From the IMG/VR virus record IMGVR_UViG_3300024259_001623: a stretch of DNA of 64,000 bases. One strand, given 5' to 3'. Both the position numbers and the translations under genes were made by a program. Positions 1 through 64,000 of the stretch are shown here, piece by piece. Source of the DNA: a virus. Taxonomy: Duplodnaviria > Caudoviricetes. How positions within the stretch are numbered: the stretch's first letter is position 1; every line of letters starts with the position of its first letter. Under the pieces are notes generated by a model. It saw nothing but the letters and a program-made list of their open reading frames with translations, was not told the origin of the DNA and ran no database searches.

Positions 1-839
1 AAATCAGCAAATTCAGGCTTTACAAAAATTGATCCTTCAGAAGCATCAGCATGTACAACAATCCCGATTTCAGTCACCACATCAGGTTGAGTTGGCTTCA
101 CATTAGTCCATTCGCCTGCAACAGAAGGAGACAACCATAAACTATCTCCTTCTGTAAATAATGATGTATCAATTTCTCGAACGATTCCAAATGCAGTTAC
201 AAATCCAAAAGACCCATCTTCTATAGTATGAGTTGCAAGACCTATAGCAATCGCTGTTCCTTCGGTATCAGACTGGGCAAGTGCTATTGTTGGAGCGCCA
301 TTTATACCAAGACCAGAACCATCAGCCCCAGTAATTCTAACAGCTTGACCATCGGTAATATCTGATCCAGTATCATTAACCACAAGAATCCACGTTTCTT
401 GACCAACCTGTAATGTCACATCAGCCTCGCTATTATAAACAGCCAAAGCTTTTGCAGTATTATCATAAAATAACAATCCTTCGCTATGACTAGGATCTGT
501 AGAAAGACTAGGATTTAACTGTATACTATCATATGTATTATCTGTTTCAGTTATATCATTTATCTCTGCTGTGGTAACATAATCTTCTGGAGCAGACGCA
601 GGAACTGATTTAGCAGCAGAATCAACTTCTTTTACTAACTCAAGAACGCCGGCACGAATAGCCAAAGGAAGTTCTTGATCTTGAGATATTTCATCGGCAT
701 CATAATATCTCAATAAATTTATTGTAGCCCCGGGTTGTATAGATGGTAATTTGAGCAAATTACCTAAACTAATCTCTCTGTTAGAAATATTTGTCAAAAA
801 CCATTTTTCTCTGTTGCTTTGATTGGTAGACTCGGCCAT
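1..839 (-). CDS. Partial ORF running off the window start; probable virion structural or adhesin-like protein
   Basis: Not in the ORF track. Read by hand from ATG at 839 (GGAG about 12 nt upstream): MAESTNQSNREKWFLTNISNREISLG...GQAVRITGADG...IGLATHTIEDGSFGFVTAFGIVREIDTSLFTEGDSLWLSPSVAGEWT..., open to position 1. Gly/Thr-rich beta-type composition. Confidence 0.6.
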   Translation of the reverse strand, partial: MAESTNQSNREKWFLTNISNREISLGNLLKLPSIQPGATINLLRYYDADEISQDQELPLAIRAGVLELVKEVDSAAKSVPASAPEDYVTTAEINDITETDNTYDSIQLNPSLSTDPSHSEGLLFYDNTAKALAVYNSEADVTLQVGQETWILVVNDTGSDITDGQAVRITGADGSGLGINGAPTIALAQSDTEGTAIAIGLATHTIEDGSFGFVTAFGIVREIDTSLFTEGDSLWLSPSVAGEWTNVKPTQPDVVTEIGIVVHADASEGSIFVKPEFAD

Positions 840-910
840 TATATATCATAACTCCATATACTATATACATTTCCCCAGTTAATATTATATTTTAATAACA
901 ATAATCCTCT

Positions 911-1453
911 TTAATACATTATCTCGATTTCATCTTCTGTGCAGCTATCTCCTATCATCTGTATAGCCTTTTGTATTCTTTGATGACATGCTTGTGTAGA
1001 AATACTTAATTTTTCTGACATCTCTTTATAGCTCAAATCTTCAAAAAATTTCATATGAATATCTTTTCTTTGGTCTTTACTCAAAATACTCATCTTATTA
1101 TCGATAAAATCTTTGATATCTACGCTATTGTCTACTTCTGCTACCGGATGACTATCATCATTGTCTAAATTTAATTCGCAAAATAATTCTTTTCTTCTTT
1201 TTTTAATTTTAGAAAAATAATTCAGATATGATCTATAAATAGCTACGCAGGCAAATGTGGAAAATTTATGTCCTAATTCTTCATCAAAATTTTGAGAAGC
1301 TCTCATTAGTGCTGGCAGTCCATAATCGTATATGATTTCATCTTCAATCTCATTATTGCAATTAAATTTCTTTAACATCTTATACAATAATCCGAAATTT
1401 TTTACTACTGTTCTCCATTCTTTTTCAGTTATTTTTTTCATATTATGCCTCAA
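911..1453 (-). CDS. Short sigma-70 family RNA polymerase sigma factor (regions 2 and 4)
   Basis: Region 2-like ALMRASQNFDEELGHKFSTFACVAI; region 4 HTH LSYKEMSEKLSISTQACHQRIQKAI. Confidence 0.85.
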   Translation of the reverse strand: MRHNMKKITEKEWRTVVKNFGLLYKMLKKFNCNNEIEDEIIYDYGLPALMRASQNFDEELGHKFSTFACVAIYRSYLNYFSKIKKRRKELFCELNLDNDDSHPVAEVDNSVDIKDFIDNKMSILSKDQRKDIHMKFFEDLSYKEMSEKLSISTQACHQRIQKAIQMIGDSCTEDEIEIMY

Positions 1454-1556
1454 TTAAAAAGTAGACCTTTACATCATTATGTTCTATTATGATTAAATAA
1501 AACCTACAAAAATATATAAGTTTTAAGGTCTAATAACCAGGCGAAGACATGTTCAT

Positions 1557-2387
1557 TTAAGAAGCAAAAATAAAGTCATGATGTTCTGTAACTGCCATCT
1601 CAGAAGCGGTAGATATTATTTTTTTCAGATCACAATCATAAAAACCAGATGTGCTAAAAGCATTTAATTCTAATAAATATTTCTTTCCATTACTCTCACA
1701 TACATCCATTGTATATGTCTTGTCTGGATGCCACACAGCCCCCTCAACGAGCCTTCTAACGTAGTCCCACTCAGGAGAACCTTCTTTGCTTAATTCCATT
1801 TCTACAGAACCATTATCTTTATACATAGAACCAGTAATAACCTCTGTATCGGTTACAACAAATCTCCATTCTCTGTCTATCTTTTTAGGACTTGACACTA
1901 CAACCAAAAGTTCTGGAGAATCTTCAGATACAAAACTCAACATACTTTCATTCAATCCATCAAGAGAAATTACTTCTCCATCGAATTCTTTGTATCCGCT
2001 ACTTGGTCTGACAAAAATCTTATTGTCTTCTCCAAAATTCTCAAAAATATATTCCTTTCTTCTAATCAACTCTTGAAGAGGAATCATAATATAATCTTGG
2101 TTGAATAAATGTTTTCCCCAATACGTATAATATTTAAAGCATTCGAAATTAGCCAACGTACACCATCCACAAGGAATCCAATTCTTTTCTCGAAGTAATC
2201 TCCTCATGAATCTTAGACTTCCGTAAAAGATCACACAGCTATAACCAGGGAAAAGATTATAATTATGAGATTGAAAATCTTTTAAATTCACCAAATCATA
2301 AGACATGCCTTGGTTATTGATCTCTTTCTTGAATTCTTCTATATTCTCGTCAAATACATCTTCTTCTAATATCCAATTTGCTTTCAT
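1557..2387 (-). CDS. ATP-grasp domain protein (DUF4343/R2K-like)
   Basis: KIFVRPSSGYKEFDG, EWRFVV, YTMDVC...KYLLELNAFSTSGFY match ATP-grasp ligase motifs. Confidence 0.75.
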   Translation of the reverse strand: MKANWILEEDVFDENIEEFKKEINNQGMSYDLVNLKDFQSHNYNLFPGYSCVIFYGSLRFMRRLLREKNWIPCGWCTLANFECFKYYTYWGKHLFNQDYIMIPLQELIRRKEYIFENFGEDNKIFVRPSSGYKEFDGEVISLDGLNESMLSFVSEDSPELLVVVSSPKKIDREWRFVVTDTEVITGSMYKDNGSVEMELSKEGSPEWDYVRRLVEGAVWHPDKTYTMDVCESNGKKYLLELNAFSTSGFYDCDLKKIISTASEMAVTEHHDFIFAS

Positions 2388-2486
2388 AATCTTGTCTCAG
2401 TAAACCGCTTCCCTTGGAAAGAGTAGTTTTGCTAAAATTAATATTTTCTTAAAGGTTTTTCTTATATATTACGATAAGTTACATAT

Positions 2487-3611
2487 ATGAAGATAACTCG
2501 TACAATTAAACTTAAACTCAATATACCTGAATCGGAAATACTATCCACTGTTCAAGCATATACAAAAGCATATAACCTTATATGTCAACAAGGTTGGCAA
2601 GATAAAGACTACAATGCTATATCTCTACACCACAAAACATATAAAAATGTTAGAAAACAATTTAATCTTCCTGCTCAACTAGCTATTTCAGCAAGGACAA
2701 AAGCAACTGAAAGCCTTAAATCTGTTAGATCTAGAATTATTAAAAAACAAAAAGCTACTCAACCAAATTCTAAACAATGTTCAATCAGATACGACAAAAA
2801 CTCTATTACTATCTGGTTTGACAAAGAAAAAATTTCTCTTCTTACTGTTAATGGAAGAAAGAAATATTCTATCCGAGTGCCAGATTATTTTAAACAGTAT
2901 ATTACTTGGAATAAATGTTCTGCTGAACTTATGATCAGAAACCATACTGTTTTTCTTAATATTACAGTTTCTACAGAAAAAACTGATATTCCTCAAACAG
3001 ATACTTATGTAGGAATAGATCGTGGTATCAAAAAGATAGCAGTAACATCTGAAAAACAATTTTTTAATGGATCTCAAATTAAAAGAATTACAGATAAATA
3101 TGAAAAAAATAAAAGTAAACTTCAAAGCAAAGGAACTAAATCTGCCAAAAGACACCTTAAAAAACTTTCTAAAAAGGTTAACCGTTTTCGCAGAGATGTA
3201 AATCATTGTATTGCTAAACAAATTGTAAAATCTGTAAAACCAGGAAGTACTATTATTCTCGAAGATTTGGCTGGTATTCGTCAAAATGTCAGATTGAGGA
3301 AGAAACAAAGAACAGAACTAAATAAATGGAACTTTTACCAGTTTGAACAGTTCTTGAAATATAAAGCAGAAGAAAAAGGTATTAAAGTAGAACATGTTTC
3401 TGCCAGATATACTTCTCAAAAATGTAGTAAGTGCGGTTATATTTCTCGTTCTAATCGTAAGAGTCAGTCTCAGTTTAAATGTACAAAATGTTCTTATCAA
3501 TTAAATGCAGATTTAAATGCTGCTTTTAATATTAAGAAAAATTACTTAGACAGTATATCTTATCTAGGTAGGGTTGTAGTCAATCAACCTATTGTAACAT
3601 CGTCAGTATGA
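2487..3611 (+). CDS. tnpB: IS200/IS605-family RNA-guided endonuclease TnpB
   Basis: RuvC-I YVGIDRGIKKIAVTS, RuvC-II IILEDL, Zn ribbon CSKCG...CTKC, RuvC-III ADLNAAFNI. All three acidic catalytic positions are present. Confidence 0.92.
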   Translation: MKITRTIKLKLNIPESEILSTVQAYTKAYNLICQQGWQDKDYNAISLHHKTYKNVRKQFNLPAQLAISARTKATESLKSVRSRIIKKQKATQPNSKQCSIRYDKNSITIWFDKEKISLLTVNGRKKYSIRVPDYFKQYITWNKCSAELMIRNHTVFLNITVSTEKTDIPQTDTYVGIDRGIKKIAVTSEKQFFNGSQIKRITDKYEKNKSKLQSKGTKSAKRHLKKLSKKVNRFRRDVNHCIAKQIVKSVKPGSTIILEDLAGIRQNVRLRKKQRTELNKWNFYQFEQFLKYKAEEKGIKVEHVSARYTSQKCSKCGYISRSNRKSQSQFKCTKCSYQLNADLNAAFNIKKNYLDSISYLGRVVVNQPIVTSSV

Positions 3612-3669
3612 CGATAGTTACAAGTCTCCACTTTTAAGAGGTAATTGACAATATATTATACCGAAGTTA
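3520..3669 (+). ncRNA. Putative TnpB omegaRNA / IS right end plus guide (boundaries approximate)
   Basis: Hairpin TGTAAC-ATCGTCA-gta-TGACGAT-a-GTTACA at the tnpB stop, then ...CAAGTCTCCACTTTTAAGAGGTAATTGAC ending at 3649, resembling IS605-type right ends. The inferred guide is the flank AATATATTATACCGAAG... Confidence 0.6.
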
Positions 3670-3681
3670 TTTTTAACAGGC

Positions 3682-3716
3682 AATAAAAAAGCCACGCAAA
3701 AACGTGACTTTTTATT
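3682..3716. terminator. Bidirectional intrinsic terminator between convergent tnpB and ORF 3735-4112
   Basis: AATAAAAAAGCCACG-caaaaa-CGTGACTTTTTATT inverted repeat with A and T tracts. Confidence 0.7.
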
Positions 3717-3734
3717 AAAATCAAATATTTATTT

Positions 3735-4112
3735 TTAAAATACTGCTTTAACGATATCTGGATACAATTCCATTAATCGCAAGAAATCTTCGATACCTTG
3801 GCCCCATTCTGAAGACGCATAAAACTGATCTTCAACCCCAGTATTAGGAGGAACGAGTTTAACGAAATTACGAGCAATGAATCCTTTTAATTGTTCCATC
3901 CAATTCTCAGATTGCATAATACTTTGTAATTCTGCATCTAATTCAGGAAAATTCCTAGATTCTAATTTTAATAATTCCAAAGCATCTACCAAAGCATTAG
4001 CATTTTCATCTTCTACTTCGGGCTGATTATCTTCTTGGAACTCATAATAATCTCGCTCCATTTGTTGATCACCAAAACTATCATAATATTGTGCGGTTTT
4101 TATTCTTTTCAT
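3735..4112 (-). CDS. Hypothetical acidic protein, probable internal head protein
   Basis: SD GGAGA upstream. Starts MKRIKTAQ, a motif shared with other head-module proteins. Confidence 0.6.
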   Translation of the reverse strand: MKRIKTAQYYDSFGDQQMERDYYEFQEDNQPEVEDENANALVDALELLKLESRNFPELDAELQSIMQSENWMEQLKGFIARNFVKLVPPNTGVEDQFYASSEWGQGIEDFLRLMELYPDIVKAVF

Positions 4113-4124
4113 TTTATCTCCTAT

Positions 4125-5618
4125 TTACATTTTATTGGCTTTTTCAGCTTGCTTAATCCAATCTTCCAAGGATATATTCATTCTTTTCTGCATTTGTTCA
4201 TCTAATTCCTTCCGAATATCTTTTCTCCAACCAAAAGGAAAAATACCAGAATATCTGTATTCTACTTCTTTTTCATATTCTTCCATAGCTTTTTCATATT
4301 CTTCATCATCTTCATAATCTGGCTCATATGGATATACAAGATCTGATTCTAGACTATCTAGATAATCGACATCTAGATAATCGACATCTAATGCTTTATT
4401 AAGCTCAAATAATAACATATCTATCCCTTCATCTTCTTCATCTACAGCCAAACGTACAATAATTTCTCCTAGTCCGCTATCTCCATCATATCCACCTTTA
4501 CTACTCATTTGTTGAACCATATCATAAGCATTTTCATATGCCTGTGCAACAAACTGTATCTTGTTAGTATCAGTCTCTTTCTTCAAACCATATTCATCAA
4601 ATTCCCCTTGGGATAAAAACTTATATGCATTTTCCCACTCTTCTATAACAGTACTTATACTTGTCCATGTCAAATTAGATGATGCAAAGAAATCAGCAGG
4701 ATCTACTTCTTCTTGCGACACAGAAGGAGAATTATCATCACTTGCTATCCAATGTCTAATAATATCTTTATATTCATCTTTAGGCTCAGAATTAGATTTT
4801 CCATATATTTGTTTTATATATTTTCCCGTTTCATCTATTTCTATTGTGACATGAGGATTATTATCAGGATCCCTTAAAGAATATATAACCGATATACCTT
4901 CGGATACAGGACCACAGTAGCCACCAACACAATTGTCCATCTTGTTACCTTCAGCTTCCAAATCATTTTTAGATTGAACATCTTGAATAGTCCAACCATG
5001 CCACTCTTTTATATCTCTGCCCTCGGCATCTTTCCAAAATGGCCCCCAAACGACCTCACGATCTTTAGGATCATATTCTCCTTCACCTTTAAAAGCAGTA
5101 GCATGCCATTCTGCTGACGCATCCAAAGCCCTATCTAAAGTATAACTATTCAAATCAGGCAATTCTTGTCTATACCAGTCCAACATATTACGAATTTCAT
5201 TTCCTCTGGGATGAGCAGCTTCCCGGTTAAACAAAAATAATTTTATTCTTCTTACATCTTCTTGATTATATATTTTTCCTTTTAACCCTAAATATTTATA
5301 AATTTCTAAAGAAAACCATCTTACAAAACGATCTAAAATATTTCCATACCCTATAACTGATGCTGCAAAATTCTTAGCCATATTAGTCAAATCTTTTTCC
5401 CAAGGACTTTTCCCTGTTTCTTCTGATTGATTAGCTATATTCTGTAATTCAACGAGAGTGATTTGAGGATTTTTTCTAGCTTCATTTGTTAATATATTAG
5501 CAATATTATTATTTGACACATCAAATGACATGATAAAATCTACGATATTTTGTGGCAGATTAAGTGTTGATAAAAAATCAATCCTACCAGCAGCTATGCA
5601 TATTTTATACCAGTTCAT
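4125..5618 (-). CDS. PcfJ-like domain protein with MNWYK N-terminus and acidic C-terminus
   Basis: DLEAEGNKMDNCVGGY...IYSLRDPDNNPHVTIEI...IKQIYGKSNSEP resembles the PcfJ family core. Confidence 0.65.
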   Translation of the reverse strand: MNWYKICIAAGRIDFLSTLNLPQNIVDFIMSFDVSNNNIANILTNEARKNPQITLVELQNIANQSEETGKSPWEKDLTNMAKNFAASVIGYGNILDRFVRWFSLEIYKYLGLKGKIYNQEDVRRIKLFLFNREAAHPRGNEIRNMLDWYRQELPDLNSYTLDRALDASAEWHATAFKGEGEYDPKDREVVWGPFWKDAEGRDIKEWHGWTIQDVQSKNDLEAEGNKMDNCVGGYCGPVSEGISVIYSLRDPDNNPHVTIEIDETGKYIKQIYGKSNSEPKDEYKDIIRHWIASDDNSPSVSQEEVDPADFFASSNLTWTSISTVIEEWENAYKFLSQGEFDEYGLKKETDTNKIQFVAQAYENAYDMVQQMSSKGGYDGDSGLGEIIVRLAVDEEDEGIDMLLFELNKALDVDYLDVDYLDSLESDLVYPYEPDYEDDEEYEKAMEEYEKEVEYRYSGIFPFGWRKDIRKELDEQMQKRMNISLEDWIKQAEKANKM

Positions 5619-5656
5619 AAAAATCTACCTTAATATATAAAATACATTTAAATAAT

Positions 5657-7747
5657 CTATTTTCCTTCAATTCTCTCTAATATCTTTTTACATCTCTTAG
5701 AAGGATCTTTAGTTAAAAAAGCTGCCTTTTTCCCAAAGTAGTAAGGAACAACAAAATCGAATTGTTCTTTTGTTATATCAATAATTTCTTTGTTATATTC
5801 TGCCCACCAATGTGAAACACCATCTTCCAAAGTATATCTCTTTATTTTTATATCATATTTCTCTTTCAATATATGATATAAAGATTCAGTAGCTATATAA
5901 CAAGCACCATGAATAGGAGTATCACCTTGATATTCTTTCTTTATTAAATCAAAACTTAATACTTTCTTTATCTGATCACAAATATCTATAATTTCTTTTT
6001 TTTCACAAAAATTAATCTTTGTTAAATTATAAACCCATTTCTTTTTTCCACAATCCCATATAACATACATTCTTCTCGAATTATTCCAATCTACGATAGT
6101 CATCCCCTCCGGCCTGTTTTTATTAGTCTGTCTTTGAGATTGCTTATTACAATACTTCTGTTTTTTATGATCATAATAAAAATAACTTGGTGGATATTCT
6201 TTCTCTAAAGAAAAATCTAAAACACTATAAATATTCCCCTCAGAAAAAATATTGTCAGACCAACTAATAATATTATCATAACCAGATTTTATAGACCACT
6301 CCCTGAAATATTTAAATAATTTACTAGAGCCACCTTGAACCGTTACACCATCCTTAAAAACCAACCTGGTCAAAATACAAGCCTTCTTATCTCCACCACG
6401 CTCATGATGCTTGCCTGCCGTCATAACCCCTACAGTATCTCCATTATATACTAAATTAAAATATTTAATTGTTCCTCTTGGAGTTCCCTGTATATGATAT
6501 TTCTCAATAAAATCATCAGAGTTACTATGAGATATTATACATTTACGAGCAGCAATCTTTTTCTTATTTAAACCAAAAACAGATTTTAAATATGTCTTAA
6601 CCTGGTTCTCTCTTTGTAAATAAGTATGTTCAAAAACATGAACCAATCTATAACCCTTTTCATTACATAATCTAGTCTTTTCTATGTGCGTTTTCTTAGC
6701 TTTTTCACGAGAGAGGTTAGCCTCAGAATGCCAAAAACTACCATTAAATTCTACAGCAACTTTTTTATCCTTATCTACTATATCTAATTCTAGCGGAGTA
6801 ATTATAGAACGATCATTAAACGAGACATTAGATCCTTCCTCTTTTAACCAGTCGTACAATTCTTTCTGTTTTTGTTGTGTAGGAAAAGTATATGTAGAAT
6901 AATATCTATCCCTAAATTCATCCTTTAATAAAGCGGCAGTTGCACTTTGATAATTTAAATCAAAGTCTTCACAAACTTTTTTTAAAGAATTTTTCAACAA
7001 TTTATCCCAAAAATCTTGTCCTCTTAAAGTATTAACTAAATCATAATGACCTGCCTCATTTATGCCTATAGTGATATTAAAATTATGTTGAGTTTTATTT
7101 TTTATATCTTTATTTTGTTGAGGATTTTTACAACCATATTTTTGCATATTAGTATTTTCTATTTTTTTTCGAATCTCTTTATTTTTGAGAGGATTATCTA
7201 CTCCATATCTCTCTACATTTGTCTGTTTCATTTTTTCTTTTATATCTTCACTTTTTAAAGGATGATCTACACCATATTTTTTAATATTAGTTTTTTTAAT
7301 TTTATCTTTAATCTCTTCTGACTGAAAAGGATTTTCAACACCGTACCTTTTCAAATTTGTTTTTTTAATTTTATCCTTATTTTCTTTAGATAATCTAACA
7401 TTAGAAATTTTCTTAGCTATTTCTTTATTTTGACTTGCATATTCAGATCCGTACTTCTCTTTAATCTTTTTTTTAGCTTTTTTTCTAATTTCAGGATCAG
7501 AAAATGGAGAACATTGTTTCTTCATTTCTTTTATTTTACACTCTTTATGACAAGCTGATCCTGATTTTATAAAAAACCCTTTCCTAACTTTATGCTGTTT
7601 TCCACAAAATCTACAAATAGCAATAACAAATTTACTTGATGAATTACCTAAAGTGTCAGGATCATATCCAAACTCTTTTATAGTTTCTTCTTTTAAAATC
7701 TTTGATTTAAAATTAAATATCTTACGTTCTTTCATTTTTATCCTCAT
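5657..7747 (-). CDS. Hef-like free-standing homing endonuclease with KYGVxNP repeats and an extra C-terminal Cys-His-Asp-like domain
   Basis: Repeats RYGVENP/KYGVDHP/RYGVDNP/KYGCKNP. PD-(D/E)xK-like LELDIVDKDKKVAVEFNGSFWHSE. Hef-like FIEKYHIQG...GGSSKL...IWDCGKKKW. Tail GACY...SHWW...IIDIT. Confidence 0.7.
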   Translation of the reverse strand: MRIKMKERKIFNFKSKILKEETIKEFGYDPDTLGNSSSKFVIAICRFCGKQHKVRKGFFIKSGSACHKECKIKEMKKQCSPFSDPEIRKKAKKKIKEKYGSEYASQNKEIAKKISNVRLSKENKDKIKKTNLKRYGVENPFQSEEIKDKIKKTNIKKYGVDHPLKSEDIKEKMKQTNVERYGVDNPLKNKEIRKKIENTNMQKYGCKNPQQNKDIKNKTQHNFNITIGINEAGHYDLVNTLRGQDFWDKLLKNSLKKVCEDFDLNYQSATAALLKDEFRDRYYSTYTFPTQQKQKELYDWLKEEGSNVSFNDRSIITPLELDIVDKDKKVAVEFNGSFWHSEANLSREKAKKTHIEKTRLCNEKGYRLVHVFEHTYLQRENQVKTYLKSVFGLNKKKIAARKCIISHSNSDDFIEKYHIQGTPRGTIKYFNLVYNGDTVGVMTAGKHHERGGDKKACILTRLVFKDGVTVQGGSSKLFKYFREWSIKSGYDNIISWSDNIFSEGNIYSVLDFSLEKEYPPSYFYYDHKKQKYCNKQSQRQTNKNRPEGMTIVDWNNSRRMYVIWDCGKKKWVYNLTKINFCEKKEIIDICDQIKKVLSFDLIKKEYQGDTPIHGACYIATESLYHILKEKYDIKIKRYTLEDGVSHWWAEYNKEIIDITKEQFDFVVPYYFGKKAAFLTKDPSKRCKKILERIEGK

Positions 7748-7826
7748 AATCCATATATAATATCAACAATTATGTTCACTATTATATACGAAGAACTCGG
7801 GATAGTCCCTTCTATAATATAAGTAC

Positions 7827-7863
7827 AAAAAAAAGAGAGAGCCATAGGCTCTCTCTCTTTTTT
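7827..7863 (-). terminator. Strong intrinsic terminator after the major capsid gene
   Basis: AAAAAAAAGAGAGAGCC-atag-GCTCTCTCTCTTTTTT inverted repeat just after the MCP stop. Confidence 0.9.
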
Positions 7864-7881
7864 AAAAAACTAATTACTAAC

Positions 7882-8754
7882 TTAGGAAGTTGCAGAACTA
7901 ACGTTGATTCTAGAAACGGCGTAATCGTTGATAACAACGATTCCGACCTCTTCGTAGATAACCCAGCCAAGACGCAATTTCTTAGGATCATCAGCAGGAA
8001 GAACGGTAATATCCTGTCTAATTGGGAACGCGCCAACGGTGTCAGGACTCGCAACAACAAGAACGACGGTGTTAGGCATTCTCGAAGAAACGTGAATGTC
8101 GGCGGTATACAAGTGACCGTAAAGACCAGTTGTAATAATTTCTCTCTGAGTTGCCTCATCATAGAAAGTTTTGCCGAAGTTTCTTACGCTTGCAAACTGG
8201 GTTGCATGCATAACGATCTTAGTAGCGACAAGATCATGCTCTTCGATGAAACGGAAAGCGGTATTCAACGATGCAACCGAAAGGGTTCCAAAGTTGTCAA
8301 CAACATTACCGGAAGTAGTAGCAGCAGCCAACAGTGCGTTGAAAATGTTGGTGTCCTCTTCCTTCTGGATAGCTTCCTTGGCCTTGATTTGGGCGCGGTC
8401 TACGATGTAGAATCTACGAGCCTTAATCTCGGACAATCTTACGGTAGGATGGGCAGCGATTTCGAACGTAGGAACCAAAATCTCTTCACCTTCCTGAATC
8501 TGATCTGGAACTGCGCCTCTACGAGAGATAACGTGAGCAATGCTCGCAACATCTCTTTCGTAACGTGCCAAAGCACCTTGAGGAAGTTCGTCAACCATTA
8601 AAAGCTTACGACCTACAGCTTGATATTCCAACGAACGTCTAATTGGTTCTACCATAGCCTGTGCCAACGCTACTCTACCCTCATCAGTCTCAAGGGCCTG
8701 GGCGATGACCTCTTCTTTCTGTCTATCAGACAAACTATTTTTTGCAAAAGCCAT
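7882..8754 (-). CDS. Major capsid protein (HK97-like fold)
   Basis: 290 aa at the end of the portal-protease-decoration-MCP order, with strong SD (AAGGAG), biased codon use and a dedicated terminator. Confidence 0.8.
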   Translation of the reverse strand: MAFAKNSLSDRQKEEVIAQALETDEGRVALAQAMVEPIRRSLEYQAVGRKLLMVDELPQGALARYERDVASIAHVISRRGAVPDQIQEGEEILVPTFEIAAHPTVRLSEIKARRFYIVDRAQIKAKEAIQKEEDTNIFNALLAAATTSGNVVDNFGTLSVASLNTAFRFIEEHDLVATKIVMHATQFASVRNFGKTFYDEATQREIITTGLYGHLYTADIHVSSRMPNTVVLVVASPDTVGAFPIRQDITVLPADDPKKLRLGWVIYEEVGIVVINDYAVSRINVSSATS

Positions 8755-8834
8755 TTTAAACTCCTTTTATTTACTATTTTCAGGTATTCGATTGATTACA
8801 AATCCTAAAACGATAGTTTATTAAATTTTTTAAA

Positions 8835-9380
8835 TTAGATCAATAGAATGAATTCTACGAATTCACCTAAAGTAGTAGAACCATCAACAGTGATACCGGG
8901 AACGCCAGAAGGATAGTCAGCAACCGCAGCCGCTACTCTACCGATCAACTGGTCAGTACCTGGAGTACCATTGGTAGTCAACAAAGCATTGGCCGAACTA
9001 TAAAGTGCAGCACCTGGATTCGCTGTAGAAACAAGATCTTCAAACTGATCGGTTGCGAAACGTCCGCCGCCATTATAAACAGTCATCTTACCAGAAGCCA
9101 AAGTCTCGTTGAAGAAGTCAGATACTCTATTAGAGGTCTGTCTTGTAGCACCAGCAGAGTTAACGATCAAAGATGCAGAGTAAGGCGTACCAGCAGTATC
9201 ATTACTCTGAGTGTCACCTGCGATGCCGATAGCATCGTTATTGTTACTGGCGTCAGGTCTTGCGTATCCAGCAGTTGTCAATCTGACAATCTGGCCTTCA
9301 ATAAGATCTGGAGTACCAGCCCAATCAGGATCAACAGGATACATATCCGCAACAACATGTTGAATTTCGATTAAAGCCAT
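8835..9380 (-). CDS. Head decoration/cement protein
   Basis: Between protease and MCP. Gly/Ala/Thr-rich, GQIVRL...AIGIAGD...PGAALYSSANALLT...IGRV pattern typical of beta-tulip decoration proteins. Confidence 0.65.
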   Translation of the reverse strand: MALIEIQHVVADMYPVDPDWAGTPDLIEGQIVRLTTAGYARPDASNNNDAIGIAGDTQSNDTAGTPYSASLIVNSAGATRQTSNRVSDFFNETLASGKMTVYNGGGRFATDQFEDLVSTANPGAALYSSANALLTTNGTPGTDQLIGRVAAAVADYPSGVPGITVDGSTTLGEFVEFILLI

Positions 9381-9408
9381 TTTATAAATCTCCTAATTTT
9401 TCAATTCA

Positions 9409-12400
9409 TTATATACGATTATAAACTTTTTTATAATCTGAGTCTATGTCGTGAGCAGCTTGATTCTGTTGGTCGAGACTGAATAAACTTTTCAACTGAG
9501 TTGCAAGTTCTCCAGAAGCAGTCCTTTGATTGCTTTTTTCTCCAATAACAACGGGATTACTCTCTAGCCCGCCAGCTTCTCCGTCGAGTCCTTTTTTAGA
9601 AAAGATGCCTTTTTCAAAATCTGCAAGTTGCTCCATTTGGTATCTTGCCAACTCAGCGATTTTCTCTGCCAAGCCTTCTGGTTTGATACGGTTATCTTGC
9701 AACATACGACCGGCAATTCTTGTAGCTTCAGCATAAACTTTTCTATTATCGGACTCCGCTGTAGTAGAAGCGATGCCTATATCTTTATTTTCTTTTTCAG
9801 ATTCCTGTCCTTCGCCCTTTGGTAACGTATCGCCACCGGCTGGGAAAGAAGGATGATCTTTAGGGGAATCTGGTTTACTCTTAAAAGTCTCTTTCTCTTT
9901 ACCAATAAATCCGCCGTCACTCTTAACATCCTTATCCTTTACTTCATCAGCATCGAACTTATCTTCGTCGCCCATAGTCTTATTGTCTTGTATGGGTTGG
10001 ATATCAGGATCTTTAGAATCAGGTTCTTTAGGAGCTAACTTTTTCTCATTAGCAGACTTCAAAATGTTATCAGCTAATGCAGAAATTCTTTCTCTAGTAG
10101 ATGCAGCCTTAGAAGTACCGGCTCCTTGTTCGCCGCCAGTATTTCTTACATCTCCGCCCTCTAACTCTTCTTCGCCCATTGGAGAACTTCCTGCTGGAAC
10201 TTTAACCTCTTCAGTATCAATCTTTGTCTCTTCCGAGATAAGAGCTTGATCACCAGTATGAGGAACAGAAGGCTTTCCTTCTGTCAAAGCATTCTCATTA
10301 TCCATTGGAGTTCCGTCTTTATATTTTCCGATATCAGGAGAATCTTGAGCATTCTGCTGCTGCAAAGATTTCTCTCCAGCTTCGGCTTTCTTATTTACAA
10401 CAGATAAGACGTTAGACAAGTCTAATCCGATATGTCCAGTTCTACCGATATAACCATGTTTCATGGTGTTGGCCTCTTTCTCAATATTTTCTTGATTGTT
10501 TGCCATTGTCATTTCAGAATCTTCCATATCCATTTCTTCTTCGTCGCCCTCTTTTTCTACCATCTCGTCTGTCTCTTCAGGATTCATAACTCCTGCGTTA
10601 TCATTCATATACTCATCTTCTTCTGGGACTCCTTCTTTATTTCCCATTTTTTCTTCAATTACTTCTTCTACTATGTCTTCAACCCTATCCATAATCTCTT
10701 CAACTATTTCTGCTTCAGGACTTTCTACAACATCTTCTACATCTTCTACGTCTTCTACAACATCCTCTACGTCTTCTTCAATACCTTCTACGCCTTCTCC
10801 AATATCTTCTACAACATCTACTACTTCTTCTTCGCCTTCCATATATTGCATATCAGAAGATTCTTCTCCTTCCATATCTTTAACTTCTTCAGTTCCTAAA
10901 TTCTCTCCCAAAGCCTTATCAACAACTTCATCTACTACTTCTGAAGCATCTTCAGGAGTATCGATGTCTACTTCGACTTCGGTAACTTCTTCTGGAACTT
11001 CTTCTACGACTTCGCCTTCACCTTGAGCCTCATCAATAGCTTGCTCAAGTTGCTCTAAAACTTCCGAAGGTAATTCAATAGTTATAGTAGCATCTGTATC
11101 TTCGCCAAAAGGCTCGATATCTACAATGCTGATGCCGTCAGGACCGCCAGGACCGTCTGGTCCTTCTGGACCGTCATCTTCGACATCCAACTCGTCAACA
11201 ATGACATCATCCAACTGTGCATATTTTGTTTTCAATGCATCGCAGATGACGCATGACTGTTTGTATTCAAATCCCAATCTGATATAATCTTCGATACATT
11301 CGCTAGCAGCTTCTTTCTCTACCCAAATTCCAGCGACCTTAACGGCCAAATTGCTAGAGTAAACGCCAGCATTCTTCAAAGACTTGCAAACGCAATCTGC
11401 CAAAGCTTTCCCTTCGCAAGGACCGCTTAAAGCAACTGCATTTTCGCCATATCTATTAGCCAACTTTTGCATGCAACTTTCAACTGGGAACTGACTACCA
11501 TCAACAGAAGCAAACTTAGTCTTATATTCATCAACTACGGATGTCTTTGTGCTTGCAGTCTTAATCTTATCTATAAGTCCCTTTCCGCTCATAGCCAAGA
11601 TAACGTTACCCTTTTCTTTCATATCTAATGTATCAAAGCCCTTTTCGTCCAAACCAACTGTAGTTAAGGCTTTAATGAATCTTGCTTTACTTCTTGAGCA
11701 AGAATCGCATTCCATATCAGTATTAGTTTTCCAACTCCATTGAGCGTATATATTCTTAGGATTCTTTGTACTAGCAGCATACTTAACTTCATACGCAATT
11801 CCAGAATCCATACACATAAACTTATTTGTATCTAATTGCATAACGTTTGTAGAACCAGTTACAGGGCTGACTTCGCCTAACTTAACTCCAGCTTCAGAAG
11901 CGATCTTCAAAGCTTCAGGAGTCAATTTTGTAGTCATAGCGAACTTACCAACTTTCATAACGGATGCTACTTTTTCCATTTTACTATCAGACTTGGCTGC
12001 TGCTGCCATCTCGCCCTCGCCTTCTGGAAGTGCAAAGCCTTCGCCTTCCAATTCTGCTCCAGCGGCTTCAGTCTCATCTTCGCCAGCGAACTCGTCCTGG
12101 TCAATACCATCGTCCTTGTCGCCAGAAACGCCTTGCCATTTAGTTACTTTAATATCGATTTCATAAGAAAACTCCGATCCGCAGTTATTGCATTTTCCTT
12201 GTCCTTTGATGATATCAACATCTTCGCTTGTGCAAACTGGGCAAGTGGAGCCAGGAGGCTTAGGCTGTAAATCTTCGCCATCATCTCCCATTCCTTCTGC
12301 CATATCAGTCTCTTCAAATGTCTCTAATGGAGCTTCGCCCATATTTCCAGGAGCGGCTGGCATTGTAGCCCCAGCACCGGCTCCTGCTCCCCCATCAGCG

Positions 12401-15219
12401 CCGCCAGCGGCTTCGCCGCCCATTCCTGGACCGCCTTGACCACCGAACATTTGAGCAGTCTTTACTAAATCATCTCTAGAAGCCATTCTCATATCTTTTT
12501 CATCATCATCAAGTTCGAATGGATCATAGAGCAATTCTTCGTGCTTTTTACCCTTTTCTATCTCTGCCAACTCTTCTGGGGTAGGCTCAATATATTCCAT
12601 TTCCTCAGTCGCAGGCGGATCAAGCTTCTCTTTTCCAAAACTCTTTGGGTCATACAAAGCTGTCTGTGCAACTTTAACAGCAGCTTTTTCTTTTGCAGTC
12701 AAAGTCTTAACGTCCTTGACTGTAGCAACTACAAAACCTTTTTCCTCATCAATATCAATACTTAACAATGCAGTTTCGATCCCTGCATCATCAATTTCCT
12801 TATCAGCAAGTTTCTTTAAGGCTGCGATAAATTTTGCTTGATCTTCTTTACTAGCAGAAATTTCTTTCAAATCGGCATAAACTTGATAAACGCCGTCTTC
12901 TGGTCTATCCAACTCAGTAATAGCATTTTCGTATTCCGCAGTCTTATCCAAAACATCAACTGTATTCTTAGAAGCCATTTTTTCTTTTGCCATATTCTCG
13001 GCAATCTTCATACCCTTCTTGCTTCCAGCGATAACCTTAATAGCTTCTAAAACATCATCAGCCTTGTATCCTTGAATATGAGCAGAAGCACATACAAGTA
13101 AGGAATCGACAGCAGATGGAGTTCTAACGCCGGAAGAAGCGATCTTAGAGAAGTAATCATACTTTTCTCTTTCAGACTGTCTCTCGCCAGCCTTATGAGG
13201 AAGTGCATTGATCAATGTGACATAAGCAGCCTTATCTAAGGTCTTTACATTTTGATTAATGTAACTAGAAGCCTTTAAAACATCAACAGGAGTCTTACCG
13301 TAGTAAGCAATAGTATCAGCGATGGTTGCCATAGCAGACTTTACGATATCCTTAGATTCGCTAGAAGCCCATCTCTCAGCAACAGGTGCAGTACCTCCAG
13401 CTATCTGCTTTTCAGTAATAACTTCAGGAGTAGGATAAGTGTGATGAGAAACAAAATCATTAAGTTGCTTCTCAGTTATGATATTAGTCTGATCTTTGCT
13501 TAACAAGGAACCAACTAATCTACTAGTCTCATTCCATTGTTTTTCAGTAATAACTTCTGGGAAGTCTCCCCATCTAGTTACATAATCACTACCAATACTG
13601 TCTAACTGCTTTTCAGTTATAACTTCGTAAGAACCCAATCTTGCTTGTGGGCTTTCACTAGTTGTAACATTAGGATCTTTATCAGCAGTAGGATTGTCTA
13701 ACTGTTTTTCAGTTATAGTAGTAGGAGCTTTGTCCCAACGCTCGCCAGTGAATTCAGCCTCATCCAACTGTTTCTCTGTAATAACAGAAATATCATGTTC
13801 TGCTACTTTTTCAACTTTATCCTGGCCTTCACCTTTGTTCATTGCCATTATATCAGACTCCTTATTATTTAACTCTTTTTCATTATAAACATTATCGGTA
13901 GAATCATGTAATCTATCAGACAACGCTACTAGCCTTTCCTTCAAATTACCAACAGCTACCAAAAATTCCTTCTTTTTTCTGTTGTTATTTTCTAACTTTT
14001 TATTAGATGAAGTCTTAGGAACAGTAACGGAACCTATATCTCCATCCATGCTAACCTCTTCAGAACCGACCGGGCTAACAGGTTTTTGTATATTTTGAGG
14101 CTGAATATCAACTGGCTGCATTGGTTGCTCAGGAGCAACATCAGCAGTAATAGGACTTTCCCCGATATCTGGAGATGGTAATTGAGCATATCCCATTTCT
14201 AATAATTCATCTGATAAATCTTGCAAACTAGCCCATACATCTACTAAGCTACTCAAATATTCCATAGAAACATGTCTTTTCTGAGCCATAATGCTTTTTG
14301 AAACCTTTTCAATCTTATCCATAGCTTCATTTAAGTATTCTAACTCTTGCTTGCCAGCCACTTTAGACATCTTATTTCCAGTAATAGAGCAAGAACCAGA
14401 ATCGCATTCTTGTGATATCTTATTTACTTTATCTCTTAAACTAGCGACTTTCTTAGAAACCTCATTAACATTGAAGATATCTTGAACCAAGCAGGAATGA
14501 CATGCTGGATTTACTACAAAGCTATCTTCAATAAAATTAATACCAAAGTTATGTTCATATATCTGAGCGTCTTTATGTTCTAATTCGCCTGTTTTATTTC
14601 CATCTGTACTACAGATTGGGCATGGATCGTCTTTTGTTGCTGGATATTGGCATTTAACCTTACCGCTGAATTTTTTATTTTTTCTATGCTTTACGTGATC
14701 GCAATATTCATCTGCCGTTGCAGCTTTACAATGACAAATTGAGCAACAGGAATGAGAAACGCTGCAACCCATGCTACTTGCATAGATATAGCCTTCTTCT
14801 ATGCCTCTAGCCAATTTAGGATACGCAATTCTATCAACAGTGGATATGATATAAATACCGCCAGCCTTTTTGTCATACCATGCATGAACGCATTTTCCAC
14901 GAGCTTTCTCAATATCATCATTTTGATGATTGCAGAATATAGGAACTCCTATGAAAGTTTTTGCTGACTTTCTAAGTTCCTCTCCGCTAAACGAATCAGC
15001 ATTATCATTAACTTCATTCTCTTTAATAGCAAATACTTTGACAAATAGATGCTCAGGATGCTCTTTAATAGCAGATGCTATATTAAAACCACCCAAATCT
15101 GTTTGTTTGGTTTTATCAACAGATGCTACTTTAATGATCTTGTATTCGTTCCATTCTTCAGGAAAATTTAAAGCTTCAATAGAAATATGTTCTAAATTAG
15201 GTCTTTTTTCCAAGGACAT
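9409..15219 (-). CDS. Giant prohead protease-scaffold polyprotein (1936 aa)
   Basis: N-terminal protease-like region (NDNADSF...IFCNHQNDD...SSMGC...EDSFVVNPA). Six ITEKQL repeats, a CxxC-CxxC ribbon, long Glu/Asp/Val-rich scaffold-like tracts. Directly upstream of decoration and MCP. Confidence 0.75.
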   Translation of the reverse strand: MSLEKRPNLEHISIEALNFPEEWNEYKIIKVASVDKTKQTDLGGFNIASAIKEHPEHLFVKVFAIKENEVNDNADSFSGEELRKSAKTFIGVPIFCNHQNDDIEKARGKCVHAWYDKKAGGIYIISTVDRIAYPKLARGIEEGYIYASSMGCSVSHSCCSICHCKAATADEYCDHVKHRKNKKFSGKVKCQYPATKDDPCPICSTDGNKTGELEHKDAQIYEHNFGINFIEDSFVVNPACHSCLVQDIFNVNEVSKKVASLRDKVNKISQECDSGSCSITGNKMSKVAGKQELEYLNEAMDKIEKVSKSIMAQKRHVSMEYLSSLVDVWASLQDLSDELLEMGYAQLPSPDIGESPITADVAPEQPMQPVDIQPQNIQKPVSPVGSEEVSMDGDIGSVTVPKTSSNKKLENNNRKKKEFLVAVGNLKERLVALSDRLHDSTDNVYNEKELNNKESDIMAMNKGEGQDKVEKVAEHDISVITEKQLDEAEFTGERWDKAPTTITEKQLDNPTADKDPNVTTSESPQARLGSYEVITEKQLDSIGSDYVTRWGDFPEVITEKQWNETSRLVGSLLSKDQTNIITEKQLNDFVSHHTYPTPEVITEKQIAGGTAPVAERWASSESKDIVKSAMATIADTIAYYGKTPVDVLKASSYINQNVKTLDKAAYVTLINALPHKAGERQSEREKYDYFSKIASSGVRTPSAVDSLLVCASAHIQGYKADDVLEAIKVIAGSKKGMKIAENMAKEKMASKNTVDVLDKTAEYENAITELDRPEDGVYQVYADLKEISASKEDQAKFIAALKKLADKEIDDAGIETALLSIDIDEEKGFVVATVKDVKTLTAKEKAAVKVAQTALYDPKSFGKEKLDPPATEEMEYIEPTPEELAEIEKGKKHEELLYDPFELDDDEKDMRMASRDDLVKTAQMFGGQGGPGMGGEAAGGADGGAGAGAGATMPAAPGNMGEAPLETFEETDMAEGMGDDGEDLQPKPPGSTCPVCTSEDVDIIKGQGKCNNCGSEFSYEIDIKVTKWQGVSGDKDDGIDQDEFAGEDETEAAGAELEGEGFALPEGEGEMAAAAKSDSKMEKVASVMKVGKFAMTTKLTPEALKIASEAGVKLGEVSPVTGSTNVMQLDTNKFMCMDSGIAYEVKYAASTKNPKNIYAQWSWKTNTDMECDSCSRSKARFIKALTTVGLDEKGFDTLDMKEKGNVILAMSGKGLIDKIKTASTKTSVVDEYKTKFASVDGSQFPVESCMQKLANRYGENAVALSGPCEGKALADCVCKSLKNAGVYSSNLAVKVAGIWVEKEAASECIEDYIRLGFEYKQSCVICDALKTKYAQLDDVIVDELDVEDDGPEGPDGPGGPDGISIVDIEPFGEDTDATITIELPSEVLEQLEQAIDEAQGEGEVVEEVPEEVTEVEVDIDTPEDASEVVDEVVDKALGENLGTEEVKDMEGEESSDMQYMEGEEEVVDVVEDIGEGVEGIEEDVEDVVEDVEDVEDVVESPEAEIVEEIMDRVEDIVEEVIEEKMGNKEGVPEEDEYMNDNAGVMNPEETDEMVEKEGDEEEMDMEDSEMTMANNQENIEKEANTMKHGYIGRTGHIGLDLSNVLSVVNKKAEAGEKSLQQQNAQDSPDIGKYKDGTPMDNENALTEGKPSVPHTGDQALISEETKIDTEEVKVPAGSSPMGEEELEGGDVRNTGGEQGAGTSKAASTRERISALADNILKSANEKKLAPKEPDSKDPDIQPIQDNKTMGDEDKFDADEVKDKDVKSDGGFIGKEKETFKSKPDSPKDHPSFPAGGDTLPKGEGQESEKENKDIGIASTTAESDNRKVYAEATRIAGRMLQDNRIKPEGLAEKIAELARYQMEQLADFEKGIFSKKGLDGEAGGLESNPVVIGEKSNQRTASGELATQLKSLFSLDQQNQAAHDIDSDYKKVYNRI
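13400..13800 (-). repeat. Six (V/I/T)ITEKQ(L/W/I) peptide repeats in the protease-scaffold
   Basis: SVITEKQL, TTITEKQL, EVITEKQL, EVITEKQW, NIITEKQL, EVITEKQI. Coordinates approximate. Confidence 0.9.
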
Positions 15220-15256
15220 AATCGTTTCCTTTTATTATTCTGTCTATTTACTTTTT

Positions 15257-15283
15257 ATTTTATAATAAATTAAAAAATCCTTT
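15257..15283 (-). promoter_or_regulatory. Candidate phage late promoter (AAAGG-N16-TAAAAT)
   Basis: Upstream of the protease gene. The same spacing recurs upstream of other structural genes. Confidence 0.45.
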
Positions 15284-15284
15284 A

Positions 15285-15929
15285 TTATAAACCAGTAACA
15301 AACAAGTTCTCTATATCTCCAGCAGTCGTTTTTATTTTTTCTAGTATTTCATCAGGCAACGTACAAACATTTTTATCTTGCTTACAACATCCAAATTTAC
15401 CATGAGCATCAATATTATATTGTACGCCTAAATACCCTGTCAATCTACCATCGGATACTATTCTATATTTCAAAAATAAATGTACTCCTGCTCTTTTCAT
15501 ATGATGTTTCAAAAAACCATCAAATAGATCTTCAACTTTACCACAAACAACTTCATCAGCCTGCCAAGACTTTTTCAATAACGACATAACATCTGGTACT
15601 AATGTAACAGGAACATTTTGATAATTTATAAACTCATGAGAAACACTTCTTTCACAGCTTTCATGAGTTCTAGAAATTTTCTTAATAGCTCCTCCATCAA
15701 AATATTCTCCACCATTATGAAACTTGGCGATATATACTCTTTGAGCGCCAAGTTCAACTCTTAGTTCAGTGATAGATTCCTGAATCCTAAGATCGGTGTC
15801 AAAAGTTTTTAATGGGTTGATTTTTCCATTTTTTTTCTTTTTATTAGCCTTAACTTTTGATACTATTGCTATCACGACTCCAACAACAAAAGCTCCGGCT
15901 CCTACGCAGTATGTAATTAATGTTTCCAA
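15285..15929 (-). CDS. Single-pass membrane protein with GAF-like soluble domain (T4 holin T-like architecture)
   Basis: N-terminal TM segment CVGAGAFVVGVVIAIV, then a basic linker and ELRVELGAQRVYIAKFHNGG...GYLGVQY. Confidence 0.45.
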   Translation of the reverse strand: METLITYCVGAGAFVVGVVIAIVSKVKANKKKKNGKINPLKTFDTDLRIQESITELRVELGAQRVYIAKFHNGGEYFDGGAIKKISRTHESCERSVSHEFINYQNVPVTLVPDVMSLLKKSWQADEVVCGKVEDLFDGFLKHHMKRAGVHLFLKYRIVSDGRLTGYLGVQYNIDAHGKFGCCKQDKNVCTLPDEILEKIKTTAGDIENLFVTGL

Positions 15930-15972
15930 ACCATGCTCTCTTATTAAATATAACTATAACTAATTATTATAT

Positions 15973-16416
15973 TTATGCTTTCATTTTTCTAGGAATCTTG
16001 ACATTCTCTAAATCAGCAGTAGAGTAATTCGTCTGATTCTTAGGAAAAGGAATTCCCCACATCTTACTAGCATGGCTCAATGCTGACATTATACTTGTAA
16101 AATATTTTCCGCTAGGGGCATAAACTTTTTTCCTTTCATGCTTGGGAGGTAGCTTTTTTATTCCAGCGAAAAACGATTTTCTTCCATACTTCTGTTGAGC
16201 AGGTCCAACAACGATAAAATAGTCACTATCGGTTGTGTAATCATGACCTTCCCATCTTAGATATGCTCCTTCACCGATATTTTTATCAAATCTTTTCTTC
16301 AAAGGTGCAGATCTATCGTGGTACTTTTCTTCCCACTTGATCCCCCTATCACGGATTCTTTTTCTCTTTTTACTTGGAGCGACATAAGATAATTTGAAAA
16401 CATCAAAATATTTCAT
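15973..16416 (-). CDS. Hypothetical basic protein
   Basis: 147-aa ORF whose start overlaps the portal stop. Confidence 0.6.
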   Translation of the reverse strand: MKYFDVFKLSYVAPSKKRKRIRDRGIKWEEKYHDRSAPLKKRFDKNIGEGAYLRWEGHDYTTDSDYFIVVGPAQQKYGRKSFFAGIKKLPPKHERKKVYAPSGKYFTSIMSALSHASKMWGIPFPKNQTNYSTADLENVKIPRKMKA

Positions 16417-19400
16417 TATGCTTTACCTATCAAATAGATATAACCCAAACCATTATTTAATTCTATTTCATTATAAAACAAATTTTCCTCTGTTAAATTG
16501 TCAAAAATACTGGCTTCTTTTACTAATCCATCAGATTCAGATTTTTTCTTTCTATTCTTTCTATCTTGAACAGCATTTTGTATATGAGAATTAATAACTT
16601 TTCTTATTTCCTCTTCCTTATCGTGGATAGCGTCTTCTTTGAACCTTAAAATTCTCCAACCGATGTCAGCTAGTTTCTGATCTCTCTTCTTATCTCTTAT
16701 TTTAGATTCAACATTCTCATGCCAAGATTTTCCATCAGCTTCAATTCCAATACCCAAATTAGGATAAGCGAAATCTAAAACATATGGATTCTGCTGTCCA
16801 GCTACATTAACAGAGTATTGCCCATATAACTGATATGGTGTTTGCATACTTTGTATAATTTTATACATTTTTTGTTCTAATTTAGTTAACTTAATAAACT
16901 TAGGAGCAGGAGGCTTTAACTGCTCTTCCATAGTCTTGCTACCTTTACCCTTTCTACCTACCTTGAAATTAGGAGGAATTGATTCTGCGGCTCCACCCAT
17001 CTCGGCTCCTGGCATTCCGCCACCCATGTCGCCGCCAGGCATACCACCGCCCATCTCGGCTCCAGGCATTCCACCCATTTCAGCCCCAGGCATTCCCCCC
17101 ATGTCAGGAGGAGCGCCACCCCCCATTGGAGCGCCACCCATGCCGCCCATTGCACCGCCACCCATGCCACCCATGCCGCCCATCTGACCTTGAGGGCCTG
17201 CCTGAACTTGCTCATCTCTAATTCTTTCTGTCTCTTGGTCATAATCAATATCAAATTCTTCTAGCAATTTTTGAGTACTGATAAGGCCCTTATCATGCAA
17301 TTGAGACATTAATTGTAAATGATTTGATTTATCCCTAAGATTCATATCATTGAACACTAATTTAGGAACTTTATAAACAATCTCGCCTATTTCTTTAGAC
17401 TCTTTCTCGTCTACGAAACCTTGCATCATTGCTATTGGCAAGAAAATATGATTTTCTACCCATTCGGCTAATGTATTTCTCCAACTATCCAATCTTCTTA
17501 TCATTGTTTCTACGCCGACCTGAGCAGAAGAATAACTGGTCATTTCTCCATTCAACAATGATTGATTAAGCATCATTCCATCTAAAATTTCTTTACCGAT
17601 ATGTTCTAATTCTGCTGTAATATTATGAATCTTACCAGTAGCTCCATACCAATCATATTCAAAAGCATGGTGAGTCACTAATGTTAAATTAGGGTCATTA
17701 GCTACAGCAGATAATTGATTAGAAACATCCAAAATATCTTGAGGAGAAGCTGGACGCTCTTTATCTCCGATTTTAACAACTCTAATTGGCAGAATAAGTC
17801 TTTCTGCAACAATCCAGTTAGCTGTCATAATTTTCGTCTTATAAGCCAAAACTGTGAACAGTCTACGAATCAATGAAACTCCATATGTTCCGTATGGACT
17901 ATCATTATATTTCAAATGACTTACTGATCTATTTGACAAAGGTATAGGTTGCCCAGCAGAAACTAATTGAATTAATTTAGAAGGTAATCTATCATATATT
18001 TGTTTAGGCTCTCGTTTTGATACAATTGATCTTAACTCTTCATCAGGAACAAGAACAACAACTGGCTCATTAGCCAAAACATTTTTCTGTACTTCAATCC
18101 AGTCGGGATTTAAAACAACTATTCTTTTAATTTTTCCATTTGGATGATTACATACGTTCCCGTCAGTATCCATCCCTGCTCCAGAACATGCTGGACAATG
18201 TATTTCTGTAAACGGAAAAACATCCCCTATCATAAAATATTCATGACTAATCAGTTTTAACCAATAATTTAATCTAAGATCTTTTGAGATCTTTTCGAAA
18301 TACTTTAAAACCTTTTTATCTGACTGTTCTAAAACGAACCCGTTCATGGGAAACTGCGAATTATGGCAACATACTCTATTAACTATATAAGTATGAGCAT
18401 TTTTAACCGTTAAATCATATACTTCTCCTGAATATCTATATTTCTTAATCGATATTATTTTTCTTAAAATATAATTTCCTTCTTTCTTATAAGGAATATT
18501 ATTACAATATCTTTCATCTATATCGCTTTTATAATGTTTAAAAGTATCTGCAAATACCCCACAACTACGGCGGCTAACACGTACATTATAACATGTTTGT
18601 CTATTGCCTTTAGAAATTCTAGTTTTAGTAAAAGAATAAATTAAACCTAATATGTCACAAATATTTGCTATTTGTTCAGAAAGTTTTTTACTTACTCCCA
18701 CCCCTTGAAAACCATTATTTTTATTGAAACATCCATCTCCTTCCATAAAACCTTTAATTATTTCTGTCAAAACCTTTGTGGAACTTTTTAAAACAACGGG
18801 AGAAAATCTTTTAGAACCATCCTTTGCGATACCAGGGCACAAACCACAAAGATCATCTGCAATATTCCTGCCATAAGCAGAGATAACGGTTGTATTAGTA
18901 TCCTCAAGTAATCTAACTGTAACTTTAATATTACCATAATATTTTTTTATACAATCTACGGCTTTTACTGCTAAAGTGTCATATTCATCTGCTGATAGAT
19001 AAAAATAAACTCCCTTATAATGTTTTTCCATTTTTCCTTTTAATGACGTATGCTGATAAGGTATGCCACATCCTTCCGCAGCATAAAGTCCAAGAAGCCA
19101 TGAAAAATCTTTATCAAAATTAATTTCTGATTTTTGATTTTCTTCATAATTACAAGGCGAAACTAACCAATCTCCCTCAGAAAGCTCTCCTGCTTGAACT
19201 TCAACAATTTTTCCATTTCTCATAACAAACATATTATGGCCAGTTGTTACTTTTAATGGTCCTTGAGAAATTCCAGCTATTTTAATCTTCAACATTTCTT
19301 CATTTGTATTCCGGCAATGCACATGAGTCACTTCATTAGAACTACCATCATGGCTTCTGACTAAATCCCCCACTTCTATAGATTCTATCGTTTTTTGCCC

Positions 19401-19760
19401 ACCGTCTGCCATCAGTACTGGTGTTTTAGGCTCAAAACAATAGAAATCTATACCGGCAGCGACTTTAGGTTCATTTTCATAATAGAATCTTGCCCATTGA
19501 TATATCTCTCTTCTCTTACTTGCGATCTGCCAGTTTTGAGGAGTATGCAAAGGACTGAAGAACATAGGCTGAGTCATCGTAACATTGGCACCTGACCCAG
19601 CAAATTGTGAGTTTTTAGTTATAGGAACAACAGCAGAATTACTTTCAGCGTATCTACCACCATTATTTCCATTTTTATTAGAAGAAGTATGATGCCCACC
19701 AGAAGCTGATACTATCTTCTTTTTAGCATTGTCGTCTGGTACATTCATTTTTATTGGCAT
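16416..19760 (-). CDS. Portal protein with an intein and a C-terminal Gly/Met/Pro linker plus DUF559-like nuclease domain
   Basis: Portal-like core (YGTYGVSLIRR...EILDGMMLNQSLLNGE.TSYSSAQVG) upstream of protease/MCP. C-terminal YVLDFAYPNLGIGIEADGKSWH...RDQKLADIGWRILRF. Confidence 0.8.
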   Translation of the reverse strand: MPIKMNVPDDNAKKKIVSASGGHHTSSNKNGNNGGRYAESNSAVVPITKNSQFAGSGANVTMTQPMFFSPLHTPQNWQIASKRREIYQWARFYYENEPKVAAGIDFYCFEPKTPVLMADGGQKTIESIEVGDLVRSHDGSSNEVTHVHCRNTNEEMLKIKIAGISQGPLKVTTGHNMFVMRNGKIVEVQAGELSEGDWLVSPCNYEENQKSEINFDKDFSWLLGLYAAEGCGIPYQHTSLKGKMEKHYKGVYFYLSADEYDTLAVKAVDCIKKYYGNIKVTVRLLEDTNTTVISAYGRNIADDLCGLCPGIAKDGSKRFSPVVLKSSTKVLTEIIKGFMEGDGCFNKNNGFQGVGVSKKLSEQIANICDILGLIYSFTKTRISKGNRQTCYNVRVSRRSCGVFADTFKHYKSDIDERYCNNIPYKKEGNYILRKIISIKKYRYSGEVYDLTVKNAHTYIVNRVCCHNSQFPMNGFVLEQSDKKVLKYFEKISKDLRLNYWLKLISHEYFMIGDVFPFTEIHCPACSGAGMDTDGNVCNHPNGKIKRIVVLNPDWIEVQKNVLANEPVVVLVPDEELRSIVSKREPKQIYDRLPSKLIQLVSAGQPIPLSNRSVSHLKYNDSPYGTYGVSLIRRLFTVLAYKTKIMTANWIVAERLILPIRVVKIGDKERPASPQDILDVSNQLSAVANDPNLTLVTHHAFEYDWYGATGKIHNITAELEHIGKEILDGMMLNQSLLNGEMTSYSSAQVGVETMIRRLDSWRNTLAEWVENHIFLPIAMMQGFVDEKESKEIGEIVYKVPKLVFNDMNLRDKSNHLQLMSQLHDKGLISTQKLLEEFDIDYDQETERIRDEQVQAGPQGQMGGMGGMGGGAMGGMGGAPMGGGAPPDMGGMPGAEMGGMPGAEMGGGMPGGDMGGGMPGAEMGGAAESIPPNFKVGRKGKGSKTMEEQLKPPAPKFIKLTKLEQKMYKIIQSMQTPYQLYGQYSVNVAGQQNPYVLDFAYPNLGIGIEADGKSWHENVESKIRDKKRDQKLADIGWRILRFKEDAIHDKEEEIRKVINSHIQNAVQDRKNRKKKSESDGLVKEASIFDNLTEENLFYNEIELNNGLGYIYLIGKA
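18360..19439 (-). mobile_element. Intein with LAGLIDADG endonuclease in the portal (360 aa)
   Basis: Junctions FY/CFEPKTPVLMADG and VYDLTV...YIVNRVCCHN/SQF. LAGLIDADG motifs LLGLYAAEGC and IKGFMEGDGC. Confidence 0.93.
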
Positions 19761-19780
19761 GTTGTATCCTTTTAAAACGA

Positions 19781-21493
19781 TTAACCATCAAAAGATAAAT
19801 CATCCATAGTGTTCTTTACCTGTTTCTGTTTATCGGAATCAACAGGCTTTCTATAATAAGGATCACTAACTAATTCTTCCGTATCAGGTTCAGTTAGTTG
19901 CATAATCTCTTCTGATTTATAAGTTTTTTCTGGTTTTTTCGCTTTTGGCTTTTTCTTTTTGCCAGCAGAAACTTTCAGTTCTGTATCCTCTTCAGCGACC
20001 TGAATAAACTCTGGAGTTTTATTCCTCGCTCTCCAGTTTCTAGCTTTTTCCGGTTCGCCTGGAAGTTGTTCTCTTACTCCGAGATTTGCAATTGGACGAG
20101 AACCGTCATTGCACAGACCTGTTTCTTTATTTGGTTCAGAACCATCTGCGCACATTTGAATTGGGGCAGTTAATTTAGGATTAAAAAAATCTTGTCCTGG
20201 TAAGGCTCTATCTTTCGCTGGTAAATCAGCTATTTTTTGAATTTTTTTTTTACTCTGAGCCTCTTTCCAGTTAAAGGGTTTTCCTTCTGATGCAGGTTCG
20301 TAACCTCTTTCAGAGGCTTCTTTTTCTCTCATAGCTTCTAATCTTGCTTCATAACCTTTATGCTCTGGAATATAAGGCTTTCTTCTTTCCCCTGGCAATA
20401 ACTGTAAGTTATTTTGTGCAGGGATATTCTTATCTACTTCAAATCTTTTCTGGATGTATCCGCCAACCCATTCGCCAGTCTTAGTATCACGATAAGGTCT
20501 AGAATACTTATCCATGATTGTTCCACGCCAAATGGATTCCCAATCTATATTCCAAACATCATCAACGACAAGACCGAAGCCCTTGTTTCTTTCGACTATA
20601 TTCCAATCAGTAACAGGTTGTCTCAAGAAAGGATCGTATCTTTTTTCATTTGGCCCATACATAACAACATTTTCTATCGTTTTTGCTTGGGCTTCCTTTT
20701 TAAGATTAAAAGGCTTCTTATCTTCTTTAACACTGTCTTGGGCGAGTTTCTTTATACTATTATCAATATCGTTTACAAACGATACGATATCTGTCTTTTC
20801 TAATTTAGCGTTCTCTATCACTCCTGGCTTAGCCTCCAATGATTTAGGTTCCGAACTTAGATTTTTCCATATAGGTAAAACCATTTGTATTTTTTTTGTT
20901 ACTGGATCATCTACAGTATTCCAGTCTACTGTTTCAAAATATTGCTGAAGTTGTCTGTCTAAAGCTTCAACAACTAAACGACCTTCAGGTGTATCTTCTG
21001 ATGGAAAAAATTCCATGATCTCATCTCTTGCTCTTTGCTCATCAATATCATCTCTATCTAAATATGCAACTAAATCTTCTACGCTGCTTAATTGCATAGA
21101 CGCCAAAATATTATCATTAGTTTCTTCAACTTCAAATGGAGTATCTTCAGGAGTCACAATTTCATCAACAGGAAATTCTGCTTGAGCCTTTTTAAAATTG
21201 AAAGGTTTAACTGAGGCAGCAATATTATCAGAAATATCTTGCATTTCTTGCATACTCCTTTCCTGTATCTCCACGGCAGATATCGCAGCGTCCTCAACGC
21301 CCTCTGTAGCGTCTACAACATCCCCAGATTCATCCCTAATGCGATTTAACTCTACTAAGATCAACTGAGGGTCATTTAATAACTTAACAGCATCTGGGAC
21401 TTGTATGCCCTTTTCAGTAAGGTTATCTATCTCTGTCTGTATCGCTTCTAAATCAGACATAGTACCCATATTTTGTGCTGTTTTATTTTTCAT
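19781..21493 (-). CDS. Hypothetical head-associated protein
   Basis: 570 aa. Starts MKNKTAQ and has internal FNFKKAQ, FNLKKEAQ and FNWKEAQ motifs. Confidence 0.65.
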   Translation of the reverse strand: MKNKTAQNMGTMSDLEAIQTEIDNLTEKGIQVPDAVKLLNDPQLILVELNRIRDESGDVVDATEGVEDAAISAVEIQERSMQEMQDISDNIAASVKPFNFKKAQAEFPVDEIVTPEDTPFEVEETNDNILASMQLSSVEDLVAYLDRDDIDEQRARDEIMEFFPSEDTPEGRLVVEALDRQLQQYFETVDWNTVDDPVTKKIQMVLPIWKNLSSEPKSLEAKPGVIENAKLEKTDIVSFVNDIDNSIKKLAQDSVKEDKKPFNLKKEAQAKTIENVVMYGPNEKRYDPFLRQPVTDWNIVERNKGFGLVVDDVWNIDWESIWRGTIMDKYSRPYRDTKTGEWVGGYIQKRFEVDKNIPAQNNLQLLPGERRKPYIPEHKGYEARLEAMREKEASERGYEPASEGKPFNWKEAQSKKKIQKIADLPAKDRALPGQDFFNPKLTAPIQMCADGSEPNKETGLCNDGSRPIANLGVREQLPGEPEKARNWRARNKTPEFIQVAEEDTELKVSAGKKKKPKAKKPEKTYKSEEIMQLTEPDTEELVSDPYYRKPVDSDKQKQVKNTMDDLSFDG

Positions 21494-22201
21494 TTATTTA
21501 TCCTGTGTTAAATTATCAAACAGGCTATCTACTAAACTACTCATTTTCTTGGTACCTTTATGGTCTTTCCAAGAATCATCTTTCTCTTTAGCGGTTCTCG
21601 CATTCTCTGCCGAAATCTCTCCCGCTGTCTTCTCGGCCATGTCTTCAAAAACATTTGTATCAAATATGCTTAAATTATTTTTAGAAGACTTAAAAGAAGA
21701 ACCAGAGAATTCTCCAACGCTAGTAACAGTAGAGTCTTTTCTCGTATCAGTTTCAGACAAAGACTCAGCCAAATGATCTAAAGACTCTTGCTTCAAACCA
21801 TTTCTGACTTTTTCGAGACTAGCTCTCTCTTCTCTTATCTTTTCTCCATTGTCTTTTGAATCAATCAATTTTGCTATTTTTTCCGAATCCCAAATACTAT
21901 TTTTAGTTTCTGATCCTAAATGCTTACTAGAACCGCCAATATCAGTAATTCCACCAGAAGCAGAACGACCAGCAGATAAAATCCCCTTATCGCCTCTAGT
22001 ATTAATAACATCTGAATTATTTAATTTTTTAGCCTTTTGCTCCTGAATTAACGTTGCATCCTCTCTAGCCGCCATTTCTTTTTTAAAATCATCTTGAGAA
22101 GCTTGTTTGTCAAATTTATCATACATCTCATTCTCATCTTCTGTGAATTTTATTCTATTTTGATCTGACATTCTCTGGATCATATTATTTCTCCGTATCA
22201 T
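21494..22201 (-). CDS. Hypothetical protein (head module)
   Basis: 235-aa ORF tightly packed between its neighbours. Confidence 0.65.
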   Translation of the reverse strand: MIRRNNMIQRMSDQNRIKFTEDENEMYDKFDKQASQDDFKKEMAAREDATLIQEQKAKKLNNSDVINTRGDKGILSAGRSASGGITDIGGSSKHLGSETKNSIWDSEKIAKLIDSKDNGEKIREERASLEKVRNGLKQESLDHLAESLSETDTRKDSTVTSVGEFSGSSFKSSKNNLSIFDTNVFEDMAEKTAGEISAENARTAKEKDDSWKDHKGTKKMSSLVDSLFDNLTQDK

Positions 22202-22877
22202 TTAACAAGGTATCAAGTACTGTTTGTCTACTTATCTTCAGTAATTCATTCATTGTACTTGCTTTTGTTTTCTTTCTACCTTTTTTATCGGAACCACCGC
22301 TATATACATCATCAAGAATATCAGACGAAAATTCTGATTCTTCTTCGCCATCCTCTTTTTGAGGCTTTTGAGAAGAAAAATTCATTGTAATTTTCTTATC
22401 TTTTCTTTCTGCATCCACAAAAGTCAAACCAAATTTCTCTTGTATCTCTGATATAATAGTCGAAAAATCTTTATTAGATATTCTTCCTTTTTTACCATAA
22501 TATTGATCAGGAATAACAATAGTCATTTCAGTAACTCCACCTGGATAGATCTTTTCGTCTACAAAATCATTTTCAAATTCTTGTAATCTTCGTGGCGGAT
22601 AACCAAAACTTTCCAATTTTTCAAATATATATACAGCAACATCGCTTTGAGAATCAGATTCTTTACCTTTTTCTGGTGCAATATCTTGTTCACTAGAAAA
22701 AGGGTCGCCAGGTTGATCACCAGGCGATCCATTTTCTAGCGTATTTTTATTCAGTGGTTGACTCTGGCCTAAATCCATATCACTTAAAGTCTTATCATCG
22801 ATATTTAGATCCGGCATATCTTGACTAAAAGTTTGCGCGACCATTGTTCGTTTTGTCCCACTAGGAACAATTGACAT
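22185..22877 (-). CDS. Hypothetical protein (head module)
   Basis: 230 aa, SD AGGAG, MVAQ and KTKAS motifs. Confidence 0.65.
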   Translation of the reverse strand: MSIVPSGTKRTMVAQTFSQDMPDLNIDDKTLSDMDLGQSQPLNKNTLENGSPGDQPGDPFSSEQDIAPEKGKESDSQSDVAVYIFEKLESFGYPPRRLQEFENDFVDEKIYPGGVTEMTIVIPDQYYGKKGRISNKDFSTIISEIQEKFGLTFVDAERKDKKITMNFSSQKPQKEDGEEESEFSSDILDDVYSGGSDKKGRKKTKASTMNELLKISRQTVLDTLLNDTEK

Positions 22878-22925
22878 TATAAGCTCCTTTTCTAGTTTAA
22901 ACTGACCTAATATTAATACTTACTA

Positions 22926-23504
22926 TTAATATTCAGCTAACATTGCATCTACGTAGTCAGAAGGATACAGATTACCCCAGAATTTCTTTAGGAACTCTCT
23001 AGTTTTTCCATCAAGCTTGGCAAGTTTAACAAAAGATTCAGTTTCGCTGGCTTCTCTACCCTTCTGGTGAAGAGGCTCAACGTCTAGCTGACCAGAACTA
23101 TCGGCTTCGTCATTGTTTGACTTGCCTTTTGTTCTTTTTCCCTTTTCAGGAGTATTAACCAATTTGGCCTCTGCCTCTGGCTGACCACTTGAGTCTGCCT
23201 CGTCTTTTTCAGCTACTTTCGCGGTCTTGCAATCTTTTTCATCTTCTTTTTCTTCGTCTTTGTCATCTTCTTTCTTATCTTCGTCTTTATCTTCGTTGTC
23301 TGTCTTACCTGTCTGCTTCTTTTCAATAGCTTCTTGCAAAGCAGGAGGAAGATTCTTCTGTTTTTCTGACAATTCTGCTGTTTTAATCTCTTCGTCAGCA
23401 GAAGCAGTTTTAACAGTAGGCTTCCCAAGCTTCTCATTTACCAAATCTTCAAAACTTTTACCTTGCCCCATCTTGATTACGCCTGTCATAAACTTAACAC
23501 CCAT
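22926..23504 (-). CDS. Hypothetical highly charged protein (head module)
   Basis: 192 aa, SD AGGAG. Contains KTAS/KTAE/KVAE motifs and two EADSSGQ repeats. Confidence 0.65.
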   Translation of the reverse strand: MGVKFMTGVIKMGQGKSFEDLVNEKLGKPTVKTASADEEIKTAELSEKQKNLPPALQEAIEKKQTGKTDNEDKDEDKKEDDKDEEKEDEKDCKTAKVAEKDEADSSGQPEAEAKLVNTPEKGKRTKGKSNNDEADSSGQLDVEPLHQKGREASETESFVKLAKLDGKTREFLKKFWGNLYPSDYVDAMLAEY

Positions 23505-23576
23505 TTTATTACTCCTATTAACGATAATTTTGCTTTTTATATTTTCACAGAATACGCAAAATACCTTTTAATTAAA

Positions 23577-23603
23577 ATGCTATATTATTACTGTAAATCC
23601 TTT
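23577..23603 (-). promoter_or_regulatory. Candidate phage late promoter (AAAGG-N16-TAGCAT), with a second copy at 23542-23568
   Basis: Two tandem AAAGG-N16-hexamer matches in one short intergenic gap. Confidence 0.45.
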
Positions 23604-25320
23604 ATTTTATTTTATTTTTAGATGAAGCTCTTGGTCCTACAACCCCTTCAGTTTGTTGTTCAGCAGGTATTTCCCCAGACATCATCCGATCTTGAGGAGC
23701 GGCTGGAGCAACAGCTTCAGGCTTAGGCTGCAAGAATCTATCTAAATTAGGTAATGATTTCATAACATATGTTATGGCTCCCAAAACCCCAGATTTCGCT
23801 TTTTTGTCTTCTGGACCAACTTGTGCTGCTGCCAATTTACTTTTAATATCATTCAAAAATGCAACAACACTATCAACATTTAACATATCTGCTTGAGGTT
23901 CCTGTTCGACAGTCGGCTCAACAGCTTGTTCGCCAGCCTGATCAGCAGGATCAGAAAAAGCAGCTAATTGATCTGCATAATTTTGCTGTATAAATTTAGC
24001 GGCCATAGGAATTTGGCCAGTAGAATTAAGACTTTTCCAAAAAGCTTGTGCAAACTGTTTAGGATTTCTTTGGAACATAGCAGATAATTCCTGCTCTCCT
24101 ATGGCAGCTTTTTTATTCATTCTATTAGAAAAAGCAACAGTTTGAGGGGCGTTTTTCTTAGCATAAGTAGTAAAATACTGAAGAACTATCTGACTCATAG
24201 AAGGATCATTCATAATTAATCTCATAATGCCAGCGGCATTGGTGGGATCAGAAGCTACAGCCAATTCTCCTGGAGTCAAATCCCCCTGAACAGCAGCTTG
24301 TTGCTGTTCTCCAGGTTGCGTCTGCGCTCCAGCAGGCAAGGGTGGAGGAGCCGATTGTTCCTTACTCTCCATAGAGTTATACCAACCTTGTATGCTTTTC
24401 ACTAAATTATTTAATAAATTAATTCTTTGACCTTCTTCAACTCTACTGTTTAATGCTTGATAAGACTGCATTACCGATTGCATATTAGGATCATCGCCAG
24501 TAGTTAATCTCTTAAATACGTTAAGGTCTTCCTGCATATCAACTTGGAAGTTATGCATCAAATTTTTATAATTTGCCAAAGACTGCTGATCTCTTGGGCT
24601 TTGTCTCCATTGCTGGAAAGCCGTGCTAACTTCTCTAGCAGCAGAAATAAGGTTCTGTACTCTTCCTTGTAATTGAGATTTATTACTTCTAAACCAATTC
24701 AAAGGATTCCAATTTCCGCCTGCACCGCCGCCAAAGGCAGATTCTTTAACAACTTCACTAGCAACACTTATAAGAGCTTTAGATATCTCATCATTACCAG
24801 TTTTGCTAATTTCTTCTGAAATACTTAATAATGAATCAGAACAATCAACCATTTTATTAGAATATTTATTCAATCCTTCTTCTACTGCATAAGCAAAAGC
24901 AAAACCTACAGATTCGCCAGCTTCTATCTTATTTTTCAAATTATTAAAAAATTCTTCTCTTTCTCTTTTGATAATCTTCTTTTCAAAATCGCTTGAAGAT
25001 GCAGTTTTGATCAAACTATCATCGCCAGCATATTTTTCCCATCCACTTTTATCATTGTTGATAGACTCAAGATACTCTTTGTGGCATTTCTCCCAAACAT
25101 TTTGAGCAGCCATGTCTGGATTAGTAACTCTTCCCTGTCTATAACAATTCTGCCAACATCTAGAGTTTCTAATCATATATCCCTGCACACCAACAAATTG
25201 TGCGGTCTTAACCGACAAAAGACTTCTTGATACTTTATCAATTTTACCGGAAATATTTTTTAGATCTTTACTGTCTAATTTCTCAGCGATATCGGCTAAT
25301 TTTTTAATAATATTTTCCAT
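23602..25320 (-). CDS. Hypothetical Gln/Ala-rich protein (head module, possible ejection protein)
   Basis: 572 aa. VKTAQ, IKTAS, VKESA and KKAA motifs, with a CWQNC...CHK cluster. Confidence 0.65.
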   Translation of the reverse strand: MENIIKKLADIAEKLDSKDLKNISGKIDKVSRSLLSVKTAQFVGVQGYMIRNSRCWQNCYRQGRVTNPDMAAQNVWEKCHKEYLESINNDKSGWEKYAGDDSLIKTASSSDFEKKIIKREREEFFNNLKNKIEAGESVGFAFAYAVEEGLNKYSNKMVDCSDSLLSISEEISKTGNDEISKALISVASEVVKESAFGGGAGGNWNPLNWFRSNKSQLQGRVQNLISAAREVSTAFQQWRQSPRDQQSLANYKNLMHNFQVDMQEDLNVFKRLTTGDDPNMQSVMQSYQALNSRVEEGQRINLLNNLVKSIQGWYNSMESKEQSAPPPLPAGAQTQPGEQQQAAVQGDLTPGELAVASDPTNAAGIMRLIMNDPSMSQIVLQYFTTYAKKNAPQTVAFSNRMNKKAAIGEQELSAMFQRNPKQFAQAFWKSLNSTGQIPMAAKFIQQNYADQLAAFSDPADQAGEQAVEPTVEQEPQADMLNVDSVVAFLNDIKSKLAAAQVGPEDKKAKSGVLGAITYVMKSLPNLDRFLQPKPEAVAPAAPQDRMMSGEIPAEQQTEGVVGPRASSKNKIK

Positions 25321-25341
25321 TATTCCACCTTTTAAAAGTTA

Positions 25342-26013
25342 TTATTTATGATTTCTCATCCTTCTGAGTCTTCTTCTATAGTTTTTTCTACTTCTTGAGA
25401 AATTAAACTTAGGAGAAAACTTTTCTCCTGTAAATTTATATCCTTTTGGATATTCTCCTGATTTAACTATATTTTCTGAGATATAAGTCCTTATACCTCC
25501 AACGGTATCATCCCAAACTGCAAAATTTCTTCTATTAGTAGTCTTAGCAAAAAAGTCTCCATGAGGTTCTACATCTCTTACTAAACTAGTTCCATTCAAT
25601 GTAACATAATTTATTCTTACAGTTTCGTTATTATGCTTCGCCCATCTTAAAGCTTGAAAAACTGAAGAAAATTCAGGATATCCTTCAGGTTCAATGACTT
25701 CATCTGTCTCAGTTTCTCCTTCTTCTTCCAACGCATCTTGTGCCAAATCATCTAAATCATCTGGACTATATGTTTCTAAATCTTCATCATAATAATCTTC
25801 TAATTCTTCATCGCTTAAAGTATCTTCTAAATCATCATCTTTTGTTCCCATCTCATCGTCGCTAAGATCTAAAAGTTCTTCATTTCCATACACATCATCG
25901 TAATTTCTGTTAAAGTCATCAAGATTATCTTCATCAGTAGTATCCAAAGAATCTTCGATATTTCTTTGGGATAATACTATTTTTTCAAAATTTTCAGTGT
26001 ATATTTTTTTCAT
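25342..26013 (-). CDS. Acidic protein with a WYL-like C-terminal domain
   Basis: VRINYVTLNG...RDVEPH...AVWD...IRTYISENI resembles the WYL SH3-like fold. Asp/Glu-rich N-half and basic tail. Confidence 0.55.
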   Translation of the reverse strand: MKKIYTENFEKIVLSQRNIEDSLDTTDEDNLDDFNRNYDDVYGNEELLDLSDDEMGTKDDDLEDTLSDEELEDYYDEDLETYSPDDLDDLAQDALEEEGETETDEVIEPEGYPEFSSVFQALRWAKHNNETVRINYVTLNGTSLVRDVEPHGDFFAKTTNRRNFAVWDDTVGGIRTYISENIVKSGEYPKGYKFTGEKFSPKFNFSRSRKNYRRRLRRMRNHK

Positions 26014-26033
26014 TTACTAAATTTACTTTTATT

Positions 26034-26414
26034 TTACTGTTTTCCTTTATTTTTCATAAACAATATAGTCATGTCATCTTCAAAATCTATATTATCTCCA
26101 GCGGCTATATTGTTATCACTAAAAAATCCCTTATTCGCTTCTATAGCCATAATGCATTCTTTATCGCTAGAGACACTCTTGAATGATTTAGGATTAATTT
26201 CCCCTATTTTAATTATCTCTAATTTATCTGTAACAAATGCTATATCTAATGGAATATATGTATTTAATCCCCAAAATTTTAATATATCATTCCGATTAAA
26301 TTTAAAAAGCATACCAGCTTTTTTATCTAATTGGGTTCTATACATAAGACCTCGTTCCCATTTACTAGGAGAATCAGCTATCTCAACAAATAATTTAACT
26401 TTTTTATCAGACAT
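26034..26414 (-). CDS. DUF192 family protein
   Basis: VEIADSPSKWERGLMYR...GMLFKF...FWGLNTYIPLDIAFV. Start revised to the ATG at 26414, which overlaps the upstream TAA. Confidence 0.85.
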   Translation of the reverse strand: MSDKKVKLFVEIADSPSKWERGLMYRTQLDKKAGMLFKFNRNDILKFWGLNTYIPLDIAFVTDKLEIIKIGEINPKSFKSVSSDKECIMAIEANKGFFSDNNIAAGDNIDFEDDMTILFMKNKGKQ

Positions 26415-26929
26415 TATTTTCTCCATGACAATATTTGATATTTTACTCTTTCTCTGTCCAAAGAATAAATTAGATCGTCCCATTCTTCCATTTTACCAGG
26501 ACTAAAGCTTACAACAACACCTTCATCATCCTCTTCTTCAACGGCGATATTTGTATCATTATAATTAGCAAAAGTATCAAACCATTTAGAGGCGTCTATG
26601 GTCTTCTGTTCTTTTGGCTTTTCATATATTGGTAAAGCTTTTATTCTATATACAGAACGAACTTCACAATATTTTTTTATCATATCAAGTGCCCGAGATT
26701 CAGACATAGCGTTTTTATGAAAATCTATTATTTGCTTTATAGCTTCTGATAATGCTATTTTATCTCCATTATTCGCAAAAATATATTTTTCTCTAACTGC
26801 CATATATCGTAGCCCATTGCAATTATATGTTTCCATCTTTTTATAAAAATTATCGTACCACAAAAAGTCCGAAGTTTTTACTCCGGACTGTTCATGCTTA
26901 TCAGAAAGTATTTTAAGTTTTAATTCCAT
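26414..26929 (-). CDS. Hypothetical protein
   Basis: 171-aa ORF in the coupled operon. Confidence 0.6.
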   Translation of the reverse strand: MELKLKILSDKHEQSGVKTSDFLWYDNFYKKMETYNCNGLRYMAVREKYIFANNGDKIALSEAIKQIIDFHKNAMSESRALDMIKKYCEVRSVYRIKALPIYEKPKEQKTIDASKWFDTFANYNDTNIAVEEEDDEGVVVSFSPGKMEEWDDLIYSLDRERVKYQILSWRK

Positions 26930-27361
26930 TTAAATAAACCTATCCCACCATTTGCTGGCATTTTTCTGTCCTTGTTTTTTTAGTTTAGAGGGAGTCTTTA
27001 TGTTTTCAGATGCGGTCTTGTAATCTAAAACTTCACCATCATCTTCGAATGAAGATCTATCATCACCCAAAATCATAGTCTTTATGATATCGGAACCCTT
27101 ATCAGTTATATGAAGTCTACTGCCTACTATAGTAATCAAACCGCTTTTCTGTAATGCTTCTATTTTTTCACTATCAGTTCCTATACGTTTATATATTCTG
27201 TTGCTTATTTTTAATTTACCATTTTTCCATATTTCGAACAAAGATTTTGCATTTTTAGATTTAGCAGATCCATTCTCTAAATTTTCTTTTAATTCTGGCA
27301 TCATATCAACCAGAAAGTCTACCAAAGATATCTGAGCAAACTTTTTCATTGTTATCTCCAA
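26930..27361 (-). CDS. Hypothetical protein, possible winged helix
   Basis: MKKFAQ near the start. LQKSGLITIVGSRLHITDKG resembles a wHTH wing. Confidence 0.55.
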   Translation of the reverse strand: MEITMKKFAQISLVDFLVDMMPELKENLENGSAKSKNAKSLFEIWKNGKLKISNRIYKRIGTDSEKIEALQKSGLITIVGSRLHITDKGSDIIKTMILGDDRSSFEDDGEVLDYKTASENIKTPSKLKKQGQKNASKWWDRFI

Positions 27362-28158
27362 GTACCAGGGCTTAACTGTTTATATGGACTATCAGTATAT
27401 CTATTGTCCCAGCTATAAGGCTCATTAGCCATTTCTCTCCAATAAAACCCCTCTCCAAACTTATCACCTTTACTATAGTTATCGTGTCCCATCCTATATC
27501 TTTTCTGTTGTCTCTTATCTCTATCTCTACCAGCGACTTCTTCTTGTATATCATCCCAACTAAAAACTCTTTCTAGTTTAGGTAAGTCTAAATTACCCCA
27601 AGGGCCTTGTACTCCTCTAGCTTCTTTTATTATTATATTATTTATACGGGTTTTCCCCTTTTTAACCAATTTAAGTAAAGAAGCCAAATAAGACAATAAA
27701 CAATTTTTTCTATAAATGAAATCAATAGCTATTTTAAAATCAGGCAGAGACAAAATAATATCATTTGAGAAATCTTGATAATCACCGTCTATACAAGATT
27801 TGAATTTAGATGAAATATCATTATCGAATATAAACTTTTTGAGTTTTTTATCAGATTCACTAAATCTAACAGATAACTCATACAACTCTTTAACAGAAAA
27901 TATAAATAACTTTATATTCTTCGTATCTTCTAATGGCCTCATACCACAACCACTGACCTGTAAAGAATCAGAAGCTTGTTTCAAAATATCTTTCAAAGCT
28001 TCTTCGTTCTTATAAAATTCTTTTTTAAATAGATTTATTTTTGTGCCAACTTTAGATTTATATTTTTTACCCTTATATTCAAATACACATTCCCCATTAA
28101 TTATTTTTATACCAAAAACTTCTAACTCTTTAATAAGGATGTCCCATGTATCTTTCAT
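27352..28158 (-). CDS. Hypothetical protein
   Basis: 268-aa ORF with an internal IIKEARG motif. Confidence 0.6.
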   Translation of the reverse strand: MKDTWDILIKELEVFGIKIINGECVFEYKGKKYKSKVGTKINLFKKEFYKNEEALKDILKQASDSLQVSGCGMRPLEDTKNIKLFIFSVKELYELSVRFSESDKKLKKFIFDNDISSKFKSCIDGDYQDFSNDIILSLPDFKIAIDFIYRKNCLLSYLASLLKLVKKGKTRINNIIIKEARGVQGPWGNLDLPKLERVFSWDDIQEEVAGRDRDKRQQKRYRMGHDNYSKGDKFGEGFYWREMANEPYSWDNRYTDSPYKQLSPGTWR

Positions 28159-28896
28159 TTATTCTTGATCACCTAATATAGGATGTCTTTTAACAGAAGC
28201 TCTCGCTTGTTCTTCATCTACAAAAGAAATATCCTCTGGTTCACTGTCCAAAACATCTTGAACTCTTTTAATGACTTTAGGGGTTTTAAGACTCTTCTTA
28301 GAAGATTTTTTAGAAGATTTACGAGTAGACTTCTTAGAAGTTTTTTTTGCAGATTTTCTAGCAGGTTTTTTAACAGATTTCTTTAATTCTTCTACAGCGG
28401 CATCTATCTCTTGATCAGAAAAGTCTACTTCTTGATCCAAAGAACTCTTAACCTGGCTCTCTTTTTCTACAGTAGAATTCTGTTTTCTAACCAAAGCAGC
28501 ACTTGTATCTTTATCCGCTAATTCTTTTTTATGAGCATCCCAAGCGCTCATATTTGTAGAAGTGTCGTCCTTACTGTTATTAATCTCTTCTATTTCAATT
28601 TTGACATTTTCTACTTTAGCTTCCTTTTTGGGTCTACCTGGGCCTCTCTTTTTCGTAACAGGGGCATCCTCTACTACTTTTTCCACAACTTCTTCCGCAA
28701 CATCTTGCGGCTTATCTATCTTTTCTTCTACACATACAACTAAAAAGCCTTTTCTTATAGCCATTTGGACCATTTGATTGTTGAAAAGACCTTCTTCCAA
28801 AGTAAAAATACTATTAGCCTTCAGAGTTCTATCTGAGACTACTGGTAAGATGACTTCGCCTTTAACATTTTCTGATACTCTTAATTTGATCGACAT
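28159..28896 (-). CDS. Hypothetical protein with Lys/Ser-rich (histone-like) tracts
   Basis: KKRGPGRPKK (AT-hook-like) and KKSAKKTSKKSTRKSSKKSSKK. Confidence 0.6.
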   Translation of the reverse strand: MSIKLRVSENVKGEVILPVVSDRTLKANSIFTLEEGLFNNQMVQMAIRKGFLVVCVEEKIDKPQDVAEEVVEKVVEDAPVTKKRGPGRPKKEAKVENVKIEIEEINNSKDDTSTNMSAWDAHKKELADKDTSAALVRKQNSTVEKESQVKSSLDQEVDFSDQEIDAAVEELKKSVKKPARKSAKKTSKKSTRKSSKKSSKKSLKTPKVIKRVQDVLDSEPEDISFVDEEQARASVKRHPILGDQE

Positions 28897-28914
28897 AATA
28901 ATTCTCCTTTATCT

Positions 28915-29370
28915 TCAATTAAGTCTTCTTCTTACTTTATCGAAAAAATTCTCAGAAATCGTTTTCTGATTATGAGGACCAACAGCAGTATTATCCCGAT
29001 CTTCTCCATCAATCTTGCTCATTGATCTCTGCAAAGGGCTTAAAGGGCTATCGTCGTCATAGAATTTATCACCGCTATTCATTACAGGCTTAGCGTCATT
29101 CTTATCTGGGTCTTCACCATCGAAACTGTCTTGCCACTTACCTCTTATAGACCTATCATCTTTTACTTTAATTCCAGAAGGAGGTTGGGCTTTAGGCATA
29201 TAATCTGTGCCAAAACCATTTGTGTCTTGGTCACCTGGCATTTTCATTTCGGGTCCATCTTCCCTTTTCTTAGGAGCATAAGGATCTCGTAGGATGACAT
29301 CCTTATCGTTCATCAAAGGAAAGTTTCCCCTAAATGATAATTTTAAAGCTTTTTTATAAAAATTTGGCAT
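28915..29370 (-). CDS. Hypothetical protein
   Basis: Starts MPNFYKKAL. Confidence 0.6.
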   Translation of the reverse strand: MPNFYKKALKLSFRGNFPLMNDKDVILRDPYAPKKREDGPEMKMPGDQDTNGFGTDYMPKAQPPSGIKVKDDRSIRGKWQDSFDGEDPDKNDAKPVMNSGDKFYDDDSPLSPLQRSMSKIDGEDRDNTAVGPHNQKTISENFFDKVRRRLN

Positions 29371-29371
29371 T

Positions 29372-30154
29372 CTATATCGATAATCTTTTTTGGTTATTTA
29401 ATATTGTTTGTCTTTTTGTTACTTTTTCGTCTTCTTCGTCACCAACAACTTCTTCCTCAATATTCATAGGAAGCGCTCTAGGAAAAGCATTTTCTGATAA
29501 AATTCTTATTTTTCCGCTATTTACGTCTGCAATAATCTGTTTTTCTTCTTCATTAACTTCTCTATCTTCCATATACGCCTTTTTATAAATATAAAATAAA
29601 ACAGCATCAGCATCTTTCAAACTTTGAACCTTTTCAGCCATTTTAACGTTTTTATTAAAATCATCTCTGTCTTCGTAATTAGAAATTAACTGACTAGGTT
29701 GCTTATTATCAATGATCTTAGTTGTCATACCTAACATCTGATCTCCAACATATTTATCCCAAAATTCAGTATCTCTTTTATCTGACTGTTCTGCTTTAAC
29801 AAATTCTTTTTCATATTTTTTATCTTGAGGTATAGAATAATCCTGTAAAGGAGTGTTTTCCATAGCATCACTTCTTACTTCCATATCATTAATAGTCTTG
29901 TCTTTTCTATTCATAGCTGCTTCAGTTATCTCGTCACCACTATTAGATTCTCTATTCTTCTCTAATAATTTTTGATAAGTCTCGTCACCAGATGGATCTT
30001 TTCGGGTTTCTTTTAATCTATATTCATAATTACCAGAATCATCTGTTGATTCGATTCCCATAGACTTACTCTGGTCCTGCAACCTAGTTTCTACTTGATC
30101 TATGTATCCTTCTGCGTGTTTTTTTAAATTAAATTTTCCCATTTCGATCTCCAT
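29372..30154 (-). CDS. Hypothetical protein with T/Y-E-x-x-L repeats
   Basis: MGKFNLKKHA near the start. VETRL, YEYRL, YQKLL and ITEAAM resemble the scaffold ITEKQL repeats. Confidence 0.6.
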   Translation of the reverse strand: MEIEMGKFNLKKHAEGYIDQVETRLQDQSKSMGIESTDDSGNYEYRLKETRKDPSGDETYQKLLEKNRESNSGDEITEAAMNRKDKTINDMEVRSDAMENTPLQDYSIPQDKKYEKEFVKAEQSDKRDTEFWDKYVGDQMLGMTTKIIDNKQPSQLISNYEDRDDFNKNVKMAEKVQSLKDADAVLFYIYKKAYMEDREVNEEEKQIIADVNSGKIRILSENAFPRALPMNIEEEVVGDEEDEKVTKRQTILNNQKRLSI

Positions 30155-30184
30155 TTTAAAACACTTCTCTTCTAAAGTGATTAA

Positions 30185-30211
30185 ATACTATTTAAATTAA
30201 TTTTTACCTTT
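30185..30211 (-). promoter_or_regulatory. Candidate phage late promoter (AAAGG-N16-TAGTAT)
   Basis: Lies just after the terL stop and matches the recurring motif. Confidence 0.45.
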
Positions 30212-30215
30212 GTTT

Positions 30216-32108
30216 TTATCTCTTTAATTTCCAAGCCTGCCTCATCTCTAAAGCTTTGGCAACTTGCTGTCCATTCCCTGTTCCAATAGGACCACTCATA
30301 GATTTCCAAGTTATATTATTAGTAGAATTGCCAACAGTAACCAATCTACCAGTTGGTAAATGCTGAACAGAACTTTTTATAGCATTATATGTAGCCCCAG
30401 CCAAAGCATCAACTAGATCATCCGTATTGATCTCACCCTCTCTCTTAGGATAAACTTTCCAACCAGAAGGATGAAGGAACTTTCTTTGCAGATTGGTCAT
30501 CTCACTCTTTAAGAAAGAATGAGGAGGAATGATAATTCTATTAGAAATAACCAAATTATATAATTCTGAATATATAGACATTTTGTATTTATTTGTAAAT
30601 CTAGTCAATTTAGAGGGAATACCTTTAGACCTCATTTTCAGAATACTTCTAGCAGAATCCCATTGATCATATGTAACCATTCCGAAATAGAATCTTTTTT
30701 TCAAATTAATAACATAATCATCAACTTCTTCTACCTTAATAGGCTGGCCAGCAGTAGGATGCCAGAATTTGATATGATCAACTTTTATTTTAAAATCATT
30801 TTGTTTTGCTGCTTCATTATAAAACATTTCTTTATGCACAATTGCTAAAGCATAATTATGACTAGAAGTTGCAGGGTCAAGATGGGCAAAATAGACTCTA
30901 CCAGGCTCCCCTGTATTTCTGAATGATATTCTCATATCAAAAGCATCATCTACGTCCTGTCTAGGGAAGAAACTTTCTCCACCAGTACCACTAAACTCTG
31001 CCCCAAATTCCATCATAAACTGTTCTTCTGTCATATGACTATTATCTCTTCTCAAAGATTCTTCTGTCAATGATGGGCTAACAACCCAAGTCGGAAGCTT
31101 ACATGACAATCTACTTCTAACTTGAGAAGAGTTCTGAAACAGGTCATAGAATATACCATCTTCGCCTCTAGGGGAAGATATACTTATAATCTTAGAATCA
31201 TATATATGCTCCATTCTAGGACTGCCACTTTCGTCGTAAACGATTTTTCCTTGTTCATCTGTCATAACAACATCTCTACCATATGTTGCTAGTGCTGGCG
31301 ACATAGCGGTATATATACGTTCGCCAGAAGAAGATCCTCCTGTTCTTTTATAAGATGCGACTTCATCTAACAATAGAACAAAAACACCTTTTCCCAATAA
31401 TGAGTCAGAGTTACTATGACCAACTTCTATATGAATAGATCCCTTAGATGGGGGAAGATTATTATCTTTCAAGATTTTATTATCTAATCTATCTTTTGGA
31501 GTTAATAAACATATTTTATTAGCTTCAAGTCCATCTCGTCCGATTTTATCTATAAAGTACTTACTCCCTATTACTTTATCTTTTATTTCATTAAATGCAG
31601 TAGTTGCCTGATCTTTAGCTGTAGCAATTGTTAAAATACATATTGGAGCGGCAGAAGATAGGTTATATATAGCATATGGATCTCCACCTTCACATTCTAA
31701 CAATCTTAATGCTTCATATAAGGCTATAATAGAAGATAAAAAGTCCTTGCCTGATCTACGGCCCCATACAAGAACCAATTCTCTAAAAATATCTTTGGTA
31801 AAATACTTATTTAAAAGACCGCCTTTTTCTTCAGTATCCATGCCATGCTCTTTACATAGCTCTATCTCTTCTTCTGTCAAAGATAAATGTTCATTACCAG
31901 CAGAGCCACGATAAAAAGCCTTCAAAGTTATTCTTTGGAACGGTCTTAATTCTATCTTTTTAGATGTTAATCCAAGATAATCATCACTTTCACAAAATGT
32001 TATTATATCAGGAATATATTTGGTATTTCCTATATTGCTATCTAATATTATATCATCTTTCATATTGTCCAAAAGATCTGATATTTTCTTTGTTTTTTTT
32101 CTTGGCAT
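30216..32108 (-). CDS. terL: Terminase large subunit
   Basis: Walker A WGRRSGKD, Walker B LLLDEV, motif III SISSP, RNase H-type nuclease AHLDPA...YDQW...DDLVDALAGA. Confidence 0.93.
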   Translation of the reverse strand: MPRKKTKKISDLLDNMKDDIILDSNIGNTKYIPDIITFCESDDYLGLTSKKIELRPFQRITLKAFYRGSAGNEHLSLTEEEIELCKEHGMDTEEKGGLLNKYFTKDIFRELVLVWGRRSGKDFLSSIIALYEALRLLECEGGDPYAIYNLSSAAPICILTIATAKDQATTAFNEIKDKVIGSKYFIDKIGRDGLEANKICLLTPKDRLDNKILKDNNLPPSKGSIHIEVGHSNSDSLLGKGVFVLLLDEVASYKRTGGSSSGERIYTAMSPALATYGRDVVMTDEQGKIVYDESGSPRMEHIYDSKIISISSPRGEDGIFYDLFQNSSQVRSRLSCKLPTWVVSPSLTEESLRRDNSHMTEEQFMMEFGAEFSGTGGESFFPRQDVDDAFDMRISFRNTGEPGRVYFAHLDPATSSHNYALAIVHKEMFYNEAAKQNDFKIKVDHIKFWHPTAGQPIKVEEVDDYVINLKKRFYFGMVTYDQWDSARSILKMRSKGIPSKLTRFTNKYKMSIYSELYNLVISNRIIIPPHSFLKSEMTNLQRKFLHPSGWKVYPKREGEINTDDLVDALAGATYNAIKSSVQHLPTGRLVTVGNSTNNITWKSMSGPIGTGNGQQVAKALEMRQAWKLKR

Positions 32109-32110
32109 AA

Positions 32111-32818
32111 TTAAACCTTAGTTATATTAAGTATCAAATCTCCAGAGCTTATCCATTTTATATTATAATCAGTCCCACCAATAGTATCACTTATCGACTC
32201 ATTAGCTGATGTAAAAACATGACTACTTACTGCAACTGCTGAATTCCACTCTATTAAATTTGAATTCTTTGTTATTTCTATATCAACTCCACTTAATTCC
32301 AATGTTGCTGAACCACTATTAGTAGAAATCAATTCCACATAAAAACCACTTACTGTGCTTGGGACAACAATAGTATTATTTTTGACTAATCCTAAAATCG
32401 AATCTTCATAATCTATATTAGCGTCGTCTATAGAATATCCCAACTCATTAGACAATTGAGCAAATAATACATCTACCAAAATAGATTTATTACTCAAAAA
32501 ATCATTGATAGCTCCATAATGAGTTATAATATTTTTTTGTATTCTAACAACAATCTTGTCTAGCAATGATGTATTTTTAAAATAGATATCCAAGCTATCT
32601 GTAGCAGACTCTCCAACGGTCCCAGCATATTCAAAAGCGTATGGAGCTAAGAAATCTTGAGGAGCAGCATTCAACTCATCTATCACATTATACATATTAT
32701 TCAAAATATTTAATTCATTTCTTCTGAATTGCCCTATCAAATCGGTTATCTCTTCATAAAAATCTGGATTAGTTATATTTTTAGGACAGATATCAGAAAC
32801 AGGATTAGTACTTGCCAT
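32111..32818 (-). CDS. Hypothetical structural protein
   Basis: 235-aa ORF between the multidomain protein and terL. Confidence 0.6.
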   Translation of the reverse strand: MASTNPVSDICPKNITNPDFYEEITDLIGQFRRNELNILNNMYNVIDELNAAPQDFLAPYAFEYAGTVGESATDSLDIYFKNTSLLDKIVVRIQKNIITHYGAINDFLSNKSILVDVLFAQLSNELGYSIDDANIDYEDSILGLVKNNTIVVPSTVSGFYVELISTNSGSATLELSGVDIEITKNSNLIEWNSAVAVSSHVFTSANESISDTIGGTDYNIKWISSGDLILNITKV

Positions 32819-32826
32819 TATAACTC

Positions 32827-35800
32827 CTATGTATATATAACCTGTTTTTTAATCCTAAAATCACCAATAAAACTATCTGTTTTTTGACGGATTCTGAAAT
32901 AATAAACTTGGCCTCTTGTTAAAAAATCGTTTGTCACACTATTGTATCTTATTCTCATGTTAACAAACTCGGTCGTAACTCCGCCAGCGGGGAAATCTTC
33001 AAACACATTAAATTCTTTTTCATATTGCCAGCCAGCTATACTTTTAGTTGTATCTATTGTGTCAATAATAGTAGAAAAATCTATAGAATCAGATACTTCT
33101 AAATCAAAATTATAAACAGCATATTCTCCCAACTCGTCTAAAATAATATCTTCATATGTCCAGAATCCCTCGCTATAATACAAAGAACTAGGTAAAACAC
33201 TTGTCACATCATTATGGACACCTATATATAATTCACTTATATCATAGCCATTTTGCTCTAAAAAGTCTTCAAAACTAACTACTTGTTCATCTGGCTGGCT
33301 ATTTATGTTAGGAACCACGACTTGTGAAGCGTAATCAAACAGACCCCTTAAAGGATCGCTCATCCTGTAAATACGCTGGTCGGTATTGGTCGCAATAGAT
33401 AAATCGCTAACTGAACTAAGTAAATCTATTTCTGTTGCCATATTAGTGCTACAGCATATTTCATTTTTCAAAGTTATACCGTTTATCTCTTTACCCCAAT
33501 GATTCCCCATCATTTTCGCAGTTAAGATATTTAAATTATTCCATATATCTGATTCATTTATATCTTTATCATCTACTAAAGAAGATTCGCTATTTTCTGG
33601 GAAAGCAAACGTTGCTAATGGATCTCCTATAAGAGTATTCGTCCAATTTAAAAATGGTTCACTCAATAAGTATGCCTCTCCCAATTTCGCTCCTGCATTA
33701 ATAGCCTTAAAGAAAGGATCAGGTCTTAGAAAACCAGAGATAGTAGGATTAGACAAAGCCCCAGCAATACCTACATATCCAGCAGAGATAGCCAATGGAG
33801 CAAAATTACCATCATCAAAACTTCTTAATGTAGAAGCGCTATCAAAATCAGCATTGTAGAAAAATGCTCTGGCAGTATCGGTGCTTTTAAAATATGATTG
33901 AGTCGTTCTGTCAGTGAACCATCCCCAATAAAAAGAATCATGTTGCAAAAATGGAGTTACAACATCTATATTGCTACTAATATATTTTGTAGTAGATACT
34001 TCTGATACGTTCAATTTTAACAATAAATTATTTTGGAATGATACCAGGTCTTCTGTATACTGAACAGCAGCATCAATATCTTCTGGGATAACCAGACCTT
34101 GAGTAAGTAGATACCCAAGAGGAAAATATCCAGGAGCAAAATATCCATCTGGAAAATATAAATTTGTAGAGCTAGTAGCGTTTGAATCTGCTGCTGATCC
34201 CGAACCAGACTCTAAATTGGAATAAGCATCAAAATAAAATCTTCCATTAGCAAAATATTGGTTTCTTAATTCATCACCGAATTTTATAAGTTTTTTAGCT
34301 TCTTCCAAGGTTGGGCCATCTATTCTAGAACAAATTATCGCATCAGAAAAATCACTCGTAGTCAAAACATAAGGATTTCTTCTATTATATAAGAAATTAT
34401 TTTCTTTCTTGCTATAAGTAAAATTAATTTTTGATATTCTAGACGTAGAAGATATAATATCATTTCCATCTATAAACCCACCTGGAACATTATATCCTAA
34501 AATAACGACATTGATACTAGTCAATGAACCATCGATGGCAGTCTTAATTGTATCCTCAACTTCATCTTGAAAATCTTCGTAACTATCTAATATCTCATCA
34601 GAACTACAATCGACAGCCAATTTGGTCACATTAAAATCATAATATTTTTCTACATATAAATCTGCTAATGCTTCGCTTTCTGCATCATCTCCCTTATAAA
34701 CGAAAAGAACATTATAGTCTGGATCTTCAATTAATTCTACATCAAATATTTGACTACCTTCTCCTACATAAGTTATTCTATATAGATCTCCATTAGCTAA
34801 TCTTTCTATAGAATCACCAGACGTATCAAAAATATGTGGAGACGATCCCCCAGAATTCCAATATAGCTTTGAATTTCTATCCTCTATTGTAAAAGATTGT
34901 CCAGATAAAGAGATAGAAGCAATTGTCCCTTCATCGCTTAAAAATCTCACTCTGGTAATTCTAATATTTTTTTCATCCTCATTTATACTTAACTCTTTAT
35001 TAACAGAAACAATTCTAGACAATGTTGTTCTTAAATCAGTTGCATTTTCTGGAGATCCATTTGAAGAATAAGCTGTAAATAATGTTATATAGCCCGTGCT
35101 AAAAGCCCTAAAAGAATATTCTTCCCCCGGCAATAAAATATTTTCTAGTATTCCATCAGATGTTAAATTATTAAAAAGATAAGAGTCTATAATAGAAGCC
35201 CCTCCCTCTTCAAGTCTGTATGCATCACAAGTATAAATCCAACCTTCTGGACTTGTCGGCATATTAGACACATCTAATCTAATATAATCTCCCTCTTTAG
35301 CATAAAAAGTATAAAATCTAAAATCATCACTCTCGTCTTCAAGATTAGCAGGGCCTGGGACCGTAGACTCAACAATTTTATTAGAAAATATATTTGGAAT
35401 TTCATCAAGCCTAAAATTATCATCTCTTATACCGGGGATACCGGCAGATATCAAAGACAAACTAAAAGCTGGTCTGGCTTTATCAACAGCTCCAACGGTA
35501 GTCTTTGATGGAGTATAAGTTACTGTAGAATCATCTATTTCTACAGTAAAATGTCTTTGCCATGTTGGAGTCCCAGTATCAACAATTTGTAAAGGAACTA
35601 TTTTTTCAGTTTCGCCTGGCAAAAATGTTAATATGGCTGGCGAATCAACAATAAAATCAACTCCATTCACAGCGGTGTCATCAATCACATTATAAGTTAT
35701 CTGTATACTATCATAATTTTCATTAGAAGAATCTATAGAAGTTTGATCTAATCTAAAAATAATTCCATCATCAGCAAATTTTAAAGATGTATCATTAATA

Positions 35801-37191
35801 TTATTATCAGTTGATAATAATAATATATCAAATTCTATTTGTTTAGGATGAACTCCATTTGGAAAAGGATCTGCCCCATAAGCTGCTTGAGTCTTACCAA
35901 AAATGAAGTCCATATGAGTAGTCAATGGATAAGTTTTAGCAGGTGCACCGACATGACATGTAGCAGGATTATTTACAAGCCAAGTTGTGCCTCCTCCCAA
36001 ATCAATTCTTTCTACATCAAACGCCAATGCTAATTTATGATCATTTCCGATAGTACATCCTGTAGCCCCTTCATTATCAGCAGCAACAGCTAAAACAGGA
36101 ATATGAAAATATCTTTGTACTTCTTGATCCATTCTTTGTTCATATTTATACCATCCTTCTTTATTACTTATGTATGCTGGACCAATTGCAGTTCCTTCAA
36201 CTGCCCACCCTGCTGCCGCATAATCTCTCAATGTTTTCATTAAATCAAAAGTTCCGATACCACCCATCGAAAAACCAGTTACATAAATTTTAGAAGTATC
36301 TATTTTATAATCAGCATTTGCAATAAGACTAATCAATAATGATCTAATAGCTGAACAATAATAACCATTTTCTAAAATAGAAGTCTGATTATGAAATGGG
36401 ACTTCTTGAGCGCCATCATCTCCCCAGGGGTAATAATTAGAACTTGATGGTATAATAGTACTAGACGGAGTAGTAGTAATAGGCATTGGAGCAACAGAAA
36501 AACATTTATAAGCTGGAGTCATAAAATGATTCGCAAAATATAAACTAGAAAAAGCAACATTCGGTTCTATCTGTTTTGTATTTGCCAAATACTCAGACAT
36601 AGTATCCCCGACACCACCAGTACCTGGTTCATAAATAATAATTGGATACGTAGTGGCTTGATTAGAATCATAATCTTTTGGGAATAAAAATCTATATGGT
36701 AAAAAACCATCCGTAGGATATCCAGTTCCTCCCCCAAAATCATAGAAAAATGATTCATGACCATAAAATGTGTCAGTACCAGTCCAAAATATATCTTGAA
36801 AATTAGCAGGATCGCTACCAGTGATATCTAAAACTACCCACGCATATCTTCTAGCTTTTTCTTGAGTAAAATCCGCTTCAACACCATCAGACATCGCCTG
36901 AAAATCAGTTAAACGACGAAAACCAGTAAAGATGGAATCATCAAAAACATCCGAGGCCCAATAAGCCACAGCAGCACTAACAGCAGTTGTTCCTCCAGCA
37001 AAAGTTATAGTAACTCTATGAAACATTAATTCATTATCAGACCCAGCATCGATAGATGGAGATACTAAATAATCAGTTCCTCCATATGAATATGTAAACC
37101 AATCACCATATCCAGGTGAAGTAACCCCATCAGCAGGATTCGCCTGAGAAAAAGTAGTTTCATTAGCAGAAAACGGTCTTGTAATAGCCAT
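32827..37191 (-). CDS. 1454-aa multidomain protein: alpha/beta-hydrolase + Calx-beta + TIGR03790-like domain
   Basis: IYVTGFSMGGIGT (GxSxG). TAVNGVDF...LTFLPGETEKIVPLQIVD (Calx-beta). ESEALADLY...SRIDGPT...YWGW...GAKLGEAYLLSEPFLNWTNTLIGDPL (TIGR03790-like). Confidence 0.7.
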   Translation of the reverse strand: MAITRPFSANETTFSQANPADGVTSPGYGDWFTYSYGGTDYLVSPSIDAGSDNELMFHRVTITFAGGTTAVSAAVAYWASDVFDDSIFTGFRRLTDFQAMSDGVEADFTQEKARRYAWVVLDITGSDPANFQDIFWTGTDTFYGHESFFYDFGGGTGYPTDGFLPYRFLFPKDYDSNQATTYPIIIYEPGTGGVGDTMSEYLANTKQIEPNVAFSSLYFANHFMTPAYKCFSVAPMPITTTPSSTIIPSSSNYYPWGDDGAQEVPFHNQTSILENGYYCSAIRSLLISLIANADYKIDTSKIYVTGFSMGGIGTFDLMKTLRDYAAAGWAVEGTAIGPAYISNKEGWYKYEQRMDQEVQRYFHIPVLAVAADNEGATGCTIGNDHKLALAFDVERIDLGGGTTWLVNNPATCHVGAPAKTYPLTTHMDFIFGKTQAAYGADPFPNGVHPKQIEFDILLLSTDNNINDTSLKFADDGIIFRLDQTSIDSSNENYDSIQITYNVIDDTAVNGVDFIVDSPAILTFLPGETEKIVPLQIVDTGTPTWQRHFTVEIDDSTVTYTPSKTTVGAVDKARPAFSLSLISAGIPGIRDDNFRLDEIPNIFSNKIVESTVPGPANLEDESDDFRFYTFYAKEGDYIRLDVSNMPTSPEGWIYTCDAYRLEEGGASIIDSYLFNNLTSDGILENILLPGEEYSFRAFSTGYITLFTAYSSNGSPENATDLRTTLSRIVSVNKELSINEDEKNIRITRVRFLSDEGTIASISLSGQSFTIEDRNSKLYWNSGGSSPHIFDTSGDSIERLANGDLYRITYVGEGSQIFDVELIEDPDYNVLFVYKGDDAESEALADLYVEKYYDFNVTKLAVDCSSDEILDSYEDFQDEVEDTIKTAIDGSLTSINVVILGYNVPGGFIDGNDIISSTSRISKINFTYSKKENNFLYNRRNPYVLTTSDFSDAIICSRIDGPTLEEAKKLIKFGDELRNQYFANGRFYFDAYSNLESGSGSAADSNATSSTNLYFPDGYFAPGYFPLGYLLTQGLVIPEDIDAAVQYTEDLVSFQNNLLLKLNVSEVSTTKYISSNIDVVTPFLQHDSFYWGWFTDRTTQSYFKSTDTARAFFYNADFDSASTLRSFDDGNFAPLAISAGYVGIAGALSNPTISGFLRPDPFFKAINAGAKLGEAYLLSEPFLNWTNTLIGDPLATFAFPENSESSLVDDKDINESDIWNNLNILTAKMMGNHWGKEINGITLKNEICCSTNMATEIDLLSSVSDLSIATNTDQRIYRMSDPLRGLFDYASQVVVPNINSQPDEQVVSFEDFLEQNGYDISELYIGVHNDVTSVLPSSLYYSEGFWTYEDIILDELGEYAVYNFDLEVSDSIDFSTIIDTIDTTKSIAGWQYEKEFNVFEDFPAGGVTTEFVNMRIRYNSVTNDFLTRGQVYYFRIRQKTDSFIGDFRIKKQVIYT

Positions 37192-37311
37192 AATTATTCC
37201 ATATTTACATTGTCTAGTTAATCTTTATATTTTAAAAAAAATACATAATTACCTTTTTATTATCGTAAATTAACGATATATAAGTACTGGACCACACAAA
37301 AGGAGAATAAA

Positions 37312-38463
37312 ATGAAAGTCTTCACATCTGGTTGTTTTGATGTCATGCATAGCGGACATATCAATTTTTTAACAAAAGCATCAAAATATGGAGAATTGTA
37401 TGTTGCCGTAGGATCAGACAGAACTATCGAATCACTAAAAGGTAGAAAACCCATAAATAATGAAAGAGAAAGACTATATATGGTAAACTCTCTTAATTGC
37501 GTCAAAGAAGCCTTTATATCATCTGGCGATGGGATATTAGATTTTCAAAAAGAAATTAGAACAATAGAACCTCATATTTTTATTGTTAATAATGACGGTA
37601 ACTATAAAGAAAAAAGAGATTTATGTGAACAATTAGGAATTGAATATCTTGTTTTAGAAAGAGATGTGATTATGACAACCGAGCCTAAAAGCTCAACTCA
37701 TATAATATCTAAGAGTAATATCCCATTTAGAATAGATATGTCTGGAGGGTGGCTAGATCAGCCCTTTGTGTCAAAGTATTACCCAGGATGCGTAACAACC
37801 ATAAGTATAGAACCAATTATAGAATTTAATAATAGAAGCGGAATGGCTTCAAGCACAAGAAAAACTGCAATAGAATTATGGCAAAATGATATCCCATGCT
37901 GGAATAGCTTTGAAAGACTAGCAAAAATATTATTTTGCTGCGATAATCCTCCCGGCAAAAAAGAAATTTCTGGCTCTCAAGATGCAATAGGTATCACTAT
38001 ACCAGGAATAAATCGAGCGAACTATGATGGAGAATACTGGCCAGAAAGTATAGAATCTATCAACGATGACAAAACTATCAACTGGCTAGAAGATATCATA
38101 AAGATAATACCTTTGTGCCCAAGAAGTTATGATTATAATGTTCTATCGAACACAGACATAACCGAAGAACATGCACAAAAATTATCATATGCGTCTAACA
38201 AATGCTGGAAAGCAATGAAAAATAGAAAATTAGACTTATTAGGCAAATGGATGATAAATTCTTTTAAGAGTCAAATAAAAATGTTTCCTAGTATGATTAA
38301 CGACGATATACAAACCATTATAGACAAATATTCTGATTTGATGTGCGGATACAAGATATCTGGAGCAGGGGGAGGGGGATATATTATAGCTGTGTCAGAT
38401 AAACCTATACCAGACTCTATAAGTATAAAAATAAGAAGAAAACAACATTACGAAATATTATGA
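37312..38463 (+). CDS. Bifunctional nucleotidyltransferase (HIGH, RfaE domain II-like) + GHMP sugar kinase (HddA-like)
   Basis: GCFDVMHSGH and VAVGSD. RIDMSGGWLD, SGMASS, GSQD and KISGAGGGGY. Confidence 0.85.
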   Translation: MKVFTSGCFDVMHSGHINFLTKASKYGELYVAVGSDRTIESLKGRKPINNERERLYMVNSLNCVKEAFISSGDGILDFQKEIRTIEPHIFIVNNDGNYKEKRDLCEQLGIEYLVLERDVIMTTEPKSSTHIISKSNIPFRIDMSGGWLDQPFVSKYYPGCVTTISIEPIIEFNNRSGMASSTRKTAIELWQNDIPCWNSFERLAKILFCCDNPPGKKEISGSQDAIGITIPGINRANYDGEYWPESIESINDDKTINWLEDIIKIIPLCPRSYDYNVLSNTDITEEHAQKLSYASNKCWKAMKNRKLDLLGKWMINSFKSQIKMFPSMINDDIQTIIDKYSDLMCGYKISGAGGGGYIIAVSDKPIPDSISIKIRRKQHYEIL

Positions 38464-38724
38464 TTTTGTATGCTTACTGACCAACCTAGTAAAACAATCT
38501 GCCCATTCCCAATCATGAAAATTAGGAAGTTGGGCATTAGGAGTCAGTGCATGAGCTAATTCGTGTAAAAACATAGCAATATCTTGAGAACAATTTTCTA
38601 AAATATCAATTCTCTTTCTAGAATGCCAACACATATTACCACCAGTAGCTATTCTCAAAGTCCACCCGTCTAGATTGTACTCCGAGAATAGCTCTTCTGC
38701 GATTTTATTAATATCCATAATCAA
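38458..38724 (-). CDS. Small SprT-like HExxH metalloprotease domain protein
   Basis: FLHELAHAL...HDWEW. Confidence 0.6.
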   Translation of the reverse strand: MIMDINKIAEELFSEYNLDGWTLRIATGGNMCWHSRKRIDILENCSQDIAMFLHELAHALTPNAQLPNFHDWEWADCFTRLVSKHTKS

Positions 38725-39062
38725 ATGTCTTTGTTATATATTCTTTCTTCTATAATTGCCATTTTTTCTTTCAAAGCTTCTTCAACGTCTACGCCTAATC
38801 TTTTTGCTAGAATGACAGTAACGAATATAACATCTGCTACTTCTTTAGCTATATCTTTCTTGTCAAATTTAGCTAATTTCTCAGGTCTTTGATATCCTAA
38901 ATAAGAAAGAACCTGTTCAGCCAACTCTCCAGTCTCTTCATTCAGTTTACTTTCGGCCCAAAATATTTTCTCAACATCTGATGAAGTTGGATGAGCCTTA
39001 TCTAGTCTAGATATTTCCCATTCAATAAACTTTTCTACATCTTTTATACTCATTATATCCAT
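38721..39062 (-). CDS. MazG-like nucleotide pyrophosphohydrolase
   Basis: KLNEETGELAE...KEVADVIF...LGVDVEEA. Confidence 0.85.
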   Translation of the reverse strand: MDIMSIKDVEKFIEWEISRLDKAHPTSSDVEKIFWAESKLNEETGELAEQVLSYLGYQRPEKLAKFDKKDIAKEVADVIFVTVILAKRLGVDVEEALKEKMAIIEERIYNKDI

Positions 39063-39562
39063 TATACACCAGTGCTTCCGAAACCACCGCCTCCTCTTTC
39101 TGTTTCATCTAAATCATCGACTTCTTGTATATCAAATTGCTCGATCTTATTAACGACTCCTTGAGCAATTCTATCTCCCTTATTAATAACAAAATCTTCT
39201 TCGCCCAAATTAAAGATGATAATTTTTATCTCTCCACGATAATCGCTGTCGATAGTACCTGGAGAATTTGTAACCGTAATCTTATGTTTAAAAGATAATC
39301 CGCTTCTAGGGCGAACTTGTAATTCGTAACCTTCTGGAACAGCAACAGAAAGACCTGTATCAATAATCCGTTGCTTACCAGGCCCAACAATCTCAACAAT
39401 TTCCATTTCATCATTATCATCCAAACGAACAGGATTGACTCCATCTTCATCAGGTGTTATAACTGCATGAAAATCAAATCCAGCAGACCCCTTAGTTTGA
39501 TACTTCGGTATAACAGCTTCTTCATGCAACTTCTTAAACTTCAATTCCATTTTATTCTCCAT
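39062..39562 (-). CDS. dut: dUTPase (trimeric type)
   Basis: SAGFDF, RPRSGLS, PGTIDSDYRGEI, GDRIAQ, RGGGGFGSTG. Confidence 0.96.
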   Translation of the reverse strand: MENKMELKFKKLHEEAVIPKYQTKGSAGFDFHAVITPDEDGVNPVRLDDNDEMEIVEIVGPGKQRIIDTGLSVAVPEGYELQVRPRSGLSFKHKITVTNSPGTIDSDYRGEIKIIIFNLGEEDFVINKGDRIAQGVVNKIEQFDIQEVDDLDETERGGGGFGSTGV

Positions 39563-39568
39563 TAAATA

Positions 39569-42190
39569 TCAACCGCATTTGCTGTGCCCGCAATCTTGAC
39601 AAGTTATACAACCTTCGCTGCGGACAAGATTATTACCATTACAACTATTACACACTTCACCTGTCACTTTCGTGCCATTCTTAATATATTTTTTCAAAGC
39701 TCTTGCAACAGCCTTGCTAAACGACCACATATCGCCAGTAGCTTTTTCTAATTGATGAACAACATATGCGATATCAATTCCATGTCTTAAAGATATAGAA
39801 GACAACCTAGTCAAAGAATCTTCAAATTCTGTTGTATTGTCTAAAATATTTTCTATACATACATCAGCCCCTTCAACCTCTACCTTATATTTTCCTCTCT
39901 TGACTTTTGTAATCTTACCCTCAGTATACTTCTTATGAAGAATACCATTTTCAACAACAAAAACTTCATAAGGAACATTATTCAATAATCCAACTATTAC
40001 TAAGTAATCAAAAGTTCTTGGCTTATCCAATTTTTTAGTAACTTTAATATGATGGATCTTGCACTTTAAAGTCTTAGGTCTTTTAGGAGCATGTTTATTA
40101 GAATTAATGCATGTAACATTATCTCTTTCGTTACTGCCTTCTCCAATCATAACGCCTAGTCTACAATTATCTCTGTAGACAGTAACTCCCTTACATCCAC
40201 TCTTCCATGCTGTTTTATATATATTTGCAACAGTTTCGACTGGAACATCATTAGGGAGATTGACAGTAGACGAGATTGAATGGTCTATATGAGACTGGGC
40301 TTTTCCTTGAAGCTGAATTCTTTGTGTCCAATCCAATTCATTTGCAGACGCTCCAAACCAAGGAGAATCTTCTTCTTTCTTTTGACCTGTAATTTCTCTC
40401 CACATATCAAACTTATTGTGATGAACTTCAAAATGTTGCCACGCATCTCCATTATCGTCTACCATATCTACTCTTACGTTCTTATCATTTGGATTAACCT
40501 TTTTTCTTCTAGTATAAGACAAACGGAAAACTGGTTCAATACCAGAAGTAGTTTGAGTCAAAAGCGATAACGACCCGGTTGGAGCAGAAGTCAACAAAGC
40601 AATATTCCTTCTTCCCCATTTAATCATATCTTCGATCAGATCAGAACCAGAAATTTCCAAACCTTCGCAAAGAGTTATATTTTCTTTTTTAATTCTATTC
40701 AAGAAGGGATTATCTTTTTCTAATTCCCAATCCCAAACCTCAAAGCTCCCTATCTCCTTAGACATATCAATAGAAGCTCTGTAACAGCCAAATTTCAGCG
40801 TCTGGTAGACTTTATCAACAAACTCTAGGGATTCATCGCTACCATATCTAATTCCCACAGCAGCCATCGTGTCTCCGATAGCAGTAAGACCAGTTCCGGT
40901 TCTTCTTCCCTTAACGCATGCTTCTAGTATTTTCTCCCATAAAGAAAGCTCTCTGAACTTGATATGGTCTGGTTCTGGATCAGACTTAACCTTGGCAATA
41001 ATATCATGAATTGCTTCTTCTTCTAGATCAATTAAATCATCCATTAATCTTTGTGCAATTTGAGCATGATTATAAAAATCTTCAAAATCAAAATATGCTT
41101 CTTCAGTAAAAGGATTCTTTACAAAACCAAAAAGATTAAGAGACAATAATCTACAACTGTCATATGGACTCAGTGGAATCTCGCCACAAGGATTGGTGGT
41201 TACTGTTCTAAAGCCAAAATCGGCATAACAATCAGCAGGAGATTCTCTTAAAATTGTATCCCAAAACAGAAGACCTGGCTCCGCAGTTCTCCATGCACTA
41301 TGGATAATCTTCTCCCAAGCCTTTTTAGCATCAACTTTTCTAGAGAACTGTTTTTCTCCTTCCAAGGGCCAACGCTGTTCAAACTTCTTGCCCTTCTCAA
41401 CTGCTTCCAAAAATTCATCTGTTAATTGTATAGATATGTTTGCACCTGTAACTTTTGTCTTATCATATTTACATGTTGCAAAATCTATTTTATTGGGATT
41501 ATAGAATTTAGAAGATATATTGAAATTACCAATATCTTTATCTTTAATTTCGACTGTGAAAGGTTTTCCATCTATTTCATCATCCCAAGGCGTCACAGAT
41601 TCGGGATGATGGATACTCATACAGAGCATTTCGGCACCACGCCTACCACCCTGCCCAACCTCTCTAATTGTATTGGAAAAACGTGAAGCAAACGGTATAA
41701 TCCCAGTAGACGTTTTTGAAGCGTTATGGGTTTTAGAGCCAGCAGGTCTTAAATTAGATAAATTGGTTCCTACTCCACCACGCCTTTTACTAATTTGTGC
41801 CAATTCTTCATCTGTGGCGCAAACGCCTGCATAAGAGTCTTCTGGTGATGCAATTGCGAAACAATTACTGATACTAATATTTTGAAATTTATTTCCTATA
41901 CCAGCCATAGGACTTCCGCCAGGAGATATTTTTCTAAAATGATCTAAAACATCAAATATCTCTTTTTCTGTCAAAGGCTTAATATTCGTTCCTTTATACT
42001 TCTTTTTTTCAACTCTTGCAAACTCTTTAGCTATCCTAGTATGCATGTCTTTTGGTGTTTCTTCTATCAATTCATCGTTTTCATTTCTCAACGCATATTT
42101 ATCTAAAAAAACCTTAGCAGCAAGTTTATCTCCATTAAAATATTTTATTGATTCTTCAAGTGCATCTTTATAAGAAAATGTTTTAATCAT
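39569..42190 (-). CDS. nrdJ: Class II (B12-dependent) ribonucleotide reductase
   Basis: ISNCF, RRGGVG, TNPCGEI, RRTGTG, SAPTGS motifs. C-terminal TSCPD-like domain and Zn ribbon. No radical-forming nrdB gene nearby. Confidence 0.9.
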   Translation of the reverse strand: MIKTFSYKDALEESIKYFNGDKLAAKVFLDKYALRNENDELIEETPKDMHTRIAKEFARVEKKKYKGTNIKPLTEKEIFDVLDHFRKISPGGSPMAGIGNKFQNISISNCFAIASPEDSYAGVCATDEELAQISKRRGGVGTNLSNLRPAGSKTHNASKTSTGIIPFASRFSNTIREVGQGGRRGAEMLCMSIHHPESVTPWDDEIDGKPFTVEIKDKDIGNFNISSKFYNPNKIDFATCKYDKTKVTGANISIQLTDEFLEAVEKGKKFEQRWPLEGEKQFSRKVDAKKAWEKIIHSAWRTAEPGLLFWDTILRESPADCYADFGFRTVTTNPCGEIPLSPYDSCRLLSLNLFGFVKNPFTEEAYFDFEDFYNHAQIAQRLMDDLIDLEEEAIHDIIAKVKSDPEPDHIKFRELSLWEKILEACVKGRRTGTGLTAIGDTMAAVGIRYGSDESLEFVDKVYQTLKFGCYRASIDMSKEIGSFEVWDWELEKDNPFLNRIKKENITLCEGLEISGSDLIEDMIKWGRRNIALLTSAPTGSLSLLTQTTSGIEPVFRLSYTRRKKVNPNDKNVRVDMVDDNGDAWQHFEVHHNKFDMWREITGQKKEEDSPWFGASANELDWTQRIQLQGKAQSHIDHSISSTVNLPNDVPVETVANIYKTAWKSGCKGVTVYRDNCRLGVMIGEGSNERDNVTCINSNKHAPKRPKTLKCKIHHIKVTKKLDKPRTFDYLVIVGLLNNVPYEVFVVENGILHKKYTEGKITKVKRGKYKVEVEGADVCIENILDNTTEFEDSLTRLSSISLRHGIDIAYVVHQLEKATGDMWSFSKAVARALKKYIKNGTKVTGEVCNSCNGNNLVRSEGCITCQDCGHSKCG

Positions 42191-42234
42191 TCCGTTTTAA
42201 CTCCTGGTTTCATATTAAAGAACTGTTTCGTATC

Positions 42235-42261
42235 ATGCTATACAAATAGACAAAAATCTTT
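42235..42261 (-). promoter_or_regulatory. Candidate phage promoter (AAAGA-N16-TAGCAT) upstream of nrdJ
   Basis: Variant of the recurring AAAGG-N16 motif. Confidence 0.35.
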
Positions 42262-42297
42262 CCTTCTTGTCCTATTTTAAAATCTTTTTAGAGACTT

Positions 42298-44748
42298 TTA
42301 TCTTCGTCTTCTAAAAGCTCTTGGCACTGCACTCTCTGTGCCAAATCCCATTGGATCAGAAGAACCTTCTGACAAATTTGTAAAATCTTTACTTTTTATT
42401 TCATCTAGCGCTTTATAAAAATGATCAGAATTTAAAATAGCAATATCGTTGTCATCTGTATCTCCTGACTGTATAGCTAAAAACACTGCTGTTATGCATA
42501 AATCTTTAATATAAGCTCCACTCATCTCTTCCTTATCTTCATCAATTTCGGCAGCTATACCCTCAAAATCCACATCCTTATGGACTTGGAATTTTTCTGT
42601 GAACTTTTTCAACATTTTTGCAACTTGCTTAGAATTCGGGTTATCAATATTAATAATCCTATCAAATCTGCCTGGTCTATTCTTAATAGCATTCTCAACT
42701 TTTTCTGCCAAATTAGTTGTAGCCACAGTCACAACGCTTTTAAAACTTTCTATACCATCCATTTTGTTCATTAAATCAATAACAAACCAATCATTTCCAT
42801 CTCCGCGATCCTGTGCTATATAATCAATATCTTCCAATATTAACAATGTAGGAGCTAAGTCTTTCGCCATGTCGCAAATCTTTGCCACATCTCCTTGGTT
42901 TCGTATATGAGAAGGCAAAACATATAAAACTGTAACTGACAATTCTTTAGCTAAAACCTTGCAGATCATGGTATTATGAGTTATAATATAATTATTAGTT
43001 ATATATAAATGATCTTCACTTTCAAGTAATATACACTGAGACTGTTCTTTCCCTTTAAGATTTATAGAAGACAAAATCCTTACTGTCAAATATTTTGTGC
43101 GTTCTTTTACTTTATTTATTTTTCTCTTTAAACGGAAAAGCCTATATGCATCTTTTATGCTAATCCTTACACTAAAACTATTTAATCCGTTTTTTATTTC
43201 TCCGTTATACGAATACTTTACATTCTTTTTCTCCTTAATCGTGGCGATGCCGCCCAAAGATTGCACAATCTCCTTAACTCCTTCAGCAAGACACTTCGAA
43301 GTCGTATAAAAAACTGGCATTCCTGTTTTTTCGACACTTCCATCAGAATCCATTAACCCTTGTAAGATAGATATCCTACGATCAACTGAATTATAAATAT
43401 AATCTTTTGGAATAAATTTATCTTGACTTTTTACTTTCCAAAGACCTAGATCTTTTATCTTTTTAACCAGAGAGTTAGACTTTCCCCTACTACCAGAAGA
43501 AATCCTAAAATCATAATCGCTAATTTCGCTTAGTGACAAATTATCCACAGAAACTAAATCGCTAATTATACTTAGTATCTCACTATCAGCAGTAGAAAAA
43601 TTCAGCCCATTAGAACAAAAACATCCATCTCCCAATAAAAACCCTAACAAATAAGGATCAATAGAAATTTTTCTTTTTTCAAAAGAAACGGGTTCTGGCA
43701 CCCTAATTCTAATATTCCTATATTCTCCAACTCTAACTCTATCTATTAAGTATTTTGTATCTACAATTTTAGGACTACCACCGGAAGACTTATCACTAAC
43801 CTCCCAAAGATGGTCAATACAGCATTCGACTTCATCTCCATTTTTAAATTTAAGCGTATATATTTCCTTTTCTCCCTGTGGATATACTCCTACAACCTTA
43901 GAACTTCCACCTGAAGCATTACAAACCATGTCTCCAATTTTTATCTCACCCATTGTTTTAATACCGTCTGGTGTATAAACAAAAGAACTTAGAGGTTGAG
44001 CTTTCCCCGTTCCGGGAGGCCCCGTCAATATAATTCCTCTTTTAAGATTGATTCCATTCTTTTCCAAGATGTCAGCTTTGTCAAATAGATCTTTGACATT
44101 TCTTTGTATAACATCCTTGGCTTCTTTAGATATAATTATATCTTCCCAACATATATTTTCATCCAAATCCAAAAAAGCACAGTCTGGATTTATACTTTGA
44201 CCTTTATAGAAATTATTCTCAATTGAGTAGGTTTTCCAATCCTCAAACACATCTTTAACACAACTTGAGAATACATCAAAATAATAAAAACCATCATAGG
44301 CGTCTTTTGTTATCTTTACGCATACTCTGTCTTTAGCAGTTTTATTTTCAAAAAACAAAAATGCATTTAAATATCCATCTACGAACTTACCCTTTTCATA
44401 TTCAATTTGATATTTTTTAGCCTTAGTTATGAACTCTCCATCATGAATACTAAAAGATCTAACAAAACTAAATCCAATAGTCTCAAAGAAATCTTTCATA
44501 GCAAATTGCATGATATTATTTACATAACTAGGAATCCCTGAAGTAAAAGTAGAAAAGTCTTTTTTATTAAAAAAGTCTTTTATAACAAGATCTTCTAGAA
44601 CATTATTATAAGAAGCCTTATTGAATTGATCTAAATTGCATTCTGCCAATTTAGTTGTTTTATCTTCTGGACTAAGATTTCTACTTTCTGAACTGTACGC
44701 TTTCTCGATTGAACTAATTGAACTAATTGAACTAATTGTTTTTTTCAT
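42298..44748 (-). CDS. AAA+ ATPase (FtsH/Cdc48-like module) with an intein
   Basis: RGIILTGPPGTGK/(intein)/TMICK, LLILEDID, TTN, RPGRFD. Confidence 0.9.
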   Translation of the reverse strand: MKKTISSISSISSIEKAYSSESRNLSPEDKTTKLAECNLDQFNKASYNNVLEDLVIKDFFNKKDFSTFTSGIPSYVNNIMQFAMKDFFETIGFSFVRSFSIHDGEFITKAKKYQIEYEKGKFVDGYLNAFLFFENKTAKDRVCVKITKDAYDGFYYFDVFSSCVKDVFEDWKTYSIENNFYKGQSINPDCAFLDLDENICWEDIIISKEAKDVIQRNVKDLFDKADILEKNGINLKRGIILTGPPGTGKAQPLSSFVYTPDGIKTMGEIKIGDMVCNASGGSSKVVGVYPQGEKEIYTLKFKNGDEVECCIDHLWEVSDKSSGGSPKIVDTKYLIDRVRVGEYRNIRIRVPEPVSFEKRKISIDPYLLGFLLGDGCFCSNGLNFSTADSEILSIISDLVSVDNLSLSEISDYDFRISSGSRGKSNSLVKKIKDLGLWKVKSQDKFIPKDYIYNSVDRRISILQGLMDSDGSVEKTGMPVFYTTSKCLAEGVKEIVQSLGGIATIKEKKNVKYSYNGEIKNGLNSFSVRISIKDAYRLFRLKRKINKVKERTKYLTVRILSSINLKGKEQSQCILLESEDHLYITNNYIITHNTMICKVLAKELSVTVLYVLPSHIRNQGDVAKICDMAKDLAPTLLILEDIDYIAQDRGDGNDWFVIDLMNKMDGIESFKSVVTVATTNLAEKVENAIKNRPGRFDRIINIDNPNSKQVAKMLKKFTEKFQVHKDVDFEGIAAEIDEDKEEMSGAYIKDLCITAVFLAIQSGDTDDNDIAILNSDHFYKALDEIKSKDFTNLSEGSSDPMGFGTESAVPRAFRRRR
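42973..44001 (-). mobile_element. Class 3 intein with LAGLIDADG endonuclease in the Walker A motif (343 aa)
   Basis: Begins with Ala (GK/AQPL) and ends THN/T. WCT signature: CIDHLW, QCI and ITHN. LAGLIDADG motifs LLGFLLGDG and LQGLMDSDG. Confidence 0.9.
44708..44738 (-). repeat. 9-bp tandem repeat x3 encoding ISSISSISS
   Basis: attgaacta x3 plus attg on the plus strand. Confidence 0.9.
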
Positions 44749-44775
44749 ATTTACCTTTCTTCGTTTACCCTTCTT

Positions 44776-45465
44776 CTATTGAAATAATTTTTTTACGAAA
44801 TATTCTCTTCCTTTAGAGAATTTTTCTATATCGAACATCTCAAACGCTTCATCTAGAGTTATTGTATTTCTAAAAACGTCACTCTGTGAACAAGAAACCA
44901 GAATTCTAGATTTGTCCGCTTTCTTCATCCACCTTAGTCCTTTTTCACAAGCCTTTAATGTATGAGTCTTATGATCCTTATTAACACCATAAAAATCAGT
45001 TTTACCTTCCCTATAAGAACAAGTGCATCCCATCAAAATAATCGGATCACAACCTAAAACATGAGCCAATTGATAAGCAAGAGGACCAGAACTTCCTCTG
45101 CCTGCCAAGACAGAAGGATTATTAGTCAACTTATAATCACCATATAAAAGCTTATAATGATATGCCATTTTCCTAGGATCAGAAACATCTCTCGAAAACA
45201 ATATAGATTCTAATTTCGACAATCTCTTTCTACAGTCATAGTATAATTCTATATCTTGCCACAGTAGTATAGTTGGGTCTAATCTGAAAAATGCTCTGTT
45301 AATTCCTATAGTAAAGCAATCCTTCAATTTATAAACTGGGTAATCATCCAAATGAGGAGCATTGCCTAAAATAAAACAAGGTACTCCATTGAGTTTATTT
45401 TTCCAATTTCGTACCTTGTTTCGATCTTTAATTAACGAATGTCTTAGTTTTCTATATATAGCCAT
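44776..45465 (-). CDS. DUF115/Maf-like (GT-like) protein
   Basis: CFILGNAPHL, TIGINRA, LAHVLGCDPIILMGC. Confidence 0.65.
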   Translation of the reverse strand: MAIYRKLRHSLIKDRNKVRNWKNKLNGVPCFILGNAPHLDDYPVYKLKDCFTIGINRAFFRLDPTILLWQDIELYYDCRKRLSKLESILFSRDVSDPRKMAYHYKLLYGDYKLTNNPSVLAGRGSSGPLAYQLAHVLGCDPIILMGCTCSYREGKTDFYGVNKDHKTHTLKACEKGLRWMKKADKSRILVSCSQSDVFRNTITLDEAFEMFDIEKFSKGREYFVKKLFQ

Positions 45466-46095
45466 TTACATACCAGTTCCAGCGCTCTCCATATTATCCC
45501 GTTTATCGGCTTTTATAAACTTATCCCATGATTCTGGTCTATCTCTTCTATTCAAGAAAGAAAACAAAGGACTCCACGTAGGCTGTCTAGGTTCTCTCAA
45601 TAATGTTAAGCCAGCTTCTTTAGGAGTTCTATCTCCCTTTTTAAGATTAGTACTTGAGCAACAAATAACTAGATTATCCCAAGTATTCTGACCGCCTTTA
45701 GACCTTGGTATAATATGGTCTAAAGTAGAATCTTTAGATGATACTCTCTTACCAGTATACTGACAAGTAAAATTATCTCTTATCAATAAGTTTCTTCTGG
45801 TCAATTTAATATCAGTCCTAGGCACCTTATTGTACTTACTGCATATAATGACTTCTGGCTTTCTAACGCTAAAAGTCTTTGATTTAATTAGTTCAAAACT
45901 TACCAAATGGGTTTTATCATTAGGAATAGAAAATTCGTCTACCCACTCTTCCCAATCAAAAATACTGTAATCATCTGGATTAACAAATTTTGCTCTTTCA
46001 TTAAAAATCTTTCCCATAGAATCTCTTAAAGACTGTATTCTAACTGGTACCCAATTCTTATTCAAAACTAATACTGGACTTTCTAATACTCCCAT
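45466..46095 (-). CDS. HNH endonuclease (McrA-like)
   Basis: VLVLN...IRDNFTCQY...TLDHIIPRSKGGQNTWDNLV...N..KGDRTP. Confidence 0.9.
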   Translation of the reverse strand: MGVLESPVLVLNKNWVPVRIQSLRDSMGKIFNERAKFVNPDDYSIFDWEEWVDEFSIPNDKTHLVSFELIKSKTFSVRKPEVIICSKYNKVPRTDIKLTRRNLLIRDNFTCQYTGKRVSSKDSTLDHIIPRSKGGQNTWDNLVICCSSTNLKKGDRTPKEAGLTLLREPRQPTWSPLFSFLNRRDRPESWDKFIKADKRDNMESAGTGM

Positions 46096-46108
46096 CTTAC
46101 TTCCCTTT

Positions 46109-46630
46109 CTAAGTTTCTATATTTACCTTTCTCTTTAAAGCTCTCATAAATATTTCATCAGTATCTATAAAATATATATTAATCCGGCTATTATATTCTT
46201 GTGCTATATTTATCATAGCAGCAGCAACTGAATCTTTTACAAGACCTCCATATCCTGATCCAAGTCCAGTAAAAGCTATAGATGTCATTTTATCTTTTAC
46301 AGACATATCCAAAATATTTGTCATACATGCAGATATAGTATGTAAACTTGTGCGACCATTCGGTGTAAACATTATAACTGCATGATATATTTTTTTGATT
46401 CCTTTTTTCTTCAACTTACAAGCGTCAGTGGAATAACAATCACCTTCGCTTAACTTATGCATTTTGCAAAAAGTTTTTGTCTGATCTACTATCTTATCGC
46501 CAGCAGATTTTTTTATTGCTCCGGAAACGCCGCCATTCATAATTCCCATGCTATTAGAGGAATTAACTATGGCATCCAACTCATCATCTTTTTTAACGTC
46601 AGTGATGTCGCCGATGCGGAATAGAATCAT
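46109..46630 (-). CDS. Macrodomain (ADP-ribose binding/hydrolase family)
   Basis: GDIT...DAIVNSSN...GGVSGAI...IYHAV...SIAFTGLGSGYGG. Confidence 0.88.
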   Translation of the reverse strand: MILFRIGDITDVKKDDELDAIVNSSNSMGIMNGGVSGAIKKSAGDKIVDQTKTFCKMHKLSEGDCYSTDACKLKKKGIKKIYHAVIMFTPNGRTSLHTISACMTNILDMSVKDKMTSIAFTGLGSGYGGLVKDSVAAAMINIAQEYNSRINIYFIDTDEIFMRALKRKVNIET

Positions 46631-46661
46631 TTTCTACCTTCCTGTTATACATCTTTATAGT

Positions 46662-46690
46662 ATTATAGAATAATATTCAACAAAATGCAA
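46662..46690 (-). promoter_or_regulatory. sigma70-type promoter TTGCAT-N17-TATAAT
   Basis: Exact 17-nt spacer, upstream of the macrodomain-HNH-DUF115-AAA genes. Confidence 0.8.
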
Positions 46691-46698
46691 TTATTCTT

Positions 46699-47520
46699 TT
46701 AAAAAACCGGGTTCTTATCATTACATGATGCGATTATAGAAATAATATTTTCTCCGAAATACTCTGGATTTTTATTTATTTTATTTTTCAACCGCTTCAG
46801 AACATCTTTATGAATTTGACTAATCCTTGATTCTGACATATCTACCTTTTTAGATATCTCTCTCATTGTCATATTTTCATAATAGTAATAATAAACAATT
46901 TTTCTTTCTATGTTTTTAAAGTCTCTCCCCATCAATTTGCCTAAGAACTCTTTTCTTATTAATTTTGAATCTGGAGAAGAAATGTTTTTAGATACTAAAT
47001 ATTTATTGAAATCTTTTTTGTTTTCGTTTTCTTTTTCTAAAACAACATTTGAATCGATACTGGAAAAAATAACTGGATTAAACTTTTTATTATTTTTTAT
47101 ATAATCCTCTTCTGAAATATCTAACTCTGATATGACTTCAGAATCTGTTACTGCATCACATTTTTCAGATTCCATCTTCTCTCTCATCTTTTCAATCTTA
47201 GTTTGCCTCATTCTAACACTTCTCGGAACCCAATCATCAGAACGCAAACCATCTATAATAGACCCTCTTATCCGTAATGTTGCATATGTCTCAAATTTTA
47301 TTTTTCTTTCTAATTCAAATCTGTCTATAGCCTTATACAATCCATCAAACCCATGAGATGCCAATTCCTCCTCAGAAACCCTCCTATTAATTTTGTTACA
47401 AACTTTTCTAGCGATCTTCTTTACCAATACATAATAATGCTTTATTAATTGATTTCTTAATTCTCCATCATTACTAAGCTTAAATTCTTCCCAAACCTTC
47501 TGCAATTCTAAATTATTCAT
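46699..47520 (-). CDS. FliA/WhiG (sigma-28)-like sigma factor
   Basis: GFDGLYKAIDRF...KFETYATLRIRGSIIDGLRSDDWVPRSVR, and region 4 MTMREISKKVDMSESRISQIH. Confidence 0.9.
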   Translation of the reverse strand: MNNLELQKVWEEFKLSNDGELRNQLIKHYYVLVKKIARKVCNKINRRVSEEELASHGFDGLYKAIDRFELERKIKFETYATLRIRGSIIDGLRSDDWVPRSVRMRQTKIEKMREKMESEKCDAVTDSEVISELDISEEDYIKNNKKFNPVIFSSIDSNVVLEKENENKKDFNKYLVSKNISSPDSKLIRKEFLGKLMGRDFKNIERKIVYYYYYENMTMREISKKVDMSESRISQIHKDVLKRLKNKINKNPEYFGENIISIIASCNDKNPVF

Positions 47521-47654
47521 AAACTATCCTCAAAAAACTGATATAATACCTTTTATACTCCTAAAATCTTTCACTTTTAAAATAAGAAATTAGAATGCTC
47601 TATTAAGATTATAGAAAATTAAATCGAAATAATCAAATTAAATCTATTTTATAA

Positions 47655-47683
47655 TTGCAAGTTATCCCAATACAGCATATAAT
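47655..47683 (+). promoter_or_regulatory. sigma70-type promoter TTGCAA-N17-TATAAT
   Basis: Exact 17-nt spacer, upstream of ORF 47711. Confidence 0.8.
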
Positions 47684-47710
47684 CTTAAAAGCGAGATTTA
47701 AGGATAAACA

Positions 47711-48250
47711 ATGAATAATACACTTTTAGTTAATACAGACACACAAAAATGCTTTATGTCTAAAAATAGTTTTTTATATAAAAAAGATTCTGAAAAAATA
47801 ATTCCGCATCTGAAACAAATCACTCATATTGCTGCCTCAAATGATATACCTACGATCCACACACTAAATAATGATGTAAAATCACCCTATAATGAGAAAG
47901 ATTTTATAAATGAAACAAATCCATTTGGACATGGAGTAATATCTATAGATGACGGACAAAACAACGATATTCCTTCAATTCTGTCTTCTTTAAATAACAA
48001 TGATTTCTCGAATATTATTATTATAAAAAATAATTATGATATAATCTCTGGGAATCGCAATTCTAAAACTATTTTAGACAATTTCAAAAAATATAAAATT
48101 ATCGTGTATGGCCTTCAAACTGAAGAAATAGCAACATACCTATCTATAAATAATTTTGATGTTTGTATAATTGTTGAAGCAACACATAGTCTAAACATCA
48201 ATAAATGGAAAAACTCTAATATAAAGTTTATTTCTATAAAAAATATTTGA
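47711..48250 (+). CDS. Degenerate isochorismatase/nicotinamidase-fold protein
   Basis: LLVNTDTQKCFM resembles the family N-terminus. IIVYGLQTEEI sits where G-x-x-T-D-x-C normally is, so the catalytic Cys is missing. Confidence 0.55.
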   Translation: MNNTLLVNTDTQKCFMSKNSFLYKKDSEKIIPHLKQITHIAASNDIPTIHTLNNDVKSPYNEKDFINETNPFGHGVISIDDGQNNDIPSILSSLNNNDFSNIIIIKNNYDIISGNRNSKTILDNFKKYKIIVYGLQTEEIATYLSINNFDVCIIVEATHSLNINKWKNSNIKFISIKNI

Positions 48251-48254
48251 TAGA

Positions 48255-48563
48255 CTATCTTTGCCTTCTCTGTCCAGTTATGACTTCCCATTTAGATAAT
48301 CTACGTGGTTTATTGGCCTCTGCAAATAGTTTTGCATACTTATCTTTAGATAAAAACTTTTGCACTATAACTGGATGCTCTTTTAGGTCATCTATCAAAT
48401 CGTTTTCTTTCAAGCTCTTATAAACATTAAAAACTATTTTATCCATGCCAACAGAAGGATCAGATAAGGCATTATTTATTTTAACAATAACGTTCTTAGC
48501 CCATTCATCTGCTTTTTCTTTCAATTTTATTTCTTTTTCTTTATCCATTTGTAATCCTTCCAT
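48255..48563 (-). CDS. Hypothetical protein
   Basis: About 100-aa ORF; the start may be MDKEKE. Confidence 0.55.
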   Translation of the reverse strand: MEGLQMDKEKEIKLKEKADEWAKNVIVKINNALSDPSVGMDKIVFNVYKSLKENDLIDDLKEHPVIVQKFLSKDKYAKLFAEANKPRRLSKWEVITGQRRQR

Positions 48564-51500
48564 ACCAAGAACCTGAGTATTTATCTATATTTCTCATATG
48601 TTCAACTTTATCCATAATACCATTAGCCATACCTGTATCAAATATTTTTTGTTCTTCTTCTAAATCTACCTGTTGCTGAACAGCATCAACAAGCTCTCTT
48701 TCAATCTCTTTCAATCTCTTTTCGTCTTCTGGACTCTGTATACCTATTTCAAAAATCTTTAACTGCTCATCTGTCAATTTAGTTATAATATTAGCTATTT
48801 TAATTTTGTTATCTACTCTTGATTTAAAGTCTTTATCTTCTGTTCCTTCGGCAACAATAGAAGTCACTTTAACTGGTTTCTGGCTATTAATTCTATAGGC
48901 TCTACCTCTCATCTGCTCAACAGATTCAGGCGTCCAGTCAAAATCATTTTCTATAACGTCTTCTACTATATTCGGAAAATCTAAACCAGTTCCTCCAGCC
49001 TGTATCATAAGGACCATAGCCCTTGCTCCACCCTGCCCCTTCATATCTTTGAAGTCTTCTATGATTTTCGCTTTTGTCTTTTTATGCATACCGCCCATTA
49101 TCGCTACGACCTGTCCACCACCCTGTTGTCTATCTAAAATTGACTGCAATCCGACCTGTAATTCAATAGCTGAATCTCTAAACGCCGTAAATACCATAAC
49201 TTTTTTGCCCTGAGAGAGGACTTGTTCGGCCTGTTGCAATGAATGTGGAACTTTGGCTATTGCCAAACAATTTCTTGTTGCTATCATAACTGATACAGTC
49301 AATTCAGGTTTTTTGTAATCCATAACCTTATTGCCAATACATCTATATAAAGATGATGTGTCAATATTGACTTCTACATCTTCTACATTCATATCTGGGA
49401 TGTCGCCCCTGACATCTTTCTTGGTTCTAGCCATATAAACGCCAGTAGCCATTAACCATTCTTTGAGCTTGTTGGCGGCTCTAACCTTATCTTCTACAGT
49501 AGCCTTTGTTCCCCCATACTTCATACCCCCCAGTTCTTTTGCGAAAGTAGCAGGAGTCAATTTACCTAGAGGATGATTTATAACTTTTAATTGATTATAT
49601 AAATCTGTAGGAGTATTAGCTACAACAGTAGCAGATGCTCCCCAAACAAAAGGTATTCCAAAAGTTTCTCCGTTCTCTTCAAAGGAAGATAAACTTTGGA
49701 TATTCGCTGTTCTTTGAGAGCCACCAGTTTTGATTTTATGTATCTCATCTAAAATTAGAACAGATATATTTCCTTGAGAAACTTGAGCCTTCAACTGTCT
49801 GACAGCTTCATCTCTTTGACTTTTAACAGAAAAATTAGTATATGTCAAAACATTCCATTTTGCTGCTCTACCTGCATCAGTAGAAACATCATTAGGTTCC
49901 ACAGTAGCGAACTGAACTATAGAATTTATCCATTGAGTTTGCAACTGGGGGTTCAAAGTGATAATCAAAACATTGCCACCATCTTTCTTTATTCTTAGAT
50001 CAGCAGCAACAATAGTCTGAACGGTTTTACCAACACCAGTGGAATCTCCCAATAAAGCAGATTGTCTGCCGTAAAGAAAAGCTACTCCCTCTTTCTGCTT
50101 ATCATATAACTCGAAATCTATTTCTTCACCGTCTTTAACGATAGTTTTTTTATAATCATCTAGAGCAGCTAAAAACGCCTCATGGTCATTAATCTTTGTA
50201 GTTCTTTTTTCTCCCCTTGCGTCAATGAAAACTTTTTCTTTTTGGAAACCGTCTAAGTCTCCTTCAACCCTAGTAACAGGAACAACATTCGTAGTAACCA
50301 AACCAGCTACAATTTTATTGAAATTAGCAGAATCAAAACCATTCGCTTCGAAGATACCTCTTTTGCCTCCACCGCCAGCTAATTGTTTATATGTATTATA
50401 GTCTCCACGGACTAAATATTCTTTATATCCATCTGGTCTTCTGTCTTTTCTAACTCTATGAAAAAAACTTTCGCCAGTATAGGGAGTATTTGGATCTTCC
50501 ATATTAGATGGATCATAAGGAGCAGAAACGTCAGGGACTACGGCTACAACTCTATCTCCATCTCCTTCCCCTGTGCTGTGTCTAGGGAACATAAATTTAA
50601 TAATGTCTTTAAGATTTACTGATGCTTTAGGTTCGGCTTTTTTATTATAAAAACTGAAAGCCATATGCCAAGAGCCATTAGTCTCTTTCGTAATATCTCT
50701 TACTTTTAATTGAACTAAGGCATTCTCTTTCTGAGGTTCTTTTTTTTCTGGAGGCAATCCAAGGTGTGTTTCTGCGGAATCAAACAATATCTTATCCATA
50801 AGATCCCAGATAGGAGAAGTATCAAAATCACCCTGCAAAGTCTGTATCATTCGTTTTATCACAGATGGATCAGGATCAATAAAAATTCTTGCGTGGTCTT
50901 TTTTATCATTGTTATAAAGGACTTTGTGAATACCTTCTGATTGGAGAGTTTTTATAAATTCATTCCAACTATCGGACCATACCCCTAAAGCAATAAGCAA
51001 TCTTCCCTTATCATACTCAACTCTGGCTATTTTTTGCTTTTCTGCCGGACCTTGCTTAGTAGGCTGTTTCAATAAATCTTCGATATCAGAAACATCATAT
51101 CCCATTTCTTTTAACATAGGAGCAACTACATTAAGATATTTTAACGATGCTTGATAAACATCTACTCCATCTTTGGAGGAATAAGAAAACATTTGCCAAG
51201 CCTTTCCTTGATCCCCTTTTGAAGCCATATCATCTTGTACAGCATTTTGTATCTTTTTCTGTCCACGACCTAAAGCCTTAATATACAATAAAAGCTTTCC
51301 CCATTGGTTCTTACCTAAAAATAATACCTTCTTGTCGTCTGTGACTTGAACACCTGGATTCAACTTCGCATTGATCAATTCAGAAATGCCTTGATAAACA
51401 GCATCATAATTCTGTAATTGAGTATTTTTGTATTTAGCCAAAATTCTCAGTACGTTAGAAGCAAGAGATATTGGTATCTCTGTCATATTAGATTCTGGAT

Positions 51501-51675
51501 AAGACAAAATACTATGAATATGAGCGCTATTATAATCGGTTTTATTAAAACCTAAAGAATCAAACTGAACAGGAGCGCCCCTCCCCATCATATCATTAAC
51601 AGCACCAATAAGTTGAGCTACAGCATCCCCTTTGATAGTTTGCTCTGACATTTTATGCAACAAAAGATTTTCCAT
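48541..51675 (-). CDS. SNF2/SWI2-family (HARP-like) helicase with a long N-terminal extension
   Basis: KQKEGV...DSTGVGKT, ILDEIH, ASAT, AGGTGLDF, QMRGRAYRI. Confidence 0.9.
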   Translation of the reverse strand: MENLLLHKMSEQTIKGDAVAQLIGAVNDMMGRGAPVQFDSLGFNKTDYNSAHIHSILSYPESNMTEIPISLASNVLRILAKYKNTQLQNYDAVYQGISELINAKLNPGVQVTDDKKVLFLGKNQWGKLLLYIKALGRGQKKIQNAVQDDMASKGDQGKAWQMFSYSSKDGVDVYQASLKYLNVVAPMLKEMGYDVSDIEDLLKQPTKQGPAEKQKIARVEYDKGRLLIALGVWSDSWNEFIKTLQSEGIHKVLYNNDKKDHARIFIDPDPSVIKRMIQTLQGDFDTSPIWDLMDKILFDSAETHLGLPPEKKEPQKENALVQLKVRDITKETNGSWHMAFSFYNKKAEPKASVNLKDIIKFMFPRHSTGEGDGDRVVAVVPDVSAPYDPSNMEDPNTPYTGESFFHRVRKDRRPDGYKEYLVRGDYNTYKQLAGGGGKRGIFEANGFDSANFNKIVAGLVTTNVVPVTRVEGDLDGFQKEKVFIDARGEKRTTKINDHEAFLAALDDYKKTIVKDGEEIDFELYDKQKEGVAFLYGRQSALLGDSTGVGKTVQTIVAADLRIKKDGGNVLIITLNPQLQTQWINSIVQFATVEPNDVSTDAGRAAKWNVLTYTNFSVKSQRDEAVRQLKAQVSQGNISVLILDEIHKIKTGGSQRTANIQSLSSFEENGETFGIPFVWGASATVVANTPTDLYNQLKVINHPLGKLTPATFAKELGGMKYGGTKATVEDKVRAANKLKEWLMATGVYMARTKKDVRGDIPDMNVEDVEVNIDTSSLYRCIGNKVMDYKKPELTVSVMIATRNCLAIAKVPHSLQQAEQVLSQGKKVMVFTAFRDSAIELQVGLQSILDRQQGGGQVVAIMGGMHKKTKAKIIEDFKDMKGQGGARAMVLMIQAGGTGLDFPNIVEDVIENDFDWTPESVEQMRGRAYRINSQKPVKVTSIVAEGTEDKDFKSRVDNKIKIANIITKLTDEQLKIFEIGIQSPEDEKRLKEIERELVDAVQQQVDLEEEQKIFDTGMANGIMDKVEHMRNIDKYSGSWYGRITNG

Positions 51676-51735
51676 GCTTATTTCTCCGTTTTAATAATAT
51701 TTTATTAGCGAAAAAATATCTTAAAACCTTTATTT

Positions 51736-52401
51736 TTAATAAGGTCTTTTAACAGGAGCTATAGCGAATGTAGAATCGTGTTTTAACGAGAATTCCTTCA
51801 AAGGAGCTTGATAATAATAATCACATGCTTTTCTGATATCTGGTCTATCATAATCATGATAAATAAGTAGTCCGTCATCCTTGATAAGTCTTTGAGAATT
51901 AAAAGTGTCTGTTAAGACTCCATAATCAGTATGTTCCCCATCTACGAAAATAACATCACAACTTTCTTTGCCCAATTCAGTTTCTAACTTATAAAGCTGT
52001 CTTTGAGATAAACCCTTCTTATATATGACGTTATCTTTATTAATTAGCATTTTTTCTGTGATATATCTAAATCTAACATCTTTAAGAGGACTATCATATG
52101 CAATCGTATAAAGCTTTGCATCTGGCTTAGCACAATGCATTACATACATACTAAGACCAAAATTGGTTCCTATTTCTATTATAATTTCAGCTTTTTCTTT
52201 AGCCCTGACTTGTTCAAATAAAAACTTATATGGTAAAAATTCTTGTTCTTCTAATGGACGAAGATCTCCATGCAAACAGGTCCAAAACAAAAAATTATGT
52301 CTTTTGTTTTTTCTCTTTCTGTAAACTTTAGGAGATTGATCTTTATAGCCACAATCTCTAGCCATTTTAATGATATTCAGTCTACACTCTTCCCATTCCA
52401 T
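51736..52401 (-). CDS. Class I SAM-dependent methyltransferase (Methyltransf_24-like)
   Basis: IIEIGTNFGLS, DVIFVDGEH, LLIYHDY. Confidence 0.8.
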   Translation of the reverse strand: MEWEECRLNIIKMARDCGYKDQSPKVYRKRKNKRHNFLFWTCLHGDLRPLEEQEFLPYKFLFEQVRAKEKAEIIIEIGTNFGLSMYVMHCAKPDAKLYTIAYDSPLKDVRFRYITEKMLINKDNVIYKKGLSQRQLYKLETELGKESCDVIFVDGEHTDYGVLTDTFNSQRLIKDDGLLIYHDYDRPDIRKACDYYYQAPLKEFSLKHDSTFAIAPVKRPY

Positions 52402-52421
52402 AGTGTTATATCTCCATTAAC

Positions 52422-52622
52422 TTATTTAATTACGCCTGCAATAGAAACTTGATATGTTATATTCTTTGGAGGCCATTCTAATTCTATTCCTATACTCGAC
52501 ATAGTAGAAGTAATGTCAACACCCATAGCCTCTGGGCATTTAGACACATATAAACACTTATGATTTTTTTTAAATTCTCCTATAATATTATCTAATTGTT
52601 TTCTAGCTCTAGGTTGCCAATA
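52422..52622 (-). pseudogene. Startless 66-codon C-terminal fragment of an unrelated (DUF2284-like) protein, in frame behind the coaB fragment
   Basis: YWQPRARKQL...CPEAMGVDITSTM...LEWPP...TYQVSIAGVIK* directly follows the TGA at 52623-52625 in the same frame. Confidence 0.45.
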
Positions 52623-53015
52623 TCAACCTTCATAAACATAATAATCGCTTACTGCTGCTGCTAAAACCGTAGCATCAAAAGACTGATTCTCCATAAGATC
52701 ATCCATAATTCTAGCATAATCAGCATAAGTCTTATATGTAATTTCTTTTATTCTTAATTTATTTCTTTTATAAAATCTATGTAGATTATAAAATGCAAAA
52801 GCATTTTTGAAGAAACCTTCCTTAACATCATATTTGACTATAAAAGGACTGCAACTTCCCTCTGCTCTCAAAAACGTAAGTTCTATATTATCATCTACTT
52901 TAAGAAACTCAGTTGCTATTCTAGAACCGAATGTACCTCTACTCATATTAGTTATACTTCTAACGTCATCAATAGGAACTTTTGTTCCTCCGCTTGTTAC
53001 GAGAACTTTAAACAT
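52623..53015 (-). pseudogene. coaB: C-terminally truncated phosphopantothenate-cysteine ligase (CoaB-like)
   Basis: VLVTSGGT..PID.VRSITNMSRGTFG...LAAAVSDY, then a stop. The C-terminal third of the family is missing. Confidence 0.7.
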
Positions 53016-53045
53016 TATTCTTCATCTCTCCTACTTGTGTATCAC

Positions 53046-53074
53046 ATTATACCATCAAAAAACACAATATGAAA
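53046..53074 (-). promoter_or_regulatory. Extended -10 sigma70-type promoter (TTTCAT-N17-TATAAT with TGn)
   Basis: TGG-TATAAT upstream of the coaB fragment. Confidence 0.6.
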
Positions 53075-53081
53075 TATAAAA

Positions 53082-53663
53082 TTATTTTATGATTTCTGGA
53101 CTATTTTTTCTTATTCTTTCAGAAAGATAATTATCCAGCAGCAGATAAATCAGTTTCCACTTCGCAAGTATATTCCATTCAAAGCCATTTGACGATATGC
53201 AAGCAATCCAAGATTTCTTTTTTCCATAGTCTTTCCAATAAGACAGGTCTTTTTTCAAATCTTGTGTTGTCTTGCCATCCCAGAAATCATGAAATGTTTC
53301 TTTAACGATTTTTGTTTTGTAATCACATTTGAGTTCGATTTTCCAGTCGCATTCTTCTCTTCTTCTTATATCCATCAAATAACTTTGTTCTTGGTGTTCC
53401 ACGGAATATTTGACGATATCAAATGCTTCATAAAAAGAGAGATGGAATTTCTTGGAAAGTTTTTTGATTACTTTCTGGCTATCAAATCCTCTTTCAACCA
53501 TATTGCGGGCTGCTCTATAAGGCAAAAAACAATCTTTGCCCGAAGGATAATCGTCCCAGCTTGTTGGGGGGATAGACCTCTTTCTTGCACCGTTGATCAC
53601 GGCGTTTTTGTGTCCTTTAGGACAACGATAGGTGTAACCTATCTTACGATACGTTCTGCTCAT
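53082..53663 (-). CDS. Hypothetical protein
   Basis: 193 aa with SD AAGGAG. Confidence 0.6.
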   Translation of the reverse strand: MSRTYRKIGYTYRCPKGHKNAVINGARKRSIPPTSWDDYPSGKDCFLPYRAARNMVERGFDSQKVIKKLSKKFHLSFYEAFDIVKYSVEHQEQSYLMDIRRREECDWKIELKCDYKTKIVKETFHDFWDGKTTQDLKKDLSYWKDYGKKKSWIACISSNGFEWNILAKWKLIYLLLDNYLSERIRKNSPEIIK

Positions 53664-53744
53664 TATAATCTCCTTTAAGTAAGTAACTTAAAGAAGACCA
53701 CTCATGTAGATTCCCATTTTCAGCATATTAATTCCTTTATATAA

Positions 53745-53827
53745 CGGAAGGAGAGGGAGTCGAACCCTCAAGGCCGTAGCTCGTCCGATTTCAAGTCGGG
53801 TGCAATCTCCAATTTGCTTGCCCTTCC
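53745..53827 (-). tRNA. tRNA-Ser(UGA)
   Basis: Loop CT-TGA-AA, long variable arm, GGTTCGACTCC T-arm, G discriminator, no CCA. Confidence 0.92.
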
Positions 53828-53847
53828 TTTTTAAAACAATTAGTTCG

Positions 53848-54033
53848 TTACATCCACCGCACTGGAACGGCTCTACCGCGAAGCACATGCCATGACGCCT
53901 TGATTCGCCATCTCAACCACCCAGCATTCCCTGGCTTAACGTTTTCCGGCTTTGCTAGATGCCAGACCCCATTATCTTTATCATGAGATATTGGTTGGTC
54001 AGATAATTCATTCATAGTATAAATAGTTCTCAT
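53848..54033 (-). CDS. 61-aa Trp-rich ORF embedded in the tRNA operon
   Basis: SD AGAGGAG, ATG at 54033: MRTIYTMNELSDQPISHDKDNGVWHLAKPENVKPGNAGWLRWRIKASWHVLRGRAVPVRWM. Confidence 0.75.
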   Translation of the reverse strand: MRTIYTMNELSDQPISHDKDNGVWHLAKPENVKPGNAGWLRWRIKASWHVLRGRAVPVRWM

Positions 54034-54056
54034 AATCTCTCCTCTACATTTCTTAT

Positions 54057-54145
54057 CGGATAGGACAGGGATCGAACCTGCATTACTCAAAAAGTAAACA
54101 GCCTTTCGAAGACTGCACGACCTACCAGTAGTCGTCACGCTATCC
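54057..54145 (-). tRNA. tRNA-Ser(CGA)
   Basis: Stem CAGTC/GGCTG, loop TT-CGA-AA, long variable arm, no CCA. Confidence 0.9.
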
Positions 54146-54150
54146 AAAAA

Positions 54151-54239
54151 CGGAAACGACAGGATTCGAACCTGTGGGACCGTTTGCACGGCCCGGCTGC
54201 TTTCCAAGCAACTGCGATCAACCACTCTGCCACGTTTCC
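54151..54239 (-). tRNA. tRNA-Ser(GGA)
   Basis: Stem GTTGC/GCAGC, loop TT-GGA-AA, long variable arm, no CCA. Confidence 0.92.
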
Positions 54240-54245
54240 AAATAA

Positions 54246-54320
54246 AGACGAAGGTGGGATTCGAACCCACGCATAGTAGTTTTGCAGACTACCGTGTTAG
54301 CCAGACTTCACCACTTCGTC
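54246..54320 (-). tRNA. tRNA-Cys(GCA)
   Basis: Loop CT-GCA-AA, U discriminator, no CCA. Confidence 0.92.
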
Positions 54321-54326
54321 ATTTAA

Positions 54327-54410
54327 TACCGGGAACGAGAGTCGAACTCGTACGCCCTTAATGGGCAATGGGTTTTAAACCCATCGTGTCTGCCATTCCA
54401 CCATCCCAGC
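54327..54410 (-). tRNA. tRNA-Leu(UAA)
   Basis: Stem ATGGG/CCCAT, loop TT-TAA-AA, A discriminator, no CCA. Confidence 0.92.
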
Positions 54411-54418
54411 TTATATAA

Positions 54419-54501
54419 TACCTCTAACAGGAGTCGAACCTGTAAGCCCTTTCGAGCAGCGGCTTTTGAAACCACCGTGTTTGCCGTTTCACCATAGAGG
54501 C
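54419..54501 (-). tRNA. tRNA-Leu(CAA)
   Basis: Stem GTGGT/GCCGC, loop TT-CAA-AA, A discriminator, no CCA. Confidence 0.9.
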
Positions 54502-54507
54502 ATTTAA

Positions 54508-54591
54508 CGCCTCTCTACAGGAATCGAACCTGCCTATTCTTACCATGACAGCCTTAGATGCCGTCACAGCAAAAATATTCCCCATAGAGGC
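54508..54591 (-). ncRNA. Non-canonical tRNA-like RNA with a CUA (amber) anticodon-type loop
   Basis: Same 5' 10 nt as tRNA-Leu(CAA), intact T-arm GCAGG-TTCGATT-CCTGT, 7-10 bp stem closing loop AT-CTA-AG, degenerate D-arm, one extra nt in the 3' acceptor strand. Confidence 0.7.
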
Positions 54592-54603
54592 ATATTTTTA
54601 TCT

Positions 54604-54679
54604 AAGGAAAGAAAATAATTTTGAAACAGAATTGGTTATTTATCTTTCCTTGTAATATTTTACAAAGACAAAGATAAAC
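54604..54679 (-). promoter_or_regulatory. Attenuator-like alternative hairpins (1:2 versus 2:3)
   Basis: Segment 2 (54636-54655) pairs with segment 1 (54660-54679; about 18 bp, 2-nt bulge) or with segment 3 (54604-54618; 15 bp, 1-nt bulge). Confidence 0.75.
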
Positions 54680-54734
54680 ACGATAACAAGCAGGATGAAA
54701 CGATTGAAAAACTAGTTGTGTTGAAGTTAGTCAT
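54660..54734 (-). CDS. 24-aa leader peptide MTNFNTTSFSIVSSCLLSCLSLSL
   Basis: SD AAGGA 7 nt before ATG. Codons 13-24 are TCA TCC TGC TTG TTA TCG TGT TTA TCT TTG TCT TTG. Confidence 0.8.
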   Translation of the reverse strand: MTNFNTTSFSIVSSCLLSCLSLSL

Positions 54735-54759
54735 TTTGCATTCCTTTATTATCTATACT

Positions 54760-54788
54760 ATTATAGGCAACGATTCTGAAAAACGCAA
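54760..54788 (-). promoter_or_regulatory. sigma70-type promoter TTGCGT-N17-TATAAT for the tRNA operon
   Basis: Exact 17-nt spacer, about 26 nt upstream of the leader ATG. Confidence 0.85.
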
Positions 54789-54806
54789 CAGGAAAATAAT
54801 ATTTTC

Positions 54807-54842
54807 AAAAAAAGAGTCAGCCTCTATAAAAAGACTGACTCT
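54807..54842 (-). terminator. Intrinsic terminator insulating the tRNA operon from upstream transcription
   Basis: AGAGTCAG...CTGACTCT stem followed by a T tract on the minus strand. Confidence 0.85.
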
Positions 54843-54909
54843 CGCCATTCGTCATGGCTTTTAGGAGGTGCCGCTTAACATAACTATATTATCGGAACAA
54901 CTCTTAAAA

Positions 54910-55215
54910 TTATTCCAATATATTTTTTATATTCTCATCTATTTCCTTGCTCTCTTTAGTTTGCTCACAAATATCCCCAAATTCATCTTCCTCATTCAAG
55001 CTTGGATTAACAAAAATCATCAGATCATCATGAAATTTATTATTTTTAGTCCAAAAAGACTTCTTTAACATAACCAGTCTAACGCACTGCATACTCTCAT
55101 GGTCCTCAGCCTCGTCTGCTGCCCTCAGAAGCTCACTAGATAGCTCCCTGGCCTCAGCGACCGTCAAAGTCTTCCTGTCGTTAGAATCGCCTTTTCTCTC
55201 TCTTATTATAACCAT
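54910..55215 (-). CDS. Hypothetical protein
   Basis: 101-aa ORF. Confidence 0.6.
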   Translation of the reverse strand: MVIIRERKGDSNDRKTLTVAEARELSSELLRAADEAEDHESMQCVRLVMLKKSFWTKNNKFHDDLMIFVNPSLNEEDEFGDICEQTKESKEIDENIKNILE

Positions 55216-55230
55216 TATATTAATCCTATA

Positions 55231-55842
55231 TTATATATCAAGAAAAGAAAAACTTTTGTGGCCAGTAGTTACTGAATCGTCCCACATCTTCCTAATCTTC
55301 TTATGAATCTTATCGATATTGCCAACTTTATCTTGTAGATTTGAATAAAGCTCATACCTGCGTTCTTTTATAATAGTTTTAAAACTATCACTTACAAGAT
55401 GAATAACACTGTTCCTCATCTCTATTTGTCTATCATTAACTCTGGAATTTAAATGACATTCAACCCATTTTGTAATATTCTCCGACTTACTTCTTAAATC
55501 AGTATCAGAACATTTTATATTATTTTGACATTCAATTCTATTTATAACTTTTACTTCTTCACTCAGCCCATTTAACAAAGAATGTATACTAACATCTGTG
55601 AAACCATCATCTTCATTTATTATATCTGTGCAATCATCTTCATTTTCTTTATAATACTTCATTTTATCAAACAAAGACAAACATTCTGTTCTTAAATCAG
55701 ATATCATTTTACCATTAATATGATAAACATATTGACCACATTGGGTTCGCTTACGACGGATAGCCCTAAGTTCGTTCACAAAAACAAATATAGGGCTATC
55801 CTCTGAGTATCCATTTATAGTATGTTTAGATAAATCTTCCAT
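55231..55842 (-). CDS. Hypothetical protein
   Basis: 203-aa ORF ending FSFLDI. Confidence 0.6.
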   Translation of the reverse strand: MEDLSKHTINGYSEDSPIFVFVNELRAIRRKRTQCGQYVYHINGKMISDLRTECLSLFDKMKYYKENEDDCTDIINEDDGFTDVSIHSLLNGLSEEVKVINRIECQNNIKCSDTDLRSKSENITKWVECHLNSRVNDRQIEMRNSVIHLVSDSFKTIIKERRYELYSNLQDKVGNIDKIHKKIRKMWDDSVTTGHKSFSFLDI

Positions 55843-55847
55843 ATCAA

Positions 55848-56579
55848 TTATACATCTTCTGTGACTTCCTCTTCATCATTATATAATTTACACTTTACTG
55901 ATTTTCCAACAGACCTCATTGTAGCGTACTTAGCCAATCCTTCTGTTTGTTTAGCAAACGCACCTTGAGTGTCAGCAAGCCCTTTATATGCAATAGTATT
56001 ACTTGCAGGGATATTCAACTGACTAGCGATCTTTTGAACATCATGATTAACGCCTATATAAGAAAAAGTCCACTGATCTGTATCATCCTGCAATTCAGCA
56101 ATAATTTTAGCGACACTACTCTTGTCATATTCTTTAGAAGAATTATCATAACCGTCTGTAAAGATAGTCACAACAACCTTAACTTCTTCGTTATCTGACA
56201 TTTCTTTTTTCAATTCTTCTTTGATCTTCATAACATTATGACCAACAGCGTCACACATAGCAGTCATTCCGCCTGGAGCATATCCGTCTACATTGATTTC
56301 TTCTAACTTGTCGATTTTCTCTTTCCATAAAGCAACTTCAATTTTATCATTAAAATAAATCAAAGAAATAAGGAAATCTTGATCTTCAAATTCTCCATTT
56401 AATCTTTTGATTGTCTGTACGTTCTCATTAAACCCATCTACTGCAACTCCCCTAACAGCATGCATCGATCCACTCTTATCTAAAATCATCATATAATGAG
56501 TGACCTTTTTGTTCTTCTTACTAATCTTCTTTTTCTTTGGAGGGTTATCCCCAAGATCCAAAAACTTATTCTCTTTCAT
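55848..56579 (-). CDS. vWA domain protein
   Basis: MIDAS motif ILDKSGSM, GMTAMCDA, IFTDGYDN. Confidence 0.9.
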   Translation of the reverse strand: MKENKFLDLGDNPPKKKKISKKNKKVTHYMMILDKSGSMHAVRGVAVDGFNENVQTIKRLNGEFEDQDFLISLIYFNDKIEVALWKEKIDKLEEINVDGYAPGGMTAMCDAVGHNVMKIKEELKKEMSDNEEVKVVVTIFTDGYDNSSKEYDKSSVAKIIAELQDDTDQWTFSYIGVNHDVQKIASQLNIPASNTIAYKGLADTQGAFAKQTEGLAKYATMRSVGKSVKCKLYNDEEEVTEDV

Positions 56580-56606
56580 TTAAAAATCTCCTTATAAACA
56601 ACATTA

Positions 56607-56615
56607 ATTATAACA
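56607..56615 (-). promoter_or_regulatory. Extended -10 element (TGT-TATAAT) before the second vWA gene
   Basis: Lies in the kinase-vWA intergenic gap, upstream of SD AAGGAG. Confidence 0.5.
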
Positions 56616-56628
56616 TAAAAATTTCCAC

Positions 56629-58302
56629 TTATTTTTTCAACTTCAATCTATAAACTATATTATTTTCTAAAATCAACGCAGAACTACCATCTCTATACAA
56701 AACAGAATTATGCAATGTCCCAGACTTAATAACCTTTTTGTCATCATATCCTATTCGATTACAGAAAAGTTCTAGATCGCCTTCGCTGTCTATCCTTACG
56801 CAAACTCCAGTATCCAAAGAAACAAAATTGATACTCGATAGCATAACATCTTCTCTCACAGATATATCATATTCTCCGTGATTATTTATTTTGATAATAA
56901 ACTCATAATATTTGGACTGCTTCTCTGCGAATATAATTGCAACTCCATTATCATATTTAGCATCAATAACTCTATAAGATGACAACTCAGGTATCTTCAA
57001 CTGCGTATGAACTTCATTTTCAAATACTGATATATAATGAGAACCTAACAGATTCTGTGTTACTATACCATCAAAAATCTTAGTAGCATTATCTAAAACA
57101 TTACATACAAGCTTCATAGACGCACAGATATTTTTACCAACTTCTAAAAACTCTATTCTATAAAGTCCATCTTTATTCTTAGAATACAAAAATCCATTAT
57201 ACGACATAATAGATTCTGAACTGAGATTACAGACAATATCTTTAGAGTCTGTGATATTATAAGCCTTTATAATATCTTTTTCTACTCTAGCCGCAATAAT
57301 TTTATTCTTCTTTTTGCTCAAGCATACGTTTGTTCCCTTAAATTCATGATTCTTATTATTGACGAAGATTCCATCATCTGATGTAGAAACCAAATCTCCA
57401 GATAGAAAATCGATTGAGTATATTTTTGAATTATACTCTTGAATTTTCTCAGTCAAAATATTGACTGCATGATTGTCAACAATTATAATATCAGGAGTGC
57501 AAATCTTAACAGCAACTCCATCAGGAGGAGGCAATCTTTTTCCAAGTTCAAAAACACTATTATACCAGTCGTAGTATTGAGATGGAATCTTATCTAATGG
57601 CAAACAGATTTTAGGAATTGATACATCTCCATTTAAAACAGAGACATTCTTCATCATCCTTTCATCTAAATGTTTATTGCCTTTATACGCAGGGTGCCTT
57701 CCCTTATACGGATGAATACCTACCATCATCTCAAAACTAACTATGGCAAAAGAAAACCAATCTGTCTCTTCACTGAAACCACTTGAATGCCTATCTCTTA
57801 TGCTCTCCATAATAGCAGTAGCAGAAAAGCTTTTTGTCTTATAGCTGTCTACGTCTATAAAAAGAATCTTTTTGAAATTCTTGTCGATCAAAAAATTCAT
57901 TTCATTTAAATCAACTATAAGGATATCATTATCATGTATATGATATATTTTTGCCTTCATATCTTCTATCAGGTCAATAACATTATTAACCAAGATATTA
58001 TTTTTATCTTTGAAAGATTTGGTAAAAATTTTGCATAGAGGAAAAGCATTATCTATATGCCTCATACTATATCCAATAGGAATATTTTTAGAATCTAATA
58101 CTACACTCTTGGGACGTATGATATCTTCATTTTTTATGACGGATAGTTCTTTTATCTTTATAGGATCTATAACATTCTTTTTAGAATTATATATTTTATA
58201 AGCCAAGCCATCCTTAGCGTACACTTGGCCCTCTCCACCCGCATCGATAAAGTCTTTTTTGCTTAAAGATATCTTTTTGCCATTATCAACAAAAATATTC
58301 AT
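56629..58302 (-). CDS. Ser/Thr protein kinase, YegI/TerY-P type
   Basis: AGGEGQVY, AYKIY, IVDLNEMNFLI, FIDVDSY, ETDWFSFAI...GIHPYKG, plus a C-terminal beta-rich region. Confidence 0.85.
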   Translation of the reverse strand: MNIFVDNGKKISLSKKDFIDAGGEGQVYAKDGLAYKIYNSKKNVIDPIKIKELSVIKNEDIIRPKSVVLDSKNIPIGYSMRHIDNAFPLCKIFTKSFKDKNNILVNNVIDLIEDMKAKIYHIHDNDILIVDLNEMNFLIDKNFKKILFIDVDSYKTKSFSATAIMESIRDRHSSGFSEETDWFSFAIVSFEMMVGIHPYKGRHPAYKGNKHLDERMMKNVSVLNGDVSIPKICLPLDKIPSQYYDWYNSVFELGKRLPPPDGVAVKICTPDIIIVDNHAVNILTEKIQEYNSKIYSIDFLSGDLVSTSDDGIFVNNKNHEFKGTNVCLSKKKNKIIAARVEKDIIKAYNITDSKDIVCNLSSESIMSYNGFLYSKNKDGLYRIEFLEVGKNICASMKLVCNVLDNATKIFDGIVTQNLLGSHYISVFENEVHTQLKIPELSSYRVIDAKYDNGVAIIFAEKQSKYYEFIIKINNHGEYDISVREDVMLSSINFVSLDTGVCVRIDSEGDLELFCNRIGYDDKKVIKSGTLHNSVLYRDGSSALILENNIVYRLKLKK

Positions 58303-58313
58303 TTTATCATCCT

Positions 58314-59111
58314 TTACAGCGTCATCGCCGCAACAGATATATCATCATAGTGTTTTGTGTTTCCATCTTCTTTCAATGTCTTTTCAAATCTCTTTAGCCT
58401 TCTCTTTACGAATTCTCCTTTCAAATTCTTAAAAGGCAGAAAACTTTTGTAAATGTTAATAGTATCCAAAAATGTATTCTTAGAAGTATAAAAAGAACCC
58501 ATTCCGTCAGAAGCCATACCGGCGACTTTTAATTCTGACTTGTCTATAAAAAATGTTTTTACATCTTTATAAGAACCAGGAGCTTCAAAGTCTGAAGATA
58601 ACAATTCAACACCATCTCCTTTTATGATCCATTTATCTATTTTTCTACCTTTATCTATTTCATTGAATCTTTCTCTATTTCCGCTACTAAGTCGATAAGA
58701 TAAATATTTTGGAGCATTGCTCGGAAAAGATATATCATAAACTATAATGTCTTTGTTTTTCTTAACCAGGAATATAGACCCATCTCCTATAATATGAAAA
58801 GATATACTACTAGGATACTCAATTGCCATAAGCAACGTGCATAGAGCAGCATCTTCACTAAGCCCTACCATCTTCAAAGCTTTAATGGATTCATACAACA
58901 CTAAATTCAGACGATCATCCAAAGAGAAATTCATATTTCTAAATATATTTATATTATTATGAACAGCATGGCATAACATACGACTTCCTATATCTGTATT
59001 TACAGAAGAAGAACATCCATCAGACAATACCAGACAATTACCATTAGCTAATGCATAATCTTCACAAACTTGATGATCGTCACCGATCATAAAAATTGAA
59101 TCGAATCCCAT
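58314..59111 (-). CDS. PP2C-like phosphatase (PphC/YegK type)
   Basis: HQVCEDYA, LSDGCSS, CTLL, ASDG, HYDDISVA. Confidence 0.85.
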   Translation of the reverse strand: MGFDSIFMIGDDHQVCEDYALANGNCLVLSDGCSSSVNTDIGSRMLCHAVHNNINIFRNMNFSLDDRLNLVLYESIKALKMVGLSEDAALCTLLMAIEYPSSISFHIIGDGSIFLVKKNKDIIVYDISFPSNAPKYLSYRLSSGNRERFNEIDKGRKIDKWIIKGDGVELLSSDFEAPGSYKDVKTFFIDKSELKVAGMASDGMGSFYTSKNTFLDTINIYKSFLPFKNLKGEFVKRRLKRFEKTLKEDGNTKHYDDISVAAMTL

Positions 59112-59135
59112 CTTAAAACTCCCTTATTTCTTCTT

Positions 59136-59924
59136 TTATATATCCAAAAATATATATTCTTTGCAGTATTGTGTTTTCTCTTTAGCCCGTTTCAGTTTTT
59201 CAGCTTGTTTTAGTTTTTCAGCCTGTTTTAGTTTTTCAGCCTGTTTTAGTTTTTCAGCCTGTTTTAGTTTTTCAGCCTGTTTTTCAAACTGTTTAATCTT
59301 CTCTAAAACATCTTGTTTGGCCTGATCTAAAAGGTAACTTTCTGCTTTTGTAGCTTTTTTCTTAGACTTCTTTATTTTCTTTTCAAGTTCCTCTTTCATC
59401 AACTCCGCTTTAGCTTTCTCAAATTTGATATTCTTCTCTTCTTCAGTCGCATCAGGATTATACGATTTGACTTTCTTTTGATATTTATTGATATAATAAT
59501 GATCAAGCTTATTATGATATTTTTTAATAAATTCTGGACTCAGCGACTGATATTTAGAAATATATTGCCAACTGATTCTATGACCATATTGTTCTATAAA
59601 ATCTTCACTCAGTGACTGATGTTTAGAAATCAATTCCCAATGTAATTCGTATTGGTACTTCTCAATAAATTCTTCACTTAATACTTGATACTGAGAAACA
59701 ATATCCCAGCTAATATCGTCTTTATGTTTCTCAATAAACTCTTCGCTCAACACTTGATACTGAGAAATATTAAACCAGCTAACTCTATCAGAATATCTTT
59801 CTATAAATTCTTCGCTTAATTTTTTACTTTTGGAAACATATACCCAATTAGTTGAACTCCAGACCTTTACTTGATCATATTTCACAGTATTATATATCCA
59901 AGTAGAACGGCTTCGACGGGCCAC
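59136..59924 (-). CDS. Tryptophan-repeat protein with a coiled-coil tail
   Basis: About five 23-aa LSE(E/D)FIE..Y...(V/I)SW..IS.YQ repeats. Ends YIFLDI. The true start may be GTG near 59885. Confidence 0.75.
   Translation of the reverse strand: MARRSRSTWIYNTVKYDQVKVWSSTNWVYVSKSKKLSEEFIERYSDRVSWFNISQYQVLSEEFIEKHKDDISWDIVSQYQVLSEEFIEKYQYELHWELISKHQSLSEDFIEQYGHRISWQYISKYQSLSPEFIKKYHNKLDHYYINKYQKKVKSYNPDATEEEKNIKFEKAKAELMKEELEKKIKKSKKKATKAESYLLDQAKQDVLEKIKQFEKQAEKLKQAEKLKQAEKLKQAEKLKQAEKLKRAKEKTQYCKEYIFLDI
59193..59282 (-). repeat. 18-bp tandem repeat x5 encoding KQAEKL
   Basis: tagtttttcagcctgttt units on the plus strand. Confidence 0.95.
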
Positions 59925-60642
59925 CAGTGCCTAAAGACTTAGACTGCATACTGATACTCTTAGATACAAACTCTGCCAACTTAGCCAAAGTTTTTTCATT
60001 GGCATTTTTAATTTCTTGATACTGGGTGAATCCGCTATTGTCTTGAAAATCTTTCAAATATTTACCAATAGTTCCATATCCGCCAACTCCGACTCCAATC
60101 AAAATAGTAACCAACGACTCTAATTTCTCTTCCATGTTAGTCTGTTGAATAACACCAGATACATTATCCAAAGAACGCAAAGAGCCTGTATCGCCACCAT
60201 CAGTCAACACAAAAACGATTCCATTGACACAAAAATCATTATCGTATAATTGCTTTGCGTAATCGTTAGTTGCCAAAATAGAATCATAAGCTGCATCGAA
60301 TAGATTAGTAGCTCCATGAATCACTAAGGAATCTTTATAATCTATAGGATCACAATTTTCCAAAAGTTTGAAGCCATGCTCTTCTTGTATATCGCTAGAA
60401 AAAGATACAAATCTAATCAAAAGATTATCCGATCTTGGACTGGACTTACAAGCAGAAACGATTTGAGACATACAAGACTCCATTTCAGTCTTGTATGGTC
60501 TTACACTTCCGCTAACATCAACGACTATAGTTACTAAAGTATACTCTGTAGCTCCCAAATTGTCTATCTTTGTAGCAGAGTATCCGTAATTATAACCTTT
60601 AACTGCGTTATTACCCATACTAGGATCATTTAATTTTGGCAT
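59890..60642 (-). CDS. vWA domain protein (TerY/YegL-like)
   Basis: VVDVSGSV, GATNLFDA, VLTDGGD. Ends FYLDI. Confidence 0.88.
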   Translation of the reverse strand: MPKLNDPSMGNNAVKGYNYGYSATKIDNLGATEYTLVTIVVDVSGSVRPYKTEMESCMSQIVSACKSSPRSDNLLIRFVSFSSDIQEEHGFKLLENCDPIDYKDSLVIHGATNLFDAAYDSILATNDYAKQLYDNDFCVNGIVFVLTDGGDTGSLRSLDNVSGVIQQTNMEEKLESLVTILIGVGVGGYGTIGKYLKDFQDNSGFTQYQEIKNANEKTLAKLAEFVSKSISMQSKSLGTGGPSKPFYLDI

Positions 60643-60643
60643 A

Positions 60644-61453
60644 TTATATTCCTTTCTTCATAAGGTCTACAGTGCTAGAAATAATCATTCCTCTTGCAGA
60701 CATTTCTTTAATAAAATCATCTTGATTCGACTCAAATCCCGTAACAGGGCTAGTTGCATCTTCAAGCAATACCAGCTTAGAGATATAAGAATCATCTCCG
60801 AAAGCATTGGCGATATCTCTAACAGTGTTTGCCAAACAGTGAGAACCAGCTTCGCCAGCAATTAAAACGACATCGGCTTCCATCAGCGTTTCTACCAATC
60901 TAGTATTAATTTGAGTTGATGGGTCTTCTGGGTCTGGGACTTCAGCTTGAACAGCAGAGTAATGCTCTGTATAGATATTGCTACCTTTTGTAACATAATC
61001 TACCAATGCGAAACCTTTTTCCCATTCACTCAAAGCTTCAAACAACGAAGGATATACAGTATGTCCTACGCTACCTATCAAACAGTGAGGAGGCCAAATA
61101 CATAGAGGATACTTACCGTCTGCTTCTAGCTTCTCCACATACTCCACCATTCTGCCTTTCCAACTGATATTTGTTGGATTCCATTTTCCATTTTTGATAT
61201 CATCAGAAGATATAATAGTAAATGGATCTGGATTCTTGCCTGTGCTGTCTCTCCAAAAGATAGGGTGAGCTACATCCACGGCGTGATGAGAATCTAGAGT
61301 AACGTGAATGTCATATAGAATATCTGATTGGTCCTTAATACAATTAGCCAACCTATCCATATCATCATTAGCTCCACTCACATACAAAGCTCCTGACGGA
61401 TCACAAAAATCTACTTGCGGGTCAATAATCAACAACTCAACTCTTTTGCTCAT
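60644..61453 (-). CDS. pncA: Nicotinamidase/isochorismatase-family cysteine hydrolase
   Basis: IIDPQVDF, TLDSH, WPPHC, KGSN, AGEAGSHCL. The D-K-C triad and metal ligands are present. Confidence 0.85.
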   Translation of the reverse strand: MSKRVELLIIDPQVDFCDPSGALYVSGANDDMDRLANCIKDQSDILYDIHVTLDSHHAVDVAHPIFWRDSTGKNPDPFTIISSDDIKNGKWNPTNISWKGRMVEYVEKLEADGKYPLCIWPPHCLIGSVGHTVYPSLFEALSEWEKGFALVDYVTKGSNIYTEHYSAVQAEVPDPEDPSTQINTRLVETLMEADVVLIAGEAGSHCLANTVRDIANAFGDDSYISKLVLLEDATSPVTGFESNQDDFIKEMSARGMIISSTVDLMKKGI

Positions 61454-61482
61454 TTTTTTCTCCTTCGTTTAGCCTACATACA

Positions 61483-61511
61483 ATTATAATGGTCACATCA
61501 GAAATATGCAA
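61483..61511 (-). promoter_or_regulatory. sigma70-type promoter TTGCAT-N17-TATAAT driving the pncA-vWA module
   Basis: Exact 17-nt spacer, then SD AAGGAG. Confidence 0.8.
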
Positions 61512-61537
61512 TATGAATATTTTTAAAAGAAATGAAA

Positions 61538-61553
61538 TACCCGAGGAGGGATT
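61538..61553 (-). pseudogene. Possible 3' remnant of a tRNA (half T-arm + acceptor strand)
   Basis: AATCCCTCCTCGGGTA 5 nt after the HNH stop, similar to the ...AATCTCTCTCCCCGTA end of the nearby tRNA-Leu. Confidence 0.4.
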
Positions 61554-61558
61554 AAGAC

Positions 61559-62263
61559 CTATTGTATCCACTTCCTAATAGTATTATCACTAACGTTATA
61601 TTTTTTGCCGACTTTACAATAATTACTTTCTTTAATTTCTTTTAGCAATTTATTTTTAGAAGGTCTATTTTGAATTTTCTTATGTAAATCTTTATCTAAA
61701 AAACATTTTCTACATAATCCTGTTTTTGTTTTACAGCCAATTTCTTTTTTACAATTTTTACAATATATTTTCGTTTCTTTTTTTACTTTATTCTTTTTTA
61801 ATTTTCTTCCCCTAAAATTAGGAGTTTGACTATGGCAATGACCACATAATATTCTTATATTAGATAATTCATTATTTGTTTTATCACCATCAATATGATC
61901 TAGCTCAAGAACTAATGGTTTTCCATTCCACATTGGTAATTGTCCACATATAAAACATTTATCTTCAAATATCCCTTTTTTAACAAGTCTTTTCTTTAAA
62001 ACCCATGACTTATAATAAGTACCCTTTTTAAGAATATCTTTTAATGGAATAATATTTATTGGTTCATTACCTAGATTCCATCCTCGACCCTTAAAATGAG
62101 AATAATCAAAATTATTTTCTTTGGCAATACGTTTTAATGTTTGATAATTTGAACCAGCATCTCCATTCAGCCCAACTTTAAAAGCAGTTTCTCTCCAAGA
62201 AAAACTATTTTTTATTGCTTCTTTAACTTGTTCATCTGAATATCTTCTATAATGTCTTGCCAT
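61559..62263 (-). CDS. Free-standing HNH homing endonuclease with HTH domains
   Basis: CFICG...LELDHIDGDKTNNELSNIRILCGHCHSQT, with N- and C-terminal HTH-like segments. Confidence 0.9.
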   Translation of the reverse strand: MARHYRRYSDEQVKEAIKNSFSWRETAFKVGLNGDAGSNYQTLKRIAKENNFDYSHFKGRGWNLGNEPINIIPLKDILKKGTYYKSWVLKKRLVKKGIFEDKCFICGQLPMWNGKPLVLELDHIDGDKTNNELSNIRILCGHCHSQTPNFRGRKLKKNKVKKETKIYCKNCKKEIGCKTKTGLCRKCFLDKDLHKKIQNRPSKNKLLKEIKESNYCKVGKKYNVSDNTIRKWIQ

Positions 62264-62345
62264 CGAAATCTCCTATATAAATATAATATATATTCGATAC
62301 GATTGGCAGACTTCCTTCTTTTTATTTTATGTCAGTCAAAAATAA

Positions 62346-62428
62346 TACGGGGAGAGAGATTCGAACTCTCACGTCCTTACGAACATTAGGTTCTAAACCT
62401 AACGCGGCTGCCATTACGCCATCCCCGC
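62346..62428 (-). tRNA. tRNA-Leu(UAG)
   Basis: Stem TTAGG/CCTAA, loop TT-TAG-AA, long variable arm, no CCA. Confidence 0.92.
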
Positions 62429-62530
62429 TAAATTAAAAATAAGTAAAACATCTTCCTGTTTCGCTATGATAGTATTTTTTTACAAATCCTGATTGGCTGA
62501 TAATTACGGGTAGCAAAAAAAGAGCTACTT

Positions 62531-62692
62531 CTATCTTTGTTTTTTCTTGTCCTTACATTGCGGACCTTTGGTTTGCCGTACACCATTAAGCACCCATGTG
62601 CCGCACCGATATTGGATGCTCGTGAATTTCTTTGTAGTATGCAGCCAAAGGAATTTGGCTCTACAGTACGGACAATCATATGTTGGCAACAT
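62531..62692 (-). CDS. 53-aa Cys-containing ORF (possible Zn finger)
   Basis: SD AGGGAG. MLPTYDCPYCRAKFLWLHTTKKFTSIQYRCGTWVLNGVRQTKGPQCKDKKKQR. Confidence 0.65.
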   Translation of the reverse strand: MLPTYDCPYCRAKFLWLHTTKKFTSIQYRCGTWVLNGVRQTKGPQCKDKKKQR

Positions 62693-62719
62693 TGTTACTC
62701 CCTATTAAGAATTAAGCAT

Positions 62720-62805
62720 TAAGGCCCCAGTTTCAACAGCTAATAAGGTGGACGTACTGGACCATTAGTATTTCACTGATAGCCCACTCGGGGGCCACCC
62801 GGGCT
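62720..62805 (-). ncRNA. GC-rich structured 5' leader of unknown class
   Basis: GGTGG/CCACC helix enclosing an 11-bp GAAAT-loop hairpin, plus a CCCC/GGGG pseudoknot option. Confidence 0.5.
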
Positions 62806-62813
62806 TGTGATAT

Positions 62814-62842
62814 ATTATACACAATATATTTATTAAACGCAA
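62814..62842 (-). promoter_or_regulatory. sigma70-type promoter TTGCGT-N17-TATAAT
   Basis: Same -35 and -10 hexamers as the promoter of the tRNA operon. Confidence 0.8.
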
Positions 62843-63522
62843 TATCTTTTTAAATATTTATTGTAAATATCTTCTGGCGTTCTGTTCTTGATATACATAT
62901 CTATTTCTTCTATAGATTTATTATCTAACGTTTTAGAATGAAAAGAAAAGTCCAACACATTATTTTTTGTCATAGCTCCATTTGTTCTATCATACATTCC
63001 TATAGACTTTTTTCTGTGGAATTCCATATCATATTCATCTAAATCATAATCTACTTTGACAAAATTAAGTATTCTTTCCATCTCAGAAAAATCTTTGATA
63101 AGGTCTTCGTATCTAACTAATATCTTATCTCCTGCAAAATTATGATAAGTTTTAAGGTTATACAGATAAATCTTCATCATCTGCTTATCCAATCTTGCAG
63201 CACGAACATAGGACTCTCTATAATTTCTTAATAAAAAAACCATCTTAGAGAATATTTGACGCCCCTTTTCATCATAAAAATTGCATCCCTCGTAATATAG
63301 TTTTCTTTTATATTTTAAATGTTCTTTATACAAACCTTTATCAAAAAGATCAACATTATGAGTTCTCTGTATAATAGGTTCTCCGTATTTTACCAAACGA
63401 GGTTTGCCTGGAGTTCTCTGACCAGAAAATAGCTCTATACAATATCTAGCCCAATTAAGACCGGAATTTTGAAAAGACACAAAAACCACTCTGTCATCAT
63501 ACATGTCGCTCAAATTATTCAT
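62833..63522 (-). CDS. Sulfotransferase-like protein
   Basis: VSFQNSGLNW (5'-PSB-like), RTH, LLRNYRES (3'-PB-like), VRYEDL. Confidence 0.65.
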   Translation of the reverse strand: MNNLSDMYDDRVVFVSFQNSGLNWARYCIELFSGQRTPGKPRLVKYGEPIIQRTHNVDLFDKGLYKEHLKYKRKLYYEGCNFYDEKGRQIFSKMVFLLRNYRESYVRAARLDKQMMKIYLYNLKTYHNFAGDKILVRYEDLIKDFSEMERILNFVKVDYDLDEYDMEFHRKKSIGMYDRTNGAMTKNNVLDFSFHSKTLDNKSIEEIDMYIKNRTPEDIYNKYLKRYCV

Positions 63523-64000
63523 ATTTTCTTAAATTGTTGCTCCAACAGCAAATCTACAAAATCTTTAATAGTTTTATATGCCTTACCTTGAGGAGACATG
63601 TCATACTTAGGAACCGCTTTATCTTTAATCCAAGCTCTCAAATCAGTTCCAAACTCTGTCGATCTCGCAAACCAATCACAAACCATTTCGGCTATATATA
63701 TCTTTGGCATATTATTGATACCGCCCCAGCATTCAGGATGATGTTCATTAGTATCAACATGTTGATGCAGAGACTCTTTAAGTTTTTCATTGTCGTCATC
63801 AGGGATAAGGCTTTTCCACTCAACTCCGCTGAATTTGGAATGATCATGCAGATAGCTGTTCGCTATTAGCTTCCTGCCGTTAAATTCATCTCCATTCCCC
63901 CTTTCTATCAACCTCTTGCCTAAAATCTCACACGCGTCGATTACGAGCTTTTTGTGCCTTATTATAGCCTCTAACTGTTTGTACTTTTTAAGTTCTTCTG
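63519..64000 (-). CDS. DUF5662-like HD-type protein (5' end beyond the window)
   Basis: Frame is open to the window end (IIRHKKLV...). HDHSK, H...NEHHPE, AEMVCDWFARS. Confidence 0.65.
   Translation of the reverse strand, partial: EELKKYKQLEAIIRHKKLVIDACEILGKRLIERGNGDEFNGRKLIANSYLHDHSKFSGVEWKSLIPDDDNEKLKESLHQHVDTNEHHPECWGGINNMPKIYIAEMVCDWFARSTEFGTDLRAWIKDKAVPKYDMSPQGKAYKTIKDFVDLLLEQQFKKI

Follow-up and report, generated by a model that had tools for sequence, protein, structure and literature searches.

A remodelled, probably non-decoding tRNA-like element at the head of a tRNA operon in a giant marine phage

Animal mitochondria contain tRNAs that lack a D-arm, such as tRNA-Ser(AGY), in which an anticodon stem of about 5-6 bp and short connectors are accommodated by adapted mitochondrial machinery. 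In phages, the species 1 and 2 RNAs of T4 and RNA1-3 of T5, which we take to be close to the element described here, are presumably non-decoding RNAs that lie among tRNA genes and are co-transcribed with them; they are longer than this element. The t-elements of plant mitochondria form non-canonical cloverleaves that keep an arm with the motif GGTTCRANYCC. Their ends, mapped by experiment, are generated by RNase P and RNase Z, and the RNAs receive C residues that are not encoded (Forner et al. 2007, PMC1920247). Recoded phages, whose genomes contain in-frame TAG codons in large number, encode amber suppressor tRNAs that fold as cloverleaves and are picked up by tRNA finders (Borges et al., 10.1101/2021.08.26.457843; Peters et al., PMC9523058); odd-shaped phage suppressor tRNAs are suspected to escape detection (10.1101/2021.08.26.457843).

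Here we consider an 84-nt tRNA-derived element (54508-54591, minus strand), recognised by sequence and fold and running from G1 at 54591 to a discriminator-like G84 at 54508. By the window we mean the whole 64-kb stretch of DNA that was analysed. Plant mitochondrial t-elements are the nearest analogues: like them, the element is tRNA-derived, keeps a GGTTCRANYCC T-arm together with an acceptor helix, and would sit inside a longer transcript next to an mRNA. Unlike them, it belongs to a phage and not an organelle, is known here from sequence alone, and is placed between a leader mini-gene and real tRNAs, the next of which would give an RNase P site anyway. With the phage amber suppressor tRNAs it shares a phage origin, a CUA in a seven-base loop and a low-G+C genome, but its cloverleaf fails and no in-frame TAG in the window needs it. 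As in tRNA-Ser(AGY), there is an acceptor helix and a T-arm without a D-arm; the 18-bp helix sets the element apart, and the mitochondrial mode of ARAGORN makes no call of it with a CUA loop. Canonical tRNA, phage amber suppressor, tRNA-Pyl and intrinsic terminator were each rejected as identities on a tested defining feature.

The window has 34% G+C and codes densely in code 11, nearly all of it on the minus strand, and the phage proteins that it encodes include an SNF2-type helicase, a ribonucleotide reductase and a terminase/ATPase-like protein. Since proteins encoded next to the element also occur on seawater-metagenome contigs of up to 434,625 bp, the source is a giant marine phage. A terminator found by the terminator scan (54843-54812, minus strand) closes the genes upstream of the tRNA operon. 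The operon promoter, read from the sequence (TTGCGT, a 17-nt spacer and TATAAT; 54760-54788, minus strand), has identical hexamers and spacing in a diverged relative, L010. It is missing from the consensus promoter scan at 54788-54760 because TTGCGT agrees with TTGACA at only three of six bases. The same TTGCGT-17-TATAAT arrangement stands at 62806-62835 (minus strand), before tRNA-Leu(UAG); the operon copy is the one kept in L010.

Downstream of the promoter lies a leader mini-gene of 24 codons (MTNFNTTSFSIVSSCLLSCLSLSL, stop TAA; 54660-54734, minus strand), an ORF that L010 also keeps, followed on the same strand by leader hairpins between mini-gene and element. The last 16 leader bases, CCUUAGAU plus AAAAAUAU (54592-54607, minus strand), make up two 8-nt blocks complementary to the element. 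The element had been placed first in the operon, which is correct in that it is the first tRNA-shaped unit, although the promoter and the 24-codon mini-gene precede it. The next unit, 6 nt (UUAAAU) further on, is tRNA-Leu(CAA) (54419-54501, minus strand), after which come Leu(UAA), Cys(GCA), Ser(GGA), Ser(CGA), a 61-aa ORF and Ser(UGA). This ORF (53848-54033, minus strand) has a good ribosome-binding site, occupies the 228-nt gap between tRNA-Ser(CGA) and tRNA-Ser(UGA), and is a gene call on several population contigs. From the operon promoter to the tRNAs, the terminator scan reports no terminator-like site.

The letters quoted in the sequence-only reading of this DNA can all be read at 54591-54508 (minus strand). 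In the minimum-energy fold an acceptor helix of 6 bp leads through a linker of 8 nt into an 18-bp helix with the loop AUCUAAG, and a single G joins this to a T-arm. The 5' acceptor strand GCCUCU (54586-54591, minus strand) pairs with AGAGGC (54514-54509) at pair probabilities of 0.89-1.0; the six pairs are followed by an A-G mismatch, and the 3' acceptor strand AGAGAGGC (54509-54516, minus strand) is 8 nt long, with one extra AG relative to tRNA-Leu(CAA). The 1-72 pair is G-C in the element and G-U in tRNA-Leu(CAA). The long helix and its loop (54535-54577, minus strand) join positions 15-32 with 40-57 without a single mismatch, through 13 Watson-Crick and five G-U pairs, most with pair probabilities of at least 0.99; the loop lies at 54559-54553 and its CUA triplet, as read from the sequence, at 54557-54555 (minus strand). 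The description of a U33-CUA-A37 loop on a 7-10 bp stem thus keeps its seven-base loop, A-U-C-U-A-A-G, and loses its stem, which has 18 bp. The remodelled D-arm described alongside it does not exist as an arm at all, the bases so named being the outer 5' strand of the 18-bp helix. The T-arm, GCAGG-UUCGAUU-CCUGU (54517-54533, minus strand), contains the GGTTCRANYCC motif as GGTTCGATTCC at 54530-54520, alongside the 6-bp acceptor helix. Its pair probability in the computed ensemble is low, at 0.36, since a rod-like alternative, in which UUCCU (69-73) pairs with GGGGA (positions 10-14), competes with it.

The element folds at -37.3 kcal/mol, compared with -21.0 +/- 2.7 for its shuffles (z = -6.06), and none of 200 shuffles folds as well. 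Its hairpin folds unequally on the two strands, at -21.3 kcal/mol (minus) and -4.5 kcal/mol (plus); a palindrome kept at the DNA level would be symmetric, so the pairing belongs to the transcript of the tRNA strand only. Given this asymmetry and the five G-U pairs, the folding models indicate that the 18-bp helix is an RNA-level feature of the tRNA strand. By our estimate, which assumes a perfect Watson-Crick start, five pairing-preserving changes would be improbable under neutral decay, at about 0.3 each and about 0.002 overall.

The proposed descent from a tRNA is borne out by a Leu-type repeat at the 5' end and by the likeness of the T-arm. The stretch common to the element and tRNA-Leu(CAA), GCCTCTATGG, is part of a full repeat of 12 nt, ATGCCTCTATGG, whose two copies start 90 nt apart, that is, one unit plus its spacer. 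The T-arm had been called canonical, and GCAGG-TTCGATT-CCTGT indeed agrees with the other T-arms of the operon at 15-16 of 17 bases. The interior resembles none of the tRNAs in the window to any detectable degree, and BLAST of the element against the window finds no second copy of it. What is left of a tRNA is therefore confined to the first ~15 bases, the T-arm and the 3' acceptor strand; where the D-arm, anticodon arm and variable arm would be, there stand ~42 bases forming the one 18-bp helix.

The unit nevertheless fits the pattern of the operon. Its body of 84 nt compares with 84 nt in tRNA-Leu(UAA) and 83 nt in tRNA-Leu(CAA), and its flanks are those of the operon, with U at -1 and UU after the last base; the UUAAAU spacer is identical after the element and after tRNA-Leu(UAA). 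UU stands directly 3' of five of the six operon tRNAs (53745-54501, minus strand) as well as of the element, and CCA is left unencoded in all six and in the element, which suggests RNase Z-type 3' processing and post-transcriptional addition of CCA. The intact helix, the unit size and the flanks speak for an RNA that is treated in the same way as the neighbouring units, more than for a scar without meaning, but demonstrate no function.

Could such a unit read amber codons? At its default threshold ARAGORN is silent on the element, and with -ps80 (80% threshold) it calls it as tRNA-Pyl(cta). The model behind this call has an 8-pair acceptor with the A-G mismatch, a 3-pair D-stem with no GG in the D-loop, a 14-nt variable region with a feeble variable arm, and no real D-arm. 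In tRNA-Pyl the cloverleaf is compact, the D-arm is real, the anticodon stem has 6 bp and the variable loop 3 nt, and pyl genes accompany the tRNA. We reject this identity, as the label reflects only the cta triplet, the D-arm is not real and the variable region has 14 nt. Covariance-model scoring gave no match to the Rfam tRNA model RF00005 (gathering score 29 bits) at E<=10, whether 1.3 kb or only 98 nt was searched; the sole tRNA-type match in Rfam joins 16 nt of the T-arm to the tRNA-Sec model at 12.1 bits, and the hairpin draws chance matches to microRNA-precursor models. The best D-stem that can be forced has three pairs including a mismatch, on a loop, AAUAUUUUUG, that lacks GG, and the forced cloverleaf reaches -13.6 kcal/mol, some 24 kcal/mol short of the -37.3 kcal/mol obtained with the 18-bp helix. 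The loop AUCUAAG does carry U33 and A37 on its 18-bp stem; its flanks are A32 and G38, whereas all operon tRNAs have U32 and A38. In a normal tRNA about ten stacked layers (D-stem, 26-44 pair and anticodon stem) lead from the junction to the anticodon loop. By this geometry the CUA loop would be set off from the junction by about 8 bp more than in a tRNA, with no elbow of D-loop and T-loop; so placed, it should be unable to meet a codon with the 3' end in the peptidyl-transferase centre, or to serve as an amber-reading adaptor on the ribosome, and we consider amber reading by the element very unlikely. A T-box-like arrangement, in which CUA would be a Leu codon presented to the phage tRNA-Leu(UAG), was also dropped, there being no Rfam T-box match and no T-box architecture.

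Nor does the coding sequence of the window call for amber reading. That its genes read normally in code 11, as had been stated, agrees with the 95% of the window covered by ORFs of at least 100 aa. The 55 non-overlapping long ORFs end in TAA (40), TGA (8) or TAG (7). In six of the seven genes that end in TAG, read-through adds just 2-11 codons; behind the seventh (44776-45465, minus strand) the next gene follows in the same frame after 27 nt, with its own ribosome-binding site and ATG. A read-through fusion of 44776-45465 with 42298-44748 was dropped, since the second gene (816 aa, an ATPase) has this ribosome-binding site and ATG of its own; the junction itself (44748-44778, minus strand) resembles ordinary gene spacing, not programmed read-through. 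We found no gene in the 64-kb window that needs amber read-through. The sequence-only reading was thus right that this is no routine suppressor, as the element fails the Rfam tRNA model, lacks a D-arm and meets no need for amber read-through in the window. The role of conditional suppressor, which it had held out as an option, finds no support in a unit whose cloverleaf fails and in a window where no in-frame TAG needs it.

Comparison with relatives places the element in a labile part of the operon. Contigs of the same population from other samples are identical to the window across the whole region. The diverged relative (L010/L011), whose upstream-gene protein is 79% identical, keeps in L010 the terminator, both promoter hexamers with their 17-nt spacing and the leader mini-gene, there an ORF of 25 codons that shares an identical block of 29 nt, TCATCCTGCTTGTTATCGTGTTTATCTTT, with the window. 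The likeness continues through ...GGATAAAAATAC GCCTCTATGG and ceases from the next base. There L010 reads TGGAATGGCAGA TTATAGAGAG TGGTGGAATGGCAGAC and passes into non-tRNA sequence, beyond which lies an ORF whose transposase-type helix-turn-helix is weak and falls below the Pfam cut-offs. Of the element, L010 has only the 5' acceptor strand GCCUCU; no hairpin or CUA loop follows GCCTCTATGG there, a T-arm motif and an ARAGORN call are lacking throughout, and the alternative hairpin of the window at 54599-54571 is not shared either. A closer relative, X19, a 201-nt contig found by comparing the window with the DNA contigs of four runs, matches 54582-54725 with five substitutions and five small indels. 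For its last 54 nt, starting directly after GCCTCTATGG, a likeness of 80% is reached neither with the element nor with tRNA-Leu(CAA). Conservation in relatives, which had been proposed as a check, thus breaks down: the hairpin, CUA loop and T-arm are absent past GCCTCTATGG in L010, and X19 departs at the same base. This is largely the picture of decay, with no conserved loop, that was named in advance as speaking against such a role, on the evidence of just two relatives, of which L010 is itself rearranged. The element body would accordingly appear confined to the lineage of the window among these two relatives, although its absence there is no proof that it lacks a function here, and the readings as a regulatory tRNA mimic or a nuclease decoy do not seem to be favoured by the relatives.

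Within L010, the stretch 829-1062 at the operon head contains two incomplete 5' ends of Leu-type tRNAs with a direct repeat of 15 nt, TGGTGGAATGGCAGA, as well as the helix-turn-helix ORF and a 12-bp hairpin in which the strand GCCUCUAUGG pairs with ...UAUAGAGAG. It has the look of a tRNA gene scarred by a mobile element or by recombination. The 3' acceptor strand in the window carries an unusual UAGAGAG, and because of this and the GCCUCUAUGG/UAUAGAGAG hairpin in L010, an acceptor-type helix directly after the leader may be a feature common to the two lineages. The operon head is a rearrangement hot spot.

Wider searches added little to this comparison. In IMG/VR, neither three neighbouring proteins used as queries nor four DNA patterns (hairpin core, leader-element junction, leader codon block, and T-arm with 3' end) retrieved any relative; no relatives appeared among JGI metagenome contigs with a leader 20-mer and an alignment of the 101-aa neighbour, and nothing appeared in GTDB genomes with the T-arm/3' end pattern. 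A hairpin 19-mer has one match in GTDB, in a Lachnospiraceae MAG without the surrounding hairpin or T-arm, and was discarded, as about four chance matches are expected. The phage GenBank collection yields generic tRNA matches only. Among the sequencing runs listed as containing this stretch there is no RNA run. Protein searches with the 193-aa, 101-aa and 203-aa neighbours return only themselves, the L010/L011 relative at 79% and another at 48%, whose contig is too short to inform on the element; the members of their protein clusters comprise only contigs identical in the region.

What the tRNA-derived parts do not account for is the complementarity between the leader and the element. Of the two adjacent blocks at the leader end, CCUUAGAU is complementary to the loop of the element with its closing pair (AUCUAAGG), and AAAAAUAU to the 5' base of its helix (AUAUUUUU). 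A loop block of this kind arises in 23 of 20000 dinucleotide-preserving leader shuffles (about 0.001), a figure that overstates its weight, the complementarity having been spotted after inspection of the sequence; 8-mer complements between leader and element number three, as against a shuffle mean of 0.31 (P = 0.024). Pairing of leader and loop would form a transient structure of -17.6 kcal/mol in the growing transcript, overtaken once the 3' strand of the helix is made. L010 keeps 14 of the 16 leader-end bases, with no complementary partner downstream. The 16-nt complementarity could be a leftover of the origin of the interior or a short-lived folding or processing checkpoint, the latter being improbable in our estimation; being beyond chance, it keeps a regulatory reading alive.

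The second block also takes part in the hairpin that had been described as terminator-like, AAAAAUAU-G-CCUC-UAU-GGGG-A-AUAUUUUU (54571-54599, minus strand). The inverted repeat is real, but at -6.9 kcal/mol the hairpin is weak, is absent from the terminator scan, and cannot compete with the main fold. As an intrinsic terminator or attenuator, for which we looked for a G+C-rich stem of at least five pairs followed by a run of U, the hairpin at 54599-54571 was rejected: its G+C core has four pairs on a 3-nt loop, and its U residues lie inside the stem. Elsewhere in the leader, the codon block CCUGCUUGUU (54683-54692) pairs over 10 bp, two of them G-U, with AAUAGGCAGG (54529-54538, minus strand), which spans the helix base and T-stem of the element; the minimum-energy fold of the entire leader includes this pairing. 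It was dropped as being at chance level, about 0.7 such pairings being expected by our estimate.

How, then, is the element best explained? With moderate confidence, we regard it as a lineage-specific remodelled copy of a Leu-type tRNA that is co-transcribed with its neighbours, probably trimmed by tRNA-end enzymes, and non-decoding. A Leu-type tRNA gene would have been copied, and its D-arm, anticodon arm and variable arm replaced by the ~42-base, 18-bp helix. The operon promoter would then give rise to one transcript with the leader mini-gene, the element and the six tRNAs. In a tRNA, the acceptor/T-arm half is what bacterial RNase P and the CCA-adding enzyme recognise, and the element may have retained just this half, the part seen by tRNA-end enzymes. 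Going by its shape alone, RNase P would be expected to cut before G1 and RNase Z or exonucleases to trim after G84, and CCA might be added. The product would be a three-way-junction RNA whose CUA loop, judging from the geometry, could not decode. Any further role, for instance as a stable decoy or as a boundary that separates leader and tRNAs, would be conjectural. Several observations sit uneasily with this account. The modelled T-arm pair probability of 0.36 would count against it, as do U33 and A37 in the loop against its non-decoding part; a helix that contains five G-U pairs yet no mismatch points to selection for something outside this account, and the 16-nt leader complementarity is left unexplained.

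The same locus might instead be the dead scar of a first tRNA gene broken by a mobile element or recombination, with no role as an RNA and with a tRNA look and CUA loop that are accidental. Such a scar would suit the tRNA fragments, 15-nt direct repeat and weak transposase-type helix-turn-helix ORF at the same position in L010, the absence of the element from both relatives, an interior that resembles no tRNA, and population contigs that are all identical and give no sign of constraint either way. Random filler, however, would not be expected to fold into an 18-bp helix free of mismatches (z = -6.06); the five G-U pairs and the values of -21.3 and -4.5 kcal/mol on the two strands argue for pairing kept in RNA, not for a DNA palindrome. 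The acceptor pairing is also intact, with G-C at 1-72 where tRNA-Leu(CAA) has G-U, and an 84-nt body within 1 nt of the neighbouring Leu tRNAs has flanks that follow the operon pattern. On balance we think a mere scar unlikely. A genuine if odd-shaped amber-reading tRNA, D-armless with an extended anticodon stem and acting as a conditional suppressor, strikes us as exceedingly improbable. The seven-base loop with U33, CUA and A37, the intact acceptor helix and T-loop and the relaxed-threshold tRNA(cta) call of ARAGORN speak for it, as do a low-G+C, TAA-preferring genome of the kind thought to give rise to recoding and the proposal that odd-shaped phage suppressor tRNAs go undetected (10.1101/2021.08.26.457843). 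It has to contend with the missing Rfam match, D-arm and GG for an elbow, a loop held on 18 bp instead of some ten helical layers from the junction, a cloverleaf ~24 kcal/mol less stable, A32/G38 in place of the U32/A38 of all operon tRNAs, TAG as an ordinary stop in 7 of 55 genes with no extension pointing to a dependent gene, and, again, absence from both relatives.

A further alternative is a cis-acting switch, in which the leader end competes with the tRNA-like fold and translation of the leader decides on folding of the first unit, its cleavage and maturation of the precursor. We hold this to be quite unlikely. The two adjacent 8-nt complementary blocks, the recurrence of the loop block in just 23 of 20000 leader shuffles and an alternative structure able to form at -17.6 kcal/mol in the growing transcript speak for it, and the leader is conserved, its codons matching the tRNAs of the operon one for one. 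The alternative can be only short-lived, however, since transcription reaches the 3' strand of the tRNA-like fold just 10-17 nt further on and this fold is the more stable by about 20 kcal/mol; the hairpin is no credible terminator, and the complementarity was noticed post hoc, so the shuffle figure is easily overweighted. Since L010 retains the leader and 14 of its 16 end bases with nothing complementary downstream, the leader works or persists without the element. The specific proposal that the element is the output device of a codon-matched leader, in which ribosome traffic would govern the adoption of an RNase P-competent shape and so the timing of Ser, Leu and Cys tRNA release, appears decidedly improbable; were it true, it would amount to translation-sensed, processing-level control of a phage tRNA operon.

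If the reading as a remodelled, non-decoding tRNA copy is true, the element is a degenerate tRNA look-alike of a megaphage, and a CUA loop in a tRNA-like fold gives no ground for annotating an amber suppressor or inferring recoding. The RNA-level 18-bp helix and the complementarity at the leader end are the only features able to lift it above a relic.

On one population contig, L012 (ENA ERZ27250149), at 1558-2289, the counterpart of a 243-aa gene of the window (55848-56579) is split into pieces of 103 aa and 139 aa, on a contig whose tRNA-operon head is identical to that of the window.

Follow-up and report, generated by a model that had tools for sequence, protein, structure and literature searches.

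Leader-peptide sensing is textbook knowledge for amino-acid operons, and the ribosome-mediated attenuators include ilvL (Leu/Val/Ile), thrL (Thr/Ile), trpL, hisL, pheL, leuL and pheM of the pheST operon. In these enterobacterial systems a short ORF of 14-32 codons is located behind the promoter and carries regulatory codons near its 3' end that repeat one amino acid. Mutually exclusive hairpins are found at the end of the ORF, a canonical 3:4 terminator is present, and the genes controlled encode enzymes or a synthetase. In the Rho-dependent control exerted by the tnaC leader of the tna operon, which has 24 codons and is G-poor near its stop codon, ribosomes are stalled by a ligand-bound nascent peptide and the output is independent of an intrinsic terminator. 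T-box riboswitches respond to the state of a particular tRNA and regulate genes related to translation, but they do so by direct tRNA binding, independently of translation. On the side of tRNA genes, the trn operon of Anabaena PCC 7120 is an inducible tRNA array that is switched on by translational stress (PMC8421152). The terms 'leader', 'attenuat', 'small ORF' and 'terminator' do not occur in the text of that paper. Full-text literature searches for leader-peptide control of a tRNA operon, in a phage or a cell, returned no publication, which agrees with the statement of an earlier reading of this DNA made from its letters alone (the sequence-only reading) that it knew of no described multi-codon leader controlling a phage tRNA operon.

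We here analyze a 64-kb stretch of DNA (the window) from a metagenomic giant phage whose longest contig is 434,625 bp. Its minus strand carries a six-tRNA operon headed by a codon-matched leader ORF. Similar to the enterobacterial attenuators, the leader is a short ORF behind a promoter, has its candidate regulatory codons near the 3' end, ends in predicted mutually exclusive hairpins and falls in the same length range. In contrast, it heads tRNA genes instead of enzyme or synthetase genes, it has one codon for each isoacceptor rather than repeats of a single amino acid, and no canonical terminator is found behind it. With tnaC it has in common the length of 24 codons, the scarcity of G near the stop codon and an output that would not depend on an intrinsic terminator, but it would stall ribosomes through tRNA supply and not through the nascent peptide. 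Sensing the state of specific tRNAs to control translation-related genes would resemble T-boxes, yet the present leader is an ORF and an Rfam search of 53400..55000 returned tRNA models only and no T-box or other family. The Anabaena array likewise comprises supernumerary tRNA genes that move horizontally and are expressed as needed under impaired translation, but is cellular and not of phage origin.

The tRNA operon possesses its own promoter, directly behind which lie the Shine-Dalgarno sequence (SD) and start codon of the leader. All features described for the operon are located on the minus strand. An intrinsic terminator with a 14-pair stem and T run, identified by a terminator scan (54843..54812), closes the preceding 101-aa ORF (55215..54910). 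The promoter (54788..54760) is an exact match to TTGCGT-N17-TATAAT, with TTGCGT at 54788..54783 and TATAAT at 54765..54760. The sequence then reads AAGGAA (54746..54741) as the SD and, 6 nt downstream, an ATG at 54734 that opens the 24-codon leader ORF MTNFNTTSFSIVSSCLLSCLSLSL (54734..54660), closed by a TAA stop codon (54662..54660). An A/U-rich spacer of 67 nt separates this ORF from a tRNA-like RNA. The terminator, the promoter, the SD and the 24-codon ORF named by the sequence-only reading are each present on this strand. The promoter is not listed by the consensus promoter scan because its -35 hexamer fits TTGACA at only 3 of 6 positions. Allowing at most one mismatch, TTGCGT-N17-TATAAT occurs at 5 sites in the window versus 0.5 expected, a count reached in 0 of 100 shuffles. 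These sites (3655-3683, 46662-46690, 54760-54788, 61483-61511 and 62814-62842; pattern TTGC[GA/C]T-N17-TATAAT) are all found on the minus strand, and since all 5 sites of the class TTGC[GA]T-N17-TATAAT lie on the coding strand and exceed expectation, we take them to represent a real promoter class of this phage. Judged from its sequence, the leader ORF is likely translated. By eye, the encoded peptide is without lipobox or membrane-helix character.

A twin of the promoter (62842..62814) heads a second tRNA site in the window (62842-62346, minus strand) consisting of a GC-rich leader, a 53-aa ORF and tRNA-Leu(UAG). The 53-aa ORF (62692..62531) was considered as a second leader and rejected; it encodes a Cys-rich, zinc-ribbon-like small protein, and CTN is used in 3 of its 4 Leu codons (p ~0.07).

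The six tRNAs of the operon all read U-starting codons and five of them are long-arm (class II) tRNAs. ARAGORN and Rfam both identify tRNA-Leu(CAA) (54502..54418), tRNA-Leu(UAA) (54410..54327), tRNA-Cys(GCA) (54320..54246) and tRNA-Ser(GGA) (54240..54150); tRNA-Ser(CGA) (54146..54056) and tRNA-Ser(UGA) (53827..53745) are called by ARAGORN. Between the last two lies a 61-aa ORF (54033..53848, phrog_21988) whose 67%-identical homologues are found in unrelated contexts without tRNAs, indicating that it is probably a small mobile gene. The operon seems to continue into protein genes and no terminator is called. Ahead of the tRNAs lies the 88-nt tRNA-like RNA (54592..54505, fold energy -37 kcal/mol), a paralogue of the neighbouring Leu(CAA) gene; an alignment shows that the two share the 5' end and the T arm. 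Its fold shows an acceptor stem, a T arm and an 18-bp stem with the loop AUCUAAG, placing CUA in the anticodon position; a D arm is missing from the fold, and 54592..54505 is called as a tRNA by neither ARAGORN nor Rfam (RF00005). TAG recoding in the phage was considered and rejected, as TAG closes 9 of 54 long ORFs and TAG read-through yields no convincing gain in long ORFs.

The second half of the leader ORF consists exclusively of codons read by the six downstream tRNAs. Under standard wobble rules the six anticodons read TCN, TGY and TTR, a set of 8 codons. All of the last 12 leader codons (54698..54663) fall within this set and all 8 members are represented, bearing out what the sequence-only reading had claimed for this stretch. 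The 12-codon run is the longest set-only run across all six frames of the 64 kb; the runs next in length (9 and 7 codons) are found opposite acidic tracts, on the non-coding strand, and the longest run in each of 200 first-order Markov simulations of the window is 4-8 codons. In 40 long ORFs of the phage the 8-codon set makes up 11.3% of codons. TCC, TCG and TGC each account for only about 3% of the set in phage genes and all three are present in the leader, the probability that 12 draws from the set cover all 8 codons being 0.0056. Synonymous choice shows the same bias. In phage genes, 32% of Ser codons are AGY and 28% of Leu codons are CTN; given the peptide SSCLLSCLSLSL, avoidance of AGY and CTN has p = 0.027, and avoidance jointly with coverage of all 8 codons has p ~ 3e-4. 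The claimed absence of AGY and CTN codons holds for the 12-codon stretch, and one AGT Ser codon is found outside it, at codon 8.

Within this run, codons 13-18 (54698..54681; TCA TCC TGC TTG TTA TCG) are the Watson-Crick partners of the anticodons UGA, GGA, GCA, CAA, UAA and CGA, one exact cognate for each downstream tRNA. This six-codon window is unique among approximately 128,000 on both strands of the 64 kb, of which 2 contain five cognates and 28 contain four. The one-cognate-per-tRNA pattern was noticed post hoc, yet counting exact cognates in this way follows naturally from the idea of one codon per tRNA. The leader codons have almost certainly been selected to match the downstream tRNAs, and the choice among synonymous codons points to tRNA isoacceptors, not amino acids, as what the leader would sense.

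The end of the leader ORF is predicted to form one of two mutually exclusive hairpins. Segment 2 (54655..54637) can pair either with segment 1, giving hairpin 1:2 (54680..54637, -15.7 kcal/mol), or with segment 3 (54620..54604), giving hairpin 2:3 (54651..54604, -10.5 kcal/mol), which is predicted when segment 1 is covered by a ribosome. Hairpin 1:2 is a predicted near-perfect duplex of about 19 bp whose 5' arm is made up of the last six codons and the stop codon. When a ribosome footprint is masked on codons 18-24, the predicted fold moves from 1:2 to 2:3. The hairpin arms represent low-complexity purine and pyrimidine tracts; in 1000 dinucleotide-preserving shuffles of the spacer, 11 reach the energy of 1:2, 25 reach that of 2:3 and 3 reach both. 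The terminator scan finds no canonical terminator (GC-rich stem and U tract) between the leader and the tRNAs. A weak A/U-rich hairpin with mostly A-U pairs and a U5 end (54600..54570, -8.5 kcal/mol) reaches into the 5' end of the tRNA-like RNA; the scan does not call it. Constraint folds of four transcript lengths with five ribosome positions reveal no terminator that depends on the 1:2/2:3 switch, and as the U5 hairpin forms in every modelled ribosome state the models give no gated stop. Leader and spacer are G-poor, their C>G skew ranking among the top 1.2% of the strand, although C amounts to just 15-20% and A and U dominate the spacer. We found no defined rut or boxA-like site at the leader, whose base composition leaves a Rho site possible. 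The proposal that the leader is an attenuator is supported with regard to the codon-matched ORF with its promoter, SD and start codon and to the predicted exclusive hairpins, and is not supported with regard to a canonical or gated terminator. Because this output element is missing, we do not file the leader among the classical attenuators, despite its looking built like one.

The best explanation, which we consider an even proposition, is that the leader is a translated ORF that tests decoding by each tRNA species of its own operon and regulates the operon through ribosome speed. A ribosome would first traverse a 12-codon spacer and then meet six codons, one exact cognate for each tRNA, followed by six further codons of the same set and the stop codon, which together make up the 5' arm of hairpin 1:2. 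If all codons were read quickly, the ribosome would terminate and 1:2 would form. If any codon were read slowly, the ribosome would sit on segment 1 and segment 2 would pair with segment 3. The switch would set the share of transcripts that continue into, or survive as, the tRNA-like RNA and the six tRNAs, and the outcome would be negative feedback on the supply of these tRNAs. The sequence shows the anatomy of the locus, the codon match and the predicted alternative hairpins. We infer the probable translation of the ORF, the operation of the switch in vivo, its output, which may be non-canonical or Rho-dependent termination or a change in processing or stability, and its direction. More tentatively, with the odds somewhat against it, the leader may be a closed-loop codon sampler, in which slow decoding at any of the six codons would flip the leader RNA and raise those tRNAs, so that ones that are scarce, unmodified or lost to host anticodon nucleases would be replaced only when needed.

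The lack of a gated terminator could also mean a translated ORF with a selected codon match that does not gate transcription of the tRNAs at all; the leader could then serve as a processing site at 1:2, for RNase III for instance, or as the source of a small peptide or a ribosome-loading site for whose decoding the co-transcribed tRNAs are simply needed. The near-perfect long duplex of 1:2, which takes in the stop codon, and the apparent continuation of the operon into protein genes without a terminator are consistent with such a role. However, one exact codon per tRNA brings no obvious benefit unless the read-out is tRNA-dependent, a peptide this short and polar is no candidate for a membrane helix, and the alternative hairpin 2:3 is left without explanation. 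We regard an ungated leader as unlikely.

Defence systems that cleave tRNAs are well documented, as are phage tRNAs that make up for the loss (PMC10264068, PMC11464382, PMC12330615), and the sequence-only reading had proposed that replacement tRNAs are switched on when host Ser/Leu/Cys tRNAs are cleaved, uncharged or under-modified (without i6A37). A tRNA set confined to U-starting codons, with five class II members, would suit such an inducible counter-defence, as would sampling by isoacceptor, which fits the sensing of tRNA species. Nevertheless, no nuclease with a Ser/Leu/Cys target set was identified, and codon compensation accounts equally well for the tRNA set, TTA, TTG and TCT being the commonest Leu and Ser codons of the phage. 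Counter-defence as the specific purpose of the leader is a speculative and quite improbable reading.

The nearest relatives found share the gene neighbourhood of the tRNA operon but not the leader. In INPHARED and IMG/VR the flanking genes retrieved neither DNA nor protein relatives, a 193-aa neighbour protein retrieved only itself from a set of 5.8 billion proteins, and the leader 26-mer does not occur in the viral and genome collections searched. Other contigs of the phage are 99.97-100% identical and leave no covariation to read. Syntenic loci, designated here by L numbers, were reached via the SNF2 helicase, at 45-57% identity, and via the vWA gene, at 43-48%. L014 and L019 contain the PP2C-kinase-vWA block, and the helicase is located downstream in L012-L015, L019 and L020. 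The vWA/PP2C/kinase-like/vWA module upstream of the tRNA site is conserved (55848-59111 on the minus strand of the window; L014:4102-8617; L019:737-4969). Helicase homologues P0008, P0009, P0011 and P0012 (L014:10001-14554 and others) carry an intein with a LAGLIDADG domain (PF14890, PF14528); the helicase of the window (48541-51675) is without intein. At the syntenic place, a tRNA of 72-75 nt with the anticodon CUA is found in L012-L015, L019, L020, L023 and L025; in L020 it is accompanied by Ser(GGA) and Ser(CGA). L038 carries five Ser tRNAs. No codon-matched leader is present at the syntenic tRNA place in L020, L038, L012, L014, L019, L023 or L025, and the relatives' syntenic loci, at 43-57% protein identity, lack both the promoter-leader unit and the six-tRNA set. 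Adjoining the five Ser tRNAs of L038 is a 3'-half Ser tRNA fragment (L038:7945-7995) comprising variable arm, T arm and acceptor end, which by eye nearly repeats L038:8750-8797.

The CUA tRNAs of the relatives are class I (loci L012:7778-8544; L014:8627-9083; L020:2402-2858; L019:4978-5049; L023:1288-1442; L025:3939-4010), with two copies in L023. The tRNA-like RNA of the window occupies the place where these relatives have a true amber-suppressor tRNA and could be a non-orthologous replacement or a decayed copy. Behind the CUA tRNA of L012, L014 and L020 lies a PTH2-like gene (Pfam PF01981, E 2e-7 to 2.5e-4) whose third codon is an in-frame TAG, and by eye a second TAG of the L012 gene aligns with Gln in L020. 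Outside this gene TAG is a normal stop codon in the relatives' contigs. It looks as though the suppressor tRNA of the relatives gates one peptidyl-tRNA-hydrolase-like gene. The 64-kb window contains no PTH2-like homologue.

Leaders enriched in the codons of the tRNA block behind them are also present in phage phiCbK (JX100813). This genome has three tRNA blocks, each preceded by a small ORF that runs into a rho-independent terminator annotated in the record. In unit B, 52% of leader codons can be read by the block's own tRNAs versus at most 2% by other blocks, and in unit C the own-block share is 32% versus at most 10%. The leader of unit A matches poorly, with 16% for its own block and 16% for the others. 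The codon-matched leader design is real in at least two of the three phiCbK units. The present leader resembles these mini-ORFs in its enrichment for the codons of the tRNAs that follow but is stricter in its match, with 12/12 codons and one codon per anticodon, and differs in that no terminator is seen where the phiCbK units have an annotated one. In the same phiCbK region (47000-53000, L022), T-arm motifs absent from the record's annotation occur in several tRNA-like stretches located between annotated tRNAs, for example at L022 positions 2950-3140, 3600-3760 and 5217-5510, and ARAGORN adds calls for Ala(UGC) and Ile(AAU).

That the relatives lack the leader would be in line with a non-coding structured RNA with an incidental ORF, in which the T-rich tract is no more than the pyrimidine strand that pairs with purine-rich stretches in the SD region and segment 2. 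In the minimum-energy fold, codons 14-18 are indeed paired with the SD region and codons 19-24 with segment 2. Such an RNA would not account for the strict period-3 placement of T at the first position of 12 consecutive codons, nor for 12 in-set codons, which have a probability of about 8e-8 at the tract's own base composition. The six-codon permutation is moreover unique in the window and a good SD and ATG stand in frame, which makes a purely structural tract very unlikely. Pure chance, even for a pattern that a reader of many windows picked out after the fact, is scarcely credible given a per-position probability of about 4e-12 for the 12-codon run, extra factors of 0.0056 for coverage and about 1e-4 for the permutation, and the position of the run, which immediately precedes the tRNAs on their own strand and is in frame with the SD and ATG.

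As a compact, testable part of 130 nt, the leader also lends itself to synthetic tRNA-supply sensors. It touches on a 50-year-old question, whether phage tRNAs serve codon compensation or counter tRNA-targeting defence (PMC10264068). If the leader does test decoding by each tRNA of its operon, leader-peptide sensing would extend to tRNA genes, an application not found in the literature. Phage tRNA sets would then be regulated by measured decoding capacity, and the ribosome could act as a per-isoacceptor tRNA meter.
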